A stretch of 64,000 bases of DNA, taken from the IMG/VR virus record IMGVR_UViG_3300009506_000011, positions 1 to 64,000 of that record; one strand, written 5' to 3'. Both the position numbers and the translations under genes were made by a program. The notes beneath the pieces are model-generated. The model saw only the letters and a program-made list of their open reading frames with translations, was not told where the DNA came from and did not search any database. Shown piece after piece: positions 1 through 64,000 of the stretch. The stretch comes from a virus. How positions within the stretch are numbered: position 1 is the stretch's first letter; every line of letters starts with the position of its first letter.

Positions 1-1360
1 CCTCGCGGTGCCAGCCATAGAGCAGCACCTTCTCGCCAGACTCGACGAGCATGCGAACGAAGGCTGCCACGCATGGCGCCTTGGCGATGCCGGTTGCCTG
101 CCGTAGCTTGATATCGAGCTGGCCGGCGGCGAGCATACGGTCGCCCTTGTTTGCCTCCGTCTGCGCGAGGACAACCTTTGCCAGCTCGATCGCTGCGCCT
201 GCCGCGCGGTCCAGGATCGTGGTGTCCGCGGAGATGTGGTGGGGAACCTTGGTGAGCGCCGGCAGCTCCCGGCCGACGTCCTTGCGCGTGCGCCGCAGCA
301 TGAGCCCGGCGTCCCGGAGGTATGAGCCGAGCGCCTTCGGGTTTTTGACCGGGTGCTTGTCACCCCAGCCGCACCACTCCTGATCGAACTCGCTCCAGCT
401 GCCAAGCGCACCGGGCTTCAGCACATGCATCACGTTGAACATCTCGGAGCCGTAGTTGTAGACGGGGGTGGCGCTTAATCCCATCCGCACGCAGCAGCCT
501 TCCGATAGAGCCTCAGCCGCGGCGTACTTGAGGGACCGTTCGGCACCTTGCGATGCGATACCCCTGACGCCGGCGCGGCGCAGCTCCTGGCACTCGTCGA
601 AGACAACCGAGCGGATGACAGGCGCGAGCGTCGCGGCCCAGCCGCTGAGCTTCGAGTAGCTGGTGATGATGACGTCTGGCATGGGATCAGCCACAAGCCG
701 CAGCTGGCCGTCGTCGCCGATCGGCCTGTCGCTCAACGCGTAGGGCGTAGTGCCCTTGAGGATGTGCGTTTTGAGCCTCGGCGCGAAGCGGTTGATCTCC
801 CTCTCCCATTGCGTCGGCAGATGCGTCAGCGTGACCACCAGCGCCGGCAGCGTTTTGGGGTCCGTGAACAGGCCGATGGCTGCCGCGGTCTTGCCCAGGC
901 CCACCTCGTCCGCGCAGAGCAGGCAGCCTGTTTCGAGCGCGATGGCCGTAGCGACGCGCTGGTACTCGCGCAGCGGGATTGCCAGGTCAAACTCTGGCGG
1001 CGCGCGCCGGGCGCTGAGCAGCTCCTCCACAGCCGCGACGCTCTCAACGTGGCGCTGCGCCATGCTGACCAGCTCGGGGCAGAGCCGCATGGGAAACAGC
1101 TGCGTGAAAACCTGCAGCTCGCGCGCCGTCTCCGGGATGGCGCTTATGCGGATGCGCTCCCTAGACCGATGGCCGAGGCCGCCAAACCAGCGCTTGAGCC
1201 GGAGCACGATGTGAGGCCGGGTGCTGACGACGAACTGGTGCTTCTTGCGGTCGTAGGTGATCTCACCCTTCTCGCCGCAGGTGCAGCTCGCCTCCTTCGG
1301 ATACCAGCTCTGACAGAGGCTGCACTGCCAGGCACCCATTGAGACAGGCGCGTCAAACAT
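1..1360 (-). CDS. SNF2-family helicase (partial, runs off the left end)
   Basis: Translated by hand (absent from the ORF track): LREYQ, motif I ADEVGLGKT, FDECQEL, LSATPVYN, MLRRTRKDV, GEKVLLYGWHRE. Confidence 0.9.
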   Translation of the reverse strand, partial: MFDAPVSMGAWQCSLCQSWYPKEASCTCGEKGEITYDRKKHQFVVSTRPHIVLRLKRWFGGLGHRSRERIRISAIPETARELQVFTQLFPMRLCPELVSMAQRHVESVAAVEELLSARRAPPEFDLAIPLREYQRVATAIALETGCLLCADEVGLGKTAAAIGLFTDPKTLPALVVTLTHLPTQWEREINRFAPRLKTHILKGTTPYALSDRPIGDDGQLRLVADPMPDVIITSYSKLSGWAATLAPVIRSVVFDECQELRRAGVRGIASQGAERSLKYAAAEALSEGCCVRMGLSATPVYNYGSEMFNVMHVLKPGALGSWSEFDQEWCGWGDKHPVKNPKALGSYLRDAGLMLRRTRKDVGRELPALTKVPHHISADTTILDRAAGAAIELAKVVLAQTEANKGDRMLAAGQLDIKLRQATGIAKAPCVAAFVRMLVESGEKVLLYGWHRE

Positions 1361-1784
1361 GTGAGCCCACCAGGCCAGGAAGCCGCACAAGCAAAAACAG
1401 CGGCCCGGCGCCGTAAAGCTCGGCGCAGAGGTCGTATGCCTCCGTCTCGTGTCCCCATACCCAGTGATCGGGACGCACGCCGAGATGAAGCGCCCAGCTC
1501 TCGGTCCAGAGTGTCAGCAGGCCAGCTTGCCCGGTGCCGAGTCGCGTTCCCCTCATCATGTCCCCCCCCCTGAAAAGAGCAGCGGCAAGGCACCACTCCC
1601 GATTGCGGTGAGCGCTCCACACCCAGACGCGCGGCTCGGTCAGGTTGTGGCGGTTCTCCTCGATATACCGCTCCGCCGCCTCGCGGGTGAAGCACGCGAC
1701 CACAAAGCGCCAGCGGTCGATGTAGCCGACGCGCTCCCAACCGCGGCTCTCCGCGTACCAGCTATCACCGCGTTGCTCGTGCAT
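1353..1784 (-). CDS. hypothetical phage protein
   Basis: ORF MHEQRGDSW..., overlapping both neighbours in an operon. Confidence 0.5.
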   Translation of the reverse strand: MHEQRGDSWYAESRGWERVGYIDRWRFVVACFTREAAERYIEENRHNLTEPRVWVWSAHRNREWCLAAALFRGGDMMRGTRLGTGQAGLLTLWTESWALHLGVRPDHWVWGHETEAYDLCAELYGAGPLFLLVRLPGLVGSHV

Positions 1785-2268
1785 CCCAAACGGAGAACGG
1801 CTCCCGGCCGCGCCGAAAGTCAGCGTCGATGGCGCACTGCAGCTTGTGCGCCTCAATCTCGAGCCACTGGTAGCCGTCATGGTAGAGGTGGCAGACGGAG
1901 CCAAAGGGCAGCTGCATCGCGATAGCGTGGTGTCGGTGGCAATCCCGCGGGTGCTTCTCGAGGCAAAGCAGCAGTAGGTTCCCCCTGCTGGCTTCGCGGC
2001 TCTCAAGCCAGTGTAATCCCCGCTTGCTCACGATGCCCGGCAGCGCTTTGGTTTGGTTGCCGAGCGCGTCGGACATGCTCAGATAGTTGGTGCCGAAGCG
2101 TCGCGCGAGGGCTCGCTCGCATACCTCTGGTCGCCACCGCGACGAAGGTCGCGCCCGTACGTCGACGATGAGCGCCTTGAGCCGCGCACGCACCTCCGCC
2201 AGCTGCTCGAGCTTGAGCGCCGGAAGGCGCGGGGACTTCTGGCTGCCATAGCCGATGGTGTAGATCAT
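1765..2268 (-). CDS. DUF488-family protein
   Basis: MIYTIGYG, IVDVRARPSSR, LLCLE...CHR motifs. Confidence 0.8.
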   Translation of the reverse strand: MIYTIGYGSQKSPRLPALKLEQLAEVRARLKALIVDVRARPSSRWRPEVCERALARRFGTNYLSMSDALGNQTKALPGIVSKRGLHWLESREASRGNLLLLCLEKHPRDCHRHHAIAMQLPFGSVCHLYHDGYQWLEIEAHKLQCAIDADFRRGREPFSVWDARATR

Positions 2269-2274
2269 GGTGTC

Positions 2275-2730
2275 CTATGCAAGCGGCGAGCGTTGTAGAT
2301 GCGCCTCGGCCACGTCGCTGATCCGCGAATCGGGCTTCGGCGCGTCGTTGAAGATGGCGATCTCAGGCGCGAGCCGCAGGCATCCCCGCTCTGCGATATC
2401 GCGAGCGCGCCGCGGCCGATGAGCGAAAAGGCTCTGGCCCAAGAGTCCGCGACTGCTGGCTGCGCACAGCTCGCGAGCACCGCTGTGATGATCAAGCACG
2501 ATAGCGCCGGCAGCCACGAAGACGTCGACCTTGGCCGGCGGCGGCGTCATGTCGACGAATAGGTCAGCCGGTCCCGGCTCGAGAGCGTCACGCTCCGGCC
2601 CGTAGGCTACGGCGACGACCTCGGCGCCTGGTATGGCGTCGGCAGCAATCATTGCAGCGGCAGTGCCGTCTGCGCAGTCGCGATGGGTGATGATGCGCTT
2701 GACTTGCTTGATGGCTTCTATTGGAATCAT
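2275..2730 (-). CDS. DHH-family phosphoesterase, probably C-terminally truncated
   Basis: ITHRDCADGTAAA, FVDMT, VLDHH; only 151 aa. Confidence 0.65.
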   Translation of the reverse strand: MIPIEAIKQVKRIITHRDCADGTAAAMIAADAIPGAEVVAVAYGPERDALEPGPADLFVDMTPPPAKVDVFVAAGAIVLDHHSGARELCAASSRGLLGQSLFAHRPRRARDIAERGCLRLAPEIAIFNDAPKPDSRISDVAEAHLQRSPLA

Positions 2731-2757
2731 GACAACGCCGTATCACAGAACGCCCTG

Positions 2758-2769
2758 CTAGTCAACTAG
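2758..2769 (-). promoter_or_regulatory. CTAGTTGACTAG promoter/operator
   Basis: Full recurrent motif; TTGACT -35, 17 nt spacer, weak -10, ATG at 2730. Confidence 0.6.
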
Positions 2770-3192
2770 CTAAAGCGCAAAACCGAGGTAGTGGACGTGG
2801 AGCCGCTTGCCACCAAGCTCGCGCGGGATCTGGGCGTGCTGCGCTCGGGTGGTGAGCAGGATCAGCTCGCGCACCTCGGGGTAGTAGGCATAGCGGAGCA
2901 GCTGCCTGGTGACCGCTGTGACCGCGCCAGCGACCTTGACCTCGATACCGATGCCCCGCGGCTTCGGCGGTCCGCGAAACGGTAGCATAGCGCGCAATGC
3001 GAGCCGTTGCTGCTCCTCGGGAGGTACCACGAAGAAGTCGATCCGGTCCTGCTTCAGCTGGAACTCGCGTAGAAAGTGAATGCCCGCTTCGCGAAGCACC
3101 ACGGCAATCCCCGCTTGCAGCTCGGCTTCGTTGCTGTGGTTGAAGCGCCGGCCTTCGAGCGCGAGCTTGATGCGGTCAATCATGCCATTCAC
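2770..3192 (-). CDS. putative PD-(D/E)XK nuclease-fold protein
   Basis: E...RIDFFV...GIEVK...QLLRY pattern. Confidence 0.55.
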   Translation of the reverse strand: MNGMIDRIKLALEGRRFNHSNEAELQAGIAVVLREAGIHFLREFQLKQDRIDFFVVPPEEQQRLALRAMLPFRGPPKPRGIGIEVKVAGAVTAVTRQLLRYAYYPEVRELILLTTRAQHAQIPRELGGKRLHVHYLGFAL

Positions 3193-3488
3193 CAGCTGTT
3201 GTAGAAGCGAACGACCTTGACGTTCGGATGGGCGGCCATTAGCTCGGCGAGGTCCACTTGGTAGCCTTGGCGGTAGTCATCGCTCCACTCGCTCACCCCG
3301 GGCGCGATCTGCAGTCCCGTCAGGTCAACCTCGCGGCCACAGGGATCCGGCTCTTCACCGCCGAAGAAGTCCTCCACCTCTTCCGGCACCGGGACGCCGG
3401 CGGCAAGGCAGGCATCGCGTGCGTCGCGCATGGCGCGCCACTTCGCGTCGGGCGGAATGAAGCCGACAACGTGCGTGGACATGCTCAT
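3189..3488 (-). CDS. hypothetical protein
   Basis: 4-nt overlaps with both neighbours. Confidence 0.6.
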   Translation of the reverse strand: MSMSTHVVGFIPPDAKWRAMRDARDACLAAGVPVPEEVEDFFGGEEPDPCGREVDLTGLQIAPGVSEWSDDYRQGYQVDLAELMAAHPNVKVVRFYNSW

Positions 3489-3838
3489 GGCCGCCTCCCG
3501 GCTGCTGCGGCGGCCGCGACCTGCGCAGCGCCTTTCTGCAGCTCCTTGAGGCGGCGGACAGCGCTCCGCTCAGCCGTGGCGCGCTCGCCCGGGTAGGCCA
3601 GCATCTCGCGGATCAGGCCGTGCAGGAGACGCTCACTCACAGTGGCGCCGGCAGCTGCAGCGGCTGGCTCGCGCAGCCGTTCGGCCCAGCCGCGCGCTCG
3701 CTGGACGAACGCCTCGTTCTGCGCGCGAGCCGACAGCTCCAGTTGGTGGACCGCCGCTCGCGCCACGTCACGCTCCCTGATGGCGTCTTCGAGCCGCGAC
3801 TGCGCCGCGGCCGCCTCTCCTATCGGATCCGGGTTCAT
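3485..3838 (-). CDS. hypothetical coiled-coil protein
   Basis: MNPDPIGE... start, coupled to neighbours. Confidence 0.5.
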   Translation of the reverse strand: MNPDPIGEAAAAQSRLEDAIRERDVARAAVHQLELSARAQNEAFVQRARGWAERLREPAAAAAGATVSERLLHGLIREMLAYPGERATAERSAVRRLKELQKGAAQVAAAAAAGRRP

Positions 3839-4314
3839 CACGCCACCCTGCCGAAGTACGCTTCTGCAGCCTCGCGCAGCTCCTGGTAGTAGCCGGGCCA
3901 CGCCTCCGCGCTCCGGATGGCGGCGATGAGACGGTCACGAGAATCGCCGCACGAGGCTGCCCGGACGCTCGCCAGCTCCCGGAGCAGCTGAGCCGTCAGC
4001 TCGACGAGGTGCTCCCGGCGGCTCAGCTCGTGCGGATTCCCCTGCTGCGGCATCGTGGCCACCTGCCGCGCGATGCGTTCGATGTCATCGGCGGTCGCCT
4101 CATCGCGCCACCGTTGCAGCGTGTTGAGCGCCGGCGCGCCGGGTTCGGCCGCTGCCGGCTCGAGACAGCATGCCTTGACATGCGTGCGGAGAACCTCACC
4201 GCCTACTCCCCAAACGACGACGACATCTCCGTCCTTGTCCTCGTCGGAAGCGGCCACCATGAGCGGCCCCGTCCCCGTCTTCAGCCTGACAACCCTACCC
4301 TTCAGCCTTTGCAT
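3838..4314 (-). CDS. hypothetical protein (YodC/DUF2158-like N-terminus possible)
   Basis: GRVVRLKTGTGPLMV...VVVVW motif. Confidence 0.45.
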   Translation of the reverse strand: MQRLKGRVVRLKTGTGPLMVAASDEDKDGDVVVVWGVGGEVLRTHVKACCLEPAAAEPGAPALNTLQRWRDEATADDIERIARQVATMPQQGNPHELSRREHLVELTAQLLRELASVRAASCGDSRDRLIAAIRSAEAWPGYYQELREAAEAYFGRVA

Positions 4315-4481
4315 TCTCTCACCTCTGCGCAGCTCCTGGTGTCGCCCATCAGCATGGCCAGCATGGCCAAGCCGCAGCGGCGACACTTGGACGAAACCGA
4401 AACCTCAGCCGAGCCCGGCTTCCTTGGCCAGTCGTGATCCGGCCACTCGTGCGGCGCCAGGCTCTCATCTTGCTCTGCCAT
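4302..4481 (-). CDS. small hypothetical protein (59 aa), leaderless
   Basis: ATG 6 nt after the -10 box of the 4509 promoter; overlaps the next ORF start. Confidence 0.45.
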   Translation of the reverse strand: MAEQDESLAPHEWPDHDWPRKPGSAEVSVSSKCRRCGLAMLAMLMGDTRSCAEVRECKG

Positions 4482-4508
4482 GCCGGCATGGTGCCATGGC
4501 TTGGCTTG

Positions 4509-4520
4509 CTAGTCAACTAG
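4509..4520 (-). promoter_or_regulatory. CTAGTTGACTAG promoter/operator
   Basis: TTGACT-N17-CACCAT-N6-ATG(4481). Confidence 0.65.
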
Positions 4521-4571
4521 TAATTGCCAGACAGCTGGGCAGCGCCGCCGGACGGCTCCTACCCTTCGGAC

Positions 4572-5879
4572 ATGTCCTTCGAGCCGAGCTTCCCCTACTC
4601 CTCCGTCGCCGTTGCCGCGCAGCGCGAGCCTGTCGCCAGGGCGCTGAGCAAATGCATGGCCATGGGCGTGCTGAGCCTCGTCGACCCCGAGGCCGGCGCC
4701 ACCGACGATCTGAAGGCTGCTACCGCCACCATGGCAACGCCGGTCGTCTGGACGGCGGCCGACCTAGAAGCGGCTGGCCTGGTCAAGCTCTCCGCACACG
4801 GCTCCCGCGCGCTGACGTTCACCACCGGCGGCGTCACCCCCTCGGACGCGCCGGCTTCCGTGACCATCACGGGCAAGGACAGAGACGGGGCGCCGCTGAC
4901 CGAAACGGTGCTGCTGAGCCAGGTGGCCGGCACCGTGCCGAGCCTCAAGTGCTTCAGCGGCGACGAGCCGACGCTGAGCTTTCCCTCCGCCGACGGCGTC
5001 GGTGCAACCATCGCCGTGGGCATCGCCGACAAGTTCGGCCTGCCGTGCAAGATCAAAAGCCGCGGTGGCTACCCGGTGCGCTTCGTCGAGCTCGCCGACG
5101 GGGACATCGTCTCAACTGGCGGCGCCTCCGCGACCGCCGTTAACCAAGCCGAGACGGCGACCAACCAAGCCGAGACGGCGACCAACCAGGCAACCACCAT
5201 CGTGCGCCACGAGCCCTTCGCGGGCGTCGTGGCGCCGGCGACGGCGCTCGGGACCATAGACGAAGGCGCGGCCAGCGCCAGCGCCTCGACGCAGCCGGGA
5301 CATCCGCAAACTCTGGACGTGGCCTTTGACGCCGGCTGGGAAGGCGGCGACATCACGATCACCGGCGTCGGCCCGAACGGTCTGGCGGTCAACGAGACCT
5401 ACATCGCAAACCCCGGCGCGACAGTCACCGGCGCCAAGGCTTTTCTCAGCATCGACGCGAACGGGATCGTCAACAGTGCTCCGACCAGCACCGGCGACGC
5501 CGCCACCGTCCAGACCGGAACTGGCATCGGCATCGCGGCCGAGGGGACGTCCGTCTTCCTCAAGCTGACCGTCAACGGGGTGGCGGAGGCATTCAGCGCA
5601 ACCGACACCACGAACAGGACGTTCGATCCCACCACGGCGCCCGACGGAACGAAGTTCTACGAGGTCTGGTACAGCGTCGACCACAACCACCTTCAGGATG
5701 CGCACAACCACCTTCAGGATGCGCACAACCACACCCAGAACGCACACTCGCACAGCGGCTCCGAGGCAACCGTCGCTTCCGTAACCGCCTCGCCGCCATA
5801 CGGCGCCTACACGCCCACCACGGTGCCAGACGGCAGCGTCGACTTCGTGCTGGTGTTCGAGCAGGATCCACAGGTCTGA
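4572..5879 (+). CDS. putative virion structural or fibre-like protein
   Basis: Rich in T/G/A; TATNQAE and HNHLQDA tandem repeats; upstream of the head genes. Confidence 0.6.
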   Translation: MSFEPSFPYSSVAVAAQREPVARALSKCMAMGVLSLVDPEAGATDDLKAATATMATPVVWTAADLEAAGLVKLSAHGSRALTFTTGGVTPSDAPASVTITGKDRDGAPLTETVLLSQVAGTVPSLKCFSGDEPTLSFPSADGVGATIAVGIADKFGLPCKIKSRGGYPVRFVELADGDIVSTGGASATAVNQAETATNQAETATNQATTIVRHEPFAGVVAPATALGTIDEGAASASASTQPGHPQTLDVAFDAGWEGGDITITGVGPNGLAVNETYIANPGATVTGAKAFLSIDANGIVNSAPTSTGDAATVQTGTGIGIAAEGTSVFLKLTVNGVAEAFSATDTTNRTFDPTTAPDGTKFYEVWYSVDHNHLQDAHNHLQDAHNHTQNAHSHSGSEATVASVTASPPYGAYTPTTVPDGSVDFVLVFEQDPQV

Positions 5880-6169
5880 TGGTGGTTCATCGCTATACGG
5901 GTCAGCATGTGCTGGCCCACTTCGACGCCAACCGGACGACGACGCCCGGGATCGATGGCGTCGTGGCTCTGCAGGCCGAGTTGCTCCGCGCAGTAGAGCA
6001 CGTCGTAGCACTCCACTTCGAGCCATCAAATCAGCGGCCAGCCTGCTACTTGCGAGCAGCCGTCGTCGAGGCCGAATCGGCAGAAGAGCTAGCAAAGCGT
6101 ATCCGAGCAACATGTCGCCGGAACGGCGTGGAATGCAGTTGTGAGATCGAAGGGGAGGCCGATGCCTGA
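5879..6169 (+). CDS. hypothetical protein
   Basis: TGATG coupling to the upstream gene. Confidence 0.5.
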   Translation: MVVHRYTGQHVLAHFDANRTTTPGIDGVVALQAELLRAVEHVVALHFEPSNQRPACYLRAAVVEAESAEELAKRIRATCRRNGVECSCEIEGEADA

Positions 6170-8222
6170 TCCCGAGCGCGCCATCTGGTGCGGCGGCGTC
6201 CGGCTGGACGCTTCCGCCGTCACCACCGAGGACGAGAAGCCGCTCATCTGGGTCCCCGTCGCGGAGACTGGCGCGTGGGAGGGCCACTCGGCTGGTGAGT
6301 TCGAGCTGACAGCCGAGATCTTCAAGCAACTGCAGACGAACCTGCGGCGCCACCCCTCCTACCGAGCCGAGCCGAAGCCGCCGGACGGCCGGGTGATCCA
6401 GTGGGATTTTCACCACGCGAGCGAGGAGCACTCTTCGTTTATCGCAGTGGAGGGAGCGCCGGCGCAGGGCTGGGTATACGACGTCGCGCTCGGCAGCGAG
6501 CTGCCGGTCGCGGAGCTGAGTGAGAAGGCAAGAGCCGGCCTCGCAGCGAAGCAGGCGCAAGGTGTCGAGACCTTTTGGACGCTGACCGAGTGGCTGCCCC
6601 GAGCGAAAGGCTACGTCGAGGACGGCTCCTACCAGTGGGCGAGCATCGCGATCTGGCCGGACACCACCGACCCGAAGACAGGTGAAAACATCGGCTGGTA
6701 CATGTCCAGCGTCGCGCTCACCAACGATCCCTTCCTGCAGGGCATGCTGGAGCTGTCGATCGCCGCCATGCGCAGTGCGGCGCTCCAGCACCGCCACGTG
6801 CGGCTCTCGCTGCCTGTCTGCCTCTCAGATCTCCAGGTAGCACTCGAAGACGTCTACACCCTGTTCAGCTCCTGGGAGAGCTGCATGGCCAAGATGAAGG
6901 AGCAGGGGTACGACACCGAGAAGGCCGAAAAGGTGTGCGGCAGCATCTGCGGACAGCGCCTTACCTTCAGCTTCGATCAGTGCGTCAAGGACGTGATGGC
7001 GCAGGGCAAGAGCGAGGAAAGCGCTCAGAATATTTGCGGTGCGGCGCACCAGCAGAAGAGCGCCAAGCGCCGGCTCTACCGCTACTACGACCCCTGGGAT
7101 GTTCCGATCACGACCGCGGATGCCTTCCAGCGGCTCAAGGACATCTTCGAGCTGGGCGAGCTTGCGTCAGTAGTCGACGTGGCCGGACAGCTCGCGAAGC
7201 TCAAGGCGTACGCTGCCGGTGAGACGCCACCGCCGGGCGTCGACGCCGCACAGTTGATCCAGCAGATCCGCCAGCTGCTACAGCTGGAGCTGCTGACGGA
7301 TACCGAGACCATCCTCGCCAAGTGCGAGGAGCTGCTCGCCAAAGTTGCCGCTGAGCCGGCACCGGCCCTCACGAGAGAACCCATGCCTGATCCCGTTCCC
7401 ACCTCCGACTCTCTGCTCATCGCGCTTGCCAAGCGTCTCGGTGTGCCCAGCACTCCGGCCGACGTGGAGCGCGTCATCTTCGAGCGCCTGCAAGCTGGCG
7501 AGGACGCGAAGATGAAGCTCCGCGAGCTATTCACGGCGCTCGGAGTGGAGGATCCCGAAGCCGCCGTCGCGCAGCTCGCCGACTGGTGCAAGAAGATCGC
7601 GCAGCTCGAAGAGCTGATCCCGGAGGTCGCGTCCCTGCGCACGACCCAGGCCGAGACGGAGGACGCGAGCCTCGAAGAGGACATGGCCATGGCCGCGCAG
7701 CGCCTCGGCCAGGGCTGGGAAACGGTCAAGGACGCGATCCGGGTTTTCCGCGGCGGCGAGATCAGGCTCGATCCGAAGGCCGAGGACTTTCCGAAGCAGC
7801 TCGCGGCGCGGCAAGCGGCGCGGAAACGCTTCCTCGAGAAGTTTCCCCGGCCGCCTGTCGGGCAAGAGCACCTGTTCACGAGCATCGCCACCGTGCCGAG
7901 CGCCAAGCCGGGGGCCCCAGCTGCCCCGCAGCAGCTCGCTCGTGCGCAGGTCGGCGCAGACGGCGTTCTGCGTCTCGTGGCTCCGGCGGCCGCTCCCGGT
8001 AACGTCCTCGCGCCGCCACCGCCGCCCGGCGACGGAGCGGTCGATCTGGCAGCTCTCCGCGCCGAGGTGGAAGGCTACGACGGCCCCAACCTCGGCGCCA
8101 AGTGCATCGCCTACGTTCAGGCTAAGGCCACGGCCGCAGGCAAACCCCTCTCCTTCGAGGCTGCCCACGAGAAGGGCAGCATCCTCGCGGGCCAGCTGAC
8201 AGGCCGGCTCGCCGTCGCCTGA
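6162..8222 (+). CDS. Mu-like prohead protease (I) / scaffold
   Basis: WDFHHASE, GAPAQGWV, EWLPRAKGYVEDGSYQWAS, SVALTNDPFL; helical C-terminal scaffold region. Confidence 0.85.
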   Translation: MPDPERAIWCGGVRLDASAVTTEDEKPLIWVPVAETGAWEGHSAGEFELTAEIFKQLQTNLRRHPSYRAEPKPPDGRVIQWDFHHASEEHSSFIAVEGAPAQGWVYDVALGSELPVAELSEKARAGLAAKQAQGVETFWTLTEWLPRAKGYVEDGSYQWASIAIWPDTTDPKTGENIGWYMSSVALTNDPFLQGMLELSIAAMRSAALQHRHVRLSLPVCLSDLQVALEDVYTLFSSWESCMAKMKEQGYDTEKAEKVCGSICGQRLTFSFDQCVKDVMAQGKSEESAQNICGAAHQQKSAKRRLYRYYDPWDVPITTADAFQRLKDIFELGELASVVDVAGQLAKLKAYAAGETPPPGVDAAQLIQQIRQLLQLELLTDTETILAKCEELLAKVAAEPAPALTREPMPDPVPTSDSLLIALAKRLGVPSTPADVERVIFERLQAGEDAKMKLRELFTALGVEDPEAAVAQLADWCKKIAQLEELIPEVASLRTTQAETEDASLEEDMAMAAQRLGQGWETVKDAIRVFRGGEIRLDPKAEDFPKQLAARQAARKRFLEKFPRPPVGQEHLFTSIATVPSAKPGAPAAPQQLARAQVGADGVLRLVAPAAAPGNVLAPPPPPGDGAVDLAALRAEVEGYDGPNLGAKCIAYVQAKATAAGKPLSFEAAHEKGSILAGQLTGRLAVA

Positions 8223-8246
8223 TCCCGAGCAGTTCGAGCATCAATT

Positions 8247-8672
8247 ATGGCAACCAGCTACGACCCTCGCGCCCGCGTCCCCGATCGGGGGGTGCGCGGC
8301 ATGTACAACCCGAGCACCACGGTGACGATCCCGAAGGAGCGCTTCGTCTGCCCGGTCAGCTCCGGCGGTGAGCACATCCAGCTGCCGCCGGACACCGGAA
8401 CCGTGCTGGCCGGCGTGACGATGCAGGACATCCCGCCGCTCACCTGGGGCGACGTGCAGACGACCGGCACCGCGCGAGTCGCGGCCGCCGGCGCGCTGGC
8501 GACGCCCGGGACCCAGGTCAACGGCGACACGGCCGGGAAGGCGCAAGCCGCCACCGCCGGTGCCGGCGCCAACTACGCCGTGGGCGGGCAAACCCGCTCC
8601 GTGGCCGGAGCCGCAAACGACGTCGTGGAGGTCGAGCTGCTCGGCCTCGGAACCCTGCAGCAAGGAGCATGA
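8247..8672 (+). CDS. capsid decoration/cement protein (DUF2190-like)
   Basis: Size, position between protease and capsid, GVT...GTARVAAAGAL...GKA pattern. Confidence 0.65.
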   Translation: MATSYDPRARVPDRGVRGMYNPSTTVTIPKERFVCPVSSGGEHIQLPPDTGTVLAGVTMQDIPPLTWGDVQTTGTARVAAAGALATPGTQVNGDTAGKAQAATAGAGANYAVGGQTRSVAGAANDVVEVELLGLGTLQQGA

Positions 8673-8673
8673 G

Positions 8674-9858
8674 ATGCCTCCCCAGATGATTCAGCTGACG
8701 ATGGCCGGAAACGGCGGCGGCCTGCCGGCGGGCACGATTCTTTCTTTTCCGGTCGATCACTGGCAGCAGTTCGACGAGCGGGGCTACAACGGCGCCGTTC
8801 AGGTGCAGCTGCCGAACGGCAAGACCGAGAGCCTGCGGCTTAGCCTTTCGCCGTCCGATGTCCACGCACCGGAGGAGCTGCCGAACTTCATCGCGGGCTA
8901 CAGCGCCGGCCCCTACTGCGCCGACCAGGCCAGCCCCGTCATCCTGGTCGACCAGGTAAGCGACGAGTACCGGACGCACACCGACCACGCCTTCCGGCGC
9001 GTCGAGTGCAAGACGAGCCAACAGGGCGCCGTCGCAGAGGTCGACCCCGAGACGAGCCTGACGCCATACCGGACCGTCGTCCGCGCCTGTGGCAGCTTCA
9101 TCCCGACTCGGACGGAGCAGGTCGGGACCAAGGGATTCAAGCCTCGGCAGGCGTCTGGCAAGCGCGTCAAACGCGTGCTGTCGGCCGACCGGGAGATCGA
9201 CGTGTTCGGCCCAAACGGCGTCATCGGCAATCCGGCCAACTTCGATGCGGCTCTGCAGGACATCCTGCCGCCGCTCGAGCGTTGGGGTGATCTGGAAGGG
9301 AAAAACCCCGGCGCCAACGCCGATCCGCTGGCGGACCTCGACAACATCATCACCAACTCGTGGCAGGCGCCCACGGATATCTGGATGAACGGCCTGGTGG
9401 CCAGGGTGTTCATCAAGTTCCCGAAGGTGCTGGACCTCATCCGCGGCACCTACGGCGACCAGGCGCAGACGCAGCTGAACGCCGTGCGCGGCGCCGGCAA
9501 GACCATCGTCACCTTCGAGATCCTGGGCTACCCGCCCATCCACGTCTGCACTGCGAAGATCAAGTGGACGTCGACTGCGGCACCCACGTACATCCTCGGC
9601 AACCACGTGGTCCTCACCACCCGGCCCATGGGCCAGAACGGCGAGCTCGTCACCAGCATGATGGACGACGAGGAGATCGCCACCACCGTCACCTTCCGGA
9701 TGCGCGAGGCGTCTGGCACCGGCTACAACACCCGCGAGTACTTCGTGGAGAGCCGGGGCCACCTCGGCGGCACCATGATCGTCGCCTCACAGGAGGACGT
9801 CGCCGTGGTCATCGCGCCCAACGTCGGCGGTTTCATCGGCGACGTGCTGCAGGCATAA
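8674..9858 (+). CDS. major capsid protein
   Basis: About 394 aa after protease and decoration genes; ADPLADLD, WMN motifs. Confidence 0.75.
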   Translation: MPPQMIQLTMAGNGGGLPAGTILSFPVDHWQQFDERGYNGAVQVQLPNGKTESLRLSLSPSDVHAPEELPNFIAGYSAGPYCADQASPVILVDQVSDEYRTHTDHAFRRVECKTSQQGAVAEVDPETSLTPYRTVVRACGSFIPTRTEQVGTKGFKPRQASGKRVKRVLSADREIDVFGPNGVIGNPANFDAALQDILPPLERWGDLEGKNPGANADPLADLDNIITNSWQAPTDIWMNGLVARVFIKFPKVLDLIRGTYGDQAQTQLNAVRGAGKTIVTFEILGYPPIHVCTAKIKWTSTAAPTYILGNHVVLTTRPMGQNGELVTSMMDDEEIATTVTFRMREASGTGYNTREYFVESRGHLGGTMIVASQEDVAVVIAPNVGGFIGDVLQA

Positions 9859-9867
9859 GGAGGCAAC

Positions 9868-10419
9868 GTGGCAGCCAGCATCATCGAGAAGAAAGCGGCG
9901 GACGCGCAGCGCAAGCGGGATGCTCGCGCCAAGGCGGCTGCCGCAGAGACGGCCGCGGCGGAAGCGGAGGCGGCGGAGAAAGCCGCCGTCGCAGCGGCCG
10001 AAAAGGCCGCCGCCATGAAGAAGCGCGCCGATGCGCGTGCCGAGGCCGAAGCGGCCGAAACCGACGCCTTCGAGCCGCCAACTCCGGAAGAAGCGGCTGG
10101 CTTCAAGGCATGGTGCGTCCGCAACACCATCACGCCGCCGGGGCCCAAGCTGGCGCGCCAGCTCTTCATGCGGTGGAAGCGAACCAACGGCAACGCAGCC
10201 GAGACCAGCGAGGCAGCGGCCAAAGAGGTCAAGCGGTGGACGGTGATCCACTCCTGCCGCTACTACGACCGGAGCGGGGAGCGTCGTCGGGCTCTGGCGG
10301 GCAAGCCCATCGACGACATCGATCCGAGGGACGCCGCGTCCTTGCGGCGCCGCGGCCACATCGAGCCTTACCAGGAGCCGAGCAAGCCCGGGCTGAGCCC
10401 GGTTGCGGCCACGGGGTGA
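9868..10419 (+). CDS. hypothetical protein (Ala-rich)
   Basis: AAGGAGG Shine-Dalgarno; in the head operon. Confidence 0.55.
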   Translation: MAASIIEKKAADAQRKRDARAKAAAAETAAAEAEAAEKAAVAAAEKAAAMKKRADARAEAEAAETDAFEPPTPEEAAGFKAWCVRNTITPPGPKLARQLFMRWKRTNGNAAETSEAAAKEVKRWTVIHSCRYYDRSGERRRALAGKPIDDIDPRDAASLRRRGHIEPYQEPSKPGLSPVAATG

Positions 10420-10423
10420 TCCC

Positions 10424-10903
10424 GTGGCGCACCTCATCGGCCAGAGCGACATCGAGGACGTCATCGGCGTCAAAAAGCTCGTTGAGCACGCCGATGACGA
10501 CGGTGACGGCGTCGCCGATGCGAACGTGATCGAGAAGCTTCTCACCAAGGCCGACGACTACGCCCGCAACGCCCTCAAGCCCGGGTTCGGCACAATAGCT
10601 GCCATCGACGACCTCGTGTCACACGATGCGGCGATCCGCAACGACATCACGGAGCTGGCCATCGGTCTGCTCGGGCGGCGTCGGGAGCAGATGCTCGGCG
10701 AAGACGGCCAAAGCGCTTACGCCAAATGGTTCGATCCGGCGCACAAGCGGCTGGTGGCAATCGGCCGCGGCGCAGGGCGCTCGGCGGGCGAGGAGCAAGC
10801 TGGCCAGAACCAGCTTTTGCCGACGCGCATCGTGCCAGACGACCGGGAGCTGATGTTCGGCTCGCCCCAGGGCTCACCCTACCCGACGAGCGGGGGTTTC
10901 TGA
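10424..10903 (+). CDS. Mu gp36-like head-tail adaptor (DUF1320)
   Basis: SDIEDVIG..LVEHADD.GDGVAD..VIEK N-terminus; synteny. Confidence 0.75.
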   Translation: MAHLIGQSDIEDVIGVKKLVEHADDDGDGVADANVIEKLLTKADDYARNALKPGFGTIAAIDDLVSHDAAIRNDITELAIGLLGRRREQMLGEDGQSAYAKWFDPAHKRLVAIGRGAGRSAGEEQAGQNQLLPTRIVPDDRELMFGSPQGSPYPTSGGF

Positions 10904-10904
10904 T

Positions 10905-11324
10905 GTGGAGTACTTCGACGTCAGCGTCGATGCCTCAGAGATCCTCGGCCTCATCGAGGTCTACGAGGAGCGCGGCGGCAATCTCGAGCCGGTCATGGCC
11001 GTCATCGCCGAGGACTTCGTCTCGGCCGTCAACGACGAGTACGACACGGAGGGTCGGGGCAAGTGGCCGCCGCACGCCGCAAGCACGTTGCGCAAGCGCC
11101 GCGCCGGCGGGAAAGGCGCTCGGCTCATGCAGGATACCGGCGTCCTCGCCGCATCCACCGAGCCGAACTACGGGCCAAACTTCGCCGAGGCAACGACGGG
11201 CGTCGAGTACATCGTTTTTCATCTTGACGGTGGCCCCATCATCCCGCAGCGGAATCCCTTCGACCTTGAGGAGGACGTCTTTGAGACGGCGGTAGACACG
11301 CTGCTCGAGTACGTCGTGGAGTAG
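10905..11324 (+). CDS. Mu gpG-like virion morphogenesis protein
   Basis: WPPHAASTL, LMQDTGVLAAS, IPQRNP motifs. Confidence 0.8.
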   Translation: MEYFDVSVDASEILGLIEVYEERGGNLEPVMAVIAEDFVSAVNDEYDTEGRGKWPPHAASTLRKRRAGGKGARLMQDTGVLAASTEPNYGPNFAEATTGVEYIVFHLDGGPIIPQRNPFDLEEDVFETAVDTLLEYVVE

Positions 11325-11326
11325 CC

Positions 11327-11914
11327 ATGGCAGCCATCTCACAGCCGAACGGCGTCGGTCAGCACCGGACCACCGAAGCACCCGCCGGAACGCAGAAGCT
11401 CATCAACACGGCGGTGACAGCCTGGCACGCCGCGTTCGCGGGCGGCGCCGGAGACTTCGATATCAGCGCCGGCTTCAGCCAACCGAATCCACTGGAGGCC
11501 GACCGCATCCCGGAGCTGCACCTCACCGCCGGCGGCACGCCGGGCACCTACACGATCACCGGCACCTGGAACGGCCGAGCCCGCACCGCCGAGCTTGAAA
11601 CTGTCGCCGATGCCACCGTCCGCGCGGACGAGCCATTCGACGAGATCACCCGCTTCCAGGGCCCCGATCCCGGCGCTGGCAAGGCGGTCACGCTGAACAA
11701 GGGCGACAGCTACTTCAGTCCGCCGACGCGCTGGATCTGGACTGGTGAAGCCGGCGGTGTCATCGGCGTCCAGCTGAAGGACGAGCCCGCCGCGAACCTC
11801 AAAGCGGTGACGCTGCCGGCGTCTCTCGACTGGCATCGAGCAGCTGTCAGGGTGCGGGCGAACGACGGCAGCGCGCTCGCCACCACGCTCACCAAGCCGA
11901 TGGCTGTCTGGTAA
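11327..11914 (+). CDS. hypothetical virion protein
   Basis: Within the neck operon. Confidence 0.55.
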   Translation: MAAISQPNGVGQHRTTEAPAGTQKLINTAVTAWHAAFAGGAGDFDISAGFSQPNPLEADRIPELHLTAGGTPGTYTITGTWNGRARTAELETVADATVRADEPFDEITRFQGPDPGAGKAVTLNKGDSYFSPPTRWIWTGEAGGVIGVQLKDEPAANLKAVTLPASLDWHRAAVRVRANDGSALATTLTKPMAVW

Positions 11915-12870
11915 TGACGGGCGACACCTTTAAGATCCTCCGCTACCTGATGGGGATCCTGCGGCCCCTCACCGGTGACATCGCCCGCGGCGCCGTTCGC
12001 GCCGCCGCGGTGACTGGCCAGATCACGGTGCCGAAGAGCAGCTTTCTGATCCCGGTCATCGAAAGCGCCGTCGGTGGCCGGCAGCTTGTCCGGGACCTCG
12101 TCTACCGGACCACCGAGGAGACGGTGGTGCCGGCGTCGGGCGCCCTGATCCCCGTTGCCAGCCTTCTCGGGGGCAAGCGTCACAACCTGCCGAGCGGCGC
12201 CACGATGCGCTGGGATCCGCCTCTGCTCGGTTTGCAGCCGATCGTCACGCTCGAAGGCAACCTCGTCGACGGAGCAGACGCCGAGCTGACAAGCCCCGGC
12301 GGCGTCGCTCGGATCCTGCCGAGCGACAGCTCGCTGCCGAGCGTGATCGAGCTGGTGAAGACACACGCCGATCAGCTGCCGGCAATCCTCGTGAGCAACG
12401 CGGGCTTTGACGCCTCTGACTGGAACCTCGGCAGCGACTTCGCCACCGCGGACCGCTGGCTGATCTACGTCTGCGTCGGGACGAAGGTCACGGGCGATAT
12501 CGCCGAGGTGAAGCAGGGCCTCGATATCCAGGACGCGATCCGGGGCCTGCTGAGCATGCGCACGTCGTTCTATGGCGACGTCTTCAGCGACCCGATCGAG
12601 GTGCGCAGCGGCCGATTCTTGGGCAACGTCCGCGGCTTCCCCTTCAGGATCTACGAGACCCGCGCGGTGACCGGCTACCGAGACTGCCGCGTCGAGCACC
12701 GCGCCGTCGAGGGAGTCGGGGACTACAGCCGCTGGCTCAAGACGTCTTGGGCGTTCCTGGTCGGCACGCCGTCGCCGCTGCCGGTGGTACGCGGCGCCGT
12801 CTATCCCCAGGGCCAGAGCTTCTCCACGGCGTTCGACGCGGACGCCTTCACGAGCGGGGGAGGAGATTGA
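11914..12870 (+). CDS. putative tail terminator / neck protein
   Basis: TAATG coupling; position before the sheath gene. Confidence 0.5.
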   Translation: MTGDTFKILRYLMGILRPLTGDIARGAVRAAAVTGQITVPKSSFLIPVIESAVGGRQLVRDLVYRTTEETVVPASGALIPVASLLGGKRHNLPSGATMRWDPPLLGLQPIVTLEGNLVDGADAELTSPGGVARILPSDSSLPSVIELVKTHADQLPAILVSNAGFDASDWNLGSDFATADRWLIYVCVGTKVTGDIAEVKQGLDIQDAIRGLLSMRTSFYGDVFSDPIEVRSGRFLGNVRGFPFRIYETRAVTGYRDCRVEHRAVEGVGDYSRWLKTSWAFLVGTPSPLPVVRGAVYPQGQSFSTAFDADAFTSGGGD

Positions 12871-12880
12871 CCGCTTTACG

Positions 12881-12910
12881 ATTCCCGCCGATTCCCGCCG
12901 ATTCCCGCCG
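12881..12910 (+). repeat. ATTCCCGCCG x3 tandem repeat
   Basis: Three exact 10-bp copies upstream of TTGACG (12920). Confidence 0.9.
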
Positions 12911-12957
12911 CGGCGTGAATTGACGCCGCAACACCCGTTACCCAGGAGCCCCATTTA

Positions 12958-13356
12958 ATGACGATTTGGACCGAAGGACCCACGAACAGCTGGAAGCCCG
13001 ACGACGGCGAGGAGATCCGTTTTGCCGTGTTGCGGATCGTGGAGCGCGTACCCGTGAAGGGTTGGTATGTCAGGCACTACGAGCTGGCACTCTTCTTCTT
13101 CAACTCGGACAAGCAGGAGCCGGGCATCGACCCCGTCCAGTACCCGGACAACCTCAACAAGTTCTGCGACAGCTACCTCGATCATGAGCGCAACGGCATT
13201 CTCACGCTCGTGACGCGGGGCGCGCGGCGCTGTCGCTTCATTCGCTACGAGCGAATTGAGGATCAGGACGTCCGCGACGCCGCCGCTGTCACGGCTTGGT
13301 TCATGGAGCTGCCGGAGGAGAAAACCGATGCGCGCCCCCGGCGACCTGCCTCTTAG
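12958..13356 (+). CDS. stand-alone paralog of the gpN N-terminal domain
   Basis: Shares GPTNSW.PD, YELALFFFN..KQE.GID, QYPDNLN.FC.S, LTLVTRG, RD.AAVTA with 19970..20935. Confidence 0.8.
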   Translation: MTIWTEGPTNSWKPDDGEEIRFAVLRIVERVPVKGWYVRHYELALFFFNSDKQEPGIDPVQYPDNLNKFCDSYLDHERNGILTLVTRGARRCRFIRYERIEDQDVRDAAAVTAWFMELPEEKTDARPRRPAS

Positions 13357-13541
13357 TCCACGGTGGCCGTTCAAGGCCACCGCTCGGACTCGAACCGGGA
13401 TCTCCGGGGCTCGAACCAGGCTGGCACGCTCGGCGCGCGCCGTCAACAGTCCCCTCTACCCAGATGCGGTAGCATCGGACGAGCTGCCGTGGACTGGCTT
13501 CCCGGCCTTCCGCGGCTCTGTCTATCCAGGAGCTTTGAGCC

Positions 13542-13853
13542 ATGGCTGAGCTGCAGCTGGTGTGGGCCTTCGGCGTGGGAGCCATTTTCGGCGCGGCGCT
13601 CGTCTACGCGGACACGCGGCAGCCCGTCGCCGAAAATCCGCACCGAGAGTGTGGCCGCTGCGGCCGGCCCCCGACCGCCGAGGGACACGATGCCTACCTC
13701 GGCACGCTACCCGGGGTCATGAACGCGTGCTGCGGACACGGTCAAGCCAACGAGGCGTACGTGCAAAGAGAGGACGGCAGCTCCTATTCCGGCGAGGCAG
13801 CTATCGCATTCCAAGCTCGAGAGTCAGTGCCAGCCGGAGGCGACGATGGCTGA
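13542..13853 (+). CDS. hypothetical Cys/His-rich protein
   Basis: CxxC...GHD...NACCGHG. Confidence 0.55.
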   Translation: MAELQLVWAFGVGAIFGAALVYADTRQPVAENPHRECGRCGRPPTAEGHDAYLGTLPGVMNACCGHGQANEAYVQREDGSSYSGEAAIAFQARESVPAGGDDG

Positions 13854-14370
13854 CGTTGAACGGAGCCTCGCCGACATCCTGGCCGACCTGGCCGACAACT
13901 CGGACTGGGCGATCGACGCGCCTCAGGTCCGGCAAAGCGTGATCAGCGCACTCGGCGGCTACGGCCAGCTGTCTGTGGTGAACGGCACGACGCCGCAGAC
14001 GCTTGACGGCAGCGTTCAAAAGCTCACCGGGTTCACCGGCGCCCTGCCAGCGGACCCGAACGGCAACGTTGTGCCGAACGTGCTCAACCAGCACATGACC
14101 GTCGCGGTGGCGGGCGTCTACCAGGCGCACCTCAACGTTCAGCACTCCGTCGGCGCCAGCGTCAAGGCGGAGCTGGGGGTCGCGGTGGACGGAACGCCGA
14201 CCGTCATCCGCATGGAGCGAGACATCGACGTGCCCCGGATCGGCGAGCACTGCTCCGGCATGATCGAGGTCACGGCTGGGCAGGCCGTTTCTGCCTATGT
14301 GAAACTTCTCTCAGGTGCCGGCACGATCACGGTGAAGCACGGCACCCTCTGGATCAAGCGAGCTGGGTGA
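13846..14370 (+). CDS. hypothetical virion protein
   Basis: Beta-rich, coupled to neighbours. Confidence 0.55.
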   Translation: MADVERSLADILADLADNSDWAIDAPQVRQSVISALGGYGQLSVVNGTTPQTLDGSVQKLTGFTGALPADPNGNVVPNVLNQHMTVAVAGVYQAHLNVQHSVGASVKAELGVAVDGTPTVIRMERDIDVPRIGEHCSGMIEVTAGQAVSAYVKLLSGAGTITVKHGTLWIKRAG

Positions 14371-14531
14371 TGACCGAAAAAAGCGGCGGCGGAAAGAGCG
14401 GCGAGATTTTTGATGTGGAGACGGCCTGGCAGAAATTGGTCACAGCGCGGAAAGCGCGGATCGCTCGCGAGGAGGAAGAGGGGCCAGACCCAGATAGCCC
14501 TACCTGTACCGGCCTAACGGTGGCATCATGA
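14370..14531 (+). CDS. small hypothetical protein (53 aa)
   Basis: TGATG and ATGA overlaps on either side. Confidence 0.4.
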   Translation: MTEKSGGGKSGEIFDVETAWQKLVTARKARIAREEEEGPDPDSPTCTGLTVAS

Positions 14532-15109
14532 CCGAGCCTGCCTCCCACCCCTTCGTCAAGTACGTCAGCGCCGTCACCGGCCATCACGTCGAGCGCTACG
14601 GCACCGGCACTGTCATCGGCGGGCGCCGACAGCCAGCGCCCGCCGGGACCGGTAGCCTCGACAGAAACGCCGTCTCGCTGGAGGAGCTGCTCAGCCAGCG
14701 GGGCGCCGGCAAGCTCGAGATCGACGAGAGCGCCATCGTGACCCTGACCGCCGACGAGTGGGCGAAGCACTGGCAAGCCTACGAACGAGCGCTTCGCAAA
14801 GGCGCGCTGCGGGAGCGAAAGCCCGCCGAGTACTGGGAGAAAGTCGATGCGGAGCAGCGGCTTGCTGACGCTGTGAAGGCACTGGAAGCCGTCGCGCCCG
14901 GCGCTGCCGCCAAGCTCGCCGAGCTGACGGAGGACAGCATCAGAGCCGCGCTGGACGCTGTGACGGCGGCCGAAGAAGGCGCCGCGCCTGTGGACCTCGG
15001 CGGCTCGGCACCGCCAGCGGGAATGCTGCCGGCTGTCGCCGAGCCGCTTCGTGGTCTGGACGAGGGGATGAGAGCGGCGCTGCCGCGGCTGGAGGACGAG
15101 CATGGTTGA
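14528..15109 (+). CDS. hypothetical protein upstream of sheath
   Basis: Overlaps the sheath start. Confidence 0.55.
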   Translation: MTEPASHPFVKYVSAVTGHHVERYGTGTVIGGRRQPAPAGTGSLDRNAVSLEELLSQRGAGKLEIDESAIVTLTADEWAKHWQAYERALRKGALRERKPAEYWEKVDAEQRLADAVKALEAVAPGAAAKLAELTEDSIRAALDAVTAAEEGAAPVDLGGSAPPAGMLPAVAEPLRGLDEGMRAALPRLEDEHG

Positions 15110-16628
15110 GGTCGCTGTTGCGCCGAGCGTGCGCAGTCCGTTCTTCTACCTCCGGGTGAACCTCGCGGCGGGCGATACGTCGCCCGGCACTGCGGCGCTT
15201 CGCGCGCTGCTCATCTGTCCAAAGGCGGCCAGCGGGACGATCACGCCGGACACACAGGTGGCCGAGTCGGTGGCTGGGGAGGCGGCGGTCTCAACGCTGC
15301 TCGGAGCCGGCACGCCGGGCCATCTGGCCGCCAAAGCCGCCTTCGTCGAAGAAGGCTTGATGCAGCTCGACGTCGTGGCGCCGACGGCCAGCGCCGGCGT
15401 ACAGGCCACCGGGACGATCCCTTTCGCTGGCGGCCCACCAACCGCCACCTGGGTGATTGACACGGTCATCTGCGGCCGGCCGATCCAGAGCCAGTGGCTC
15501 GCGGGGCAGACGTTCGGCGACGCCGCCGACGCTCACGCCGCCGCCATCAACCAGCAGACGACGGACCTGCCGGTCACCGCGACGGCGCTCGCGGGCGCCG
15601 TCACCATCACCTTCAAGGTTCCCGGCGCCTGGGGGAACGACTGCCTCTACAAAGTCACGTCCACCGGCGGCGCCGGCGGCACGCCGCCCAACGTGGCCCT
15701 AACGAGCATGACCGGCGGCACGCTCGAGCCGACGATCACGACCGCACTCGCCTCCGTCGCACGGAAAGAATACGACCTCATCTACCTCGCAGTCTCCAAC
15801 GCCGACGCGGCCGCCGCCTCCACCACGAGCGGCCCCGGCCGGCTGAAGACTCACATCGCTGGTCTCGACAGCGGCCGGCGAGCGAAGCTGCAGCAGGCGA
15901 TCATCGCGACCACCGGGACGCTATCCGCCGCCAAGGTGGGCGCCGACCAGCACAACTTCGCTCCGTTCGAGTACCTGCACAGCGAGGACGGCCAGAGCCT
16001 GCCGGCGGAGTGGGGCGGCGCAGAGCTCGGCAGCCGCATCCGCGAGGAGACGGTCCGGCCGAACACGAACCGCGCCGAGATGCCCTACCGTGCCACGCTC
16101 TACGGTCCGGCCAACCTGACGGCGGACGCGCTCACAGACATCGAGGTCGAAAGCGCGCTTCAGAGCGGGGTCACGCCCGTGGTCTACGACTCGACCGACA
16201 CACCGGCGCCAGCGCGGCCGATCACCACCTACTACAAGGACGCGGCGGGCGCTCCGGACGATCGGGTGCTGGACGTGCCAGTCGTGTCCGGCGTCTACGC
16301 ATACGCGAAGCACCTCCGGACGGCGTTGCCTCGGAAGTATCGGGGGGTTTCGGTGGTCCCCAACCAGCCGCCCGGCTCCGAGCCGCTGCCGGACGGGGTT
16401 ATCGAGGTCGGAGAGATCGAGGCAGAGGTCATCAGCCTCACGCTCGACTACATCGCCCTCGGCGTGGTCGACCGGACGACGTGGGAGACGAAGCTCGCGA
16501 ACGGCCAGATCGTTGTCCGCATCAACCCCCAGGACAGCACTCAGGTCGACGTCGAGGTGCCAACGGCCATCGTGCCGATCCTGGCCAAGCTGGGCGTCGT
16601 CGTCAATCAGGTCGGAGTGGTGAGGTAA
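15102..16628 (+). CDS. contractile tail sheath protein (Mu gpL-like)
   Basis: 508 aa; VRSPFFY, LPVTAT, ALQSGVTP, RPITTYYK, VRINPQD..QVDV. Confidence 0.9.
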   Translation: MVEVAVAPSVRSPFFYLRVNLAAGDTSPGTAALRALLICPKAASGTITPDTQVAESVAGEAAVSTLLGAGTPGHLAAKAAFVEEGLMQLDVVAPTASAGVQATGTIPFAGGPPTATWVIDTVICGRPIQSQWLAGQTFGDAADAHAAAINQQTTDLPVTATALAGAVTITFKVPGAWGNDCLYKVTSTGGAGGTPPNVALTSMTGGTLEPTITTALASVARKEYDLIYLAVSNADAAAASTTSGPGRLKTHIAGLDSGRRAKLQQAIIATTGTLSAAKVGADQHNFAPFEYLHSEDGQSLPAEWGGAELGSRIREETVRPNTNRAEMPYRATLYGPANLTADALTDIEVESALQSGVTPVVYDSTDTPAPARPITTYYKDAAGAPDDRVLDVPVVSGVYAYAKHLRTALPRKYRGVSVVPNQPPGSEPLPDGVIEVGEIEAEVISLTLDYIALGVVDRTTWETKLANGQIVVRINPQDSTQVDVEVPTAIVPILAKLGVVVNQVGVVR

Positions 16629-16632
16629 GCTC

Positions 16633-17001
16633 ATGGATCTGCACGCAGAAGGCCAGCTCTCGATCAACGGGACCCCCACTAAAAAGGCTTCCGAGGCATC
16701 GTTCCGCGCGACGAACGGCGCCAACCTGCGGCAGGCGCTAAACAACTCGCAGGCCACCGGCATCGCCTTCGGTCCTGTGGAGGTCACGTTCAGCATGACC
16801 GCGGAGGTGCCCGAACAGGGCGCCGAGTACAACATGATCCGCGCCGTCGTCAACCGGGAGCGCGGCTCGTGGCGCTTCAAGGACTCAGGCGACCGGTACA
16901 CCGTCGAAGGCGCGCTCGGAGAGGCAGAGTGGCGGACGTCAAAGGCAGACGGGGTCGTGACCCTCACTGGCAGCGGCGTCGGCATCCTCAAGCTCACCTG
17001 A
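16633..17001 (+). CDS. tail tube protein
   Basis: 122 aa directly after the sheath. Confidence 0.7.
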   Translation: MDLHAEGQLSINGTPTKKASEASFRATNGANLRQALNNSQATGIAFGPVEVTFSMTAEVPEQGAEYNMIRAVVNRERGSWRFKDSGDRYTVEGALGEAEWRTSKADGVVTLTGSGVGILKLT

Positions 17002-17034
17002 TCCCGGACGCCTGCTGCTGATACGCTAGCAGGC

Positions 17035-17718
17035 ATGAAGAAACCGAAGCCATGGCAGCGAGGCGAGGACATCGCTGCCTTTTTCCGCGGCAAATCGGCC
17101 GCGGAGCTGGACATCATCGAGCATGGCGGGCAGGCGTTCTACAGTGAACGGCTACGCCGAAAAAGCCCGCAGGACGGCCAAGCCGAGCATGTCAAGCTTC
17201 GCGTCCGCGCCGTCGGCGCCCTCGATAAGGCGCGAGCTCGGCTGCAAGCGCTGATCTGGGCACGCAAGCTCGCCGTTGAGGAGGGCTACAAGGTGCCGGA
17301 GGTGCTCACGATCGCGGAGGCAGAGGCGATCTACGGCGCCAGCTACTTCGACTGGCTCGACACGCTCTGCATTATCTCTCAGGTGGCGGTCGAGCATGAC
17401 CAGCCGGCTGAGCCCTTCTTCATGGCAGAGATGCTGGCCAAAAACTACACAGAGGCGTCCCTGTCGGCCTTGTGGGAGGCGATCTGCTTCTACACCAACC
17501 ACGAGGACATTCGCGCCGACGACCTGGACGAGGAGCAGTTCGTGGCGACGGTGCTCGCAATCGACAGAACGCGAGGTGTCCTCCCTTTACTCGCGCTCGG
17601 TGGCGGCTGTCGCGACCGATTTGTGACTTCTATGGCAAGTCGGCTTGCGAACTTTCTGACGCCCAAGTCATCCTCGCCGTCCACCGGGAAATCGACAGCC
17701 AGCCTACCCACGACCTGA
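17035..17718 (+). CDS. tail assembly chaperone (G), with -1 frameshift extension to 17780
   Basis: Between tube and tape measure; slippery heptamer C CCT TTA at 17583-17589. Confidence 0.7.
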   Translation: MKKPKPWQRGEDIAAFFRGKSAAELDIIEHGGQAFYSERLRRKSPQDGQAEHVKLRVRAVGALDKARARLQALIWARKLAVEEGYKVPEVLTIAEAEAIYGASYFDWLDTLCIISQVAVEHDQPAEPFFMAEMLAKNYTEASLSALWEAICFYTNHEDIRADDLDEEQFVATVLAIDRTRGVLPLLALGGGCRDRFVTSMASRLANFLTPKSSSPSTGKSTASLPTT

Positions 17719-17772
17719 AGATCCAGAAGCTGCGTGAGCTCAGAGCCGTGATGTTCGGAAAGCGCCTCTTCG

Positions 17773-19968
17773 ATGGCTGATAAGACCGCCACCGTCCGTT
17801 TCGACGTCAAAGGAGACGGCTTCCGCTCTGGGATGAACCAGGCGAAGCAGCAGGTAGTCCGCGGTTCCAAGGAGATGGGCGCGGCCCTGCAAAGTGGGAT
17901 GAACGCCGGCGCCAAGGCCGGCGTCGACAGCATCCGGAGCATGCTCGGTGCCATCAAGACAGCGGCGCTCAGCCTCGGCGGGCTCTTTGGCGGGCTGGGC
18001 ATGGCTGAGCTGGTACGCGGCTCGATCGATAGCCGGAAGCAGTTCCGCAACCTCTCCGCGGCCATCGAGGCGGGCAGCGGGCGGATCATCAAGTGGCAGA
18101 CGCTGCAGCAGCAAAGCCGGATGATCGCCAACAGGTGGGGCCAGGACAACGAGCGGCTCGGCCAGAGCTTCTCCGACATGTTCACGGGCACGAAGGACCT
18201 AAACTTCACCGCCAACTCACTCGAGACCATTGCCATCGCCGCCCGGGGTACCGGGGCTGAGGTCGAAGGTCTCAGCAAGATTGCCGGCGTCCTGAATCAG
18301 AAATTCGGGATCACCGCTCGCGAGCTGCCGGACGCCATGGCAGACGTCATTGGCGCGGCGCAGGCCATGGGCCCCGGTGGACTCGAGAAGCTCGCCGATG
18401 ACTTCGGCGAGATCGGCGGTAAGGCCAAGAGCCTCGGTCTCCAAGGGTCGAGTGGCATGAAGCAGATGCTCGGCTGGCTCGCCGTCGCTCAGCGGGAAAC
18501 AGGCCGGTTTGAGCAGGCGATGACGGCTCTGCCGCAGATCTTCGACCAGATTCTGGAGCGGACGGGCAAGGGTGGCGTGCTCACCTCCGGCGGGAAGCTA
18601 CCGATCACGATCCAGACGCTCGACCAGCAGGGGCGGCCGCGCTCGCCGGCGGACATCGTCGCCGACATCATCAGCAAGACCGGCGGACAAGCCGAGGCGC
18701 TGGGCGAGTTCGGCTTTGGCGGCGAGGGCTTGCAGACGATCATGGCTCTCGCCAAGGACTTCCAGGCCGAGATGAAGACGACAGGCGGCGACATCGACGC
18801 CGCCCGCGCCGCCGTCGCCCGAGCGCTGGAAGACGCCGCGACCAGCTCGATGGATTGGAGCCGTATCCAGGCACGCGCCGCGGAGGCGATGAAGGATCCG
18901 GAGGCCAACATCACGACCGCCATCAACAAGATGAAGGAGTCGTTCGAGGATCCTGCCATGCAAGACGCCATCGGCAAGCTCGCAGAGAATCTGCCCACGC
19001 TGGCCGAGGCCGTCGCAAATGCGGTGGAGTTCATCACCAAAAACCCCATCATGTCAGCCGGCGTGCTTATGGGCGGCGCCTCCTTGCGCGGTGGACTCGG
19101 CGCCGGTATGGGCGGTCTCGCTGGCGCATTCGATCAGGGGGGCAAGACGGCTGCCGGTGCCATCGAGCAAGCCTTGCAGTCGGGCGGCGCAACGGCGGCC
19201 GACTCGATCAAAAAAAGCCTCGGCGGCCTGCTCGGGGGCGCCGCGCCGGCGCTGGCAGTGGGAGGTGTCACAGCCGCGGTCGACCAGGCATCAAAGCTCA
19301 TCGAGGACATCGATGAAATGGAGAAGGATGCACAACGGCAGCGGGAGGAGGCGCTCGCGAACGCGGAACGCCAGGGTGATAAGTATGCCACCAGACAGGT
19401 GTCGCTGGCCGAGCGGTTGCTGAGCGGCGAGAAGGGCCGACCGGAAGACGTGTTCGCGGGCGAGACTGAGCGCATCATGCGCGACCCGAAGACGGGCAAG
19501 GCCATCGCTGTGCCAGAGATCAAGCGCGTTGCGGCTGAGGAACGGGTCAAATACCGCATCACGTCCGGCTACAGCGCCGAAGATCAGCGGCGCATAGCTC
19601 AGGGTCTGGACCCACTCGGTGAGAGGTTTGCGGAATCAGAAGGACTGCGCGGCAGTCATGGCTTTGCATCACGCGCCGAAGCGGAGAGGTGGGGGCTTTA
19701 TGGCGGCGAGATGCAACAGAGGGCGGAATCGATGGCGCCAAAGGGTTTCGACTGGGACGCCTTCGACAAGCGCATGGCGCAGGAAAAAGCCGGCGGAGCG
19801 GCCAAGCCATCCCAGCAGATGGATCAGCTCCGCGCGGCCGTTGAGGCGGGGCCAAAGCGCACACTACGCGTCGAGCTGACGAACGCCGATGCCATAGGGG
19901 AAGCCGTCGCCTCGCGCGGCGGCGCGAAGCCGGGCACGCCGCCGGCGGCCGGTTACACGGGAGGCTGA
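17773..19968 (+). CDS. tape measure protein
   Basis: 731 aa, helical and A/G-rich, canonical position. Confidence 0.85.
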   Translation: MADKTATVRFDVKGDGFRSGMNQAKQQVVRGSKEMGAALQSGMNAGAKAGVDSIRSMLGAIKTAALSLGGLFGGLGMAELVRGSIDSRKQFRNLSAAIEAGSGRIIKWQTLQQQSRMIANRWGQDNERLGQSFSDMFTGTKDLNFTANSLETIAIAARGTGAEVEGLSKIAGVLNQKFGITARELPDAMADVIGAAQAMGPGGLEKLADDFGEIGGKAKSLGLQGSSGMKQMLGWLAVAQRETGRFEQAMTALPQIFDQILERTGKGGVLTSGGKLPITIQTLDQQGRPRSPADIVADIISKTGGQAEALGEFGFGGEGLQTIMALAKDFQAEMKTTGGDIDAARAAVARALEDAATSSMDWSRIQARAAEAMKDPEANITTAINKMKESFEDPAMQDAIGKLAENLPTLAEAVANAVEFITKNPIMSAGVLMGGASLRGGLGAGMGGLAGAFDQGGKTAAGAIEQALQSGGATAADSIKKSLGGLLGGAAPALAVGGVTAAVDQASKLIEDIDEMEKDAQRQREEALANAERQGDKYATRQVSLAERLLSGEKGRPEDVFAGETERIMRDPKTGKAIAVPEIKRVAAEERVKYRITSGYSAEDQRRIAQGLDPLGERFAESEGLRGSHGFASRAEAERWGLYGGEMQQRAESMAPKGFDWDAFDKRMAQEKAGGAAKPSQQMDQLRAAVEAGPKRTLRVELTNADAIGEAVASRGGAKPGTPPAAGYTGG

Positions 19969-19969
19969 G

Positions 19970-20935
19970 ATGGCAGACGACCTATTCAGCGCTGGACCGA
20001 CGAACAGCTGGCAGCCTGACGGCGGCCCAAGGGTGACCTTCGCGGTCGAGACGATTCGGGAGCGCCATGTCAACCGGCTCGCTCCGCACAAGCGCTACAA
20101 CCGACCGGGGGCTCGCATCGACAACACGGGCTCCGACCCGAAGTTCTACGAGCTCGCCCTCTTCTTCTTTAACGACACGAAGCAGGAGGCGGGCATAGAC
20201 GGCGCCACACAGTATCCCGACAACCTCAACAGCTTCTGCGGCAGCTTCGACTCGCAGGAAACGGGGACCCTCACCCTCGTCACTCGCGGCCCCATCCGCT
20301 GCAAGGCCGAGAGCTACGAGCGCACCGAGACCAAGGACCTCCGTGACTGCGCCGCCGTCACAGCCGTGTTTTTGGCCGACAACGAGGACGACAGCTCCGT
20401 CGCCGACTTCCACGCCCCGAGCGCCAAGAGCATCGCGGAGTCCCTCGCCTACGCGGCGATAGCGGCCTGCGAGGACGCGGGCGTCACGAGCGCCAACCTC
20501 ATCGGCATCGGCGAGCTGACGGCGCAGCTCGTCGGCTACGCCAACTTCCCGGGCAACTTCGTCGGGGAGTACGAGCAGCTCGGCAACCAGATCGTCTCCT
20601 CGATCGCCAAGGTGGAGGAGGAGTTCGCCAAGAGCGCGGCCGATGCGACGAACGACGGCGAGACGCTGCTCACGCAGCCGGAGAAGAGCCGGGGCTTGCG
20701 AGCGCTGCGGCGGCTCGCCGACGTCATTCCCCGCATCGGCGCCGAGCAGACGGAGGACGCCGATCGCATTATCAGCGTCACATATGACGACGCCGTGACG
20801 ATCTTCGATGTGGCCGTCCGCGTGAGCCAAGATGCGGGCGAGCTGCTGGCGCTCAACCGGCAGCTTCCGGATCCGCTGCTGATCCCGCCGCGCACGCCGG
20901 TGTTCGTGCGGGATACTCAGGTGGCAGCGGCTTAG
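19970..20935 (+). CDS. DNA circularization protein (Mu gpN-like) with C-terminal LysM-like segment
   Basis: ER...RLAPHKRYNRPGARIDNTG; ELLALN..LPDPLLIP. Confidence 0.8.
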   Translation: MADDLFSAGPTNSWQPDGGPRVTFAVETIRERHVNRLAPHKRYNRPGARIDNTGSDPKFYELALFFFNDTKQEAGIDGATQYPDNLNSFCGSFDSQETGTLTLVTRGPIRCKAESYERTETKDLRDCAAVTAVFLADNEDDSSVADFHAPSAKSIAESLAYAAIAACEDAGVTSANLIGIGELTAQLVGYANFPGNFVGEYEQLGNQIVSSIAKVEEEFAKSAADATNDGETLLTQPEKSRGLRALRRLADVIPRIGAEQTEDADRIISVTYDDAVTIFDVAVRVSQDAGELLALNRQLPDPLLIPPRTPVFVRDTQVAAA

Positions 20936-21368
20936 CGCCGCTCGGACTCAAGTTGCTGGCACGCCTCGGCGAGCGCGGGCAAGTGCTCGCCAAGCTTGCG
21001 CATTGCCTCAACCGTCTCTGGATTGGCGAATGCGTCCCGAGTGCGAAGGCGAGCGACTCCGGCGGCCCGAGCCGGCAAGCGCGCGCGACGCGCTGGCACC
21101 AATCGTCCGAGTGCCGCCGCAGCAGATCCCTCAAGTCGGCGCCGCGTTGCGCGTAGACCGTCAGCACCTGCCGGACGATGACCGAGCCGAGCCGCTGCCG
21201 GCGGCCGTGGTCGGGATGCCAAGCCCACCAGGGCCAGCGGTGCCGGTCCTTCCCGGCCAGCGGCGCGTACCGCGCCCTCTCGTGCTCCGAGGCGAAGCGC
21301 CAGCTCTTCAGGTCGCCAGGCAGCGCCTCGACGACGCGCCGTGCGAGGTAGCTGTCGGGTGCTCCCAT
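20853..21368 (-). CDS. hypothetical protein (3' frame uncertain)
   Basis: MGAPDSYL...; overlaps the gpN 3' end. Confidence 0.3.
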   Translation of the reverse strand: MGAPDSYLARRVVEALPGDLKSWRFASEHERARYAPLAGKDRHRWPWWAWHPDHGRRQRLGSVIVRQVLTVYAQRGADLRDLLRRHSDDWCQRVARACRLGPPESLAFALGTHSPIQRRLRQCASLASTCPRSPRRASNLSPSGAKPLPPEYPARTPACAAGSAADPEAAG

Positions 21369-21373
21369 GGCGT

Positions 21374-21898
21374 TCACCTGCGAGCTGGTCGCTGGCAGCG
21401 TAGCAGCTGCTGCACGGCGTCCCATAGCTCACGCTCCGTTCCGGCTCGATCGGGTCTCTCGTGGTCGAACCACCATGACCACGCCTTGTCGACCACGTTC
21501 TGCTCCGCCGCCGCTTCTTCCGCCACGGAGGGCGTTGGTAATGCACGCGATGCAGCGCCGCCGAATTGGTTGATAAAAGCATGCCGTAAATTCTCGGCAG
21601 CCATAGCCGATGCCGTGGCCAAGGACGCAGCTTGCCTTGATCGCCGCCGCAGTCTGTAGCGCGTGGTTTCTCTTGAGCCAGGGCGACCTGACTTGTAGGC
21701 GACGCGCTCCACCGCTCCAGCGTCCACGAGAGAATAAAGCACGCCTCGGACGGTGCCGCCGTGGCTAACCACTTTGCGATATAGCTCTGTGAGCACCAGG
21801 CCATCGGGGGCATCTCGGAGGGCCTGTTCGATGTCCCTCTTCACCCGGCTGATGGTGCTGGGCAGCGCTCTCGAAAATCTGGTCATTTTGGGCATCAC
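21374..21898 (-). CDS. winged-helix DNA-binding protein
   Basis: GLVLTELYRKV...TVRGVLYSLVDAGAVERV. Confidence 0.55.
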   Translation of the reverse strand: MMPKMTRFSRALPSTISRVKRDIEQALRDAPDGLVLTELYRKVVSHGGTVRGVLYSLVDAGAVERVAYKSGRPGSRETTRYRLRRRSRQAASLATASAMAAENLRHAFINQFGGAASRALPTPSVAEEAAAEQNVVDKAWSWWFDHERPDRAGTERELWDAVQQLLRCQRPARR

Positions 21899-22254
21899 GC
21901 CACCTCGGTCTCGGCGATCCAGAAGTCGGGCGGGCCGAAGTCCTTGACGCCGGCGGCGGCGACCGCTGCAACAACGCGGCTCCAGCCGTCCACCGCCGCG
22001 TCGTAGCGCTCGCTGTAGGTCACCGGGATGGCGGACACCTGCACCGTTGCGAGGAACGGCACGCCGTCCCTGCCGCTCGCGCCCACGGCCAGCCAGAAGC
22101 CGGCCAGGTGATACGGCTTTTCGGCATCGATGTAGGCGAGGTAGGCACCGATGCGACTCAGCTCGTCGTCGAGGTCGCTGTAAAGCTCGTCGTCCTCGTC
22201 GTTCAGGTTCTCGATCTTCGCTCCGAAGAGCACCCCATGCGTCATCTGTCCCAT
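21895..22254 (-). CDS. hypothetical protein, leaderless
   Basis: TTGACT-N17-TAGCCA-N7-ATG. Confidence 0.55.
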   Translation of the reverse strand: MGQMTHGVLFGAKIENLNDEDDELYSDLDDELSRIGAYLAYIDAEKPYHLAGFWLAVGASGRDGVPFLATVQVSAIPVTYSERYDAAVDGWSRVVAAVAAAGVKDFGPPDFWIAETEVA

Positions 22255-22290
22255 GGCTAGCTGGCTAGCAAAGGCTAGCTGGCTAGTCAA
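22255..22290 (-). promoter_or_regulatory. CTAG-rich promoter (GGCTAGCTGGCTAG x2)
   Basis: Four CTAGs in 36 nt overlapping TTGACT. Confidence 0.6.
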
Positions 22291-22332
22291 GCCTCGTGTG
22301 GGCCGCGACGCGCCGCCGCGCTACCATGAGCC

Positions 22333-23463
22333 ATGGCAAGCCGCCGTCCCGATGTCATCCGCCTCCAGACGCCTGCCGGCTTCATCGCTGGCTTCGAGTC
22401 CCTCGAGGTGGTGAACGACATCGCTGGCATCTCTGAGGCGATCATCCGCTTCGGCGACGATCGCAGCTGGGGCTACCTCGTGCCGCTCATTTCTCCAGGG
22501 AACGAGATCACCGTTTTTTTGAACCAGCGGCCGCGGCTGAAGGGCCGCGTCGAGATCACGGAGCCGACCGCCGAGGTGGGCAGCGGCACCGTCTTTCAGC
22601 TGAACGTGCGGACCAAGAAGGCGGACGCCCACGTCGCCAGCGCCGAGCCGGTCACCGTACAGGACGTCAGCGTCGCCGACTTCGGGATTTCGCTTTACGA
22701 GCAGATTGGTCTGACCAGGGCCAACTTTCGTTTCGCCGAGTTCGCCGACCGGGACCTGATGACCGGCAAGGCCGGCGGCGCCGCTCCGCCGCTCGACTTC
22801 GAGACGATCAAGCCCGACCAGGCGAAGGTTCAGCCGCCGGAGACGATCGCCGACTGCTTCGAGCGGCACCTCCGCCGCTTCCGCGCGACCCACTGGGACG
22901 GGCCGACGGGCGAGATCCTGGTCGGCCGTCCGGACGACACGCAGCCGCCGCTCTACCGGCTGCAGTGCAAGCGCGGGCCGACCGCCAAGGCGAACAACGT
23001 GCTCAGCTGCCGCCGGATCATCGACTGGTCCGAGGTCCCCAGCCAGGTCACCGTCTACGGCCAGACGCACGGCAGGGACGTGGCTAGCTCCCAGTTCAAG
23101 GCCGTCGCCGTCAACGACGTCGTGGCGGACGTGGCGGCGCGGACGGGGCACTTCCGGCGCAACGTCATCGTTCAGGACCAGCAGGCGAAGAGCATCGAGG
23201 AAGCGCAGCGGACGGCCACCCGCGAGCTCTCCGCCCGCCGCCGGCGGCAGGACGCCTGGGAGCTGACGGTGGACGGCTGGAGCTACTGGAACGGCAACGA
23301 GCAGATCAACTGGGCAAACAACACCACCGTCGACATCGACGTCGAGCCGCTCGGCGGTCCCGTCGGCCGCTTCCTGATCGTCCGGGTACAGCTGCGGCTC
23401 ACGCTTGACGGCGCTGCCGTGACGGTGATCACGGTGGTGGCGCCGGGGATCTGGGTGCTGTAG
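22333..23463 (+). CDS. baseplate hub protein (Mu gpP/gp44-like)
   Basis: KVQPPETIADCFER, NNVLS, TVDGW...W..NT.V.I motifs. Confidence 0.8.
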   Translation: MASRRPDVIRLQTPAGFIAGFESLEVVNDIAGISEAIIRFGDDRSWGYLVPLISPGNEITVFLNQRPRLKGRVEITEPTAEVGSGTVFQLNVRTKKADAHVASAEPVTVQDVSVADFGISLYEQIGLTRANFRFAEFADRDLMTGKAGGAAPPLDFETIKPDQAKVQPPETIADCFERHLRRFRATHWDGPTGEILVGRPDDTQPPLYRLQCKRGPTAKANNVLSCRRIIDWSEVPSQVTVYGQTHGRDVASSQFKAVAVNDVVADVAARTGHFRRNVIVQDQQAKSIEEAQRTATRELSARRRRQDAWELTVDGWSYWNGNEQINWANNTTVDIDVEPLGGPVGRFLIVRVQLRLTLDGAAVTVITVVAPGIWVL

Positions 23464-23611
23464 TCGCAGCCCGCGGAATCGAACCGCGACACTTCCCCAC
23501 CTAAGAAGGACAGTGCCAAGCGCCAAATGCAGGCGCCTCCAGGACTGCGTGTTGCGCGAGATGAAGGCCAGGCCCTGGTGCCGACACTACTCGATGCCGT
23601 GTCCGTCGCGC
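23464..23611 (-). ncRNA. structured non-coding RNA with a 3' tRNA-like domain
   Basis: 7-bp acceptor-like stem CGCAGUC/GGCUGCG, T-arm CGCGG-UUCGAUU-CCGCG; no ORF; own promoter at 23618-23650. Confidence 0.55.
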
Positions 23612-23638
23612 AGATGATCCGTAGCAGGACTCGGCCTG

Positions 23639-23650
23639 CTAGTCAACTAG
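23639..23650 (-). promoter_or_regulatory. CTAGTTGACTAG promoter/operator
   Basis: Full motif; TTGACT-N17-TACGGA. Confidence 0.6.
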
Positions 23651-23686
23651 CGTTGCCCGTGAAACGCTAGCGTGCTAGTCAGCCGT

Positions 23687-24136
23687 ATGGCATGCAGATA
23701 CCCAAACCCCTGCGATTGCTTTATTTGCAGGCCCGACGGCCTACTTGCCGCGGCGCGGCGCCGGCCCACGCCAGGACAAGACCCCGTGGCGGATATGGCC
23801 GAGCCGGTGACGTTCGCCGCGCAACCGCCGGACTGGGCGAGTCAGAGCGACGACCCGCTCGCCGACCTTGCAGCGGCGGAGGGTCGGCTTGGCCCGGCAC
23901 CGCGACCGATCATCGTGCCACGCGCCTTCGCCGACGAGCATGGCGCGGCGCTGCAGCGGCTCGGCGCCGAGCTGGTCAGCATCGACGGGATGCCCTATCA
24001 GCCGCCCGCGAAAAGCGAGGAAGAGATCGCTGAGCAGATCGCTGGCTACGAGCGCGGCGTGCAAGCGACCACAGCGCAGCTGCTTGACGTCTTCAGCCAG
24101 CTCGTCATCGCGGTCGCGCCAGCGCGGACCAGCTAG
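23687..24136 (+). CDS. hypothetical protein
   Basis: MACRYPNPCDCFIC... Confidence 0.4.
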   Translation: MACRYPNPCDCFICRPDGLLAAARRRPTPGQDPVADMAEPVTFAAQPPDWASQSDDPLADLAAAEGRLGPAPRPIIVPRAFADEHGAALQRLGAELVSIDGMPYQPPAKSEEEIAEQIAGYERGVQATTAQLLDVFSQLVIAVAPARTS

Positions 24137-24283
24137 CCTGTACCCGGCCTCGTAGCCTGGTGTGCTCATGCTAGCTGCACACCGGCCGAGTCGCGCCTCA
24201 GCGGACAGGCCGGCAGCGAGGCAGCTCCTAACATAGGTTGCTAGCAGGACGCTCCGCCGCCGTCAACGTGGTAGACTCGGCGC

Positions 24284-25156
24284 ATGTCAGCAGGCAACCG
24301 GATGATCGAGCTGGGCCGCGTGCTCGCGACCAGCGTTACGCCCACGAACCGAGCGATCCTCGGCAACATCGGCTCCCTCGGCGACGATAATACCGGCGAT
24401 CAGGGCGATATTGGCAACGATGAGCGCTTTTTCACCCATCCCGTCTACTGCCGGCCGCTCGGCCACGTGAAGGAGGAGGACGCCACGCCGCTCAACCCGG
24501 CGGGCGTCTGCGAGTCGGTCATCATCCGATCGGCGGACGAGGTCTATCCCATCGGCTACCGCGACCTGCGCCTCAGCCGGCTGGTGAACCCGATCGAAGG
24601 CGAGGTGGGGATCGTCGGCTACCAGGGCGGTTTCATCAGCCTGCGGCCGAACGCGGACGGCGACGGGACGAACTTCCTGCTCTACGGCGCCCGACGGGGA
24701 ACTGACGGCGAGGTGGAGGCGGCCAGCTCGATCGCCATCGACTCGACCAGCTCTCAGAGGCAGATCCTGCTTCAGCACGAGCTCGGCCAGACGCTCACGC
24801 TGAACAAGGACGGGGGCGTCGTCATGGCCAACGCCGCCAACGACGCTTGGCTTGAGGTGAATCCGGACGGGATCTCGCTGAACGGCAACACCGCGATCAC
24901 CGGCGCCGTCCGCGAGGTGACGGTGGGCGATCCGCTGTCGGCGCAGAACGTGGCGCTGGCGCCGGACCTGATCACCTTCGTCCAGAACGCCGGCCCGACC
25001 TTGACGGCTCTCATGACGGCCGTCAACGTGCTGGCGCCGGGGACGTTTACCCCTGCGCAGATCACGGCCATGGCCAACGCCTTCGCGCCGTACGTGGCCG
25101 CGACAACCGTCCAGTCGACGATCCTCAAGGCATCGCCCTTCCTGCCATCGCCGTGA
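24284..25156 (+). CDS. baseplate spike (Mu gp45/gpV-like)
   Basis: YRDLRL...EGEVGIVG; beta-helix-like repeats; synteny. Confidence 0.7.
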   Translation: MSAGNRMIELGRVLATSVTPTNRAILGNIGSLGDDNTGDQGDIGNDERFFTHPVYCRPLGHVKEEDATPLNPAGVCESVIIRSADEVYPIGYRDLRLSRLVNPIEGEVGIVGYQGGFISLRPNADGDGTNFLLYGARRGTDGEVEAASSIAIDSTSSQRQILLQHELGQTLTLNKDGGVVMANAANDAWLEVNPDGISLNGNTAITGAVREVTVGDPLSAQNVALAPDLITFVQNAGPTLTALMTAVNVLAPGTFTPAQITAMANAFAPYVAATTVQSTILKASPFLPSP

Positions 25157-25368
25157 GCAGCTGCGCCTTCCCGCCGATCCAGCCGCCAGGCTTCGCGCCG
25201 CCGGGCTTGCCCGGCGTGCCGGCGCTTCCGCCGACGCCGACGCCGCCTGACTACCCCGGCCTGCCATTCCCACCGATCCAGCCGCCAGGCTTCGCGCCGC
25301 CGGGCTTGCCCGGCGTGCCGGCGCTTCCGCCGCAGCCGACGCTGGACTGTCCGCTTGACGCGCCGTGA
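25153..25368 (+). CDS. small Pro-rich protein with an internal tandem duplication
   Basis: FPPIQPPGFAPPGLPGVPALPP x2; GTGA overlap. Confidence 0.55.
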   Translation: MSSCAFPPIQPPGFAPPGLPGVPALPPTPTPPDYPGLPFPPIQPPGFAPPGLPGVPALPPQPTLDCPLDAP

Positions 25369-25389
25369 GAACGGCAGCACCTTCTCGCC

Positions 25390-25926
25390 ATGCGCAAGCT
25401 CGCTCCGTTCCTCCTCCTTGCTCTCCTCCTTCCGCTGATCGCCGCCTGGGACTTCGGCATCGAGCACCGGCACCAGCCGCTGCTGCTCGGCGACGCTACA
25501 GGCTGGGAGCACGACCGCGCTACCCTCGTCCAGACCGGGACGGGGCAGGTATGGCTCGAGCTGCCGCAGCTCTACGACGGCGAGACGCTCGGCTACGTCG
25601 AGGTACGTTACCAGGGCGGCGCCGGCCACACGAGCAATCCGGTCGGTCTCGGGATCGTGACGCCGCGGCTCGACGTCTACCACGTCGACCGCGACGGCAA
25701 GGAGACGAAGCTCTGCTGGGGGCAGGACGATCCGCATCAGAGCCCGGCCGCCTACGAGCAGCCGCACAGCGTCTACGCCACCGGCTGCGAGCACGCCGTG
25801 GACCCCGCGAGCGGCCGCATCGTGGCGCGGTGGTCAGGCGAGTTTACGGAGGGGTGGTACGACGGTGGACCAGCTGACTTTCACCTCGGTGCTAAGGTAC
25901 TGTCGATCACGACCGTGACATACTAG
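25390..25926 (+). CDS. secreted protein paralogous to tail protein 31520..32242
   Basis: Signal peptide MRKLAPFLLLALLLPLIAA; colinear shared motifs. Confidence 0.7.
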   Translation: MRKLAPFLLLALLLPLIAAWDFGIEHRHQPLLLGDATGWEHDRATLVQTGTGQVWLELPQLYDGETLGYVEVRYQGGAGHTSNPVGLGIVTPRLDVYHVDRDGKETKLCWGQDDPHQSPAAYEQPHSVYATGCEHAVDPASGRIVARWSGEFTEGWYDGGPADFHLGAKVLSITTVTY

Positions 25927-26337
25927 CTCGAAGCCCATCATGAGGTACTCGACGCCGGGGACCGGGTAGCCACAGCACTGCGGTCGGTTGACGCCGCCCA
26001 TCAGCATCCGCGCAGATTGCCGCAGAAGCTGGTCGTAGCTGGGTCCGCCGCCTGGCCGGTTGTCCTCCGCCGCGCGGGGACCTAGGACGCGGTCGCACCG
26101 GCTGCACCGCCACGCCGGCGCCACCACGGAGGACGTCTCGCCTTCGCCGATTCCCCAGTCAGCGAAGAGCCACCACCGGTAGGGGTTTCTCAAGTCGGCG
26201 GGATAATGCTGCCGGGCCGCGTGTAGCTGCCGTGGCGATGGTCGCTTCGGATGCGTCTGAGCGTAGAGCTTCAGCGAATCCCGAGGCGATAGCACCGTGT
26301 ACCGCGTGCCGCTCGGCGTCAGGACCTTGTAGCTCAT
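25834..26337 (-). CDS. hypothetical protein
   Basis: MSYKVLTP..., CxxC; ATGA overlap upstream. Confidence 0.45.
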   Translation of the reverse strand: MSYKVLTPSGTRYTVLSPRDSLKLYAQTHPKRPSPRQLHAARQHYPADLRNPYRWWLFADWGIGEGETSSVVAPAWRCSRCDRVLGPRAAEDNRPGGGPSYDQLLRQSARMLMGGVNRPQCCGYPVPGVEYLMMGFELVCHGRDRQYLSTEVKVSWSTVVPPLRKLA

Positions 26338-26783
26338 GGGTTTCGGATCCGGTTGTCGGCGCGGCCTGGCCGACTCGTGCGGAACGTCAGCTCGACGCAC
26401 GGCTCCCGCCACTCGTCGCCGTGGCCGTTGTTGCCGAGCTTGACGAAGCGGCCGGTCTTAGGCCGGCGGAAGCCAAAGGCGCAGCTATGTCGGGAGTGCC
26501 AGGACCAGAACAGCTCTAGGCCGAGCAGCTTGTGCTCGTGCATGTCGAACGCCCAGCGACGAAGCTCCTCGTGCCATACTTGCCATGGCCAGCCGTCCCT
26601 GGTGGTAATCGCCAGATCCAGGAATGGCTCGCGCAGCAGGTCGCCCCGGTGGCCTAGCCTGACTCGCCGGATGCCGACGGCTCCGCCGTGGCCGTCATGC
26701 CAGAACCAGTACAGCTCATGAGGGCCAAGCTGGTACTCGTGATTGTCCCAGCCCCAACGGCGCAGCCGCTCACGCCAGCTCAT
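26334..26783 (-). CDS. hypothetical Trp-rich protein
   Basis: Operonic ORF. Confidence 0.5.
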   Translation of the reverse strand: MSWRERLRRWGWDNHEYQLGPHELYWFWHDGHGGAVGIRRVRLGHRGDLLREPFLDLAITTRDGWPWQVWHEELRRWAFDMHEHKLLGLELFWSWHSRHSCAFGFRRPKTGRFVKLGNNGHGDEWREPCVELTFRTSRPGRADNRIRNP

Positions 26784-26870
26784 GGCACCCGACTCTGTAC
26801 TTTCGCAGCTCGGCCTTCTCCTCGTCTGTCAGATCCGGCAACTCAAAGCCCCATCGATCAAGCAACCGTT

Positions 26871-27425
26871 TCATGGCCACCTCGTCAGCTGGACATCGTC
26901 CGGCACTCGTGCCTTGCTCCGGGCGAGCGGATGCTTCGGGCTTCCGTCGCTGTTCTTGCCGAGGCACCACAGCTCGCGGCGCTCGTCTCGGCGCAGCGGC
27001 GCGGCTAGCCGCTGGCGGATCGACTCGCCGCGCTCAAGCGTCCACGGCTGCAGCAGTGCGCCCCAGGCTGCCACCACAAGCTCGGCTGACTGCGCGGCTC
27101 GCAGGACGTGGTAGTCATTGTGGACGCCCACAGCGGCCAGCAGACCGCGCTGCTTGATGGTCCGCTCGACCACCGCCGGATCGGTGGCTCGGAGAGCGAA
27201 GAGATTGACGACGATCAGGCTGCCGAATCCCCACCGGCGGCTGAAGCGGATGCAACGGCGGATCGTTGGATCGTCTTGCTCCGCGTCCGCGGTGGATGGA
27301 TTGCACATGATCCAGCAGACGACCGGCCCGCCGCCGCCGCACGGTCGCACGAGGGTCCAGCGGTAGCGTCCGCAGCCGCTGATCCCGGCACCGTAGCCGA
27401 CGGCGAGCGTGAGCTGCTGTGTCAC
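26871..27425 (-). CDS. DUF1643-family protein
   Basis: CGRYRW.L, IMCNPSTADA..DDPTIRRC, VNLFALRATDP, VVAAWG, PKHPL. Confidence 0.9.
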   Translation of the reverse strand: MTQQLTLAVGYGAGISGCGRYRWTLVRPCGGGGPVVCWIMCNPSTADAEQDDPTIRRCIRFSRRWGFGSLIVVNLFALRATDPAVVERTIKQRGLLAAVGVHNDYHVLRAAQSAELVVAAWGALLQPWTLERGESIRQRLAAPLRRDERRELWCLGKNSDGSPKHPLARSKARVPDDVQLTRWP

Positions 27426-28243
27426 GACCGCCGCCGCTCCCGGAGAGCAAGTTCGATTTTGGCGTGTGCGGCGTCGGCATCATGTCGGCTTCGGATGCCA
27501 CCTAGTAGCGTGGCGTAGTCAGCCTCTGCCGGCGCGGCGTGGCCGCTCGCGAGCACGTCCTCTGGCTTCAGCCGCACCAGCAGTTGGGCGCACAGCTCCG
27601 TCGCTCCTTCGCGTCCCAGCTCTGTGATGAGGCGCTGTGCGGTGGTCTCGGGGTCCGTGACGAGGTCCGTGGGCGTCTGGCCTTCGAGGTGGAGACTCAC
27701 CTCGAAGGCTGCTAGGTGGCAGTCATCGCATGCATCTGACAAGCGCTCGTGACAGACCAGCTCGGAACGGATCTGCTCTATCCTCTCTGGCGTGCACTGG
27801 GATATGACATCGTTGCACGGTTCAGCGGGGGCCGTCTCTACTGTCAGCCAGGCGATGAGATCTCCCAGGTCAGCGCCGATCCAGTCGGCCGCCGCCCACA
27901 TCGGCTCCGGCTCGCCAACTTCGAGTAGGACGGCCGTCGGCTTGTCTGCGCCGATGGCGTAGCCAAGCTCGAGGTGAGCGCTCCGGCCGCACGGCATGAC
28001 GAGCACCAGCGCGTCGCAAGATTCGAGCGCCTGCATATCGCAGACGAAGCTCCGCTGGGCGATGGGGTGCTTCAGCGCCTCGACGACCTCCTCTGCCGAC
28101 CAGCTCTCCCAGGCTGGATCAATATCCGACCAGTGGAAGTCAGCGTGGGTGCGGAAGTCGTAGACATCGTTGCCGGCGGCGCGCAGCGCCTGAACGACGC
28201 CGGGCTGTCGCGGATTTCTCCAGCTGCTTGCAACATAGATCAT
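27422..28243 (-). CDS. nucleoside deoxyribosyltransferase-like domain protein
   Basis: MIYVASSWRN, D...L..CDALVLV.PCGRSAHLELGYA.G. Confidence 0.75.
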   Translation of the reverse strand: MIYVASSWRNPRQPGVVQALRAAGNDVYDFRTHADFHWSDIDPAWESWSAEEVVEALKHPIAQRSFVCDMQALESCDALVLVMPCGRSAHLELGYAIGADKPTAVLLEVGEPEPMWAAADWIGADLGDLIAWLTVETAPAEPCNDVISQCTPERIEQIRSELVCHERLSDACDDCHLAAFEVSLHLEGQTPTDLVTDPETTAQRLITELGREGATELCAQLLVRLKPEDVLASGHAAPAEADYATLLGGIRSRHDADAAHAKIELALRERRRS

Positions 28244-28270
28244 GCCCCGACACTACAGCACCTGCGCCGC

Positions 28271-28282
28271 CTAGTCAACTAG
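28271..28282 (-). promoter_or_regulatory. CTAGTTGACTAG promoter/operator
   Basis: TTGACT-N17-TAGTGT-N6-ATG(28243). Confidence 0.7.
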
Positions 28283-28331
28283 TAACTGCTAGCAGGATAG
28301 CCCCGGCGGCGGCCGGCGGTAGAATTGGCTC

Positions 28332-28760
28332 ATGGTCTTCATCCCGCCGTGTGGCGTCTCGCCGCTGTCCGCCTACGTGCTCGGAGCGGCGGTGCCAGCG
28401 CCAGACAGCCCCCCGGTGTACCGCGCGGACGCCTTCGACCTGGCGACCGGTGAGCTGGCCAGCGTGGTCGGCGGGATCGACCCCACAGACGCCGCCGTGC
28501 AGGACGCGTTCACGATCCGGCGCGGCTCGGGCGCAGTCACCGAGGGCGGCCACGCGTTCGACGCGATCAAGCACAACGAAGACCAGACGCCCCGGCGGCT
28601 GCAGGATGAGGCCGGCGTCATCTTCAAGCCCTTCGTTGAGCGCCGGGACGTGGACCTCCTTCGGAGCAGCACGAAAAGCGGAGCAGCCGATCACCAGGAG
28701 CTGACGGTCGAGTACTACAACCGCGCCCGAGCCCAGAAGGAGACGGTGAGGCCGGCATGA
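28332..28760 (+). CDS. baseplate wedge protein (gp46/gp25-like)
   Basis: Position before baseplate J; size. Confidence 0.6.
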   Translation: MVFIPPCGVSPLSAYVLGAAVPAPDSPPVYRADAFDLATGELASVVGGIDPTDAAVQDAFTIRRGSGAVTEGGHAFDAIKHNEDQTPRRLQDEAGVIFKPFVERRDVDLLRSSTKSGAADHQELTVEYYNRARAQKETVRPA

Positions 28761-30313
28761 CGATCGAGGCTCGAGCGGTCGAGCGCGCCTTCCCGCTCTA
28801 CGACCTCGGCGCGCTCGAGGCGGAGATGCTCGCCAACTTCAGGGTGGGACTCCGCGAGCTGCCGAACCCAGACACCGGCCTGCCGTTCACAGAGCGCGAG
28901 ATCGCCACCACGACGGCGCGGCTGTCGCGCTACTGGCGCGAGGCGAGGGCGCTGGATCTGGCCCTCCAGGGCGGGCAGCAGCGTGCGCTGTACCTCGCCG
29001 ATCAGAATCGCATCGATCGCTCATCCTCGCTCTATCTCACCTCCCACCACGGGTCGACGTGGGGCGAGGCGCCGCTCGCGGCGGTCGGCGGTAGCGGTCT
29101 CGTCTCCGCCGTGGCCGAGCCGGGTGCGATCTTTCTCGGCAGCACAACGATCCCAGACCCGGGAGCGACGCAGTGCACCCGAAACGGCCTGACCTACCAG
29201 GTCCTCTTCACCGTTGTGACGCCGTTCGGCGGCTCGGCGGAGCTCACGCTGAAAGGCGTGGACACAGGCCAGGAAACGAATCTCAGCCCCGGCGACGTGC
29301 TCCAGTGGTCGGCCAACAAGCCGGGCGGCGCGCAGGCAACGTGCACGGTGACGCAGCAGTTCAGGGGTGGGGCGCCGAAGGAGAGCGCCGGCCAGTTTGC
29401 CAAGCGGCTGCTCGCGCGCATCGCGCACAAGCCAGCAGCGGGCAACGATGCGCAGATGCGAGCCTGGGCGCGCGCCGCGACCGTCGCCGTAGAGGACGCC
29501 TTCGTCTACTCCTGCGCCTTGCATGCCGGAACGACGGTGGTGTGCGTGACACAGAAGCGCGGCGGAGTCCCGGGTCCGGATGGCAGGATCCCATCGATCG
29601 GAACGCTCACGGACGTGACGCTGTACCTCGTACCGCCGGGGTCACCGGTGGTGCCGGCAAACCCGCTGATTCTGGTCACGCTGCCCACCAAAGAGCCGGC
29701 CGCGCTACAGATTGGCCTGTCGCTGCCGTTCGGGCAGGCAGCCGGCTGGAAGGACTTCGAGCCCTGGCCGCCGGCGCTGTGCACCGTGTCCTCGGTCGCC
29801 TCCCCGACGGAGTTTCAGGTGCAGACGCTTTCCTCGCCGCCGGCTGGCGTACCGGCGCTGATGGCCTGGGTGGAGTCCCTGTCCCGGTTTGAGCGGCTGC
29901 AGGTGCAGTCCGTCACCATCGACAGCTTCCCCTTTTTCGACGTGGTGCTGAATGCGGCGCCGACGTCTCCTATTGTCGAGAATCAGGTCATCTCGCCCGC
30001 GCTGTTCACGGACGCCAGGCAGCTGCTCCTGGGCGAGACGATAGAGGCGTACTTCGACAGCCTCGGGCCGGGCGAGGTGGTGAACCTGGCCACCGACACG
30101 CGAGCACACCGAGCCTACCGTTTCCCAGAGCCGAACGAGGAGTATCCCCAGCGCGCCGGCGCGGGCATCCTGGCCTGGCTTCAGGACGCCTTCGGCGCCG
30201 CGCTTGCTGACAGCACAGCAAGCGGCGGCGGCACGCCGCCTATTCCCGCAGACCCCAGCCTCGGACCGGCAATGATGGTGCCGGGCTCCGTCTTTATCTA
30301 CGCGTTGACCTGA
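28757..30313 (+). CDS. baseplate J-like protein (Mu gp47)
   Basis: G..TNL, GGAPKES..QF..RLLARI...PAAGN, WAR...V.DAFVY, GT..V.V. Confidence 0.85.
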   Translation: MTIEARAVERAFPLYDLGALEAEMLANFRVGLRELPNPDTGLPFTEREIATTTARLSRYWREARALDLALQGGQQRALYLADQNRIDRSSSLYLTSHHGSTWGEAPLAAVGGSGLVSAVAEPGAIFLGSTTIPDPGATQCTRNGLTYQVLFTVVTPFGGSAELTLKGVDTGQETNLSPGDVLQWSANKPGGAQATCTVTQQFRGGAPKESAGQFAKRLLARIAHKPAAGNDAQMRAWARAATVAVEDAFVYSCALHAGTTVVCVTQKRGGVPGPDGRIPSIGTLTDVTLYLVPPGSPVVPANPLILVTLPTKEPAALQIGLSLPFGQAAGWKDFEPWPPALCTVSSVASPTEFQVQTLSSPPAGVPALMAWVESLSRFERLQVQSVTIDSFPFFDVVLNAAPTSPIVENQVISPALFTDARQLLLGETIEAYFDSLGPGEVVNLATDTRAHRAYRFPEPNEEYPQRAGAGILAWLQDAFGAALADSTASGGGTPPIPADPSLGPAMMVPGSVFIYALT

Positions 30314-30795
30314 TGGCACTACCCCCCGCACGTCTCACGAAGGGCGATCTCGGCGGCGTCAAAGTCGACGAGGGAACACCGACCAACAACCAGAAGTACC
30401 ACCTCGGCAGGGAGATCAACCTGTCGAATGACCTTGTCGTGGGCATGAACCTCACCACGCCGCGCACTCTGGTGCTGACGGAGTGGGACGATCCGGACAT
30501 GGTCGTGCTGTTCTCCGGCGAAACCTGGGATCCGGAGGAGGCGGCTGTGCCGACCGTCACGCGGCCGACCGGTGCGGGCAAGTACGTCATCGAGTACGCC
30601 GCCAGCTACACGGACTACGACGGCAACGAGATCGCGCCGGCGCTCATCGCCGCAGACGTCGCCATTCAGGATCTCAACACCGCGCTGCGCGCTCGGGCGA
30701 AGGTCCAGGCGGATGGCCGGACCGTCGATGTCTGGATCTGGGACAAGGACACGAACGTCTTCACCGACGCGCGGGTGCTGGTGACGGTGTACTGA
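30313..30795 (+). CDS. hypothetical baseplate/tail protein
   Basis: TGATG coupling on both sides. Confidence 0.6.
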   Translation: MALPPARLTKGDLGGVKVDEGTPTNNQKYHLGREINLSNDLVVGMNLTTPRTLVLTEWDDPDMVVLFSGETWDPEEAAVPTVTRPTGAGKYVIEYAASYTDYDGNEIAPALIAADVAIQDLNTALRARAKVQADGRTVDVWIWDKDTNVFTDARVLVTVY

Positions 30796-31511
30796 TGGGC
30801 AGCCTCAACCCGCTCAACCCGCTGCCGATGCATCTCGGCGGCGATCCGGCCCCGGCTGAGAGGGTCTGGCGCATGCTTCGCAAAGCCCTCGGCCGCACGC
30901 GCCTCGGCCGCGGTCGTGAGGTGGCGGGGCCGGTCGGCGGTATCGAGGATCTCTGGCGGCAGTGCAAGGCCCGCGCGGTGGCCAAGGTCGAGCAGCTCGT
31001 CGAGCTGGCGAGCGAGCAAGCTTGGCCAGACCGCGCAACCGTTCATATCCCGGTCTACGAGGAGCAGCTCCACATCTCGCCCGTGGGCAACGAGGAGCAG
31101 CGCCGGCAGGTCGTCGCGGCGCGCGTGACGAAGCAGCTTTACGCCGTCATCCCGGATCTGCAGCGTGAGCTGCAGGAGATCGATCCGGGTCTCAGCGTGG
31201 TCGTGCCGCCGGCCGAGCAAGCGACGGTTTTCCACCACGGCAAAAGCTACGCCGGCCGGCCCTACAACGGGAGCTACGGCACGCGCTACGCCGCCTACGC
31301 CCCGAACTACAGCACCCACTTCAAGGTGTACGTGCTCTGGAGCGGGCTTCCGAGCGGCCTCCCGGACGAGTACACGCTCGACCGCGTGCGCCGGCACCTG
31401 AACGAGGTGCTGCCGAGCTGGTTCGACTTCGTCATTTCGAACGGCGCGGGCTTCTACCTCGATGGCGGCGTCGACGGGACGAGCCGGCTGGACTTCACCT
31501 CGTTCGACTAG
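30795..31511 (+). CDS. baseplate protein (Mu gp48/gpI-like)
   Basis: WPDRAT..IP.YE..L, RRQ.V.AR, LNEVLPSW. Confidence 0.7.
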   Translation: MGSLNPLNPLPMHLGGDPAPAERVWRMLRKALGRTRLGRGREVAGPVGGIEDLWRQCKARAVAKVEQLVELASEQAWPDRATVHIPVYEEQLHISPVGNEEQRRQVVAARVTKQLYAVIPDLQRELQEIDPGLSVVVPPAEQATVFHHGKSYAGRPYNGSYGTRYAAYAPNYSTHFKVYVLWSGLPSGLPDEYTLDRVRRHLNEVLPSWFDFVISNGAGFYLDGGVDGTSRLDFTSFD

Positions 31512-31519
31512 GAGCAGCG

Positions 31520-32242
31520 ATGGCCAACTTTTCACGCGTCAACCCGCTCGGCTGGGCGATCTACGAGAAGCTCCTCGCGGCGCAGATGAACCAGCTGGAC
31601 ATCAACATGACGCTCGCCGTCAATGGCCAGGGCTCGACCCATACGCCGCTTGAGGACATTGTCCTAAAGGGACCGTTTGGTCTGAGGCTTGAGGACAGCC
31701 AGCTCAAGTACGAGGACGATCGAGTCGTGCCCCGGCGGCAGCCGATGAACGGCGCCATCTTCGACAGCGGCGAGTGGGAGTGGTCCGTTAATGGGGTGCA
31801 GCTGCGCCAAGGCAGCACGGCTGATAGCGGAGCATGGCTGCGGCTTTACCTCACCAATCTGCCGGACGGCGGCAAGCTCACGTCGGTCACGGTGTCTTGG
31901 GATGGCCCATCCGGTCACAGCGCCGATCCAATCCTCGGCCCAGGGCCCCCGCCGTTCCTGATCGATTTGCCGCGGCTCGAAGTGTATCGCGCCGCGCAGG
32001 ACGGCACTGTCTATTCTCTCGGTGTTGCGATCGACAACGTGGTCACGCGCGCTCTCTATCAGGAGTCACACGAGATCACGGTCACATGCGGCGACCACGT
32101 CATCGACCTCGTCAACAACGCCTACTACATCCGCTTTCGGGGCGAGTATGATCCGAGCCCACCGTTTGGCGACTTCCTGCCGTTCGGTCTCCTAGAGGCC
32201 ATCAAAACGAGCTGCAAGGTGTCAGCTCAAAGCGAGTACTGA
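31520..32242 (+). CDS. tail fibre / baseplate-distal protein
   Basis: N-terminus FSRVNPLGW...L.A.QMNQLD.N; follows the gp48-like gene. Confidence 0.6.
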   Translation: MANFSRVNPLGWAIYEKLLAAQMNQLDINMTLAVNGQGSTHTPLEDIVLKGPFGLRLEDSQLKYEDDRVVPRRQPMNGAIFDSGEWEWSVNGVQLRQGSTADSGAWLRLYLTNLPDGGKLTSVTVSWDGPSGHSADPILGPGPPPFLIDLPRLEVYRAAQDGTVYSLGVAIDNVVTRALYQESHEITVTCGDHVIDLVNNAYYIRFRGEYDPSPPFGDFLPFGLLEAIKTSCKVSAQSEY

Positions 32243-32613
32243 TGAGATATCTGCCGTTCATCCTGTTGGTCGGCTGCTTGGCCGAGCTGAGCGTGTCCGA
32301 CGAGCGAGCGCTCGATTGGAGCGACTGCAAGCGGTCAGAAGAGCCATGCCCAGCGCACGGCATCGCCTACGAATGCGACGCTGCGGTGGAGATCCCGGAG
32401 CACTGCGACTGGCTCGGCCAGCTCGTCTGCTGCGAGTACCTGCCGCCCGTCGACGTGTCGCTGCCGGCGCCTCCGATCGAGTGCGAGCGGCTGGACGACC
32501 CGGAGCACAAGCTCTGCCCCGTCGGCATCGCTCACACGTGTCGCGTGCTGCCGCCGCACTGCCAGTGGTCCGAGTCGGGACCGCCGGTGGCGTGCTGCAT
32601 GCCGCTGATCTAG
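32242..32613 (+). CDS. Cys-rich lipoprotein with two internal repeats
   Basis: Lipobox LVGC; CP..GIA..C...P.HC.W....CC x2. Confidence 0.65.
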   Translation: MRYLPFILLVGCLAELSVSDERALDWSDCKRSEEPCPAHGIAYECDAAVEIPEHCDWLGQLVCCEYLPPVDVSLPAPPIECERLDDPEHKLCPVGIAHTCRVLPPHCQWSESGPPVACCMPLI

Positions 32614-32924
32614 TCCACGGGCGCGACGTAGCAGAGCCGTCCGTGCACGCGGATCTCCCCGCTGCCGTCGCGGCGGTAGGCCGCGCTGGATGCCTCCTCT
32701 TGGCTCCGCGTCGCAGGACCAAGCGGCTCGTGCGTCGCGGCGTCGTAGAGGGTGCGCTCGATTCCAAGGCTGGCCGACAGCGCGCGGCGCAGCTCCGGGA
32801 TGCTGAGCCGCCGGCCTGACATGTGGCGGATGGTGAGGTGCATCTCGGCGAGCACGGCCACCCACTGCTCGGCCTCCAGCACGGTCACGTCCGCCATCTC
32901 GCGCTTCGTGACACGTGAGCTCAT
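32610..32924 (-). CDS. hypothetical protein
   Basis: MSSRVTKRE... within the early operon. Confidence 0.4.
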   Translation of the reverse strand: MSSRVTKREMADVTVLEAEQWVAVLAEMHLTIRHMSGRRLSIPELRRALSASLGIERTLYDAATHEPLGPATRSQEEASSAAYRRDGSGEIRVHGRLCYVAPVD

Positions 32925-33099
32925 TTCCCCACCTTGCTCGCCGGCAGGTTGTGCAACGGCAGCTCGAGGCCGCGCTCGGTCATCTCGGGACACAGCCGAC
33001 GCTGGCAACACCAGCACGTGACCTCGTGCTTGGTCGCCTCGGCGGCCGACGCGCAGCCGACCGCCGAGGGTTCGATGGGGATCCGCGATCCTGGGCAGG

Positions 33100-33534
33100 T
33101 CATCCGTCGACTCCGTGTAGTCGACCGTCGATCGTCTCGCCGAGGTAGTCGACGCGCTCCATGTTGCCATCGTCGTCATACCAGACCAACTCGTGAGCGA
33201 TATGGAAGCTCTTGCGCAGGATTTTCTGTCCTGCGGTCCTCATTGGGCCGCCGTAGATAATGGCGTGTCGCACCATCGCCGGTGTCACTGTCTCGTAATG
33301 CGGCACCGTGAAATACCGGTGGCGTACCCTGGTTCGCGGGGCGCCGGTCGCCGAACGGCCCCGACGATGCCGGCCACACCGGAGCATCCCCTTGCCGGGG
33401 CGATTCTCGCAGCCGCACATCCATTTGGCGGTCGGCCGCTCGCTTTCAGGGATCGTCCAATAGCCAGGCTCGTGCTCGTCCCACTCATGGTGATCGCCGG
33501 GCTGGTGGGGCCGCTCCAGGCTGCAGCAGGTCAT
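33100..33534 (-). CDS. hypothetical protein
   Basis: ATGA-coupled chain. Confidence 0.45.
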   Translation of the reverse strand: MTCCSLERPHQPGDHHEWDEHEPGYWTIPESERPTAKWMCGCENRPGKGMLRCGRHRRGRSATGAPRTRVRHRYFTVPHYETVTPAMVRHAIIYGGPMRTAGQKILRKSFHIAHELVWYDDDGNMERVDYLGETIDGRLHGVDG

Positions 33535-34038
33535 TGGCCGGCCTCGGCCAGAGCGTCCACGATCAGGACGACGGCTCGCACGTAGGCGCCGCCGTCGCCA
33601 GCGAGTGCGAGCCGGCAGGTCTCCACCAGCGCAACGTCGCAGTGCTCGGCCGCCTCCTGCTGCAGCGCTGTGATGCGGTCGTGGTCAATCGCCTCGGGGT
33701 CGAAGTCTCCGGCGTACCAGAGCGAGTAGAGCGACGAGGCGCTGCGTCGCCGGGCGCTATCCGTGGGGAGGCGCCAGCCGAAATCGAGGTGAGCGGCGCC
33801 GAGCTCGGCGACCGTCTCCCCGGTGCTGAGGTACGCCTCCCCAGTCTCCTCGGCGTACCAGGCGTAGCGACCGTCGGCGCAGCGCTTCGCGGCGAGAACC
33901 TCGACGCCGCGAGCGAGCGCCGCCTCAAAGGGACCGGTCCACTCGGCGGTGAGCTCCGCGTCCGTGTCAGGATCGCAGTAGGCGTAGGTCAGGGTTACGA
34001 CGCGGCTTGGCCGCAATGCCAGCTCGAGGGTCAGCATG
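33531..34038 (-). CDS. hypothetical protein
   Basis: MLTLELAL..., coupled; start approximate. Confidence 0.5.
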
Positions 34039-34492
34039 ACGTCCAACCTCCGTCGGCGTGAACCCATCCGCGCCGGCGCTCACCGTCGAAAACCTCGCCG
34101 TCGTAGCCGAGCTCAGCCGCGCGCGCGGCCGCGTCCTCGACGGAGCCAAAGCGCTCGTCGCTCACATCCGGCGGCGGCGCCTCGTCGTCCGGTGACGAGG
34201 TGAGCGTGAGCGCCAGGGGCAGGAGCACCACCCAGGCGTCCGGCTCACGCTGGTAGAGATCCTCGGCCATGGCATTGACCAGCTCGGCAATCTCATCGTT
34301 AGCAGCGACGCCGAAGCCATCGACCCAGCTGCGATCGGTTTCGCGGCCGACTTCAACGGTGACATCGGGCCAGCGCGCCTTGATGCGCCGCTCCAGCTCC
34401 ACGCAAAAGCGCGTGTGCGACGCCTCCAGGTCGACGCCGTCCCAGCCGTCGCCGTAAAGTGAGTCTTGCAGCTGTCCGTAGAAAATATTCAT
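34031..34492 (-). CDS. hypothetical acidic protein
   Basis: GGAG Shine-Dalgarno downstream of hammerhead 1. Confidence 0.6.
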   Translation of the reverse strand: MNIFYGQLQDSLYGDGWDGVDLEASHTRFCVELERRIKARWPDVTVEVGRETDRSWVDGFGVAANDEIAELVNAMAEDLYQREPDAWVVLLPLALTLTSSPDDEAPPPDVSDERFGSVEDAAARAAELGYDGEVFDGERRRGWVHADGGWTSC

Positions 34493-34516
34493 CGTATTCT
34501 CCTGCGGAGGGCGGCT

Positions 34517-34571
34517 CCGCGTGCCTCGTCAGCGCCGGCGCGACCCGGCGGACGCCTCACGGCGTTTCGGC
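34517..34571 (-). ncRNA. type II hammerhead ribozyme (HH1)
   Basis: GCC-GAAA-CGCC(GUGA)GGCG-UC-CGCCGG(GUCGCG)CCGGCG-CUGACGA-GGC-A-CGCGG; complete core with possible pseudoknot. Confidence 0.9.
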
Positions 34572-34634
34572 TCTTTCGAGTGTCACGGCTTTCGCCGGCC
34601 TATGGCATGGCACACCTCCTCTCCTGTGTCCCCC

Positions 34635-35183
34635 TCACACAATGCGCTGCACGACGTCGTAGCTGACGCACGCCAGCGCGGCGATCTCGTAGCGCGTATA
34701 GCCTGCCTCGTGCAGGCAGCGGACCATCTTCTGTTGCCGAGCCGACAGCGTACCGGGGCGGCCGGTGCGCACGATCCGCCGGCCGTCCGGTCCGCGCAGC
34801 ACTCGGATGTGCCGCCGGCCAGGCCGCGCCGGTCCGAGCTCCACGTAGCCGTGCCGCTCCAACGTTTGGAGGTGCGCCATGATCTGGCCATCTCCGGCTA
34901 CCTGCAGCTGCTCGGCCAACTCACTCAGCGACGGCGAGCGACCGGCGCGCCGCTGGTACTCGATCACCAGCTCGAGCAGCTGCCGCCGGCGCTCACTCAG
35001 TGGCCGCTTCGGCGCGAAGGTGTCCGGCCGCACCAGGGTGATCGTGGAGCCGCACCGGCAGTTTCGCTGCTCGGCTACCTCGCCAGCATCGAGCAGCTCG
35101 GGGTCGACAGCGCCGACGAGCGGCAGCCGGCGCCACGCTGCGCGGCTGTAGGAGGCTCCGCAGGAGCACGTCACGGCGCTCAC
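34635..35183 (-). CDS. LexA-type DNA-binding domain protein without peptidase domain, plus a second HTH
   Basis: LSERRRQLLELV..Y....GRSPSLSELAEQL...HL..LE..GY; start approximate. Confidence 0.7.
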   Translation of the reverse strand: MSAVTCSCGASYSRAAWRRLPLVGAVDPELLDAGEVAEQRNCRCGSTITLVRPDTFAPKRPLSERRRQLLELVIEYQRRAGRSPSLSELAEQLQVAGDGQIMAHLQTLERHGYVELGPARPGRRHIRVLRGPDGRRIVRTGRPGTLSARQQKMVRCLHEAGYTRYEIAALACVSYDVVQRIV

Positions 35184-35427
35184 GCTGTCGCCTCGTAAAT
35201 AGCTCGCACGCGGCGCCAAGTCCGCTGCGTGATGCGGCCGCCGTCGCCGTCGCGATAGAACCGACGGTAGCTACCGTCGGCACGCAGCACGCCAGCGTAG
35301 CCGTGCTCGCGCGCGTATCGGCGCGCATTCGACCACGGCGATCGGCCGCCGCCACGCCAGTCGGCCAGGACCCGGATCGCGCCGGTGCGTCGCACGGTGA
35401 TGGTGATATCGATGTCGTCGCTCATGC

Positions 35428-35883
35428 TCACTCCGCTGCGGCAGCTACGAGCTGCCGTGCAAAAGGCGCGTCCTGTGCGCCGAGGTAATCTCGCCAGGTG
35501 TCGTCCGCGGTGGGGTAGTCCTCGCTCGAATAGGCCAGGTCGTCGAGCAGGCGACCGTACTGCGCAGCGGCGGCGACCACGGCGCGCCAGGTAGCGCCGT
35601 CGGCAATCACGCGGTAGCCGGTCACGATCCACCGCACCGCGTACTCGTCGCGGTCCGGCTCGGGACTGAGGCGGCCGCTCAGCTCGACCAGCTGGTCGCC
35701 GTCCTGCACCGCCATCGAGTAGTAGCGCGTGTAGCGCGCCAGCTCGAGCAGGCTGGTGCACGCGCTCACGCCGAGCGGCTGCGTGGCCGAGGACTCGTCG
35801 TCCGCGGTCCAGCCGTCAGGACGGTGCGGATCGAGCATCGTGGCGAGCGGCTCGCCAGCGGGGTGGATGCGATAGGCAATCAC
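35428..35883 (-). CDS. hypothetical protein
   Basis: GTG start overlapping the upstream stop. Confidence 0.5.
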   Translation of the reverse strand: MIAYRIHPAGEPLATMLDPHRPDGWTADDESSATQPLGVSACTSLLELARYTRYYSMAVQDGDQLVELSGRLSPEPDRDEYAVRWIVTGYRVIADGATWRAVVAAAAQYGRLLDDLAYSSEDYPTADDTWRDYLGAQDAPFARQLVAAAAE

Positions 35884-36029
35884 GACTGCACCTGCCTGCG
35901 ACCGATGAGCTTGCCGCTCGGACCTACCTCGGCGCGGTAGAGCTTGCCACCGCGACGATAGGTCACTACGGTGCCTACGCGCGCGGAGGAGTAGCGGTTG
36001 GAGCGGTCGGTTTTGCTGTTGTGTGCCAT
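35880..36029 (-). CDS. small basic hypothetical protein (49 aa)
   Basis: MAHNSKTDR..., directly after a sigma54 motif; hand-translated. Confidence 0.45.
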   Translation of the reverse strand: MAHNSKTDRSNRYSSARVGTVVTYRRGGKLYRAEVGPSGKLIGRRQVQS

Positions 36030-36040
36030 GCCAGCCTAAT

Positions 36041-36057
36041 GTGCACGATCTATGCCA
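36041..36057 (-). promoter_or_regulatory. sigma54 (-24/-12) promoter
   Basis: TGGCATAGATCGTGCAC (GG-N10-GC). Confidence 0.65.
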
Positions 36058-36071
36058 GATGTTCGAGTCGT

Positions 36072-36087
36072 TGGCATAGCACGTGCC
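36072..36087 (+). promoter_or_regulatory. sigma54 (-24/-12) promoter
   Basis: TGGCATAGCACGTGCC. Confidence 0.55.
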
Positions 36088-36100
36088 CAAGGCCACCAAT

Positions 36101-36391
36101 ATGATTTTTGCAGCAGCCATTGAGGCGGCGCAGCGTGAGCTAGCGCTGCGATATTACGACGATCCTGGACGCGAACCTGCGCCGGTGGAGCTGGCGCTTG
36201 AGCAGCAGCTGCTCGGCCTGCAGCGGCTCGCGACACTGTACCGCCGGCACCGGCACGATCCGGAGGCTGTAACAGCGGCGCTCGGCCTCACGGCAGCGGC
36301 GCTGCAATTACACTCACAGTGTAGAGCGCAAATCCTGCACGCGGTTTGCGCAGTCCGGCAGCTGCTAAATGCGCGGAACCTGGCGAGCTAG
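36101..36391 (+). CDS. hypothetical protein
   Basis: ATG shortly after a sigma54 motif. Confidence 0.4.
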   Translation: MIFAAAIEAAQRELALRYYDDPGREPAPVELALEQQLLGLQRLATLYRRHRHDPEAVTAALGLTAAALQLHSQCRAQILHAVCAVRQLLNARNLAS

Positions 36392-36519
36392 CCATGCCAC
36401 GGTCGGCGTTCAAGCGGTCAACGCGCAATTCTTGCACCTGAACGCGGCGCCGGTGCAGGAATTGCGCGCAGCTCATAGCGCGCTATGCGACTTTCAGCAG
36501 GTTTTCGCAGCTGGATAGT

Positions 36520-36535
36520 TGGCACGGAACGTGCA
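36520..36535 (+). promoter_or_regulatory. sigma54 (-24/-12) promoter
   Basis: TGGCACGGAACGTGCA. Confidence 0.7.
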
Positions 36536-36547
36536 AAATCGCCTGGC

Positions 36548-36973
36548 ATGCGACTTTACCTCTACGACATCGATACCTGCGAAGAGCTGGCTTCCTACGC
36601 GCTGGACGGCACCAGCGAAGCTGGAATCTACAACGGCCGCCGCTACATGGACACGTGCCTCGGCTACACGATTCGCGAAGGCCGGAAGGTACGCGTCCTC
36701 CGCGCGGAGGACTTCAGCGGCCGCCGGATCGTCGCCAAGGATTGGTCGCCGTGCACTGGCGATGGCCGGCGGCGGCCTGGCGGCTGGAGCGAGTGGACGC
36801 TGCTCGTCAGCCGTGAGCGCGGCTGGCAAGGCAACGAGGCTGACGTGCCTGGCGGCACGCCGCACGCGGAGCTACCACCGCGCCTGCAGCAGCTGCTGGC
36901 TCGCGTGAAGCGCGAGAACGCCAAGCGCGGCCGAGCCTATCGGCGCGCCGTAGCCGAGGCGGTGGCGGCGTGA
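36548..36973 (+). CDS. hypothetical protein
   Basis: MRLYLYDID..., leaderless after a sigma54 motif. Confidence 0.55.
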   Translation: MRLYLYDIDTCEELASYALDGTSEAGIYNGRRYMDTCLGYTIREGRKVRVLRAEDFSGRRIVAKDWSPCTGDGRRRPGGWSEWTLLVSRERGWQGNEADVPGGTPHAELPPRLQQLLARVKRENAKRGRAYRRAVAEAVAA

Positions 36974-37200
36974 GGACCGCCTACCTGAACGTGCTGGTGT
37001 CGCCAGCTGGCCAAGCTGTCGAAGCCAACGTGAGCCGGCATCCGGCGGCGGAGCTGCCGCCGGTGCGGTACCGCACCGGCATTCACCGGCACCGGCTGGT
37101 GTTGGTGCTGGAAGGCCGGACGCTGCTCGACGCGCACGAGGCTGCCTTGCGCGCCTGCCAATCGACCGAGCTAGCGTGGCTGCTGCCACTGCTCGGATGA
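36970..37200 (+). CDS. hypothetical protein
   Basis: GTGA overlap. Confidence 0.5.
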   Translation: MRTAYLNVLVSPAGQAVEANVSRHPAAELPPVRYRTGIHRHRLVLVLEGRTLLDAHEAALRACQSTELAWLLPLLG

Positions 37201-37201
37201 C

Positions 37202-37255
37202 GCCGAAACGCCGTGAGGCGTCCGCCGGTCGCGCCGGCGCTGACGAGGCACGCGG
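37202..37255 (+). ncRNA. type II hammerhead ribozyme (HH2)
   Basis: Near-identical to HH1; predicted cleavage after C37222; starts right after a stop codon. Confidence 0.9.
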
Positions 37256-37292
37256 AGTCGCACTCCGCACTCCGCCCACCGAAAGAAACACC

Positions 37293-38318
37293 ATGAAGAT
37301 CCGAGTTATCGTAGACCAGAAAACCGCACTCCGAGAAGGCATCGACGCGCCGACGAGCGCCTGCCTGATCGATATCGATCCTGCCGAGCTGACGGAGGAG
37401 GAGCGCGAGGTGCTCGCGTCCCTGCTCGCGTCCAACCACGACACCACCGCGTCGACACTGCAGGCCGCGTACGGTCAGTACCGCCATCTCGAGGTGGTGT
37501 CGCAGGACCTCGGCGGACTTCGGCGCGGCCTCGCCGATCTGATCGCCTGGCGTGACCAGGTGCAGGCCGAGTGCATCGAGAAGCGTCGCGAAGCGGACGA
37601 TCGGATCGACGCCGCCATTGCAAACCCGCCGCCGCCGCGCCGGCAGCTGGTCCGGCTGTCCGGCGGCGGCGTCATCGACGCCTACAGCGAGGACGAGACC
37701 ACGATGGCGCTGGAGCTGCCGAGCGCGCCGGCGCCCGGCTACCTGCCTCACGCCTCCGAGGAGGCGCAGGAGCGGCTGTCGGCCGCGCGGCGCGCTGTCG
37801 ACTTGGAGGAGGCGCGGCTGCGCGAGGCTGCGCGACCGGAGCTTGAGCGGCTCGTCGCCGCTCGCGACGAGAAGCGCCGTCTCGCCGAGGAGGCGAAGCA
37901 GGCCGAGTACAACGCCGTCTACCAGCGCCTGCCGGTGATCCTGCGCGAGCGGCACAGAGCCGGCTACGCCTCTCCTGGCGAGGTCCGACTTGCCTTCCAG
38001 CAGCAGGTGCTGGCCGACACTGGCCAGGAGCTGGATCCTTGGTGCACGGCCGAAAATGCCAGCTCCGGAGAGCTGGCATGGCTGAGCAACGACGAGTTCC
38101 TCGCGCTCCAGCGCGCTCGCGCGGCTGCGCCTCCCGGCGCCACAGTGACGCCGGCGCTGATTTGGCTGAGCGAGCGGAGGCCAGCCACCGAGGCGGAGCT
38201 CGACGACGACCTGGCCGACGAGGACGACGAGATCGAGGAGCGCATCGACGAGAGGCGCGTGTTTCTCGTGCGGTGGACGGTCGGCGGCGTGCCGATCACC
38301 GCCGTCGTGCCCATGTAG
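37293..38318 (+). CDS. hypothetical protein (coiled-coil)
   Basis: MKIRVIVDQK..., 341 aa, flanked by HH2 and HH3. Confidence 0.65.
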   Translation: MKIRVIVDQKTALREGIDAPTSACLIDIDPAELTEEEREVLASLLASNHDTTASTLQAAYGQYRHLEVVSQDLGGLRRGLADLIAWRDQVQAECIEKRREADDRIDAAIANPPPPRRQLVRLSGGGVIDAYSEDETTMALELPSAPAPGYLPHASEEAQERLSAARRAVDLEEARLREAARPELERLVAARDEKRRLAEEAKQAEYNAVYQRLPVILRERHRAGYASPGEVRLAFQQQVLADTGQELDPWCTAENASSGELAWLSNDEFLALQRARAAAPPGATVTPALIWLSERRPATEAELDDDLADEDDEIEERIDERRVFLVRWTVGGVPITAVVPM

Positions 38319-38377
38319 CCGAAACGTTGCCGCGCGAGCGGCGGCGTCCACCGGTAGCACCGTGTGCCGATGATGGC
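38318..38377 (+). ncRNA. variant type II hammerhead (HH3)
   Basis: GCC-GAAA, 9-bp stem III with GCGA loop, UC, bulged stem I, CCGAUGA-U-GGC. Confidence 0.6.
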
Positions 38378-38409
38378 AGAGCGAGGTAGCTCCTCGCAGG
38401 AGGACAATC

Positions 38410-38943
38410 GTGATCATCACCACCTCGGCGGTCACCGCCGATCCCAACGACACCTATCAGCCGTACCGGATGCGGCTCGCTTTCGCGCCGTCAGGCCAGT
38501 ATGCCGGCAGCTCCGCCACGCTGGATCTGATCGCCTATTACTCGGAGTACAGCGACACACACGAGCTGCACGGTCCCTACTGGCAGCTCGAATGCAACGC
38601 CCCGGCCTGCGAGCGGCCGGCGGTTTTCCGCGGTTCGCGAGACGAGCTGGCCGAGCTAGCCATGTGGTGGCTCGCTCGATTCGCCCCCGGACCCTACGAG
38701 GTGCCGGAGGAGCTCGAGGATCTCGCGGACGACGAATCTGCGGACGGCTGGGGATGGTACATCCGCGCTTCTCTCGCCGATCTCGTCGGCGTCCCAGCAG
38801 AGGATCAGTGGCTCGACCGGCGCGAGGCTGGCCGCGACGAAGAGTGTGACTGGCTCGCCGCGTCGGTCAACGACATGGCCGGCTGGCTACGCGGAGCCTA
38901 CGACAGCGCTGGCATGAGCCGTGCCTATGAGGTGCGGTCATGA
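38410..38943 (+). CDS. hypothetical acidic protein
   Basis: AGGAGG Shine-Dalgarno before GTG. Confidence 0.6.
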   Translation: MIITTSAVTADPNDTYQPYRMRLAFAPSGQYAGSSATLDLIAYYSEYSDTHELHGPYWQLECNAPACERPAVFRGSRDELAELAMWWLARFAPGPYEVPEELEDLADDESADGWGWYIRASLADLVGVPAEDQWLDRREAGRDEECDWLAASVNDMAGWLRGAYDSAGMSRAYEVRS

Positions 38944-39088
38944 GGCTCAGCATCATACGGCGGCGCCTGCTGCTGAGGCGCCTGCTAGAGAAAGGGTGCT
39001 CTGTGCGGCTACGCCGCATCGTCGAGCGCAACTGGAACCTGACTACGAGCTTGGCACCGTTGGTCAAACAGGATGAGCGAGGTGTGCC

Positions 39089-39703
39089 ATGCGAGCGCTG
39101 AGCATCCGCCAGCCCTGGCCAGAAGCGATCCTGCGGCCACCGTCGAGGGAATTCCCCTCGCCGAAGAGGATCGAGAATCGGACGTGCCGAGATGGCACGG
39201 CCGGCCAGCCGTGCTCTCACCGCGGTCCGGTGCTGCTCCACGCGAGCAGCGGCATGGCCGCCGCCGAGCTCAGCTCGGCGCTCGACATGTGGCGAGCCGC
39301 TCGGCTCATCACCGCCAGCGCGTCCCTCGGTGTCGTGACCGCGTTGCGGCGCGGTGGTATCGTCGGCTACTGCCGCGCGCTCGGTCACCTCCGGCCAGAC
39401 GGCACGGCCGCCGTGGTCGTCGATGGCGAGCCGCGGACCATGTCCGCCGCCGAAGTGCGGCGGCGCTTTGACCTGCGGTGGTGGAGTGGCGGCCACGGCC
39501 TGCTCCTGACCGACGTTGAGCAGCTGCCTTTCGTGCCATGCAGCGGCGCCCTCAACATGTGGCAGGTGCCTGCCGAGGTGCTCCAGCAGCTCGAAACGGC
39601 CGGCCGACGGTTCGACCGCTACGGCAACCTGCTCTACCGGACTCGCGTGCGCGGACACGAGCGATGGGTGACCATTCCGCGCGATGAAAGGATTGCGTCA
39701 TGA
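39089..39703 (+). CDS. ASCH-domain protein
   Basis: MRALSIRQPW, KRIENRT, HRGPVLLHAS, GGIVG, FVPCSGAL..W. Confidence 0.8.
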   Translation: MRALSIRQPWPEAILRPPSREFPSPKRIENRTCRDGTAGQPCSHRGPVLLHASSGMAAAELSSALDMWRAARLITASASLGVVTALRRGGIVGYCRALGHLRPDGTAAVVVDGEPRTMSAAEVRRRFDLRWWSGGHGLLLTDVEQLPFVPCSGALNMWQVPAEVLQQLETAGRRFDRYGNLLYRTRVRGHERWVTIPRDERIAS

Positions 39704-40389
39704 TCTGCGCCATTTGCTACTCCCCAACTTCCTACTCCCCAACTTCCTCACTCAACCCCCTGATCGTCGCGGCCGTGCGCGAGTGCGCCACGGTCGCCGA
39801 GGCTGCCCGGTGGCAGCGCCAGAGGACAGCGACGAACCCCGAGATCGTCAGCGGCTGCAATGCCTTGTGCGAGCTGCCAGGCGCCAAGCCCGGTGACCTG
39901 GTCGAGTGCTTCGGCGATGACTGGCTGCAGACCGGCGAGCTGACTGGCGTCGACGACGTGACGCAGTACCAGTGCCGTTGGCTCATCGAGCCGCGTCTGC
40001 TCGACGCTCGCGACCTTTTGCTGCGAGGGACCGAGCGGACGAGGGATCAGCTCCCGGAGCAGTACGGCGACGTCAGCGCCGCGTTGACGGTCGTCACGCA
40101 CGCGATCCTCAGCGGCGCACTGCATGACCGGGAGGCGGAGCTGCGCGAGGCATGGTCCGTCGTCGAGGAGGCATACCGGTGCGCCTGCCGCAGCACCGGC
40201 ATGGCCAACGAGGTCATGCGTGAGCAAACTCAGCCGCGCGACGAGGTGCGCTCGGCTATGGCTGCGCTGCCCCGTTTGCAGTCGATGTCGGCGCTGCTGG
40301 AGCGCGCGCTCAAGTGCTGCACCGCGGCGCTACGCTTGGCACTCGGCCGCTCCGACGCCGGCCAGCTCATTGCGGAGGTGGCGTCGTGA
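39700..40389 (+). CDS. hypothetical protein
   Basis: ATGA coupling. Confidence 0.55.
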   Translation: MICAICYSPTSYSPTSSLNPLIVAAVRECATVAEAARWQRQRTATNPEIVSGCNALCELPGAKPGDLVECFGDDWLQTGELTGVDDVTQYQCRWLIEPRLLDARDLLLRGTERTRDQLPEQYGDVSAALTVVTHAILSGALHDREAELREAWSVVEEAYRCACRSTGMANEVMREQTQPRDEVRSAMAALPRLQSMSALLERALKCCTAALRLALGRSDAGQLIAEVAS

Positions 40390-40540
40390 GCGCCTGGCGC
40401 GCCTTCCAAGGCGCAAATGGCTGGTATGTGGCCTGGGAGTCGGACGATGGTTTTCACCATCAGCCGTCGTTTCCGCGGTGGCTGACGGAAGAGGAAGCGC
40501 GTCGCGAGGCGCGGCGTCGCAATGAGGAGGAGGACGAGAT

Positions 40541-41500
40541 ATGAGCACGCGACTATACGCAGCCGCGCCCCGGCGCGGCGTTATCCCTGGCACTGGCTGC
40601 GAGCACGCGGCCGATCCGTTGCTCGGCTGGTGCGCCGAGTGTGGCTGGGCCTGGGAGCCAGACGAGAGCCGGCTGCCAAGAGGCACAGCGGTAGGACCAG
40701 ACGAGCTGATGGCAGCGATGCTCCGCGCGCCGCTCGACCGCTGCTCGCGATGTGGCGCGAACGCATGCGCTCGAACCGGACCGAGGGTTTGGGCCGAGTG
40801 GCTCTATGAGCGGCTGGACGGCGATCTGCTCGGCGCGGCCTACTACGGTCGCAGCCAGCTCCTGCCGGCGGAGGTCTACTCCGCCTGCGAAGCGCACGAG
40901 ATGTCGGCCAGGCAGCTCGAGTGGTGGTGGCTCGAGGTCGGGGAGCGATGGCACGAGCTCGCCGACAACCCCCGAGCCCGGTGGCTCGACGATTGCCACG
41001 GTTACGGTCCGAGCTACGCGCCGCTTGGCGAGATGTACCCGGACATCGTCGCCGACGGCCACGATCCGAGCACCTGTCCGGCGTGCAGAGCGTACCTCGG
41101 CGTGCCAGAGCCGTACCTCGATCTACCGAGGTGGTGCCATGCGGCGATGGACGATGCGTATGTTGGCCACGGCCGCGCCCTGACCGCCATCGCTGCTCAG
41201 GCCGATGTGGCCGCCGCGGTCGCGGCGCGCGCCATGTCCGTCTGGCCGTACGTGCCGAAGGACCCCACGGACGGATTCTGGCTGCTCCGCGGAGAAACCG
41301 CCCGCGGCCCATACAAGGCGCGGGAGCAGGCCGAGCTGGCGGCGAAGCAGCTCGGCGGACGCGTGCGCGAAGTGCGGCACGGCTGCTGGCAGCCGGAGCC
41401 AGCGGACATGAGCGGCAGCGAGCCGCAGGTTCCGCCCGGCGCGAAGCTACCGGATGTCCCATTGGTATGCCACCGGCAAGCGGTCAGCGGGGGAGTATGA
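40541..41500 (+). CDS. hypothetical protein with CxxC motifs
   Basis: ATGA coupling. Confidence 0.5.
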   Translation: MSTRLYAAAPRRGVIPGTGCEHAADPLLGWCAECGWAWEPDESRLPRGTAVGPDELMAAMLRAPLDRCSRCGANACARTGPRVWAEWLYERLDGDLLGAAYYGRSQLLPAEVYSACEAHEMSARQLEWWWLEVGERWHELADNPRARWLDDCHGYGPSYAPLGEMYPDIVADGHDPSTCPACRAYLGVPEPYLDLPRWCHAAMDDAYVGHGRALTAIAAQADVAAAVAARAMSVWPYVPKDPTDGFWLLRGETARGPYKAREQAELAAKQLGGRVREVRHGCWQPEPADMSGSEPQVPPGAKLPDVPLVCHRQAVSGGV

Positions 41501-41638
41501 CCTGGACGACGAGCTGTGCGGCGTGCCAGGCGTCTATAATGTCACGTCGCAACCGCATGATGATGGGTGGCACTATATGGTGCTCTGCCTCCCGAGCACG
41601 GCGGCGGAGCACGGATGGGAGCTGACCGACACGCCAGA

Positions 41639-42772
41639 CTAGCTGGCGTGCCACAGCAGCCGCGCCTGCGCCACCTCCGCTGGCGGCACCGGCCCGCCGA
41701 TGTATCGGAATGACGCGGTCATCTGGGCTAAGCGGGTTTGCGTCGTTTGGTGCCGCCAGTGTATCGCGCGCCGCACCTTGCGCTCGCGCACCATCTCCCA
41801 ATTTGGCGAATGCATCCGCGACGCCACCTGCGCCGGATGGGTGGGGGTCGTGCGCAGGCCGAGCCCGTTGGTCGCGGCGATGGCGCCAATCTTGTCGCTC
41901 AGCGCTGTCCCGATGCCGATCCCCTGAAAGTCTGGCAGCACGACCGTCCGGCTCGTGCGCCAGGTGTTTTTGACGTATCGGTGGGGGAATGGCATCACGC
42001 CGCAGAAGGCTGACGGGGCCCCGTCAATGAGCCCCATGAAGCACTTGGCAGACTTGTTCAGCTCGTGCGTCAGGTAGTGATGCGGAGCGAACCACGGCCA
42101 AGCCGCATGCTCGCAGCGGACGATCTCCAGCTCGATCCGGGGCCGGGGTTGAACCGACCTCCACGTCACAAGGCCGACGTGAGGCGCTGGGCGAGGCTCT
42201 AGGATCCAATCGGGCTGCAGCCACTCGACGAGGTCATCGTGGCAGGAGACTGCCACGAATCGCCGGTTTGACCGGCGCACGTGCTTTGCGACCGCAGCGC
42301 TGCCGATCTGGGCCACCTTCCGGTGGACGACGCTGGTGTACTCGTCGATTGCCACAAGCGGCCGCGGGTCGACCAGTGCTCTGGCGAGGTTGCACCGGAA
42401 GCGCTCGCCGTTGGACAGGACCCGGAACGGACGGAGCCACGCCGGCGGCGACGAGAAGCCCACAGACGACAGAGCCCTGATGACGTTGTCGATGGGCAAT
42501 GCCTCATCAAACTCAGTGACCACGGCGCCGTCGCCCCAGTCGTAACCCTCGATCAGTGCATCGCCGAAGAGGTGCCGGGCAATGCTTGTCTTGCCGCAGC
42601 CGCTCGGGCCGGTAATGAGCCCGATGCTCCACGGCCTCGCGTCGAGGTCCACGTCAGCGCGAATCTCCACCACGCTTTCAGCGGCAGACGGGATGTCGTA
42701 CATTCCCTCCACTTGCTTCACCCGGGCCGTTCGCTCAACGCCCGTCGCAAGCCTCAGATCAACGCGCGGCAT
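41639..42772 (-). CDS. ABC-type ATPase fused to a GNAT (Mom-like) acetyltransferase
   Basis: GPSGCGKT, LSNGE, IDEYTS, VSCH; then HHYL and RTVVLPDFQGIGIG. Confidence 0.85.
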   Translation of the reverse strand: MPRVDLRLATGVERTARVKQVEGMYDIPSAAESVVEIRADVDLDARPWSIGLITGPSGCGKTSIARHLFGDALIEGYDWGDGAVVTEFDEALPIDNVIRALSSVGFSSPPAWLRPFRVLSNGERFRCNLARALVDPRPLVAIDEYTSVVHRKVAQIGSAAVAKHVRRSNRRFVAVSCHDDLVEWLQPDWILEPRPAPHVGLVTWRSVQPRPRIELEIVRCEHAAWPWFAPHHYLTHELNKSAKCFMGLIDGAPSAFCGVMPFPHRYVKNTWRTSRTVVLPDFQGIGIGTALSDKIGAIAATNGLGLRTTPTHPAQVASRMHSPNWEMVRERKVRRAIHWRHQTTQTRLAQMTASFRYIGGPVPPAEVAQARLLWHAS

Positions 42773-43377
42773 GGCCAGCCCAGCTCCTCCAGCTCGCGCA
42801 GCTTTTCGAGCTGGTCCTCTTCGCCCTCGCACTCGACGACGATCGCGAACTGCTTCTGAGCGTCGCCCTGCCTGCGTCGCTGCTTGTTTCGCTCCTGGCT
42901 CTTGTCTGGCTCAGGCTCGATCTCAAGGCTCAGCAGCTGAGCGAACTGCTCCTCCGCGAACCCCAGGTCGAGCGCGTCGCTGACGTCCAGCTCGATGGGG
43001 CGAAGCGCCTCTGCCAGCGCCTCGTCCGTCCAGCTGCCCCGGCGCGTGTAGAGCTGCACCGTCAGCCGGCGCGCCTCGGCCTCGGTGATCCCGTCGAGGT
43101 AGACCGCCGGGCCTTCGAGCAGTCCGACGTCCAGAGCGCAGGTCCAGCGCTGCTCGCCGTCGATGATGACGTTGCGCTCCTCACCCTTTTCGTCCGTGCG
43201 CCAGACGAGCAGCGCCTGCGAGCTGAGCCAGCCCTCCTTCATGAAGCCAGCCTTCATGCTCTCGCGCTCCAGCTCGGTCATGGTGTTGCCATTCCAGCCG
43301 TTGGGCCGGAGCTTCGTCAAATCAACGATCTCAGTCTTGCCGCGGACGTGCGGCTGTCGCTTGCGCTTCTTCGCCAT
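42754..43377 (-). CDS. ParB/Srx-like nuclease-domain protein
   Basis: LRPNGWNGN.M, IIDGEQRW. Confidence 0.8.
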   Translation of the reverse strand: MAKKRKRQPHVRGKTEIVDLTKLRPNGWNGNTMTELERESMKAGFMKEGWLSSQALLVWRTDEKGEERNVIIDGEQRWTCALDVGLLEGPAVYLDGITEAEARRLTVQLYTRRGSWTDEALAEALRPIELDVSDALDLGFAEEQFAQLLSLEIEPEPDKSQERNKQRRRQGDAQKQFAIVVECEGEEDQLEKLRELEELGWPCRALI

Positions 43378-43627
43378 CTCTCCTCCGTCGAGCCATTGCT
43401 CGTACCGCCGCCAGCCGACGCTCGCGGTCGAGCTGCCAGCGGATCGGCGGATACAGCCTCGCCCATCGCTGTACCGTGCTAGCTGGCCAAGCTAGCTTTG
43501 CCATGTCGCCCCCGGCGCGGCGGATGGCGGCCATGACGAGGCGCCTCGCCGCCGCCTCCCCACGCCTCAGCCGCGCGCCGAGGGACCGGCCGCTGTCAGC
43601 CACTGGAGCTGGCCAGGACGGCATCAT
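43331..43627 (-). CDS. small putative HTH protein
   Basis: AGGDMAKLAWPASTVQRW. Confidence 0.35.
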   Translation of the reverse strand: MMPSWPAPVADSGRSLGARLRRGEAAARRLVMAAIRRAGGDMAKLAWPASTVQRWARLYPPIRWQLDRERRLAAVRAMARRRRDGEEAQATAARPRQD

Positions 43628-44499
43628 GCCGCGCAGAGCCCCCACGCGACGCAGCTCGGCGTCCCCTCAAAAAACCAGTCGTGCTGCCGGCCGCCGCGGC
43701 TCGTCCGCGCCCAGCTCACCGCCTCGTCGATCGGCCGGTTGGTGCTCTTGATGTCGTCGTCGCGCCGGGCAAGCTCGGCCTTGGTCAGCTGCCGGGAGAA
43801 CATCGTCGGCGGCGTCAACCCGAGGCTGTCGAAGGTCTCTCCCCGCGCCTCATAGCGAAGGCGCGCCGCCTCTTGGACGTCGGCCTCGAGCTGCCGGATC
43901 TCGTCGATGCGCGCGGGATCCAGGTCCGCTACCAGCCGGATCGCCGCCTTGCCAGAGCAGACACAGGGCCAGCAGCCGACACGCTCGGCGCCTTGCAGGT
44001 AGAGAGGGTTGGGCGCCAAACCGTGCCGGCGGTGGATCGCGATGACCTCGTCCTTCGTCCAGTCGATGATCGGCCGCCATACCTCGACATCTCCCCACGC
44101 CAAACGACCGCGTGGCACGTCACGCTCCGGCAGCTTCGCGCGGCGGCGGGACTCCTCGCGACGCACGCCTACCGCGTTGACGACGTGATCATCAAACCGT
44201 GCCATCCAGGCCGCCATCGGCTCAAGCTTGAGTGTGCGCGTACACCATCTCATGCGGGGCGTACGGCTGGGAAACATGCCTTTCTTGCGGCACCAGTCGG
44301 CAAAGCCGCCGCCGGGCGAGCGCACCACGTCGATCTGGCCGAGCTTGTCCTGCAGCGGTCCCAGCACGTACTCGACGGTGGACGGGTGCTCCCATCCCGT
44401 GTCGGCGAAAACCCGCAGGTGCTCGATGCCTTGCTCCAGCAGGTAGAGGCACGCAGCGGCGCTGTCCTTGCCGCCGCTCACGCTCACAATCGTGGTCAC
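43624..44499 (-). CDS. PAPS reductase (CysH/DndC-like) family protein
   Basis: SGGKDS, FADTGWEH, RWCT..LK, GVRREESRRRA, NPLY..G.ERVGCWPC. Confidence 0.9.
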   Translation of the reverse strand: MTTIVSVSGGKDSAAACLYLLEQGIEHLRVFADTGWEHPSTVEYVLGPLQDKLGQIDVVRSPGGGFADWCRKKGMFPSRTPRMRWCTRTLKLEPMAAWMARFDDHVVNAVGVRREESRRRAKLPERDVPRGRLAWGDVEVWRPIIDWTKDEVIAIHRRHGLAPNPLYLQGAERVGCWPCVCSGKAAIRLVADLDPARIDEIRQLEADVQEAARLRYEARGETFDSLGLTPPTMFSRQLTKAELARRDDDIKSTNRPIDEAVSWARTSRGGRQHDWFFEGTPSCVAWGLCAA

Positions 44500-44708
44500 T
44501 GCACCCCCGGCAGATGAAGCAGCAGCCGCAGCCAGGCCGGGGTTCGGCGCGCTTCCCGCGCCATCCGCGCTCGTCTGGCTGGACTGCTGTCCGTCAACGC
44601 CTCATGCCAGCACTGTCGCCGCCGTTGCAGCTCCTGGCGGACCTTGAAGGTAAGCCACGCTTCTAGCCACTTGAGCAGCGCGCCAGCACGCGGTCCGCGG
44701 TTTTCTAG

Positions 44709-44770
44709 ACGCGGGCGGGAATCGAACCCGCCCCCGGGACTGGAACCCGGGGCCCGCCATCGGGCCGCGT
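44709..44770 (-). ncRNA. miniature tRNA-like cloverleaf (CCA in the anticodon position)
   Basis: ACGCG/CGCGU; GCCCG-AUGG-CGGGC; CCCGGG-UUCCAGU-CCCGGG; GGCGGG-UUCGAUU-CCCGCC. Confidence 0.6.
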
Positions 44771-44814
44771 GCTGGCGCTTCATTCTGCCATGCTAGCGTG
44801 CTAGGCGGCAGACG

Positions 44815-45132
44815 TCAAGCCTTCCAGGCGCGGGCCGAGATCTCGCAGCTGTCGCCGCCGGGCCACACGGTGGCGGTGCCGTGGTAGGTCGCCGAGATCT
44901 GCTCGTCGCCCAGCCGGTGCGTCAGGACCAGGGTGCCGTCCACCGGGATCTCGTCTGCGCACGGCGGTCCCTCGGTGACGTCGCAGCGGACCGTGGCCGA
45001 GCCGTCGGAGTGGTCGAGTGTGACCGCCGCGTCCAGCGACAGCGCCGGCGGAAGCTCGTCTCGCCACCGACGGCGGATCTGCACCATGGCCTCCAGCGCC
45101 AGCCAGAGCGCCACAGCGAAGGCCGATCCCAT
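44815..45132 (-). CDS. hypothetical protein
   Basis: TGATG coupling. Confidence 0.45.
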   Translation of the reverse strand: MGSAFAVALWLALEAMVQIRRRWRDELPPALSLDAAVTLDHSDGSATVRCDVTEGPPCADEIPVDGTLVLTHRLGDEQISATYHGTATVWPGGDSCEISARAWKA

Positions 45133-45866
45133 CAGGCTCTCGACCTCCGGCGGATCAGCACCTGGAGCAGCTGAAGGAGAACGGCGCCCGTCATGCAGGC
45201 GTTGATCGCGACGACCTCGGACCAGACCTCGAGCAGCGTTCTGCCGGTCGCCCACGGAAGCGCGGCGGTCGCGATCGAGCCGGCCAAGAGAGCAATCGCG
45301 CAACCGGCCGCCGGCGATGGCGCCGGCCGGCCGCTGTCAAAAAGCCAGCGGCGCAGGTAGAGCAGGGACACGAGCAGGCCGCCCAGCTCAACGGCGTAGT
45401 AGAGCGAGAGCAGGTCATCGCCTCGAAGCTCCGGGTAGGCGACGACTACGAACAGCCACAGGCCGAGTCCAGCCGCGGCGACAGACCACCACGAATAATT
45501 TGTGATTTTGAGCCACATTGTGACAGGGTTCGGGCCACTTGTGCTCATGGTTTTCGCGGAATCATTGGAGTTGCACCGCGAATATTTCGGAGCAGAAAAG
45601 ACACACACTGCCAGCGCCGGCAGCGCGAGGATCGAAGCGAGGTACAGGCCCGCTTCGCCATGGCGAGCTGCCAGCCCCCAGCCGCTGCGGACGTCGTCCG
45701 TCGGCGGCTGCGCCGCGCTCAACGCAAGCCTCAGAAGGTCGAGGACGACGACGATCCAGAGGTACCACGCCACCGGCCTGACGCGGCTGTCCCGCCGAGC
45801 GGCCGCCACAGCGGCAACGCCCGCGACGCCAGACAGCGCCAGCAGGCTGACGTGGAGCACGGTCAT
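45132..45866 (-). CDS. multi-pass membrane protein
   Basis: About seven hydrophobic segments. Confidence 0.65.
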   Translation of the reverse strand: MTVLHVSLLALSGVAGVAAVAAARRDSRVRPVAWYLWIVVVLDLLRLALSAAQPPTDDVRSGWGLAARHGEAGLYLASILALPALAVCVFSAPKYSRCNSNDSAKTMSTSGPNPVTMWLKITNYSWWSVAAAGLGLWLFVVVAYPELRGDDLLSLYYAVELGGLLVSLLYLRRWLFDSGRPAPSPAAGCAIALLAGSIATAALPWATGRTLLEVWSEVVAINACMTGAVLLQLLQVLIRRRSRA

Positions 45867-45869
45867 GGC

Positions 45870-46103
45870 TCAGCCGCGAAGCTTCCAGAGCGCCAGCGCC
45901 GCGTCCGGGTGGACGATAACGCCGGCGAAGTCGGCGGAGTCGTAGGTGACCTGGCGGCCCTCGACGTCGCACGGCAGCTGCTCGCCCCGGTGAAGCTCGG
46001 GATCCTGGTAGATGACGAGCTCACCTCCGTCGATCGTGGGCTTCCAAGGGTTGGGTGGTGTTCCTCCTGCTGGCATGACCGGAAGATAGCCGGTCATGAG
46101 CAC
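45870..46103 (-). CDS. hypothetical protein
   Basis: Operonic ORF. Confidence 0.4.
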   Translation of the reverse strand: MLMTGYLPVMPAGGTPPNPWKPTIDGGELVIYQDPELHRGEQLPCDVEGRQVTYDSADFAGVIVHPDAALALWKLRG

Positions 46104-46142
46104 CGGGGCTAGCTGGCGGCCGCCTCATATCCACGAGCCGGT

Positions 46143-46376
46143 TCATGGGCTGATCGTCCAATTGCAGAACGGATCGAAGCGATCACCCTTTGGGCCGCGG
46201 AAGAAGCAAAACCAGTGACCGATGCCGTGGCGGCCATAGCGCACCTTCTCGGCACGCTCGTAGCACTTGAGCGCGTCACCATCGCGCCCGAGCCGTGCGA
46301 GTCGGCTAGCCTCGCGATAAAGGCCATCGCAGCGAAATTGCTGCGTGACGATGTGCAGCTTGGTCCGCCTCCGCAT
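46143..46376 (-). CDS. hypothetical basic protein, leaderless
   Basis: TTGACT-N17-TAGGCA-N6-ATG. Confidence 0.5.
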   Translation of the reverse strand: MRRRTKLHIVTQQFRCDGLYREASRLARLGRDGDALKCYERAEKVRYGRHGIGHWFCFFRGPKGDRFDPFCNWTISP

Positions 46377-46403
46377 CCCACTTGCCTACCACGGTCGGCT
46401 CTG

Positions 46404-46415
46404 CTAGTCAACTAG
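46404..46415 (-). promoter_or_regulatory. CTAGTTGACTAG promoter/operator
   Basis: Full motif. Confidence 0.65.
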
Positions 46416-46416
46416 C

Positions 46417-46911
46417 ATGCGATGCCCAAAATGCGGCGAAGCCGCCGAGCTGCTCAAGAAACCGTGCTGCGAGGACGCGTGGTCTGACCACGTGGTCGAC
46501 CACCCAAACGAGGCCGTCGCGGCGCTCCAACGGGGAGACTACGGAGGCGCCGCCAAGGCCGCAACCGAGCAGCTGGCGGTGGCCTTCGCCGTCATCACCG
46601 CAGCTGACCTCGCCAGCGGCGCTTCGCATCTGAGCGAGTTTCTTGTCTCGGGACGGGGCATCGCTCAAGTAACCTCTGCCGGACCGGTGGAGGCGCGGCT
46701 CGTGGCGAAGCTCAGAGCGAGCATCGGGCGTACCGCCGGCTCCGTCGTTTCCCGCGACGAGCAGCACACCGTCATGGCTGTGCTGCGGGTCAAGCTCGAC
46801 TGGCGGACCAGGCTCCGCGCGCTTTGGCGTGGTCGGCTCGCCATCGAGACGTCTGTCATGACGGAGCGCCTGCCCGGTCGCGCCTCCTGGAGCTGTCGCG
46901 TGGTAGGCTGA
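46417..46911 (+). CDS. hypothetical protein with an N-terminal Zn ribbon
   Basis: MRCPKCG...CC..H. Confidence 0.45.
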   Translation: MRCPKCGEAAELLKKPCCEDAWSDHVVDHPNEAVAALQRGDYGGAAKAATEQLAVAFAVITAADLASGASHLSEFLVSGRGIAQVTSAGPVEARLVAKLRASIGRTAGSVVSRDEQHTVMAVLRVKLDWRTRLRALWRGRLAIETSVMTERLPGRASWSCRVVG

Positions 46912-46914
46912 GCC

Positions 46915-47301
46915 ATGCCGGATTTTCAGCTCAAGCCCATCGGCTCCGAGGTGGTCGACTGGGACGATCCCGCGACGACGGACACGCCGAGCCGGCTCAA
47001 CCCGGTGGTGCGCCACCCGCACAAGTATCACCGGATCTTCCGAAACTTTCCTCTCACGATCAAGGCCATCGTGGACGGCATCGAGGGACCCGCGGATGGC
47101 GCACTCGGTGGCCGGCTCTTCGCTTGGAGCTGGGTGGTCACGCGGGAGTCTGGCTACGCGCCGCCGATTCCGACGTCTGCCGGCTTCAGCAGCACGGTGG
47201 TTTTCCCGGCCTTCCACTTCCTCACCGGCCACTACGAGCTGCTGTGCTCGCGGCCTGACGGTGGCGCCGTAGGCGTCACCTTCGAGATCGAGGACACCTG
47301 A
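46915..47301 (+). CDS. hypothetical, probably virion-associated protein
   Basis: Codon style like the structural genes; TAGGCT-N5-ATG. Confidence 0.5.
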   Translation: MPDFQLKPIGSEVVDWDDPATTDTPSRLNPVVRHPHKYHRIFRNFPLTIKAIVDGIEGPADGALGGRLFAWSWVVTRESGYAPPIPTSAGFSSTVVFPAFHFLTGHYELLCSRPDGGAVGVTFEIEDT

Positions 47302-55967: not shown

Positions 55968-57493
55968 GACACCACCTCCGCGGTCCCGTCGTCCACGTAA
56001 ATGGTGCACGTCTCCTCGGGGGTCCGAGCGACGCGCTCGATGATCACGACAACGCCGCGATCTTCTGCACGCTGTCGCAGTGCGGCGAGCGCCTCGGCGT
56101 CGAAGCGGTCGTCGCGCATGATGACGAGCCCGATGTGCGTCGCCTGCTTGAAGGCCACAGTGAGAGCCGCCTCCCATTGCTCACGGTGGCTGGCCACCTC
56201 GATCGGTCGGCCGTGGATGGTGATGCCGTTCTCGTCGAAGCCGAGGCCGTCGGGCAGGTCCGCCTCGGCAAGCTGCTCGTCCTTCTCGGCCTGGATCTCT
56301 TTGAGGCGTTGTTTCAGCCGGGCCACCTCCTGGCGTCGAGCCTCGAGCTTCTTCTTGGTGGCGAGATAGCTCGCGCGCCCGTCCACCTTGCAATTGATTG
56401 CCTCGGCGCCGCTGATGTCTGCGAGCGTGGCGGTATCGTCCTCCCGCACGAAGGCGGCGATGGCGTCTCGCGTTGCAGCGAGCTGCTGCGCAGCAGCCTC
56501 GGAGGCGGGTGCCAGGGCCGCCTTCAGCTGCTTCTCGTGCCAGGCCAGCTGCTGGTTTAAGCCAGCCTCGCCGACGCACCGAAGCAGCACCCGGTGGGCG
56601 TCATTGGCAGCCGCAACGGCCTGCTGCGCTACGTGTTTGGCGTCGGACAGCTGCTGCTTCGCCTCGGCCAGCTGCTGCTCCAGCTCCGCCACGCGCTGCT
56701 CCAGCGGCGCAACCGGCGCTCGCGCGTCTGTGAGGGTCACGCGAGCCTCGGCCAGCACGCCGAGCTGAGCCTCGCAGGCATCGAGCGCAGTTTTCCGCTG
56801 CTCGGCCGCCTTGAGGGCAGCGGACAGATCGGTCTCCTTTCGGTTGTGCGCCAGCTGCCGCTGAAGCTTCTCGGTGAGCGCCTTGACGTCACGGCGATCC
56901 GCCGGCGCGTCCTCGAGCGGCGGCAGCGCTCGGAGCTGGCCCTCGAGGTCCGATACGACCTTGTTGACCTCGGCGCGGTGGGCATAGACCTCGTCCCTCT
57001 CCCGGTCCAGCTTGTCCCAGTCGAGCTTCGCGACCTTGCGCAGAATAGCGCCTTGCTCGCGCCGGCCGGCGGGCGTCTTGCCGAGGTCCAAGAAGGCGGC
57101 GGGATCCACGGCGCCACACTTCGCCCAAAGGCTCTGCAGGAGCGTCTCGGCCGACTTCGTGACGCGCTCGCCGGGGGAATGACCTGGCGCACCGATGACC
57201 TTGAGGGTGCGCTTCAGGGTACCATTGCGCTCCAGCTTCCAGGTCCGCTCTACGACCATGTCTTGGTCGGTGTAGATGGTGACGCTGGCGAAGCTCGCGT
57301 CGCCGTGTAGCAGGTCTGGCGGCTCGGCAGCCTTGCCCGCGAGGCAGGTCTCGATCGCTCGGGTAAGCGAGGTCTTGCCTTGCTTGTTGCGACCCGCGAC
57401 GATCTCGAGCGCGCCGCCCTTGAAGGTCAGGTCGCAGCCCCTAAGCCGCATGAAGTTTTCGATCTGGACGCCGGTGATGAGCATGGGCTTCAT
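55964..57493 (-). CDS. SMC/Rad50-like AAA ATPase
   Basis: IENF, GRNKQGKTS, long coiled coil. Confidence 0.8.
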   Translation of the reverse strand: MKPMLITGVQIENFMRLRGCDLTFKGGALEIVAGRNKQGKTSLTRAIETCLAGKAAEPPDLLHGDASFASVTIYTDQDMVVERTWKLERNGTLKRTLKVIGAPGHSPGERVTKSAETLLQSLWAKCGAVDPAAFLDLGKTPAGRREQGAILRKVAKLDWDKLDRERDEVYAHRAEVNKVVSDLEGQLRALPPLEDAPADRRDVKALTEKLQRQLAHNRKETDLSAALKAAEQRKTALDACEAQLGVLAEARVTLTDARAPVAPLEQRVAELEQQLAEAKQQLSDAKHVAQQAVAAANDAHRVLLRCVGEAGLNQQLAWHEKQLKAALAPASEAAAQQLAATRDAIAAFVREDDTATLADISGAEAINCKVDGRASYLATKKKLEARRQEVARLKQRLKEIQAEKDEQLAEADLPDGLGFDENGITIHGRPIEVASHREQWEAALTVAFKQATHIGLVIMRDDRFDAEALAALRQRAEDRGVVVIIERVARTPEETCTIYVDDGTAEVVS

Positions 57494-58419
57494 GCTGCAC
57501 CGCCTTCCTTGGCCGGCGGCGGAATCATCTCACCGTCCGGGCTCAGCTCCCAGCCGGCGGCGATCTCCTCCGGCGTCAGGCCGCTCGTAGGAGTGGACGG
57601 CTCCGCCGGAGTGTCTGGCTCGCTCACCTCGATGCCGTGCCGCTGGATAGCATCGGCGATTTGCGCGTCGATCAGCTCGACGGGCCGGCGCGCGTCCTCG
57701 ACAGCCATGGCGCGGGTCAGCAGCTGGTCTTCGGTGTCTGCCGGCGCCAGCTTGAGCACCTGCCGAACGGCCGTCTTTTTGAACATTTCCTCTTCCCAGT
57801 TCTTCCACGGGGAAAAGTCGCTGTCGCTGCCGCGGTTTACGTCGCGGCGCTTAATGACCTCGGCCCGGGACAGGACCCTGAACATCGGCGTCGTATCGCC
57901 CCTTACCTGCGCCGTGCCATAAGCCCACGATATGGGCCGGGTGTGACGCTCGGGGTTAGTCAGGTCGGGAATGTGCCGTATGTGCCGGTTGGTGCCTAGC
58001 TCGTAGTAAAAGTCGTCGCCAGCGTACACCACCTCGCCGGCGATGTCGGTGACCAGGCCGGAGCGACGCGCCAGCACGCACAGGCCCCGATAGTCGATGA
58101 TGGCAGTGCATTCCAGCACGCGGCCCTTCTTGAAAGGCACGAGCCAGACTCCGCCAGCCATGCTCGGCATCAGGCCAAGCTGTGCCGTGGTGAGCAAGCA
58201 GATGAAGAAGCTGCCGGGAGTGCATAGTGCCAGCTTTGGCTCCTTGGTCACTGCCGTCATGGTGGCGCGGAGAAACCGCTCTACGCCCATCTGCCGCGGG
58301 ACGGCGTTTTTGATCTGCGGCTCCATCCGCTTGATGAGGCCCCGTAGCTCGGTCGCGGGGTCCTTATCTCGCTTTTGAATCTGTCCGTTTGGGGCCGTTT
58401 GGGGCGTTCTGCTAGCCAT
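57490..58419 (-). CDS. recT: RecT family recombinase
   Basis: WLVPF, IIDYRGL..LARRSG, PW....EEM.KKT.VR. Confidence 0.9.
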   Translation of the reverse strand: MASRTPQTAPNGQIQKRDKDPATELRGLIKRMEPQIKNAVPRQMGVERFLRATMTAVTKEPKLALCTPGSFFICLLTTAQLGLMPSMAGGVWLVPFKKGRVLECTAIIDYRGLCVLARRSGLVTDIAGEVVYAGDDFYYELGTNRHIRHIPDLTNPERHTRPISWAYGTAQVRGDTTPMFRVLSRAEVIKRRDVNRGSDSDFSPWKNWEEEMFKKTAVRQVLKLAPADTEDQLLTRAMAVEDARRPVELIDAQIADAIQRHGIEVSEPDTPAEPSTPTSGLTPEEIAAGWELSPDGEMIPPPAKEGGAA

Positions 58420-59419
58420 GCTTCTTTATCCTCAATGGTCTACTGGTTGACGGCTTCACCACCTGGGCGACAATGTGCTGCCGGCCAAGCTCTTTGGCGA
58501 AGTCGTGATGGTTCCCCGGCGGCGTCACCTTGACGTAACCGGAGCGCTCCTGCGTTCGCAGGGTGATCTGAAAGTCGGCGACGAAGCCGCGTTCAGCGGC
58601 GCCCATCGCAAGCCGAATGCGCGCCTCGCTTGCTCGGAGTGCTGCCTCGGTGGTCCGCGCCTCGGCGCGGAGCCGCACAATCTCGTCGGCGTAGCAGGCG
58701 AGGTCCTCGGACAAGACGACCTCGCTGCCATCGTCCTCGGGGTAGTGGCGCGCGATGGCACGGGCGGCCGACTCGCTGCCGTCTGGCTCCGGCGGGTCCC
58801 GGTCGATGACGCGCTGCCAGAAACGCTCACCGTGCCAGATGATGCGGCGGATCATCCGCTCGTCCCGTGGGATGTCCTGCCAGACGAAGCGCGCGCCGCC
58901 GATGAGGCAGGCGATGGCGCCGCGGCTGGCCCCCGTAACGAGCAGCTGGTGCTGGACCTGGATGAAGTACGGCTCCGGCGCACCATCCGCCCAGTCGGCA
59001 ATCTGGTAGGCGGAGTGCGTCTTGGCTTCGAGGGGTTGCCATCTGGCCTTGTTCGCTGCTACTTCCTCGATGCTCAAAAGCTCGACTTCGCTCGGCTCCA
59101 GCGTCCAAGCATCCAGCGTGCATTGCGCCCAGGGATGCTCACGGCTCCGCAGCAGCTGGCCGCTCGGCCGCACGAGCCGCCCGGTGCGCTCGCCGAAGGT
59201 TTGGATGATGATGGGCTCAAGCTTGTGGCCCCACTCGATCGCCTCGACGTCCGACGGGTCGACCGGCGGGATCTCGCCCATCTTTTCGAGCGCGAGCTCG
59301 TAGGCGCTGCGCCACTTGCTCAGGCCCATGACCGCCGCCATCTCGGAGGCGCCAATGCCGGCGGTGCGCTTCTCGAGCCAGTCCTCGCGGTCGTCGCAGG
59401 GGATGACGTCGTAGGTCAT
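58412..59419 (-). CDS. YqaJ viral recombinase exonuclease
   Basis: WLEKR..GIGASE, WG..LEP, LEAKT, Y..QVQHQL.VTG. Confidence 0.9.
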   Translation of the reverse strand: MTYDVIPCDDREDWLEKRTAGIGASEMAAVMGLSKWRSAYELALEKMGEIPPVDPSDVEAIEWGHKLEPIIIQTFGERTGRLVRPSGQLLRSREHPWAQCTLDAWTLEPSEVELLSIEEVAANKARWQPLEAKTHSAYQIADWADGAPEPYFIQVQHQLLVTGASRGAIACLIGGARFVWQDIPRDERMIRRIIWHGERFWQRVIDRDPPEPDGSESAARAIARHYPEDDGSEVVLSEDLACYADEIVRLRAEARTTEAALRASEARIRLAMGAAERGFVADFQITLRTQERSGYVKVTPPGNHHDFAKELGRQHIVAQVVKPSTSRPLRIKKHG

Positions 59420-59757
59420 GGCTGCCCCATGAGGCGGGGCTCGCGCTCGGCGAGCAGGTCCCTATCGCTAAGCCCCATGAGGCGCCGCTGATCGTCTTCG
59501 GTGACGGGTCCTGAGAAAGGTATGGGGTCGGCTGCGACAAATCCCAGCTGCTCCATTGCTCGAGCGGCGCGTGGCGCCAATGGCAGGTCGGCGCCACACT
59601 GCAGCGCCGCATAGCCGGAGCCGCCGCACCAGCCGCACCGACCAGCCTGCGGCTGCCAGCCTTTGGCGGTGAAGACGACCGGGTACGCCTTGTGACGCTT
59701 GCGCCAGCCTCGTCGCCACCGCCGGAAGGAAAGACCGGTTAGAACGAGGCTGATCAT
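59416..59757 (-). CDS. hypothetical protein
   Basis: ATGA coupling. Confidence 0.5.
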   Translation of the reverse strand: MISLVLTGLSFRRWRRGWRKRHKAYPVVFTAKGWQPQAGRCGWCGGSGYAALQCGADLPLAPRAARAMEQLGFVAADPIPFSGPVTEDDQRRLMGLSDRDLLAEREPRLMGQP

Positions 59758-60092
59758 GGCGCCTCCAGTGGAGGCATGTTCGGCCCCGGTAGCGGCGGCT
59801 CAGCCGGCTCTTCTCCGACCGACATCGTAAGGCCCCGGTTCCACGCTCGGCCGGCTTGCCTGCGGACGATGGCGCGCCGTTTCGCCTCCCGCGCTGCCTC
59901 GGAATCGGTCTCGCGCAGAGCCACGATGGCCGCGTCGGCGACGAGCCGGGCGGTTGCGCACGAGTCATCGTGCAGAGCGAACGACGGAGACGACGGCCGC
60001 AGCTCGGTGTCCTCGAATGGCCACAGGCAACCGAGGAAAAGAATCACCAGACCGCCAGGCCCGGCGCGCTTGCACAGCTCATCCAGCGTCAT
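59754..60092 (-). CDS. hypothetical protein
   Basis: ATGA coupling. Confidence 0.5.
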   Translation of the reverse strand: MTLDELCKRAGPGGLVILFLGCLWPFEDTELRPSSPSFALHDDSCATARLVADAAIVALRETDSEAAREAKRRAIVRRQAGRAWNRGLTMSVGEEPAEPPLPGPNMPPLEAP

Positions 60093-60267
60093 CGCTCACC
60101 TCGTTCGGATCCCTGAAGCCCAGCGTCGCCAGCGCCTCGCGGATCCTCGTCTTGCTGTTGTCGTTCACGGCGTCGCCCGAGAGGTACCGCCGCACCGTCT
60201 GCGGCGACACAACCGCCTTGGCGGCGACTCGGACCACGTCATGGCTAGATGTCACATCGGGTTGCAT
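60079..60267 (-). CDS. Cro-like HTH protein
   Basis: VAAKAVVSPQTVRRYLSG; TTGACA-N17-TCAATT-N6-ATG. Confidence 0.7.
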   Translation of the reverse strand: MQPDVTSSHDVVRVAAKAVVSPQTVRRYLSGDAVNDNSKTRIREALATLGFRDPNEVSDDAG

Positions 60268-60353
60268 GGTGCCAATTGAGCACAGCCGGTTAGGGTTGTC
60301 AACAGAAAAGTGACTAGTTGACCGCTTGTCCAGTAGTTTGCTAGTATCTGGAC
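60268..60353. promoter_or_regulatory. divergent promoter region (immunity switch)
   Basis: Back-to-back TTGACA and CTAGTTGACC promoters, both leaderless. Confidence 0.65.
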
Positions 60354-60698
60354 ATGCCTACCCCCACTCCCCTCGGCCGGCGTCTGAAGCTGGCTCGGCT
60401 GATGACCTTCCCGCCGGTGCCGGAGGCCGGACCGGAGCCGGCGGCTGGCTGGCAACGTGTCAGCCAGCGGGAGCTGAGCCTGATGGCCGGTCGGTCTGAC
60501 GGCCTCGTCGGTCACCTCGAAGGGGGCCGGACGAAGGACTCGACGGTTGAAACCACGACGCGGCTCTGCGCGATCCTGGGCATCACCACCGACTGGCTCG
60601 CCACCGGCAAGCAGCCGGCGCATCCTGGCGGCGGCGAGCTGAACGCCGAAATCGTCAACCACGCCGTGCGAGCCACACGAACGACGGAGGCGGCGTGA
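60354..60698 (+). CDS. XRE-family repressor (cI-like)
   Basis: LGRRLKLAR...SQRELS..AG...V.HLEGG...LC..LG.T.DWL.TG. Confidence 0.8.
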   Translation: MPTPTPLGRRLKLARLMTFPPVPEAGPEPAAGWQRVSQRELSLMAGRSDGLVGHLEGGRTKDSTVETTTRLCAILGITTDWLATGKQPAHPGGGELNAEIVNHAVRATRTTEAA

Positions 60699-60795
60699 TG
60701 CCCGGGGAACTGCCGGATGACGTGATGCGCCGGCTCTGTGAGGCAGATCCGCTGGCGGACTTGAAGAGTCGGTGATCGAGCAGGCGGTAAGCTTA

Positions 60796-60807
60796 CTAGT
60801 TGACTAG
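60796..60807 (+). promoter_or_regulatory. CTAGTTGACTAG promoter/operator
   Basis: TTGACT-N17-TAGTCT, then GGAGG and ATG 60846. Confidence 0.7.
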
Positions 60808-60845
60808 CGATGCGCGCCGCGGTAGTCTGTCGTCGGAGGTGACCG

Positions 60846-61133
60846 ATGGCGACGATGAGCGAGCTGGGCTTTACCTGGTACGGACGCGAGAATAACGGCG
60901 GCTGGCGCTTCGATGTGCGGCTGCGGGATCCGGCGGTTCGAGCTGCGCAGCTGGAGCGCTGGAGCGAGGAACGAAAGGAGCGTTGCCGGGCCCTGATCCG
61001 CCGGCCGCACTGCAAGCGGCCGCGCAAGCTGAAGCTCCTTCGGCGGATATATGGCGGGCGACAGCAGCTGCCACCCGACGTGCAGCAGCTGGACGGCCAG
61101 CTCATGAACCGGCATGCACGGCGTGCGCTATGA
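60846..61133 (+). CDS. hypothetical protein
   Basis: Shine-Dalgarno and promoter present. Confidence 0.55.
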   Translation: MATMSELGFTWYGRENNGGWRFDVRLRDPAVRAAQLERWSEERKERCRALIRRPHCKRPRKLKLLRRIYGGRQQLPPDVQQLDGQLMNRHARRAL

Positions 61134-61337
61134 GCTGGCTACGAGACGAGTACGGCGAGGTCAGCTGGCTATTCGCCGGGATCGTCGCTCTGGCGCTGCT
61201 GATCACCGAGGAAGGCGTAGCCGTTTGCCGGTGCAGAAGGCAGCCGTGATCTGCCTACGTTGCCAGGAGACGGGTGTGCTCGTCCCGCGCCTGCGCGAGC
61301 GGCTGCTCGCCGTCATCATCGCAGCGGCCTGGAGGGG

Positions 61338-61715
61338 ATGCTGATGAAGCTCATCTACGTGGCCGGCCCCTACCGGGCCGCAAACCACTGGCTCATCGAG
61401 CAGAACATCCACCGCGCGCGTGAGCTTGGCGCTCGCCTCGCCCAGCTCGGCGCAGCGCCCCTGATCCCGCACGCAAACACGGCACACTGGGACGGCCTTT
61501 GCTCGGACGAGTTCTGGCTCAAGGCTGGCATCGAGATGCTCCGGCGCTGCGATGGTGTCGTGCTTGTCAAGGGGTGGTCGGAGTCCCGGGGCACGTTGGC
61601 CGAGGTTGATGAGGCTCACCGGCGCGGACTACCGGTGCTTGGAAAGCCGAGCCCGCCAGACGATATCCTCGCGGAGTGGCTGGCACGCGTCCGCAAGCGA
61701 GCGATGCGACCATGA
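61338..61715 (+). CDS. DUF4406 / deoxyribosyltransferase-like protein
   Basis: IYVAGPY, PH.N, ML.RCD.V....GW.ESRG...E. Confidence 0.75.
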   Translation: MLMKLIYVAGPYRAANHWLIEQNIHRARELGARLAQLGAAPLIPHANTAHWDGLCSDEFWLKAGIEMLRRCDGVVLVKGWSESRGTLAEVDEAHRRGLPVLGKPSPPDDILAEWLARVRKRAMRP

Positions 61716-61981
61716 GCGCCACAGACGCCATCCTTCAGCAGCACCTGCTCGACGCGCCGGCGGGCCTCGAGCTGTCCTGCTCGCGGCTGCTCGAAGGTCG
61801 CTACCACGCTTGCTGGGTCGGCTCCCTCCAGAATGGCATGCGGATCGCCGCGCTCGGGATGGGGCCGACTCGCGAGGCCGCCATCGTCGCGGCGTCGCTC
61901 ACGCTTGAGCGAGCGCTGCTCTGCGATGCCGCCTCCGACCTCGGCAACCTTGGCGTCTGGCTACCGCGGGGACAAGCATGA
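61712..61981 (+). CDS. hypothetical protein
   Basis: ATGA coupling. Confidence 0.45.
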   Translation: MSATDAILQQHLLDAPAGLELSCSRLLEGRYHACWVGSLQNGMRIAALGMGPTREAAIVAASLTLERALLCDAASDLGNLGVWLPRGQA

Positions 61982-62748
61982 GCCTCTTCGACCAGGGGCC
62001 GGGGCGGGAAGCGCTGCTCGCCGCTGTCGAGGGTGTCCACCAGGCTGACGCGGTGGAGTGGCTCGCGGGCCTGCCGCCGGAGTCTGTCGACCTGGTCATC
62101 ACGGACCCGGCCTACGAGAGCCTCGAGAGGCATCGGGCGCACGGCACGACCACGCGGCTGAAGCACTGGTTCCCCATCTTCCCCAACGCGCGCTTCGCGG
62201 AGCTGCTGGCGCAGGTCTACCGCGTCCTGCGGCCGGACAGCCACTTCTACTTTCAGTGCGACGAGGAGACGGCGGACGTGGTCAAGCCGCTCGGGCGCGC
62301 CGCCGGCTTCAGGTTCTGGAAGTCGCTCATCTGGGACAAGGTGGATCTCGGGATGGGGTATCACTACCGGTGCCGGTGCGAGCGCATCCTGTTCTTCGAG
62401 AAGGGCAAGCGGAAGCTCAACGACCTCAGCGTGCCAGACGTGCTGCAGTTCCGGCGCGTGCGCAACGGCTCCCCCACCGAGAAGCCCGTGGAGCTGTACG
62501 AGGTGCTGGTCCGGCAGAGCTCCGAGCGAGGTGAGGTCGTGGCGGATCCGTTTCTCGGCTCCGGCGCCTGCGGCGAGGCCGCGCTGCGGCTCGGCCGGCG
62601 CTTCGGTGGCTGCGACATCTCGGAAGCGGCGGTCGGCTGCGCCACGGTCCGGCTTGCCCCGTGGTTCGTCGCTAGCCGATTTCGCCAGCCGGTCCACATC
62701 TCCGGGGCATTGGCGAGCGCCGGTTTGCTGCCAGACGAAAAGGCTTGA
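61978..62748 (+). CDS. N6A/N4C DNA methyltransferase (beta class)
   Basis: ITDPAY, PTEKPV.L, DPFLGSG. Confidence 0.9.
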   Translation: MSLFDQGPGREALLAAVEGVHQADAVEWLAGLPPESVDLVITDPAYESLERHRAHGTTTRLKHWFPIFPNARFAELLAQVYRVLRPDSHFYFQCDEETADVVKPLGRAAGFRFWKSLIWDKVDLGMGYHYRCRCERILFFEKGKRKLNDLSVPDVLQFRRVRNGSPTEKPVELYEVLVRQSSERGEVVADPFLGSGACGEAALRLGRRFGGCDISEAAVGCATVRLAPWFVASRFRQPVHISGALASAGLLPDEKA

Positions 62749-62779
62749 CGGCACTGGACGAGTTGTTCACGATGTCCTC

Positions 62780-62989
62780 GTGAAAACTACGAGCAACGCG
62801 CGTCACGTTGACGTCCCGATGACGGGCACTTTTTGGCGGTACCTGAAGGAGCTACGTCAGCGGCTCGGTACATCGAGCTGGGCGGAGACATTTCGAGCCG
62901 CTGTCCGTGAAGCGGTTGATCGGCGGCGAAGAGAGGACGCTGAGGCAGGTCGTCACCTATCCTTGGTAGGGGAGCCAGAGCAAGACTGA
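62780..62989 (+). CDS. putative ribbon-helix-helix regulator
   Basis: TTGACG-N17-CACGAT-N6-GTG; LKELRQRLG.SSWAETFR.AV. Confidence 0.5.
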   Translation: MKTTSNARHVDVPMTGTFWRYLKELRQRLGTSSWAETFRAAVREAVDRRRREDAEAGRHLSLVGEPEQD

Positions 62990-64000
62990 TGGCCCGCGGC
63001 CGCATGCTTCTCAAGTCGCTGAGCCTTTGTGGCCAGCTTGCCGATCTGTCAGACGACACGGCACGACTGCTCTTCTGCATGTGCGTCCCACACCTTGATC
63101 GGGAGGGACGTTTGCAGGGCGATCCCCGGCGTCTCGCGGCGACCGTGTGGCCGCTGCTGCACGGTCCGCAGCCGACCGCACGAGCGCTGGCGGAGCTCGT
63201 TGAGCAGCGACTCGTCGCCGTCTACGACGATGAGCGCGGTCAGACTGTCGTTTGGTTCCCGGCCTTCGAGCGCTCACAGCCTGGGCTCCGACGGGACAGA
63301 GAGGCGGAGAGCAGCTACGGTCCGCCGCCTTCGTGCGAGCCCTCTGGTTTGGTGCCTGCGTGGCTGCGGGAGTACTCCGGACCTACTCCGGAGCAATCCC
63401 GCGGTGGTCCGGAGTACTCCGGAGTTTTCCCGGAGTACTCCGGACCTACTCCGGAGCAACCCGAGCTAAGTGTTCGAAAGGTGGAAACTCCGGAGTTTTC
63501 CCGGAGTACTCCGGGAGTGCTCCCGCCTAAATCAAAGGAAAGTAAAGGAAGGGAGGTTGCCGCGCGTGCGCGCGTAGCAACCGCCGCGCCACCACCACAA
63601 CAGGAGCAGGCGGTCTGCGAAGGGTGCGACGATATCGCCGAGTGCGGTGCCGATGGTGTGCCAGTGGGATGGGCGGATGGGCTCTGCCCCGAGTGCCAGC
63701 GCCACGACGTGAGCCAAACCGCCGGCTACCTCCAAAGCATCAAGAACCAAGGAGCCAAGCCAGCGCCACCGTCCAAGCTCGGAACGGCACCCATGAACCC
63801 GGTGGCGCGCCAGCTGGCGGAGCATATTAGGACTCACCGGCGCTTCGATGGCATCGACGCTGGCGAGATCGGCAACAGCAACGCTCACCTCGTCGAGACG
63901 GGTGGCAAGTCGCTAACCTGGCTGAAGGAGGCGATCGACGAGTGCAACCGGGACGCCGGCTCAGCCGCCGCCGCCAGGCGGCCCTGGTCCGACGATGTCC
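62989..64000 (+). CDS. phage replication initiator (partial, runs off the right end)
   Basis: Hand-translated open frame: MARGRML..SL...LADLS...ARLLF....PHLDREGR; internal iteron-like repeats. Confidence 0.75.
   Translation, partial: MARGRMLLKSLSLCGQLADLSDDTARLLFCMCVPHLDREGRLQGDPRRLAATVWPLLHGPQPTARALAELVEQRLVAVYDDERGQTVVWFPAFERSQPGLRRDREAESSYGPPPSCEPSGLVPAWLREYSGPTPEQSRGGPEYSGVFPEYSGPTPEQPELSVRKVETPEFSRSTPGVLPPKSKESKGREVAARARVATAAPPPQQEQAVCEGCDDIAECGADGVPVGWADGLCPECQRHDVSQTAGYLQSIKNQGAKPAPPSKLGTAPMNPVARQLAEHIRTHRRFDGIDAGEIGNSNAHLVETGGKSLTWLKEAIDECNRDAGSAAAARRPWSDDV
63368..63516. repeat. iteron-like repeats (ACTCCGGA / GGAGTACTCC), putative origin
   Basis: Many palindromic copies inside the initiator gene, followed by a purine-rich tract. 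Confidence 0.7.

What the first reader, a model, noticed from the sequence alone, without database searches (positions are those of the whole stretch)
25390..25926. Signal-peptide-bearing paralog of the phage's own tail protein
Seen: colinear similarity to 31520..32242: L.DG..L..V.V...G..GH...P, PRL(D/E)VY....DG, Y...H, H..D, R..GE(F/Y). The virion N-terminus is replaced by a Sec-type signal peptide, and the gene has its own promoter (TTGACG-N17-CACCTT-N6-ATG). Inference: an exported decoy of a tail or receptor-binding domain that could mask receptors (superinfection exclusion) or block incoming tails.
Basis: partly seen in the sequence, partly recalled or inferred. Interest (0 to 1): 0.7.

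Follow-up and report, generated by a model that had tools for sequence, protein, structure and literature searches.

The report
Exported copy of phage tail-fibre tip
A complete 84-kb marine-sediment phage carries, as an add-on gene with its own promoter, a secreted version of the sugar-binding-like tip domain found on its tail fibre; related phages made such exported versions several times, which suggests (but does not prove) that they coat the cell surface to block phage attachment.

Summary
ORF A (25390-25926, 178 aa) and the tail-fibre-position gene ORF B (31520-32242, 240 aa) share one domain (BLASTP E 6e-11, shuffle z 17). Both fold with high confidence as a CBM-like beta-jelly-roll.

ORF A replaces ORF B's ~65-residue N-terminal region with a classic n/h/c signal peptide. 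Its TTGACG-N17-CACCTT-N6-ATG upstream matches a leaderless-promoter layout: 9 sites precede ORFs of 50 aa or more, against 0.39 expected.

New findings:
- The domain defines an unnamed family of 213 representatives, mostly 220-240-aa fibre-type proteins.
- Fourteen of 152 representatives are exported, with Sec signals or lipoboxes, arising at least three times.
- Two exported members are fused to a 6-Cys module that ORF C (32242-32613) also carries. ORF C is a lipoprotein gene overlapping ORF B's stop codon.
- ORF A and a reverse operon form a cassette missing from a syntenic relative.
- That relative keeps ORF B's N-terminus but has a different tip.

Caveat: ORF A is not a recent copy of ORF B. 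ORF B ranks 30th of 138 by identity.

Receptor masking or exclusion is the best reading (about 0.45) but remains inferred. There are no expression data, the host is unknown, and neighbourhoods of homologues could not be fetched. The scan also noted this stretch in another window of the same genome.

The parts
25355..25389 (+). Promoter-like element of the phage's leaderless type. The -35 is TTGACG (25355-25360), followed by a 17-nt spacer, the -10 CACCTT (25378-25383), and 6 nt before the ATG. There is no Shine-Dalgarno sequence. The -35 lies inside the end of the upstream Pro-rich ORF.
   Evidence: Sequence. The same architecture occurs at 9 ORF starts genome-wide against 0.39 expected. The generic sigma-70 scan does not call it. 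Upstream regions of neighbouring genes are shown.
25390..25446 (+). Signal peptide of ORF A (residues 1-19: MRK, hydrophobic core, IAA, then WD). It is predicted to be Sec/SPase I type. There is no lipobox cysteine and no twin-arginine motif.
   Evidence: Hydropathy and AF2 helix 5-19. Conserved in P0002-P0004 and P0008. The sister proteins P0014, P0016 and P0018 carry lipoboxes at the equivalent place.
25447..25926 (+). Mature ORF A, a single CBM-like beta-jelly-roll domain homologous to the distal domain of ORF B. It keeps the family's near-invariant residues: L67, H80, P84, P92, D113, Y122, H126, Y144 and E151. It also has a clade-specific cysteine pair, C109 and C133.
   Evidence: pLDDT 92.8. 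One search gives Z about 10 to CBM22, CBM15 and CBM16. One search covers the Cys pair. Codon-position GC is 0.72/0.46/0.86, typical of coding sequence.
25834..28243 (-). Reverse-strand operon that forms the accessory cassette together with ORF A. Its ORFs are 27422-28243 (nucleoside 2-deoxyribosyltransferase-like, weak), 26871-27425 (DUF1643), 26334-26783 and 25834-26412. The last overlaps ORF A's 3' end by 93 nt.
   Evidence: The cassette is absent from the syntenic relative.
28244..28278 (-). Leaderless-type promoter of the reverse operon: TTGACT-N17-TAGTGT-N6-ATG, with the ATG at 28243.
31520..31714 (+). ORF B N-terminal region (residues 1-65), which I infer attaches the protein to the baseplate. 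Residues 4-51 are conserved with the fibre-position gene of the related phage (51% identity).
31715..32242 (+). ORF B distal domain (residues 66-240). It has the same CBM-like jelly-roll as ORF A, plus a C-terminal tail (C.V..Q.EY) that the exported forms lack.
   Evidence: pLDDT 90.8; the same PDB hits as ORF A, Z about 10.
32242..32613 (+). ORF C, a 123-aa lipoprotein with lipobox LLVGC and two ~40-aa six-cysteine modules. Its ATG overlaps ORF B's TGA (TGATG). The same module is fused to exported family members P0018 and P0151.
   Evidence: (E 1e-12).

Best explanation
ORF A is an accessory ('moron'-type) gene. Its product is exported by the Sec pathway and consists of one carbohydrate-binding-module-like jelly-roll domain. 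That domain belongs to the family that forms the distal, swappable tip of short tail fibres in this phage group.

Proposed mechanism:
1. The gene is transcribed from its own leaderless-type promoter.
2. The protein is translocated, its signal peptide is removed, and a clade-specific cysteine pair forms a disulfide outside the cytoplasm.
3. The free domain binds the envelope glycan or surface structure that fibre tips of this family recognise, and occupies it.
4. Virions that use that receptor adsorb poorly to the infected cell and its debris. These would be competitors with P0009-like tips, possibly the phage's own progeny or siblings.
5. ORF C, the 6-Cys lipoprotein co-translated with the fibre gene, is its likely membrane-anchored partner. 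In two other lineages the two are one polypeptide.

Shown here: homology, fold, the N-terminal swap, the promoter architecture, accessory status, recurrent export in the family, and the fusions.

Inferred: actual export, disulfide formation, ligand binding, and any effect on adsorption.
For: - Homology of ORF A to ORF B: E 6e-11, z 17. The profile search finds both ORFs and 213 representatives.
- Both models are confident (pLDDT 92.8 and 90.8) and hit the same CBM22/15/16/36/6 jelly-rolls at Z about 10. BFVD hits are the C-terminal domains of tail fibres and tailspikes.
- ORF B sits after the Baseplate_J and Mu gp48-like genes.
- In a syntenic relative, the gene at ORF B's position keeps residues 4-51 (51% identity, E 2e-12) but carries an unrelated C-terminal domain. 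The shared domain is therefore a swappable tip.
- ORF A has a signal-peptide-like N-terminus, and sister-clade proteins have canonical lipoboxes.
- Fourteen of 152 representatives are exported. The tree needs 4 changes, and well-supported branches force at least 3.
- The Sec-type exported clade has a Cys pair found in 0 and 2 of 138 fibre-type proteins.
- Two fusions in different exported clades, with opposite domain order, link the domain to ORF C's 6-Cys module.
- The leaderless promoter layout occurs 9 times against 0.39 expected.
- The cassette is absent from the relative: 445 bp there against 2963 bp here between the same flanking genes.
- Principle from the literature: purified T5 RBP pb5 added to cells blocks T5 infection, and the exclusion lipoprotein gene llp lies directly downstream of the RBP gene (PMC9586334).
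Against: - There are no expression or export data.
- ORF A's -10 (CACCTT) is the weakest of the set and fails a generic promoter scan. No terminator was found after it.
- ORF A is not specially similar to ORF B. ORF B ranks 30th of 138 overall and 45th on variable columns, so the same ligand specificity is not implied.
- A CBM-like fold at Z about 10 is common and shows no function (notes).
- The 60-kb fragment of the related phage has no exported copy of its own tip, so the strategy is not universal.
- The host and its envelope type are unknown.
- There is no PADLOC, Pfam, PHROG or PDB sequence match.
Confidence: 0.45

Rival explanations
1. ORF A is an exported lectin with a role other than phage exclusion. 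The free glycan-binding domain would change the infected or carrier cell's surface properties (adhesion, aggregation, biofilm or particle attachment in sediment). Alternatively it would bind envelope polymers to assist the phage in another way.
For: - The CBM-like fold is shared with many non-phage glycan binders.
- ESM Atlas structural neighbours include PEP-CTERM and SLH surface proteins.
- ORF A is no closer to its own phage's tip than to many others.
- No defence-family match was found.
Against: - By sequence the domain belongs to a family that is otherwise almost entirely fibre-type proteins with a conserved N-terminus.
- Exported forms arose repeatedly from such proteins.
- Exported forms are linked by fusion to a lipoprotein encoded right after the fibre gene.
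Confidence: 0.2
2. ORF A works with ORF C as a two-part envelope complex at a step other than receptor occupancy. It might jam a channel or block DNA entry after adsorption, as Llp, Cor and Ltp do. It might instead act late in release, for example by tethering or neutralising envelope fragments at lysis.
For: - ORF C is a disulfide-rich small lipoprotein overlapping the fibre gene's stop codon.
- This is positionally like llp downstream of the RBP gene in T5 (PMC9586334).
- Two independent fusions join the two proteins.
Against: - No sequence similarity to Llp, Cor or any PHROG was found.
- ORF C has no C-terminal membrane segment and no adjacent lysis genes, so it does not fit a spanin. No Amidase_2 endolysin was found in the genome.
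- In this phage ORF A and ORF C are 6 kb apart and on different transcription units.
Confidence: 0.15
3. ORF A is not exported, or is not functional. The hydrophobic N-terminus could be an uncleaved membrane anchor, or the gene could be a hitch-hiking remnant of a fibre-tip exchange.
For: - No SignalP run and no experiment is available.
- The hydrophobic stretch is 17 residues long.
- The promoter's -10 is weak.
- The 3' end overlaps a convergent ORF by 93 nt.
Against: - Three 65-68% identical full-length homologues keep the signal peptide, the domain and the Cys pair.
- All near-invariant family residues are retained.
- The codon-position GC signature is that of a coding gene.
- The sister clade has unambiguous lipoprotein signals.
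- A ~94%-identical variant of the ORF A 3' region occurs in another study's sediment or mangrove metagenome.
Confidence: 0.1

Closest known systems
T5 Llp and T1/phi80 Cor superinfection-exclusion lipoproteins (PMC9586334)
   Same: All are phage-encoded, exported, disulfide-containing envelope proteins linked to the receptor-binding gene. ORF C lies directly downstream of the fibre-position gene, as llp does after pb5. The proposed outcome is also the same: receptor made unavailable, and progeny protected.
   Different: Llp and Cor are unrelated in sequence to their phage's RBP, and they act allosterically from the periplasmic side of FhuA. ORF A is itself homologous to the fibre tip, has no lipobox and lies about 5.6 kb from the fibre gene. 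No sequence similarity to Llp or Cor was detected.
Blocking of infection by free receptor-binding protein (purified T5 pb5 added to cells; PMC9586334)
   Same: A soluble receptor-binding domain occupying the receptor prevents adsorption. This is exactly the mechanism proposed for ORF A.
   Different: That is a laboratory manipulation with the phage's own RBP. Here a phage would encode and export a dedicated, diverged copy. I found no paper describing this in two literature searches, but the library is incomplete.
Carbohydrate-binding modules of the beta-jelly-roll type (CBM22, CBM15, CBM16, CBM36, CBM6) and CBM-like distal domains of phage fibres and tailspikes
   Same: The fold matches: VIA-align Z 10.3-10.0, rmsd 3.2-4.0 A over 119-138 residues. 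BFVD hits are the C-terminal domains of Klebsiella and Enterococcus phage fibre and baseplate proteins.
   Different: There is no sequence match to any Pfam CBM family or PDB chain. Sequence identity in the structural alignments is 5-11%. Ligand and binding site are unknown.
Phage morons (independently transcribed accessory genes inside late operons)
   Same: ORF A sits between tail genes, has its own promoter-like element, and is absent from a syntenic relative.
   Different: No terminator was found. It forms a cassette with a convergent four-gene operon. Lysogeny is not evident, since no integrase was found.

Membership tests
Unnamed fibre-tip domain family (213 representatives; ORF B type) | Significant profile match over the whole ~150-residue domain, with the near-invariant residues (H80, P84, P92, D113, Y122, H126, E151 in ORF A numbering) | tested here: met
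   hmmsearch finds ORF A's cluster at E 5.5e-91 and ORF B at 3.9e-67. The residues are retained.
Unnamed fibre-tip domain family (213 representatives; ORF B type) | Conserved N-terminal region of about 65 residues (assumed to attach the protein to the virion) and the C-terminal C.V..Q.EY tail | tested here: not met
   ORF A has a signal peptide in place of that N-terminus and ends at the last beta-strand. It shares the domain but not the fibre-type architecture.
Sec (SPase I) signal peptides | Positively charged n-region, hydrophobic h-region of about 7-17 residues, small residues at -1/-3 | tested here: met
   MRK, then LAPFLLLALLLPLIAAW, with I-A-A before W20. The pattern is conserved in P0002-4 and P0008. 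This was judged by inspection only, because no SignalP was available.
Sec (SPase I) signal peptides | Actual translocation and cleavage | not testable with these tools
   Needs PhoA or Bla fusions or N-terminal sequencing.
Bacterial lipoproteins (SPase II) | Lipobox [LVI][ASTVI][GAS]C at the end of the signal peptide | tested here: not met
   ORF A has no cysteine in residues 1-30. ORF C (LLVGC) and the relatives P0014, P0016, P0018, P0040, P0041, P0057, P0083, P0128 and P0151 each have a cysteine at the end of the signal peptide; my lipobox pattern matched seven of these nine, and P0016 and P0040 were read by eye.
Llp/Cor exclusion lipoproteins | Sequence similarity to Llp or Cor | tested here: not met
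   Neither ORF A nor ORF C has a significant PHROG or Pfam match. ORF C's only match is phrog_3903, of unknown function, at E 0.095.
Llp/Cor exclusion lipoproteins | Small lipoprotein gene adjacent to the RBP gene | tested here: inconclusive
   Met by ORF C, whose start overlaps ORF B's stop. Not met by ORF A, which is 5.6 kb upstream and has no lipobox.
Carbohydrate-binding modules (beta-jelly-roll) | Fold similarity | tested here: met
   Z about 10 to CBM22, CBM15, CBM16 and CBM36 for both ORF A and ORF B.
Carbohydrate-binding modules (beta-jelly-roll) | Membership of a defined CBM sequence family, and demonstrated glycan binding | tested here: not met
   None of the 88 family members has a Pfam CBM hit, and the PDB profile search found nothing. 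Binding cannot be tested here.
Phage moron | Own promoter, and absence from related genomes at the same site | tested here: met
   The promoter layout is enriched genome-wide. The cassette is absent from G527:C292 between the same flanking genes.
Phage moron | Own terminator | tested here: not met
   No terminator-like site follows ORF A. Only weak hairpins were found.

The most novel reading that the evidence does not exclude
Phages of this group have repeatedly turned the receptor-binding tip of their tail fibre into an exported protein. The exported form is either secreted or lipid-anchored, and is sometimes fused to a 6-Cys lipoprotein module encoded next to the fibre gene. It would occupy the surface receptor. 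This would be an RBP-derived class of superinfection-exclusion or progeny-protection factor that has not been described.
Probability: 0.4. Interest if true: 0.75.

Novelty: new variant of a known kind. Interest (0 to 1): 0.6.

Why it matters
Known exclusion proteins that act at the receptor, such as Llp and Cor, are unrelated to the phage's receptor-binding protein. A naturally exported copy of a fibre tip would be a simple route to exclusion and one that can be predicted from sequence.

It would give a rule for finding such genes: look for a signal peptide on a domain that is homologous to a tail-fibre tip. It would also offer a handle on unknown receptors, since the soluble domain could serve as a probe.

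In addition, the finding defines a new fibre-tip domain family of 213 clusters and a new 6-Cys lipoprotein module tied to it. Both currently lack any annotation.

Tried and rejected
The contigs of the homologues could therefore not be fetched: P0002 14.9 kb, P0016 41 kb, P0041 23 kb, and P0014 and P0009, each on a 2,791-bp JGI contig that may be the same one.
- Scans for related loci found nothing in viral contigs or in metagenome contigs.
- Pfam, PHROGs, PADLOC, a PDB sequence profile and tblastn of ORF B against 50,697 phage records gave no match for ORF A, ORF B or ORF C.
- ESM Atlas gave no score above chance level.
- The giant proteins P0010 and P0053 in the first profile search are spurious summed matches to fn3 and cadherin repeats. 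They do not match the 88-sequence profile.
- Sequencing runs: no RNA holder is listed. Laid contigs were short. One apparent joint skipping 23765-28909 has only 21 letters on one side and was discarded.
- Host: DUF1643 relatives are scattered over Planctomycetales, Acidimicrobiia, Ktedonobacterales and Cyanobacteriota at 47% identity or less.
- The family was not found in the 401 Actinomycetota genomes searched. It was found once in 401 Planctomycetota genomes.
- That single hit is a 60-kb contig whose flanks are also phage-like. It is a binned phage contig, so the host link is weak.
- Spanin reading of ORF C was rejected: it has no C-terminal membrane segment and no neighbouring lysis genes.
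- One literature query timed out.
- The Pro-rich ORF 25153-25368 and its positional counterpart in the relative are not significantly similar after composition adjustment.

Full report
**Setting.** The window is bases 1-64000 of a complete 84,186-bp virus record with direct terminal repeats and 67% G+C. The best-holding sequencing run is a marine sediment metagenome. Variants occur in sediment and mangrove metagenomes of other studies. No tyrosine integrase, serine recombinase or rve transposase was found.

**The observation.**
- ORF A (25390-25926, 178 aa) aligns colinearly with ORF B (31520-32242, 240 aa). BLASTP gives 31% identity over 140 residues, E 6e-11.
- The local alignment score is 118, against 31.4 +/- 5.0 for 1000 shuffles (z 17).
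- ORF A has the coding signature of this genome (GC1/2/3 of 0.72/0.46/0.86). It also has three full-length homologues at 65-68% identity.
- Its first 19 residues are MRK, a 17-residue hydrophobic core, and I-A-A before W20. AlphaFold2 models them as a helix in front of the beta domain.
- ORF B residues 1-65 have no counterpart in ORF A.

**Promoter.**
- TTGACG-N17-CACCTT-N6-ATG is present but fails a generic sigma-70 scan.
- The layout TTGACN-N16-18-NANNNT-N5-8-ATG/GTG occurs 10 times in the genome. Nine of these precede ORFs of 50 aa or more. Shuffles give 1.04 and 0.39.
- The sites include the start of the convergent operon at 28243.
- Several other tail genes have TAnnnT 5-7 nt before their ATG and no Shine-Dalgarno sequence.
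- The phage therefore uses leaderless-type promoters. ORF A has one, with the weakest -10.

**What the domain is.**
- A profile of the two ORFs and their close homologues found 213 representatives at E of 1e-3 or better among 1.84 billion proteins.
- Most are 220-240 aa and share a conserved N-terminus (consensus, examples). In longer proteins (P0015, P0020) the domain is C-terminal.
- None of 88 members matches Pfam, PHROGs or PDB by sequence.
- The models of ORF A (pLDDT 92.8) and ORF B (pLDDT 90.8) hit the same solved structures: CBM22, CBM15, CBM16, CBM36 and CBM6 jelly-rolls at Z about 10.
- In BFVD they hit the C-terminal domains of tail fibres and tailspikes.
- ORF B follows the Baseplate_J and Mu gp48-like genes.

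**The related phage.** A related phage contig, G527:C292 (60 kb), was binned in a Planctomycetota MAG, and its flanks are phage-like. It is syntenic through the tail module, with 27-53% identity. The gene at ORF B's position there shares residues 4-51 (51% identity, E 2e-12) but has an unrelated C-terminal domain. The shared domain is thus a swappable distal tip on a conserved adaptor. That is the usual anatomy of a receptor-binding protein. The virion location itself is inferred from position.

**Accessory status.** In the relative, the Pro-rich ORF and the gene that corresponds to window 28332-28760 (which I take to be gpW-like from its position) are 445 bp apart. In the window the same two genes are 2963 bp apart. 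The extra DNA is ORF A plus a convergent four-gene operon, which includes a DUF1643 gene and a weak nucleoside 2-deoxyribosyltransferase-like gene.

**Export is recurrent in the family.**
- Fourteen of 152 representatives have a signal peptide in place of the fibre-type N-terminus: five of Sec type, and nine with a cysteine at the end of the signal peptide (seven matched my lipobox pattern; P0016 and P0040 were read by eye).
- Several have Pro/Thr-rich linkers. They lack the C-terminal tail of the fibre type.
- On a quick maximum-likelihood tree the label needs four changes, and starred branches force at least three.
- ORF A lies in a clade of eight exported proteins, sister to the fibre-type P0009 (SH-aLRT 97). 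ORF B lies in another clade.
- ORF B ranks only 30th of 138 fibre-type representatives by identity to ORF A, and 45th on variable columns.
- ORF A is therefore a family paralogue of old standing, not a recent duplicate of ORF B.
- The Sec-type clade carries a cysteine pair (C109 and C133 in ORF A). At those columns, 0 and 2 of 138 fibre-type proteins have cysteine. This fits an extracytoplasmic disulfide, though I could not measure the distance in the model.

**Link to ORF C.**
- ORF C (32242-32613) starts on the last base of ORF B's stop codon.
- It encodes a lipoprotein (LLVGC) with two six-cysteine modules.
- P0018 is lipobox, then domain, then 6-Cys module (55% identity to ORF C's second module, E 1e-12).
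- P0151 is lipobox, then 6-Cys module, then domain.
- The two fusions lie in different exported clades and have opposite domain order. This argues for a functional link between ORF A-type proteins and ORF C.

**Interpretation.**
- The best reading (about 0.45) is that exported ORF A binds the surface structure recognised by fibre tips of this family and makes it unavailable. ORF C is the likely lipid-anchored partner.
- The principle is established for T5: purified pb5 blocks infection, and the exclusion lipoprotein gene llp lies just downstream of the RBP gene (PMC9586334).
- I found no paper describing an exported RBP homologue as an exclusion factor. That search is limited.
- Against this reading: there are no expression or export data, the -10 is weak, no terminator was found, there is no special similarity to the phage's own tip, the host is unknown, and the fold is common.
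- Rival readings are a surface lectin with another role (0.2), a joint ORF A/ORF C function at another envelope step (0.15), and a non-exported or relic gene (0.1).

**Limits.** The gene neighbourhoods of the other exported members, which would be the most decisive computational test, remain unknown.

Noticed in passing
window 32242-32613 (+): ORF C is a 123-aa lipoprotein (lipobox LLVGC) made of two ~40-aa six-cysteine modules. Its ATG overlaps the stop codon of the fibre-position gene. It has no family match. The same module is fused to exported fibre-tip domains in P0018 and P0151.
   Followed up: partly
whole genome, e.g. window 25355, 28278(-), 4516(-), 44818(-), 52521(-), 60318; also TAnnnT-N5-7-ATG at 17035, 22333, 24284, 28332: The phage uses leaderless-type promoters: TTGACN-N16-18-TAnnnT-like, then 5-8 nt, then ATG, with no Shine-Dalgarno sequence. 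Nine such sites precede ORFs of 50 aa or more, against 0.39 expected. Other genes (15102, 19970, 28757, 31520) do have AGGAG-like sites.
   Followed up: partly
window 25153-25368 (+): A 71-aa proline-rich repeat ORF (two copies of a PPIQPPGFAPPGLPGVPALPP unit) overlaps the stop of the gene at 24284-25156. The related phage has a 99-aa proline-rich ORF ending in the same CPLD at the same position. The similarity is not significant after composition correction.
   Followed up: partly
window 25834-28243 (-): A convergent four-gene operon has its own leaderless promoter. Its genes are nucleoside 2-deoxyribosyltransferase-like (weak), DUF1643, and two unknowns. It is absent from the syntenic relative. 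The last ORF (25834-26412) overlaps ORF A's 3' end by 93 nt.
   Followed up: partly
L011 (G527:C292:27700-47600), ORF 9913-10455: A related phage contig binned in a Planctomycetota MAG keeps the fibre N-terminus (51% identity over residues 4-51) with a different 120-aa tip. This is an example of tip swapping. In that phage the homologues of window genes 46915-47301, 52569-52931 and 52921-54702 follow the fibre directly. In the window they lie about 15-20 kb away.
   Followed up: partly
proteins P0014 and P0009 (metagenome): The exported lipoprotein form P0014 and P0009, the fibre-type protein closest to the exported clade, are each recorded on a 2,791-bp JGI contig. This may be the same contig, which would put an exported copy next to a fibre gene. 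It could not be fetched.
   Followed up: no
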